Shown: piece by piece, positions 1 through 4,840 of the stretch | Position numbering within the stretch: position 1 is the stretch's first letter | Layout: the number at the start of each line of letters is the position of its first letter | IMG/VR virus record: IMGVR_UViG_2695420658_000004 | Length of the DNA stretch: 4,840 bases | Direction: 5' to 3' (one strand) | Origin: a virus | Lineage: Duplodnaviria > Heunggongvirae > Uroviricota > Caudoviricetes | The notes under the pieces: model-generated | What the model was told of the DNA's origin: nothing | What the model saw: only the letters and a program-made list of their open reading frames with translations | Databases searched by the model: none | Translations under genes and position numbers: made by a program

Positions 1-11
1 TCAACTGATCC

Positions 12-1168
12 TTAACTGATCGGCATTACACCACCGGGACGCGGATTCATATCTTCCAGGTCGCGGCAGTCATTGGAAGAGTAAATTCCCCAGTTGATCC
101 CGGTGGCGTAGGCTTCAAAACGGGACTTCATATCCCCGCGCAGTAACGCCCCGGCGTTAAATTTGGCGTAATAAACGCCCTGCTTACTTTTTCGTACCAG
201 TCCGGTGTTGATCCGCTGTTCGATGCGGGTCAGATACGGCACCAGTGAATAGTTGATAAATCCCAGCCCCAGCTCTTCGATATTGTTGAAGGTGGCGCGA
301 TCGGTGTTCTGCACCATGTGCAACGGCACCCGGAACAGACGACAGATTTCTTCCAGCTGAAACTTGCGGGTTTCCAGGAACTGACTGTCCTCGGCGTTCA
401 GCGCCATCGACTTCCAGTCCAGCCCCATTTCCAGAATCATCGGGCGGTGAGCATTGCCAAGCCCCGTGTGACACTCCTCAAAATCTTTCTTCAGACGCTC
501 GTAAGCATCCGGCGTGAGCTTTTGTTCCGTACGCAACACACCGGATGTCACCGCACCATTACTAAACAACCTGGCACCGTGCTCCTCGGTTGCCGCTGCC
601 AGTGAAATGGCCTCACGCGCATACGCAATGGGATTCAGCCCGACAAGTCCATCCAGCGTCAGGGTGCGCACATGCCAGATTTCATTCTGGGTCAACACAT
701 CCACGGAACCATCCGGAAACGTCACCTGATAAACCGGCTGCCACTGGCTGTTCAGCTTCGGTTCCACACAGCCCGGATCTATCGGAAGAAGCTCCACCAC
801 TTCTCCCAGTGCCTTTACCTTGTAGGCGTAAAAATTCCCCCGTAGACACAGGCAGACAATAACCAGCTCCCAGAATTCCTGCGGTGTCATGTAGCCATTA
901 GGTTTTGCCGAAACCAACTTATGCAGTCGTTCATCCACCGCCCGTGTTTTCAGGGTACCGCTGATTTTGTAGAGACTGCAGGGCAGCATACCAACAGACT
1001 CTGCCAGCACCCTGACGCAAGAATAGACCGCCGTCAGGCGCATGGCCCGCTGGCTACTGATCCGCTTTCCGGTATAGGTGTCGTATGACAGCCCGATAGC
1101 ATCAGCAGTTCTGCTGGCGTGGTCACCGGCACATCGCTTTTTCGTTGAAATAATCCCGAAAAGAACAC
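12..1168 (-). CDS. Phage portal protein, HK97 family; N-terminus apparently disrupted by a 1-nt frameshift near 1092-1094
   Basis: The 415-aa minus-strand ORF (12..1259) has the conserved portal N-terminal motif (RLTAVYSCVRVLAESVGMLPCSLYK) and sits directly downstream of the large terminase, the expected gene order. The nominal start at 1259 is a TTG with no RBS and overlaps the upstream small ORF by about 90 nt. A much better start is the GTG at 1168-1166, which has a GGAGGT RBS 5 nt upstream (1179-1174) and overlaps the upstream stop (TAGTG). That frame reads [26 protein letters not shown], then diverges from the body frame at a GGG run (plus-strand CCC 1092-1094) and stops at 1036-1034. 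Alternative start: ATG at 1043-1041, giving 343 aa with no clear RBS. Confidence 0.8.
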
Positions 1169-1350
1169 TATTTACCTCCGCCGACAGACTGCCGTGTACG
1201 GTCGAGATATCGCGCCACCAGCCACGACCAGAACAGGCACAGCGCCCCGGCAACAACAAAACCCGCCGGGGGATAAATCAGCCAGGCACCATACGCCAGC
1301 AAAAGCGCACCCAGCACGCCCACCAGAGGCGCGAGAATCAGCATGATCAT
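1168..1350 (-). CDS. Small hypothetical membrane protein (60 aa, two predicted transmembrane helices) between large terminase and portal
   Basis: ATG at 1350-1348 preceded by GAGGT (1359-1355) with a 4-nt spacer, 11 nt after the terL stop (TAA 1364-1362). The product [60 protein letters not shown] has two hydrophobic stretches separated by a YPPAG turn and a basic C-terminal tail. Its TAG stop (1170-1168) overlaps the candidate portal GTG start. The position recalls the 60-aa ymfR ORF between the terminase and portal remnants of E. coli prophage e14, but this is recollection of gene order only, not sequence. Confidence 0.5.
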
Positions 1351-1361
1351 AATTACCTCAG

Positions 1362-3095
1362 TTAAAGCGAGCGGATCCCGTAGGACTCAATGTGGTCAGA
1401 CAGCGTGTCTTCTTTCTCGTACAGCATGGCTCTGCCAACCGCCATAATCAGCGCAACTGCACCATCGATTTTGTTTTCCGCCTGCTCTTTGACGGGTTTC
1501 ACCACATCATCGTTACCCGGCATGTTTTTGCCGACCACGTTGCCGATACACCAGGTCATGATGGGATTGCCGTCATGATGAAAACGTCCCGATTCAATCG
1601 CTGCTTCCAGCTCTTTCATCGGATCGGACATATTGGTGAAGTTCTGGACGATAGTGACGGGATTCAGGTCTTCATCAGCAAGGTCATGTGACAACCCGGT
1701 CGCCCCGAAGGGGTCGATGGGTGACTCACTGACCGGGCTGATTTTGTTCGCCGCTTTGGCCTCCTCGAGGATGTAGCGATAATCCACCTCCGCACCATCG
1801 GTAACGGTCAGAACGCCCATTTCCACCCATTTCTGAAAGCGTTCGGCTGTCCGTCGATCTTCATTTTTCTCGACGCTGTACACCGTGTCATACGGTACCC
1901 AGAAACGCGGGGCCACACTGTAGTAATGCGTTTTACCGTCAATCTCGCGGGTATAAAGTCGCGCCATGCTGTTCATATCCAGCTTACGCGCCAGGTCAAA
2001 GGCCAGAATGCACGGCTGCCCCTCGAACTGCTCAAGGGTCAGTGATTTATCCTCGCAGCTCTGCCAGCTCACCAAGTTGAAATACGCCGAACGCGCCGAC
2101 ACCCAGATATTGAGGTGTTTTGTTTTAAAGACGTTTGCCAGACGGGCGTTATTTTTCGCACGCTGCTGCTGACTTAACAAAAATTCGCGATAAACCGACA
2201 CGCCAATATTTGGATTGGCTTTTTCCAGCACCTGCGGGCCGGTCCAGTCGTCACCTTCATCAACGGTATAGATGATCCCGAACAGTTCATCGTTAGGCAC
2301 CGAGCCGTTGAGCATCTCGATGACTTCCCGCCGCTTGTCGTAGCACGGCCCCTCAATGTTGTACCCGGCGGTGGTGATGGCCCACATCAGTGGCTGACGT
2401 CGCGCCCCCATCCCGGTAAGCATTGTGGTATAAAGCGCATCGGTGGCATGCTCGTGATATTCATCAACCACGGCACAGTGGGGTGATGAACCATCACCTG
2501 GGTTGCCGATCAGCGGTTCAAACCGCGCGCCATCCTCCGGACGGTTCATGTTTGAGGCGTTAACCTCAATCCCGAACGCTTCCGTCAGCATGGGTGTGCG
2601 TTTACACATCAGTCGCGCCGGGCGAAAGACTTCCCACGCCTGTTTCTCTGTCGTGGCACCGGAATACACTTCCGCGCCAAACTCGTTATCACAGGCAAAA
2701 CAATACAGGGCAACACCGGCAGAGATTGCTGATTTGCCGTTCTTACGGGGGATTTCGGTGTACACCTCCCGGAAGCGGCGCAACCGGGTGCCTTTATTGA
2801 CCCAGCCAAACGCACAGCAGATCACAAATAGCTGCCACGGCTCCAGCGTGATGGGCATCCGTTTGAATGCCCACTCCCCCTTGGTGTGCGGCAACAGCTG
2901 AATAAATTTCGCGGCCCGTTCAGCCAGGTCCTTGTCGAAGCGGTAACGAAACGACTTACTTTTTTCCGCCATCAGGTCATCAAGATGGCGCTGGCAGGCC
3001 TGAATCACAAACTGGCAGGCAACAATCTTTCCGCGCACGACATCCCGGGCATACTGATTTGCAGCATTTACGTTGGGGTAAGATTTCCGGCTCAT
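1362..3095 (-). CDS. Phage terminase large subunit (577 aa), ATPase plus nuclease
   Basis: Long uninterrupted ORF. A P-loop-like motif (EIPRKNGKS) and a Walker-B-like motif ([10 protein letters not shown]) lie in the N-terminal half, and acidic residues typical of the RNaseH-like terminase nuclease fold ([11 protein letters not shown]) in the C-terminal half. The ATG at 3095-3093 overlaps the terS stop (ATGA, 3095-3092). Flanked by terS upstream and portal downstream. Confidence 0.93.
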
Positions 3096-3439
3096 GATTC
3101 GATAATTTTCAGAAACGGGTTAGTGGCTTTCTTCTGCCCCGCCAGGCCAATCAGACGCTGGCGGCTGCTGGGGTCGAGTCCGAGCATTGCCCCCGTGCTG
3201 CTCATCTCGGACTCCTGTTCTTTTTTGGCGGTCAGCTCCGGATTTTTGACCCTGCCGCCCATTGCACCGGTGATGGTGTTGCCCTGTATGGCAATATTTT
3301 TCACGGCACGTCGCCAGAACTCATAGGCCACGCACCNNNNNNNNNNNNNNNNNNNNNNNNNNNNNNNNNNNNNNNNNNNNNNNNNNNNNNNNNNNNNNNN
3401 NNNNNNNNNNNNNNNNGTTCTTTGGTTGTCAGTTGCCAC
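3092..3439 (-). CDS. Phage terminase small subunit, P27 family; 5' end uncertain because of masking
   Basis: The C-terminal 80 aa read cleanly from 3334 to 3092 ([80 protein letters not shown]) and resemble P27-type small terminases (the [10 protein letters not shown] motif). The stop overlaps the terL start. The track start at 3439 is a GTG with no obvious RBS, and the intervening 3337-3416 is N. The true start could be that GTG (115 aa), or could lie further upstream in the masked block if the N-run length is not exact. Confidence 0.7.
3337..3416. other. Masked/unknown sequence (80 N)
   Basis: Run of n characters in the supplied sequence; lies inside or just upstream of the small terminase gene. 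Confidence 1.
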
Positions 3440-3480
3440 ATGATCGTGGCGAGAGGGAGATCTTCTTCAGCGAACCACTC

Positions 3481-3756
3481 NNNNNNNNNNNNNNNNNNNN
3501 NNNNNNNNNNNNNNNNNNNNNNNNNNNNNNNNNNNNNNNNNNNNNNNNNNNNNNNNNNNNNNNNNNNNNNNNNNNNNNNNNNNNNNNNNNNNNNNNNNNN
3601 NNNNNNNNNNNNNNNNNNNNNNNNNNNNNNNNNNNNNNNNNNNNNNNNNNNNNNNNNNNNNNNNNNNNNNNNNNNNNNNNNNNNNNNNNNNNNNNNNNNN
3701 NNNNNNNNNNNNNNNNNNNNNNNNNNNNNNNNNNNNNNNNNNNNNNNNNNNNNNNN
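3481..3756. other. Masked/unknown sequence (276 N); expected to contain the HNH 3' end and the cos region
   Basis: Run of n characters. The flanking genes (HNH above, terS below) imply by analogy with HK97 that the cohesive-end site lies here, but this cannot be seen. Confidence 1.
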
Positions 3757-4064
3757 CAGCACAGACTCTGCAGGTTGCTGTCTGCGTCTGTTCCGCCATG
3801 CGCTTTCGGGATGATGTGGTCGACGGTTTTCGCCTCGCTCACCACACCGACACGCAGACACAACTGACACAGACCTTTATCGCGCTTCAGAATACGGGCA
3901 CGAATCACCGTCCATTTTGAGCCATAGCCACGCTGGTGGCGGCTCAGTCCGCGCTGGTGCTGCACCCAGCCTTCACCGCGATGTTTATCGCAGTAACCCG
4001 AACTGTCTGTGGTTGTACCTGCACATCCACGCTTACGGCAGGCACGTGGGATTAGTGATGGCAT
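3757..4064 (-). CDS. HNH endonuclease, phage terminase-associated type; 3' end masked
   Basis: ATG at 4064-4062 with GAGGT 4 nt upstream. The visible 102 aa carry an N-terminal Cys/His-rich segment (CRKRGCAGTTTDSSGYCDKH) and the HNH core (CQLCL...DHIIPKAHGGTDADSNLQSLC). The ORF runs into the N block at 3756; the track's 211-aa length is an artefact of stop-free N's, and the real protein is probably around 120 aa. Position immediately upstream of terS matches the HK97 gp74 arrangement. Confidence 0.88.
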
Positions 4065-4106
4065 AAATACCTCATACCCTGCGAAATGTTTACCACGATA
4101 AAAAGG

Positions 4107-4556
4107 CTACTTAATGCACTGAGTGCGGATATACTCCTGTGCCCCTTCCAGTTGCATCTGCATCGTCATCAGCCGCTCTCTGAGGGTGAAATAATCCCGT
4201 TCAGCGGTGTCTGCCAGTCGGGGGCTGGTTGCATTATCCACGCCGGAGGCGGTGGTGGCTTCACGCACTGACTGACAGACTGCTTTGATGTGCAACCGAC
4301 GACGACCAGCGGCAACATCAGCGCGCAGAGTTTCATTTTCAGCTTTCGCATCAGCTAACTCCTTCGTGTATTTAGCATCGAGTGCATNCTGCTGCATGTC
4401 AGTAATGGTTGCGTTCGCCAGCTTCAGTTCTCTTGCGTTTTTGTCGCGCTGCTCTTTGTAGGTAATGGCGTTATCACGGTAATGATTAACAGCCCATGAC
4501 AGGCAGACGATGATGCAGATAACCAGAGCGGAGATAATCGCGGTGACTCTGCTCAT
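4107..4556 (-). CDS. Rz: Rz i-spanin (inner-membrane spanin subunit), lambda Rz-like
   Basis: Starting at the ATG 4556-4554 the product reads [47 protein letters not shown]..., an N-terminal transmembrane helix followed by a charged coiled-coil-like periplasmic domain; near-identical, from memory, to lambda Rz. The ATG overlaps the lysozyme stop (ATGA). The track's GTG at 4568 is probably not the real start. One ambiguous base (n) at 4388. Confidence 0.93.
4169..4351 (-). CDS. Rz1: Rz1 o-spanin (outer-membrane lipoprotein spanin subunit), embedded in Rz in an alternate frame
   Basis: 60-aa ORF wholly inside Rz in a different frame: [60 protein letters not shown]. It has a signal peptide with a lipobox (LVVVGC), a proline-rich stretch and the length and architecture of lambda Rz1. 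Confidence 0.9.
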   Translation of the reverse strand: MRKLKMKLCALMLPLVVVGCTSKQSVSQCVKPPPPPAWIMQPAPDWQTPLNGIISPSESG

Positions 4557-4840
4557 TGCTGCCCCCACAAACAGACTTCACGCTCAATCTCACGACGGGT
4601 CATCAGCCCTTTCCATTGCTTACCGCCAGCATATGTCCAGCGACGTAGCTGGTCACATGCGCCTTTGATATCGCCCTGGTTTATTTTGCGAAGAAGCGTC
4701 GATGTTCTGAAATTGCCAGCGCCCACGTTGTAAACGAACGAGTAAAGAGCGCCGCGCGTTGTTTCCGGTATATCGACTTTGATGTACGGGTTAATTTGTC
4801 TGGCGACAGTGGCAAGGTCTTTATTCAGGAGGGCTTTGCA
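4553..4840 (-). CDS. Phage lysozyme/endolysin, C-terminal 95 codons (5' end beyond window)
   Basis: Hand translation of the minus strand from 4840 gives an open frame [95 protein letters not shown], ending at TGA 4555-4553. It resembles the C-terminal half of phage-21 / DLP12 RrrD-type lysozymes (T4-lysozyme-like fold), from recollection. Absent from the ORF track because the start lies outside the window. Confidence 0.88.

Follow-up and report, generated by a model that had tools for sequence, protein, structure and literature searches.

YmfR, a predicted inner-membrane hairpin protein encoded directly before the portal gene of phages

The small open reading frame (ORF) lying between the genes for the large terminase (TerL) and the portal protein in the prophage DNA considered here is confirmed, by the selection acting on its sequence, as a real gene. 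It is already known and catalogued, as ymfR in Escherichia coli K-12, as L37 in phage phiP27 and as family 502 in PHROGs, and the family has never been studied. New here are the coupling of the gene to the portal gene across the whole family, and a pattern of selection in which the hairpin is constrained, the tail is free and a terminal Gly-Gly pair represents the Shine-Dalgarno sequence of the portal gene; naturally occurring tandem fusions add a hint of oligomerisation. The explanation that we favour, with a probability of only about 0.3, is that YmfR is a dispensable membrane factor bringing the synthesis or the initiation of the portal to the inner membrane.

A small gene in the late region of a defective prophage

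The window (the whole stretch of DNA that was analysed, 4,840 nucleotides) carries on its minus strand part of a lysozyme gene, Rz together with an Rz1-like lipoprotein ORF nested in it, an HNH endonuclease, the small terminase (TerS), TerL, ymfR and the portal, the HNH endonuclease and small terminase genes being partly N-masked. The features relevant to ymfR are the following.

4107-4840, minus strand: lysozyme and Rz/Rz1 genes, about 2.8 kb upstream of ymfR (ORF list, Pfam)
1362-3095, minus strand: large terminase gene, with TerL_ATPase and TerL_nuclease (Pfam)
1362-1364, minus strand: TerL stop codon TAA, 11 nt upstream of the ymfR start
1355-1359, minus strand: Shine-Dalgarno sequence of ymfR, GAGGT, 5 nt 5' of the ATG (read from the sequence)
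1168-1350, minus strand: coding sequence of the ymfR family, 60 aa and a TAG stop (ORF list, sequence, match to PHROG 502, RefSeq name, frame-specific purifying selection)
1175-1179, minus strand: Shine-Dalgarno sequence of the portal gene, GGAGG, encoding the conserved C-terminal Gly-Gly of YmfR (junctions of 59 unique family members)
1166-1168, minus strand: ancestral portal start GTG, its G common to the ymfR stop (annotated portal start in phiP27 and K-12 e14)
12-1168, minus strand: portal remnant (PF04860), frameshifted and truncated at its 3' end (Pfam, E=2.6e-107; alignment with phiP27)
1-28, strand not assigned: terminal bases of the IS4 element interrupting the portal gene (continuation of the identical contig L019)

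Translation of ymfR starts at the ATG at 1350-1348, preceded by GAGG at 1359-1356, and stops at the TAG at 1170-1168, the final G of which doubles as the first base of the GTG at 1168-1166. The first-pass annotation had described a 60-aa ORF with a good ribosome binding site and an ATG, as well as a TAGTG overlap with the best portal start, and these observations stand: the coordinates are exact, the GAGG is found 5 nt before the ATG, and the GTG is the start annotated for the portal in both phiP27 and the K-12 prophage e14. A lack of conservation of the reading frame among relatives had been named as an argument against the gene, and what was found is selection in that very frame. For 39 unique enterobacterial coding sequences, pN/pS over the ORF is 0.44, compared to 0.6-1.7 for the five other frames of the same DNA, and the length of YmfR in Enterobacterales is kept at 58-61 aa. 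A low ratio in its own frame only, together with a held length, indicates that the ORF is more than a product of chance.

The portal gene that follows is not intact. Relative to phiP27, a 1-nt deletion near position 1105/1106 breaks its frame after about 21 codons, and the frame opened by the GTG at 1168 ends after 44 codons. The continuation of contig L019 matches at 100% the IS4 (insG) sequence present in about 2590 E. coli genomes. The stretch with the portal lesions is the same in five IMG/VR contigs, so the lesions are real and not sequencing errors. Judged from its sequence, the portal in the window is a pseudogene and the prophage is defective, like e14; the frameshift and the IS4 truncation had been overlooked at first reading. 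A 415-aa ORF at 12-1259 was rejected as a gene, as it corresponds to the portal frame used after the frameshift, extended backwards over ymfR. In the window ymfR is intact despite the broken portal, but since the gene is only 183 nt long this is no evidence of selection.

The ymfR family and its portal neighbour

The window protein matches PHROG 502 (‘membrane protein’) with E=2.8e-28, covering 55 of 58 profile positions, and is identical to YmfR of the K-12 prophage e14 at 58/60 residues and to phiP27 L37 (also annotated as ‘membrane protein’) at 59/60. Of 5426 complete E. coli genomes, 1363 matched a 351-nt query around the locus, with identities of 80-99%. For the homologous E. coli locus (97% identical), RefSeq places a ‘protein YmfR’ between ‘terminase large subunit’ and ‘phage portal protein’, and in e14 itself ymfR is flanked by remnants of a terminase gene and of a portal gene. 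The relationship to ymfR of e14, which the first-pass annotation had proposed, is thereby established. Homologues are also present in ST64B (Sb3), SfI, SfII, SfIV and others, and in phages of the phiP27/e14/ST64B/SfV type the gene is a constant member of the late head operon.

When 1.84 billion representative proteins were searched with a profile, 407 clusters were obtained at E<=1e-3, nearly all of 50-70 aa, and wherever the host of a genuine family member is named, it belongs to the Proteobacteria. The relatives have the pattern G..G..L..YGAW.IY.PAG.I..G in common, and the window protein carries the motif G..G...YGAW.IYPPAG...G within its hairpin of about 60 aa. In every source, the family proteins are named ‘hypothetical’, ‘prophage protein’ or ‘putative membrane protein’, which agrees with the earlier suggestion of a conserved but unstudied family. 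Searches of Pfam and NCBIfam gave only sub-threshold matches to unrelated membrane families (TctB, DUF2244), and a Foldseek search of the AlphaFold2 model against PDB and BFVD gave only insignificant ones, to uncharacterised small hairpins. The literature that mentions ymfR contains nothing on function and consists mostly of e14 deletion lists or of its use as an integration site, while a search for a characterised membrane protein encoded between terminase and portal yielded only general remarks that both genes normally adjoin.

The position of the gene relative to the portal is strongly conserved. The downstream gene is the portal in 143 of 149 loci, the remainder being cut by contig ends or decayed, and stop and portal start overlap by 1 nt in 125 of 137. 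On the other side, the 11-nt spacing between the TerL stop and the ymfR start recurs in 99 of 132 related loci, and in nearly all loci the TerL stop is either 8-12 nt off or overlaps the start. All 16 clusters formed at 60% identity have the gene directly abutting a PF04860 portal, and five distant representatives (profile E from 4e-17 to 1e-5) all lie between TerL and such a portal, according to precomputed Pfam annotation or Pfam scans. In one environmental lineage, a 187-aa ORF is found between TerL and the hairpin gene, and in another locus a TerS-like gene takes the place of TerL upstream. Even in these two cases the hairpin gene remains directly next to the portal, which indicates that the portal is the constant partner. 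The tight coupling to the portal start that the first-pass annotation had read from the TAGTG overlap is thus a property of the family.

This coupling has its limits. PF04860 head modules in which the portal directly follows TerL, without the hairpin gene, occur in the HK97-like coliphage mEp506, in Stenotrophomonas phage BUCT603, in Vibrio phage D63, in a Pseudomonas phage, in Sinorhizobium AP-16-3, in Moraxella Mcat12 and in a phage of the Gram-positive Terrisporobacter. The existence of related head modules without ymfR indicates an accessory gene rather than a universal one. As to whether homologues always sit between terL and portal in HK97-like prophages, a check put forward in the first-pass annotation, the portal side holds throughout the 16 clusters, whereas TerL is sometimes separated and mEp506 has no such gene. 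Divergent hairpin ORFs occupy the same slot in Vibrio K259, Pseudomonas PG1 and Halomonas QHHSV-1 (in the last of these, the record as deposited has a frameshift that splits the ORF). Exclusive co-inheritance of ymfR with the portal was considered and rejected, as mosaic recombination break-points are found on both flanks of the gene. The same applies to a portal N-terminus peculiar to gene-bearing phages: a MFFSGLF-like start is common among them, but also occurs in a phage without the gene.

A gene inserted in this way could be cargo, expressed by the prophage to the benefit of the lysogen, for example as a superinfection-exclusion or toxin-like membrane protein, and this was among the functions first proposed for it. 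PHROGs assigns family 502 to the category ‘moron, auxiliary metabolic gene and host takeover’. A small membrane protein encoded in a structural operon may serve in exclusion, as in the case of HK97 gp15, and the TerL-portal junction of Campylobacter phage CJIE4-1 does carry cargo, namely MazF. The intact state of ymfR in defective prophages (K-12 e14 and the one in the window) would also fit, although a gene of this size often outlasts prophage decay by chance. However, between positions 900 and 1700 neither strand shows a promoter-like (sigma-70-like) site, nor does the minus strand show a terminator-like one, and Rfam gave no match anywhere in the window; the lack of a promoter and a terminator of its own argues that ymfR is not a moron. 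Its GC3 (0.67) is close to the 0.65 of TerL; overall, ymfR has a higher GC because of codon positions 1-2, as a consequence of its Gly/Ala/Leu/Pro content. The gene is packed against both neighbours (gaps of 11 nt and -1 nt), its portal-side position is fixed across the family, and a PADLOC search with YmfR returned zero families at E<=1. Indirectly, the ymfR transcript furthermore appears to be induced rather than constitutive, as in an SOS response it goes up by about 4.5 log2 along with the rest of e14 (PMC10012262), and no phenotype has been reported for its deletion or replacement in K-12 (PMC9145139). The cargo reading is unlikely on these grounds.

Predicted topology of the hairpin and the selection acting on it

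YmfR is strongly hydrophobic (GRAVY 1.16) with two hydrophobic segments, and AlphaFold2, run on a 44-sequence alignment, predicts helices at residues 2-25 and 27-56 with a mean pLDDT of 77, which supports the two-helix protein initially described. The following segments are predicted.

1276-1347, minus strand: transmembrane helix 1, residues 2-25, with G11, G14 and G21 conserved across the family (hydropathy, AlphaFold2 helix, conservation)
1261-1275, minus strand: Y26-P-P-A-G30, a short turn on the periplasmic side and the family's most characteristic motif (alignments; near-absence of Lys/Arg in 265 relatives)
1213-1260, minus strand: transmembrane helix 2, residues 31-46; G35 does not vary, and Enterobacterales also conserve C38, W41 and S42 (alignments, AlphaFold2)
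1171-1212, minus strand: basic, variable cytoplasmic tail, residues 47-60 (alignment, selection, charge)

The orientation of the hairpin can be predicted from its charges. Among 265 relatives, the C-terminal tail has a mean of 2.4 Lys/Arg and a net charge of +1, N-terminal extensions, where present, have a net charge of +2.1, and the turn is nearly devoid of Lys/Arg. According to the positive-inside rule, this pattern would place both ends of YmfR in the cytoplasm and the turn of 4-5 residues in the periplasm, so that the protein is predicted to be an inner-membrane hairpin with cytoplasmic N and C termini and a periplasmic YPPAG turn. Everything that is conserved would then be located within the membrane or at the periplasmic turn. 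The 44-member alignment includes sequences as distant as about 30-35% identity; in it, G14 and G35 never vary, and the conservation of G11 and G21 is 90% or higher. Stalling of the EF-P type at the Pro-Pro of the turn was also considered, and was discarded since distant members do not keep the first Pro.

Small residues recur at each fourth position in both helices (A7-G11-A15-A19 and G30-A34-C38-S42-A46), and natural tandem-fused double hairpins (P0153 and P0176) are found in the same slot upstream of the portal. Together with the invariance of G14 and G35, these helix faces and fusions suggest that the hairpins self-associate in the membrane.

Selection differs along the gene: in the 39 enterobacterial sequences, the hairpin (codons 1-46) has a pN/pS of 0.29 and the tail (codons 47-60) one of 0.90. 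The conserved Gly-Gly at the C-terminus is encoded by the GGAGG located 7 nt before the portal start, and is missing where the portal has no strong Shine-Dalgarno sequence. It therefore reflects a constraint on the DNA and is not a feature of the protein.

With the portal Shine-Dalgarno sequence inside the ORF, the TAGTG overlap, a GTG as portal start in this lineage and a near-neutral tail, one could consider that the peptide itself has no function and that ymfR is a translational spacer or leader which feeds ribosomes to a weak portal start. The amino acid conservation speaks against this, as a mere spacer would not conserve sequence: apart from the low ratio for the hairpin, the invariant glycines and the YGAW..P.G motif are kept down to about 35% identity, as is the length of 50-70 aa. 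We consider a functionless peptide highly improbable.

YmfR could also be a late accessory protein acting on the membrane itself, either by oligomerising to form a small pore or by binding the holin of the phage or a host inner-membrane protein, and thereby tuning the timing of lysis or the energisation of the membrane. YmfR would in that case be likened to class II holins and pinholins or to the lysis-timing genes LysA/B/C of P2, and its adjacency to the portal would be an accident of insertion. Its small size, two predicted transmembrane helices and charged C-terminal tail are consistent with such an activity, as are the intramembrane location of the conserved part, with its Gly-rich faces (G11, G14, G21 and G35), the oligomers implied by the tandem-fused forms, the lack of constraint on the tail, and a variable presence among related head modules, as expected of a non-essential fitness gene. 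It is more difficult to reconcile with the genetic context, the lysis cassette (4107-4840) being set apart from ymfR by the HNH, TerS and TerL genes and phiP27 already having two annotated holins. Searches for holin families in Pfam, PHROGs and NCBIfam gave zero matches, and an action on the membrane leaves unexplained why the gene never leaves the portal in 16 divergent clusters. We regard such a role as nearly as likely as the portal-linked one.

A possible link to the portal and comparison with known systems

The portal-linked explanation takes the gene order as its starting point. From the absence of a promoter of its own, the 11-nt gap to the TerL stop and the overlap with the portal start, we infer that ymfR is expressed late, from an mRNA shared with TerL and portal, and that a ribosome reaching the end of ymfR would be poised to start on the portal. 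The hairpin would associate with itself in the membrane via the Gly/small-residue faces of its helices. As its co-translational insertion would occur just before translation of the portal, portal synthesis could be placed at the inner membrane, and perhaps also the earliest stage in the initiation of the portal ring or procapsid. Such a role would be comparable to that of T4 gp40 for the portal initiator gp20, although the sequences are not comparable; the T4 initiator is membrane-bound and depends on gp40, a phage factor (PMC9958956). In the window itself the system would be defunct, as the portal is a pseudogene.

Several observations weigh against this explanation. The tail, which is the only cytoplasmic part able to touch a soluble portal, evolves almost neutrally, and it differs between phages having 94% identical portals (L131 and L002). 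Together with the break-points that flank the gene, this speaks against a specific contact between tail and portal. The related PF04860 head modules without the gene mean that a single old insertion, passed on vertically, could account for the constant adjacency. Overlaps of stop and start codons are widespread in the late operons of phages, which reduces the weight of the one seen here. Finally, no likeness to assembly chaperones, in sequence or in fold, was found with Pfam, PHROG, NCBIfam or Foldseek. The membrane anchor for the packaging machinery which the first-pass annotation had put forward is possible but weakened for the same reason, the near-neutral tail not tracking the portal allele. 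A more far-reaching version, in which the whole YmfR family would be a head-assembly component of HK97-like phages of Proteobacteria and the oligomeric hairpin would nucleate or tether the portal dodecamer at the membrane, appears rather doubtful. If it were true, membrane-initiated procapsid assembly, which to our knowledge is known only from T4, would be common in the temperate phages of enterobacteria. The remaining probability belongs to functions beyond those considered here.

The question is relevant beyond this prophage, as ymfR is one of the E. coli K-12 genes still lacking an assigned function and is present in roughly one in four complete E. coli genomes. It represents a large family always joined to the portal gene and conserved specifically in the part predicted to be embedded in the membrane. 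Should YmfR act on the portal, membrane-linked head assembly would be extended beyond T4; should it act on the membrane, it would represent a new class of late modulators of lysis or physiology.

Among known systems, PRD1 has very small integral membrane proteins, P20 and P22, at its portal/packaging vertex. PRD1 has an internal viral membrane whereas tailed phages have none, and homology is not expected. In T4, gp40 is only conditionally required and gene 40 is not adjacent to gene 20. By analogy, the proposed YmfR would resemble gp40 in being a phage-encoded accessory protein, located at the membrane and linked to the portal, from which the head is initiated at the inner membrane (PMC9958956). 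No head-assembly chaperone family is found among the PHROG and Pfam matches of YmfR at E<=1, a comparison that did not directly include gp40 itself.

Class II holins and pinholins, such as S21 of phage 21, are similar to YmfR in being small, with two transmembrane helices, Gly-rich faces and a charged cytoplasmic C-terminus, and in being likely oligomers. Unlike them, YmfR is encoded outside the lysis cassette and has no homology to holin families, and phages of the phiP27 type already encode holins.

A parallel in position is lambda gpW, a soluble protein whose small gene occupies the slot between A (TerL) and B (portal). Several GenBank records name YmfR homologues ‘head-tail joining protein W’. 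As YmfR is, unlike gpW, a hydrophobic hairpin and has no match to the Pfam gpW family, this label looks like a positional mis-annotation; for the annotation of the family, neither it nor ‘moron’ is supported. YmfR of e14, L37 of phiP27, Sb3 of ST64B and PHROG 502, by comparison, are the same family, with the same length and the same slot between TerL and portal. Nothing of substance distinguishes the window from e14 and phiP27 in this respect, save for its pseudogene portal.

Portal gene of the window and its Shine-Dalgarno sequence

Compared with phiP27, the portal gene of the window is frameshifted by the loss of one nucleotide near 1105/1106 (minus strand, within 1034-1168), and the frame opened by the GTG at 1168, the ancestral portal start, consequently meets a stop after 44 codons. 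The 415-aa ORF at 12-1259 (minus strand) corresponds to the downstream portal frame, which extends upstream across ymfR. The frameshifted sequence is identical in five IMG/VR contigs (L018-L022), one of which (L019) continues past the end of the window into a sequence that is 100% IS4 (insG). The corresponding feature of the window is the following:

1-28, IS4 element end: the element is inserted in the 3' portion of the portal gene, and its continuation is seen in the identical contig L019

At 1171-1179 (minus strand), the portal Shine-Dalgarno sequence GGAGG also encodes the conserved C-terminal Gly-Gly of the YmfR family; this Gly-Gly is absent from the lineages of the family whose portal gene has no GGAGG Shine-Dalgarno sequence.

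Spanin genes and masked stretches

The window also contains a spanin pair on the minus strand, in which one ORF is embedded in the other:

4107-4568, minus strand: Rz-like ORF, hosting the embedded 60-aa ORF in another frame
4169-4351, minus strand: embedded ORF of 60 aa, which has the features typical of Rz1, namely a lipobox (LVVVGC) and a region rich in proline

A single n is found at 4388, within Rz. The genes of the small terminase and the HNH endonuclease are partly masked by runs of N (3338-3416 and 3481-3756). If the arrangement is as in phiP27, the cos site would fall between these two genes, within the masked stretch or close to it.

Variation and annotation of hairpin genes in other phages

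Natural tandem fusions of two hairpins, of about 100-120 aa and with four predicted helices, also occur (P0153, P0176 and P0180, from loci L168, L167 and L165, and P0193). Two of the four have a portal gene directly downstream. The context of P0180 is different: it adjoins a Peptidase_S78 gene, and no portal can be recognised there. Most portals encoded downstream of a hairpin gene have a hydrophobic motif at their N-terminus (MFFSGLF, MAGLFGSLA, MSFFGKG); this feature is not specific, since the portal of a Gram-positive phage which has no hairpin gene starts in a similar way.

In Halomonas phage QHHSV-1 (L109, 2299-2485) the hairpin gene is apparently split by a frameshift in the record and annotated as a 30-aa ORF. 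The annotated portal start of Vibrio phage K259, which overlaps the hairpin ORF by 44 nt, was probably placed too far upstream. YmfR homologues in the GenBank phage records PQ793804, ON470603, ON470584 and ON470580 are labelled "head-tail joining protein W"; since the protein is a hydrophobic hairpin, this label was probably transferred on the basis of position, from lambda gene W. A 5.6-kb contig from a "Bacillota bacterium" MAG (L004, JAEWTL010000102.1) carries a YmfR that shares 97% identity with that of E. coli; the contig is probably a piece of an enterobacterial prophage that was mis-binned.

Other genes between TerL and portal

In an environmental phage lineage, an extra ORF of 187 aa lies between TerL and the hairpin gene (L146, 2361-2924; also L140, L150 and L138), for which no match was found in Pfam. 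The gene upstream of the hairpin gene in L152 is weakly Terminase_4-like. In Campylobacter phage CJIE4-1 (L159, 1517-1951), a MazF toxin gene is annotated in the TerL-portal junction, which shows that in other phages this junction is able to take true cargo genes.

Follow-up and report, generated by a model that had tools for sequence, protein, structure and literature searches.

An IS4 insertion and a probably later one-base deletion in the portal gene of a decaying HK97-type prophage of Shigella sonnei

In the phages phiP27, ST64B and SfII and in related E. coli prophages, the gene of the large terminase (TerL), a 60-aa ymfR-like ORF and the portal gene (L38, NP_543090 in phiP27; Sb4 in ST64B; gp04 in SfII) follow one another in this order. 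The homologue of the 60-aa ORF is named ymfR in RefSeq and 'membrane protein' in phage records. The start of the portal gene overlaps the stop codon of this small ORF (TAGTG) and is preceded by a GGAGGT Shine-Dalgarno sequence. The portal itself is one ORF of 413-414 aa in phiP27, E. coli A36, ST64B and SfII, and genes for the protease and the capsid come after it. The same module is found in the e14 cryptic prophage of E. coli K-12, where the portal gene beeE (b1151) lies downstream of ymfN and ymfR. The HK97 portal, of which structures are available (8cez / 8fql), is a distant functional homologue. IS4 is among the five insertion sequences (IS) expanded in all Shigella species, and 719 coding sequences (14%) of a S. 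sonnei collection have been inactivated in one genome or more, by IS, nonsense mutations or frameshift indels, so that strains vary in them (Hawkey et al. 2020, PMC7373316).

This work describes a damaged copy of the module in a stretch of 4,840 nucleotides (IMG/VR record IMGVR_UViG_2695420658_000004), hereafter called the window. Based on its ORFs and their homology, the window is a prophage remnant of Shigella sonnei, encoded on the minus strand, of the HK97 type and related to phiP27, ST64B, SfII and e14. We hold it for almost certain that this is a decaying HK97-type prophage of S. sonnei, whose portal gene carries two independent lesions, an IS4 insertion and, after it, a one-base deletion.

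All features of the window discussed here lie on the minus strand. The late-gene block comprises lysis genes for a lysozyme and Rz/Rz1-type spanins, and genes for an HNH endonuclease and the small terminase (TerS) are partly N-masked. The TerL gene (1362..3095) is intact and encodes 577 aa. The ymfR-like ORF (1168..1350; 60 aa) is hydrophobic by sequence and has no Pfam or NCBIfam match, and its TAG stop overlaps the GTG at 1168-1166. The GGAGGT motif (1179-1174) is located five bases upstream of this GTG and is invariant in the homologues. Gene order, TAGTG overlap and ribosome-binding motif are thus the same as in phiP27, ST64B, SfII and the E. coli prophages, of which the portal DNA is 87-93% identical to that of the window. 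The portal body (29..1105) corresponds, by profile and structure matches, to residues 22-380 of an ancestral 413-aa portal of the HK97 family.

The first-pass annotation of this DNA had taken GTG 1168 with its GGAGGT motif as the portal start, and the homologues bear this out: the equivalent codon is the annotated portal start in phiP27, E. coli A36, SfII and K-12 beeE, and the start in ST64B is annotated three bases upstream of it. The frame opened by this GTG was also read correctly. It spans 44 codons (1034..1168) and ends at the TGA at 1036-1034, while the portal body continues in another frame, one base behind. Of these 44 codons, 26 had been considered portal-like. However, only codons 1-21 are native, with (V/M)FFSGLFQRKSDVPVTTPAEL as the native N-terminus; codons 22-44 are out of frame, including those for the 'LMLSG' that had been counted as portal sequence.

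A one-nucleotide frameshift in the portal N-terminus had been proposed at a homopolymer, the GGG run that reads CCC at 1092-1094 on the plus strand. The alignments to homologues confirm the frameshift as such, but place it elsewhere. Compared with every intact homologue examined, the window is exactly one base short: intact alleles read CTGGCG or CTGGCT where the window reads CTGCT, leaving a single G at 1106 (site 1105..1107, at the boundary of codons 21 and 22) instead of GG. The extra G, at gene base 63, is present in 12 out of 12 intact homologues, namely the four annotated ones (phiP27, E. coli A36, ST64B and SfII) and eight prophages (L022-L029) with a GTG-started portal of 413 aa, and all 12 read through in one frame. 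At the GGG run, and on either side of it, no difference is seen between the window and the four homologues aligned. The run lies 12-14 bases from the true site, which is a GG dinucleotide and cannot usefully be called a homopolymer. A repair with the additional G placed in the GGG run (...ELLMLSGLSYDTYTG) was considered as well; it does yield an open frame, with five wrong residues, LMLSG for ADAIG, and this repair site was rejected for that reason. The correct repaired reading is ...PAELADAIGLSYDTYTG, which is the same in ST64B, SfII and K-12 BeeE. A one-base repair had been expected to give a protein of about 385 aa. This length was right, and an exact protein is on record (P0165, see below), with ELADAIG rather than ELLMLSG at the junction.

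The intact state is widespread among relatives, which differ from the window in 5-13% of the bases in the portal region. BLAST returned 1394 matching records in 5426 complete E. coli genomes and 20 in 50,697 phage records, and each of the matches listed is one base longer than the matched query. The 76-base core with the deletion had no match of ≥ 95% identity in the 5426 complete E. coli genomes (BLAST), so that the deleted allele is carried by none of them. The intact allele GAACTGGCTGAT is present exactly in one IMG/VR contig, L015, and the predicted ancestral string CCAGCAGAACTGGCTGATGCTATCGGGCTGTC is also found exactly in this contig. The event was thus the loss of one G, with nothing else changed. 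The 44-aa ORF, a 415-aa TTG-started ORF and the reconstructed 413-aa ancestor have no exact entry in the protein collection. Neither the frameshifted nor the repaired junction has an exact match among species-level representative contigs; our guess is that this set holds no separate S. sonnei genome.

When the G is restored and the IS4 sequence is removed together with one copy of its target-site duplication, a portal of 413 aa is obtained, as in the prophage portals mentioned above. This repaired protein matches PF04860 with 358.8 bits (cut-off 39.1; match from residue 47) and TIGR01537 (portal_HK97) with 263.3 bits (cut-off 112.05; match from residue 39). Against the HK97 portal structure 8cez it gives E = 3.4e-53, with residues 27-385 aligned onto 41-403. 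As residue 27 is aligned to HK97 residue 41, the solved portal also has an N-terminal segment ahead of the core. The close relatives have the portal as a full-length single ORF of about 413 aa, which in the window is interrupted by the deletion at 1106 and cut by IS4 at 29. Judged from these matches, the locus descends from an HK97-family portal gene but is a pseudogene and not a functional member of the family.

The portal homology ends at window position 29, and positions 1..28 are the left terminal 28 bases of IS4, TAATGCCGATCAGTTAAGGATCAGTTGA. The insertion point lies behind the first base of codon 381. Of the portal, 380 residues are kept and the last 33 are lost, their place being taken by a false C-terminus, VMPIS, which the IS4 end supplies together with a TAA stop at 14-12. 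Because positions 1-28 are IS4, the ORF with the G restored is still a truncated portal. In two of the assembled loci (L008 and L009) the element measures 1426 bp, with imperfect inverted repeats (17 of 20 terminal bases matching between the ends) and a transposase of 442 aa of the IS4 family (NF033592, 303.8 bits). Elements annotated in RefSeq as 'IS4-like element IS4 family transposase' match it with 100% identity. The IS4 sequence at 1-28 had gone unnoticed in the first-pass annotation.

IS4 produces target-site duplications of 11-13 bp. The left copy of a 12-bp duplication, GTCCCGGTGGTG, is located at 29..40 (portal codons 377-381), and its counterpart, identical in all 12 bases, stands to the right of IS4 in a single scaffold, L021 (4197-4208). 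Beyond the duplication, L021 continues with the portal 3' end and the genes for the prohead protease, major capsid protein, connector and tail. Originally, IS4 had thus simply inserted here and duplicated 12 bp of its target. The right-junction string, composed of the IS4 right end, the duplication and the portal 3' end (CTGACTGGCATTAGTCCCGGTGGTGATGTCTATC), was found in one viral contig only, L021, which is also the only one in which protease, capsid and tail genes come after the right end of IS4. The window and seven contigs of 4.8-5.0 Mb have TerL upstream of the portal, and IS4 and unrelated DNA downstream. In the seven contigs the duplication is absent, and the right flank has been exchanged for either the raiA/pheA side or the bamE/recN side, the latter together with an additional ~1.3-kb insertion within IS4. 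The head and tail half of the prophage has therefore since been moved or lost. A search for this other half in complete S. sonnei genomes, by way of the L021 capsid and protease, returned only intact relatives with 413-aa portals.

The left part of L021 requires some caution. Its join contains an N and an inverted hairpin loop and lacks approximately the first 50 IS4 bases, and its sequence diverges from that of the window from position 77 onward. This part looks like a scaffold chimera, and L021 was on that account rejected as a case of the frameshift without IS4.

The variation at both sites was compared across assemblies. The exact TerL protein of the window occurs in 4305 blocks of the assembly collection. 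A set of 16 loci with the frameshift allele was composed of L005-L014, collected by exact TerL, and the IMG/VR contigs L016-L021, collected by junction string. L005-L014 include the seven contigs of 4.8-5.0 Mb, among them CP000038.1, the genome of S. sonnei Ss046, which we take to have been Sanger-sequenced. Yang and colleagues are said to have treated Ss046, IS expansion and pseudogene formation in 2005. The deletion-bearing 76-base core is exact in 16 out of 16 loci, and over 3095 bases all of them equal the window except for scattered singletons, of which L021 has three.

The repaired but IS4-truncated protein of 385 aa is an exact entry as well, namely 'portal protein [Shigella sonnei]' (P0165). 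Over the same 3095 bases, ten loci that encode it (L030-L039) share two differences from the window, an extra G at 1106 and a C instead of a T at 2075; beyond these, only one more SNP in L033 and an N-filled gap in L034 were observed. Position 2075 belongs to TerL codon 341, which is TTG in the window and CTG in the G-retaining haplotype and the outgroups, a synonymous difference. The G at 1106 is linked to the C at 2075, 969 bases away, in 10 out of 10 G-retaining loci, a set fetched by querying P0165, just as the frameshift loci were fetched by their own allele, and from which allele frequencies are not to be derived. At 2075 a C is found throughout the outgroups (SfII and the eight intact prophages), and the window haplotype (T plus deletion) is hence the derived one. 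For the ERR0257xx runs, to which G-retaining strains belong, no lineage entry was found in the supplements of PMC7373316.

These haplotypes also bear on the order of the two lesions. The identical IS4 junction is common to both, and the G-retaining allele keeps the outgroup C at 2075, from which it follows that their ancestor had IS4 and not the deletion. The most parsimonious reading of this pattern is that IS4 came first and that the frameshift represents secondary decay of a gene already truncated and severed from its operon. The reverse order, with the frameshift as the primary inactivating lesion and IS4 as a later arrival, is very unlikely. The protein collection contains far more of the frameshift haplotype than of the other, a predominance that may be due to drift or hitch-hiking, and a frameshift as the primary lesion is what the first-pass annotation had implied. 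However, this order conflicts with the shared junction and with the outgroup state of the G-retaining allele; it would take a precise reversion by +G plus a T-to-C back-mutation, a much less probable course. As a source of the G-retaining allele, gene conversion from a diverged relative was also considered and rejected. As the relatives are 5-13% divergent, a conversion tract of ~1 kb would bring in dozens of changes, and only two differences are seen. The mutation can thus be regarded as genuine and the prophage as defective, as the first-pass annotation had offered as one of two options, but the deletion was probably not the lesion that killed the gene, IS4 being the older.

The other option was a sequencing or assembly error, in which one base was miscounted in this single assembly. 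Single-base indels are indeed the commonest assembly error, and a true example occurs nearby: L010 (CP021144.1) alone is one C short in the C5 run at 1272-1276, an assembly-specific homopolymer difference. We nevertheless find an error at 1106 hardly credible. The site is no long run, each of the 16 frameshift-allele assemblies has the deletion, and the 343-aa product predicted from the deleted allele occurs on at least 1000 contigs, every one of them named Shigella sonnei. Moreover, a random miscount cannot produce perfect linkage to a SNP 969 bases away, which instead marks two haplotypes or lineages. The lesion recurs across assemblies and segregates with linked variation, as is expected of a pseudogene. 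At the level of assembled genomes, the frameshift is shown to be a true mutation rather than a sequencing or assembly artefact.

Even less can be said for a reading without any frameshift, in which the native portal starts at ATG 1043 and counts 343 aa and the upstream 44-codon ORF is unrelated; we consider its probability close to nil. ATG 1043 is the first canonical start in the long portal frame downstream of 1168, gene callers start there, and the resulting 343-aa product is annotated in most S. sonnei assemblies. The PF04860 match, which does not set in before residue 47 of the repaired protein, would also be compatible with such a start. However, none of the homologous portals begins at the equivalent of this codon. 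The ATG (1043-1041) is an internal Met43 of the repaired protein, within the conserved 'RAMRLTAVYSC' block. Translated from the same GTG, the homologues and K-12 BeeE read ...PAELA(D/E)AIGLSYDTYTG. The 12 intact homologues and BeeE share the first 21 residues almost exactly, residue 13 alone varying among the translated sequences (V in the window, A in the others), and the nucleotide differences among homologues in this stretch are mostly residue-neutral. Both the TIGR01537 match and the HK97 structural alignment start ahead of Met43, and sister strains have the single-frame version of 385 aa. Comparison with these relatives indicates that ATG 1043 is not a real portal start.

A programmed -1 ribosomal frameshift, or a useful split gene that produces a 44-aa peptide and a re-initiated 343-aa protein, is equally far-fetched: ATG 1043 overlaps the stop of the 44-codon ORF as ATGCGCCTGA, which could permit termination-reinitiation, but inspection revealed no X XXY YYZ slippery heptamer between 1105 and 1037, the 12 intact relatives are all single-frame, a good Shine-Dalgarno sequence before ATG 1043 is absent, IS4 has destroyed the C-terminus, and the examined stretch of the seven 4.8-5.0 Mb contigs shows neither head nor tail genes beyond IS4.

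The preferred history, with IS4 first and the deletion second, may be outlined as follows. The 1426-bp IS4 entered codon 381, turned the last 33 residues into VMPIS and a stop, and cut the portal off from the genes for protease, capsid and tail. In the seven contigs of 4.8-5.0 Mb, a later IS-associated rearrangement brought other DNA beyond IS4. Within S. sonnei, one G of the GG at the codon 21/22 boundary (window 1106) was subsequently lost, in one lineage in which TerL also underwent its C-to-T change. The base was probably lost spontaneously, when selection on the gene had presumably already ceased. A ribosome that starts at GTG 1168 would now make a 44-aa peptide, with 343 codons left behind an internal ATG, and one that restarts at ATG 1043 would make a fragment lacking both ends of the portal. 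Neither shortened product is likely to be functional, and the deletion itself presumably serves no function and only further breaks a broken portal. There is a very slight chance that the frameshift allele is more than a neutral hitch-hiker, in that the 44-aa peptide or the re-initiated 343-aa fragment interferes with the assembly of portal rings of incoming related phages and thereby protects the host.

The locus carries little biological weight, being one more decayed prophage gene in an IS-expanded, pseudogene-rich species. Its use lies rather in the correction of annotation: the 343-aa S. sonnei 'portal protein' is best regarded as a fragment of a doubly disrupted 413-aa gene, with its frameshift lesion at 1106. 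It also illustrates that a frameshift that resembles an error can be resolved without reads when the other allele and a linked SNP are available from sister assemblies. A possible lineage marker in S. sonnei is the two-site haplotype (G deleted at 1106, C-to-T at 2075). We came across no discussion of this locus by name.

Compared with the portals of phiP27, ST64B, SfII and the E. coli prophages, which are intact ORFs followed by protease and capsid genes, the window copy has lost a G and is cut by IS4. Its closest curated parallel is beeE of K-12. Both are truncated portals in decaying prophages, with a start that overlaps the ymfR stop and with the same N-terminus. The damage differs: BeeE keeps the native frame for ~135 residues by our own reading, after which it is lost by deletion or fusion, whereas the S. 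sonnei copy keeps 380 codons, with a frameshift at codon 21/22 and the IS4 cut at codon 381. Its double disruption is a known kind of event, ordinary prophage gene decay. Set against the general pattern of IS and pseudogenes in Shigella, the locus is one instance, combining an IS4 cut with a lineage-variable frameshift, and shows no substantive difference from it.

The frameshift allele, which lacks one G at window position 1106 in the portal N-terminus, is perfectly linked to a synonymous T (TTG) at position 2075, codon 341 of the large terminase (TerL) gene. In the ten G-retaining S. sonnei loci, as well as in nine outgroup prophages, this position is C (CTG), and sites 1106 and 2075 jointly constitute a haplotype marker. 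By contrast with site 1106, one locus (L010, CP021144.1) alone lacks one C of the C5 run equivalent to window 1272-1276, a singleton homopolymer difference of the type expected from assembly error. This run lies inside a ymfR-like ORF (window 1168-1350, minus strand), which is not called in L010. The ORF encodes 60 aa, is hydrophobic by sequence and yielded no match in Pfam or NCBIfam. It is kept between TerL and the portal gene in all relatives examined, and its stop overlaps the portal start.

The 1764-base GenBank entry OR844959.1, labelled ‘Enterococcus phage Efm 3-10’, shares 97% identity with this enterobacterial TerL/ymfR/portal region and also carries the additional base missing from the window; it is probably a contamination or a mislabelled record. 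In the G-retaining locus L031 (GCA_001253095.1), the early/regulatory region upstream of the holin (1-3400) is unlike that of the other S. sonnei loci and encodes Gp49, ANT-type antirepressors, NinH and a different antiterminator. Either the prophage is recombinant, or the assembly was joined via common lysis genes.

At its 3' end, the portal gene is interrupted by an IS4 element after residue 380. The window stops inside this element, of which it holds the terminal 28 bases (window 1-28), followed by the 12-bp target duplication GTCCCGGTGGTG (window 29-40). The ending ...GGVMPIS-stop, which the first-pass annotation had taken for the natural end of the portal gene, is therefore a product of the IS4 cut. 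Beyond the element, the flank differs between strains. Five of the 4.8-5.0 Mb contigs (L005-L007, L010 and L011; ~9068-11829) carry an IS3-type transposase gene (rve domains) on an insert of ~1.3 kb that splits the portal-adjoining IS4, and in these contigs the element adjoins bamE/recN; in L008 and L009 (9068-10493) it is uninterrupted and adjoins raiA/pheA/tyrA. Since the target duplication is absent from both right-flank types in these seven contigs, the IS-associated rearrangements vary between strains.

The true right junction was found in the scaffold L021 (IMGVR_UViG_2663762996_000003; regions 2396-2860 and 4184-4260), where it comes after the IS4. Here, the frameshifted portal gene continues past the point of the IS4 insertion and enters another copy of the portal 3' end and protease, which differs slightly. 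This copy is followed by one N and then by an IS4 devoid of approximately its first 50 bases and containing an inverted hairpin loop. The left join of L021 has the appearance of a chimera between this prophage and a second, related one.

Parts of the window itself are masked. N runs at 3337-3416 and 3481-3756 partly hide the small terminase and HNH region, and ORFs listed across N-masked stretches are masking artefacts. The Rz-like spanin gene (window 4107-4568, minus strand; 153 aa) has a single masked base, at 4388, and is assigned to the Phage_lysis family in the loci. Embedded within this gene in another frame is a 60-aa ORF (window 4169-4351, minus strand) with a lipoprotein-like signal (…LVVVGC) and a segment rich in proline; together, both ORFs form a classic Rz/Rz1 embedded spanin pair.

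Follow-up and report, generated by a model that had tools for sequence, protein, structure and literature searches.

N runs of incorrect length probably explain an apparent terS frame break and mask an SfI/SfV-type cos region in a prophage remnant of the kind carried by Shigella sonnei

The DNA considered here, a stretch of 4,840 nucleotides from a virus (Caudoviricetes; IMG/VR record IMGVR_UViG_2695420658_000004) that is referred to in its full length as the window, most probably represents the late-operon end of a defective SfV/SfI-like prophage with HK97-type packaging, of the kind carried by Shigella sonnei, and the runs of N interrupting it are best regarded as placeholders of wrong length, introduced either to mask sequence on purpose or to fill scaffold gaps whose size had been estimated. 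To this explanation as a whole we assign a probability of about 93%, and it implies that the break of the reading frame seen in the small terminase gene terS would not be biological. In genomes that agree with the window in every readable base, the sequence between the HNH endonuclease gene and terS, which is masked in the window, holds a cos site of the SfI/SfV type, as judged from the decanucleotide TGCCCGCCCC and its conserved flanks.

The genes of the window follow each other on the minus strand in the order lysozyme, Rz/Rz1, HNH endonuclease, cos, terS, terL, a small membrane protein, and portal. The lysozyme gene runs off the right end of the window and is followed by Rz (4107-4568) with the embedded Rz1 (4169-4351), both taken from the ORF list. 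The HNH gene starts at 4064 and is readable down to 3757, corresponding to residues 1-102 of 116, where it enters the second of two long N runs (3481-3756, 276 N). Beyond this run lie a readable island of 64 nt (3417-3480), the first N run (3337-3416, 80 N), and the readable 3' part of terS (3092-3336), which codes for about residues 84-164 and the stop codon. The terL gene for the large terminase subunit (1362-3095, 577 aa; from the ORF and its Pfam matches) overlaps the terS stop with its ATG (ATGA at 3092-3095), and an ORF for a membrane protein of 60 aa (1168-1350) separates it from the main ORF of the portal gene (12-1259). A single n at position 4388 lies within Rz, and the readable bases add up to 4483 nt in the four segments 1-3336, 3417-3480, 3757-4387, and 4389-4840. 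The order HNH-terS-terL-portal was recovered by gene calling at all ten of the ten loci analysed and agrees with the RefSeq annotation, which uses the names "HNH endonuclease", "phage terminase small subunit P27 family", "terminase large subunit", and "phage portal protein" in the relatives. Related sequence was matched in 2371 of 5426 complete E. coli genomes. Note that E. coli P470 and similar genomes carry an iss gene (increased serum survival lipoprotein) on the opposite strand between Rz and HNH (L004 5059-5352), a cargo insertion that is missing in the window, and that the hydrophobic 60-aa ORF at 1168-1350 occupies the same position as a 60-aa gene annotated in the relative L004 as YmfR, an e14 prophage protein.

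The inconsistency that drew attention to this junction is present in the window exactly as the original prediction had described it, including the coordinates of the N blocks, the 64-nt island, and the single frame that is open across it. The plus strand reads tca at 3467-3469, which is a TGA on the minus strand (3469-3467), and because the distance of 3467 to 3092 is divisible by 3, this triplet shares the frame of the terS stop (3092). As written, the frame of the terS C-terminus therefore yields an ORF of only 115 aa with a GTG start (3092-3439 in the mechanical ORF list). The sole minus-strand frame open through the whole island belongs to a different ORF (3301-3870) and contributes a peptide of 21 residues there.

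The hidden sequence was recovered by an exact look-up of the 577-aa TerL protein, which led to chromosomes of Shigella sonnei, including that of strain Ss046 (CP000038.1). All four readable segments, together 4483 nt, have exact matches in the right order in five genomes (L005, L006, L007, L008, and L011, the last being S. sonnei Ss046). Over the corresponding stretch of 4849 nt, no difference exists between four of them (L005, L006, L007, and L011). Among the complete E. coli genomes, none covers the whole window at high identity, the best value being 93.8%. In the five genomes with exact flanks, the real distances are 51 nt in place of the 80 N, 299 nt (298 nt in L008) in place of the 276 N, and 16 nt in place of the single n. 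The spacing of the first gap was followed further with a pattern of its two flanks, whose N had been confirmed to match the window's own literal N run. When 50-80 nt were allowed between the flanks, the pattern was found in at least 120 stretches of viral contigs and at two places in a genome of S. flexneri, all of the listed ones with 51 nt, and the same 50-80 nt scan of genome contigs returned only spacings of 51 nt. Flanks spaced by exactly 80 nt were found neither in viral contigs nor in metagenome contigs, and the record of the window itself is apparently not among the contigs scanned with this spacing. The 64-nt island itself has an exact copy in L001, L002, and L004-L014.

These lengths account for the frame break directly. 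The first N run exceeds the real sequence by 29 nt, which is 2 modulo 3, so the island appears shifted by two frame positions relative to the 3' end of terS, exactly the inconsistency noted, and both the false in-frame TGA and the false ORF of 115 aa arise because this run is 29 nt too long. With 51 nt in its place, terS becomes a continuous gene of 495 nt for 164 aa that passes through the island (L011 3510-4004). Its ATG lies 135 nt beyond the island and is preceded at a distance of 8 nt by an AGGAG Shine-Dalgarno sequence, while the readable 3' part at 3092-3336 is identical to the S. sonnei terS gene. Thus, one of the three possibilities left by the original prediction, namely that the lengths of the N runs are not true and the gene is longer, is borne out by the reconstruction.

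The other two fare badly against the same data. A truly short terS of 115 aa, starting at the GTG at 3439 and preceded by some 300 nt of non-coding cos DNA, corresponds to an ORF that does exist in the window as written. However, this ORF depends on the placeholder of 80 N and gives way at the real spacing to the ribosome-binding site and the Terminase_4 protein of 164 aa. The latter is also the length annotated by RefSeq and by gene callers in the relatives, apart from the frameshifted terS of E. coli UTAK-3, and the real non-coding spacer measures 121 nt, so that a short terS has almost no probability left. Likewise, the idea that the island belongs to an extra small ORF between HNH and terS draws on the fact that the frame open across it differs from the apparent terS frame, but this open frame is terS itself, with the island peptide corresponding to TerS residues 46-66, and neither gene calling nor annotation places a further gene between HNH and terS at the related loci; an additional gene can accordingly be regarded as practically discounted.

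A more serious competitor is a genuine frameshift or indel that would have made terS a pseudogene in the source genome, with N runs true to length. The prophage is decaying, having a frameshifted portal gene that is cut by an IS4-type element, and the homologous terS of E. coli UTAK-3 (L001 1593-2086, 494 nt) is annotated in RefSeq as a frameshifted pseudogene, which indicates that genuine terS frameshifts occur in this prophage family. Against this stands the observation that all three N runs, and not only the first, deviate from genomes that are otherwise 100% identical (80 versus 51, 276 versus 299, and 1 versus 16), and indels restricted exactly to the unreadable stretches are very unlikely. 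The scans for the flanks of the first gap, which gave only 51 nt in genome contigs and no spacing of 80 nt in viral or metagenome contigs, point the same way. A real frameshift is therefore considered improbable, if somewhat less so than a short terS or an extra ORF, and placeholders of wrong length are preferred.

The contents of the gaps are reconstructed from genomes identical at all readable positions, and a private difference of the source genome inside the gaps is formally possible. In this reconstruction, the first N run stands for 51 nt of terS, about codons 67-83 (...LCGQGLLCVTDLAVLERW...), and the island for codons 46-66 in the true terS frame. The second N run, read from 3756 down the minus strand, covers the last 43 nt of the HNH gene, continues through the 121 nt of the intergenic cos region, and extends 135 nt into terS (codons 1-45); since the block is 23 nt too short, positions within it are not expressible in window coordinates and are given below for L011. 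The n at 4388 is replaced by 16 nt, reading AGACAGCGTGATGTTA on the sense strand of Rz and restoring ...MQQRQRDVNALD... in the exact-flank genomes. A one-letter n hiding 16 nt illustrates that any argument from frames or distances across the N runs of this window is unsafe.

The proteins encoded on both sides of the junction fit a packaging module. The reconstructed TerS matches Pfam Terminase_4 (PF05119) over residues 57-147 with E=3.7e-20 and 72.6 bits, well above the cut-off of 24.7; as it exceeds the gathering score, the predicted protein is classified as a P27-family small terminase. It shares 161 of its 164 residues with the TerS proteins of phages SfI, SfV, and SfIV. TerL shows the domains TerL_ATPase (PF03354, 8e-26) and TerL_nuclease (PF20441, 4e-33) and is 26% identical over 522 aa to HK97 gp2 (E=8e-31). 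The HNH gene encodes 116 aa, the final 43 nt of it (...WPCHKAKTARERIR*) being hidden in the second N run according to the reconstruction. An N-terminal zinc-ribbon-like motif of the form CxxxxC...CxxxH, a CQLC sequence, and the DH...N part of the HNH motif are readable in the window, and the last His of the motif falls in the masked part. The full protein matches Pfam HNH (PF01844) over the full length of the model (1-47 of 47) with E=1.6e-16, as well as HNH_5, and shows 34% identity over 70 aa to HK97 gp74 (E=2e-10) and 100% identity to the HNH endonuclease annotated in E. coli FDAARGOS_944. Phage HNH proteins adjoining cos and terminase genes, many of which carry an additional zinc ribbon, are known as a large family of nicking enzymes (PMC3592412), and the N-terminal motif found here is of the same kind as the zinc ribbon of that family.

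Between the HNH stop and the terS start, which the original prediction had asked to be mapped, lie 121 nt that read TAATTATTCTCACTTGTAGGGAGGGGCGGGGCAAATCCCTGTGACCTGACGTCTTCCGGACTGCCCGCCCCATCGTTTTTTTATACCCGCGAAAAATGAAATTTAACCAGGAGTGCCGCAT on the terS sense strand, identically in L005, L006, L007, and L011. This spacer consists of 61 nt including a G-box (GGGAGGGGCGGGGCAAATC), the 10-nt sequence TGCCCGCCCC (L011 3450-3459), which thus begins 61 nt past the HNH stop and ends 50 nt before the terS ATG, and 50 nt containing a T7 tract, the motif ACCCGCG, an A5 tract, and the AGGAG sequence. The search for repeats that had been proposed for the intergenic DNA revealed an inverted repeat, GGGGCGGG/CCCGCCCC, whose arms are 33 nt apart, and TGCCCGCCCC forms the right arm of this dyad. 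Among the 67 related loci that extend far enough upstream, 62 carry the exact decamer at this offset. Among 43 unique variants of the region, the part from the G-box to the ATG is nearly invariant, and the variable positions are found in the 3' end of HNH and just past its stop codon. A search of Rfam with the reconstructed 4849 nt gave no match, no site resembling an intrinsic terminator was detected in the spacer, and the folding of the dyad as RNA did not differ significantly from that of shuffled sequences (z = -1.37). In view of these negative results for an RNA element or a terminator, the dyad is treated as a cos feature at the DNA level.

For phage SfI, run-off sequencing of virion DNA in comparison with the prophage has revealed a 10-nt gap, 5'-TGCCCGCCCC-3', which was interpreted as the cohesive end (PMC3636060). 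With 3' overhangs, the run-off sequences would be expected to leave such a gap and not to overlap. Based on the identity of its decamer with this experimentally mapped site, the spacer between HNH and terS is identified as the cos site. The original prediction that the packaging site of an HNH-dependent cos phage should be found at this junction is therefore right with respect to its location between the HNH stop and the terS start, but not with respect to its extent, the spacer measuring 121 nt rather than about 300 nt. It had also named a combination of findings that would speak against it, and of these a continuous terS frame, a normal ribosome-binding site, and gaps not drawn to scale were indeed observed; the missing cos-like element that completed the combination was not, because cos is present.

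By homology with SfI/SfV and HK97, the module may be envisaged to function as follows. TerL, stimulated by the HNH protein, would introduce staggered nicks around TGCCCGCCCC to generate 10-nt 3' cohesive ends, while TerS would bind just downstream of the cleavage site on the right side of cos, where the ACCCG motif and an A/T tract are located at +14 to +25. Packaging would then proceed rightwards through terS and terL. The gap lengths, ORFs, gene order, domains, and the identity with a mapped cos are direct results of the sequence comparison; the chemistry of cleavage, its dependence on HNH, and the TerS site are proposed in analogy to the phages mentioned.

The copy in the window has probably lost this function. 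When compared with an intact homologue from E. coli, portal shows a deletion of 1 nt near 1106/1107, which splits the true N-terminus (a small ORF at 1034-1168, MFFSGLFQRKSDVPVTTPAEL...) from the main ORF at 12-1259, making portal a frameshifted pseudogene. In addition, its similarity to an intact portal protein extends only to residue 380 of 413, which corresponds to a point some 30 nt short of the left end of the window. The remaining 30 nt or so of the window (1-30) are foreign and adjoin a gene for an IS4-family transposase (L011 7066-8276). Beyond the insertion element, L008 and L009 continue with chromosomal genes, namely a gene for a Ribosomal_S30AE-domain protein, pheL, and the gene for chorismate mutase/prephenate dehydratase. 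The portal frameshift, the truncation by IS4, and the lack of head and tail genes thereafter suggest that the cos/terminase module is probably a relic in a truncated prophage remnant and is not used to package the prophage's own DNA. Mapping of virion DNA ends, which had been put forward as a way to verify the site, is unlikely to work on this copy for the same reason.

A comparison with relatives suggests that cos itself has been subject to mosaic exchange. E. coli FDAARGOS_944 shares the identical HNH protein and the same left half of cos (L003 1308-1457 versus L011 3389-3512), but diverges from the middle of the cos dyad onwards, with a variant cleavage region, GACCGCCCGCCAA, and a TerS that is only 23% identical. 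A variant among the viral contigs (u10) joins a spacer of the FDAARGOS_944 type to a right side of the SfV type. Together, the divergence of FDAARGOS_944 and the combination in u10 place mosaic breakpoints inside cos, a feature which fits recombination at short conserved patches; a functionally bipartite cos as the cause of these breakpoints appears less likely. A specific version of the latter, in which cos would be a modular joint whose left half with the G-box and TCAAATC travels with the HNH and lysis genes, and whose decamer variant and presumed TerS site travel with terS, is rather doubtful, although it is put forward here as a speculation. If the conserved left element served either for recognition by the HNH protein or as a termination signal similar to cosQ, it would constitute a so far unrecognised cos sub-site shared across HK97-type phages. 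The breakpoint within cos and the exact positional conservation of the G-box and TCAAATC between HK97 and SfI-type cos may be viewed as by-products of mild interest.

Compared with known systems, the module resembles that of phage lambda in its site-specific cos packaging, the cohesive ends, the lambdoid genome, and the lysis cassette at the right end. Lambda cohesive ends, unlike the 10-nt ends considered here, are 12-nt 5' ends. Further differences to the lambda system with its cosQ-cosN-cosB organization and Nu1/A terminase are the presence of HNH as an accessory nuclease and the type of the small terminase, since Pfam assigns TerS only to Terminase_4 and not to a Nu1-type family.

The agreement with HK97 extends to the layout of HNH gene, cos, terS, terL, and portal, and to the homology of TerL and HNH. 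The HK97-type HNH-associated cos packaging module (Kala et al., 2014, as cited in PMC11331095) is recognized here by an HNH gene located directly upstream of terS and terL beside cos, ending 121 nt before the terS ATG, by the HNH catalytic domain, as judged from PF01844 and the homology to gp74, and by HK97-like TerL, portal, and prohead protease proteins. The portal belongs to PF04860, and in L004, an intact relative, it is followed by the gene for an HK97-family prohead protease. The lineage of the window itself has a broken portal and has lost the protease to the IS4 element. The comparison of the cos sequences, which the original prediction had called for, shows that exactly 34 nt lie between the end of the G-run with TCAAATC and the right virion DNA end in the records of both HK97 and SfI. 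The cleavage regions can also be aligned, GACCGCCGCCAAA in HK97 versus GACTGCCCGCCCC here, with a GC-rich GAC(C/T)GCC(C)GCC common to both. Downstream of the cut, HK97 has ACCCG and then a T7 tract at +18 to +30, to be compared with ACCCGCG and then an A5 tract at +14 to +25 here. HK97 produces 10-nt 3' overhangs, and its small terminase contacts the DNA at +15 to +29 past the cut, reading a G and the adjacent A-tract, with cos cleavage being stimulated by the HNH protein gp74 (PMC11331095). By analogy, the ACCCGCG motif with its A5 tract suggests a TerS site at the equivalent position of the element described here. Note, however, that HK97 gp1 shows no significant BLAST similarity to TerS and has no Pfam match, so that the model of TerS-DNA interaction from HK97 serves as an analogy only, and that the distance from the HNH stop to the right DNA end is 319 nt in HK97 versus 71 nt here.

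The closest relatives are the serotype-converting phages SfI, SfV, SfIV, and SfII of Shigella flexneri. They share the same gene order, with HNH as the last gene, followed by cos, and terS and terL as the first genes, and contain the same 10-nt TGCCCGCCCC 50 nt before the terS ATG, as well as the left element of G-box and TCAAATC, in which a single base differs (GGGGCA versus GGGTCA). The GenBank record of SfI ends exactly with TGCCCGCCCC and has the ATG of terS at position 51, and in the records of SfV and SfIV the cut falls 7 nt left of the decamer, within the same element. In contrast, the HNH protein is only about 79% identical to those of this group (91-93 of 116 residues), the sequence just past the HNH stop differs, and the window represents a chromosomal remnant devoid of head and tail genes rather than a phage. 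The HNH-cos-terS junction is thus an example of the already known SfV/SfI/HK97-type arrangement, and the cos of a near-identical phage had been mapped before.
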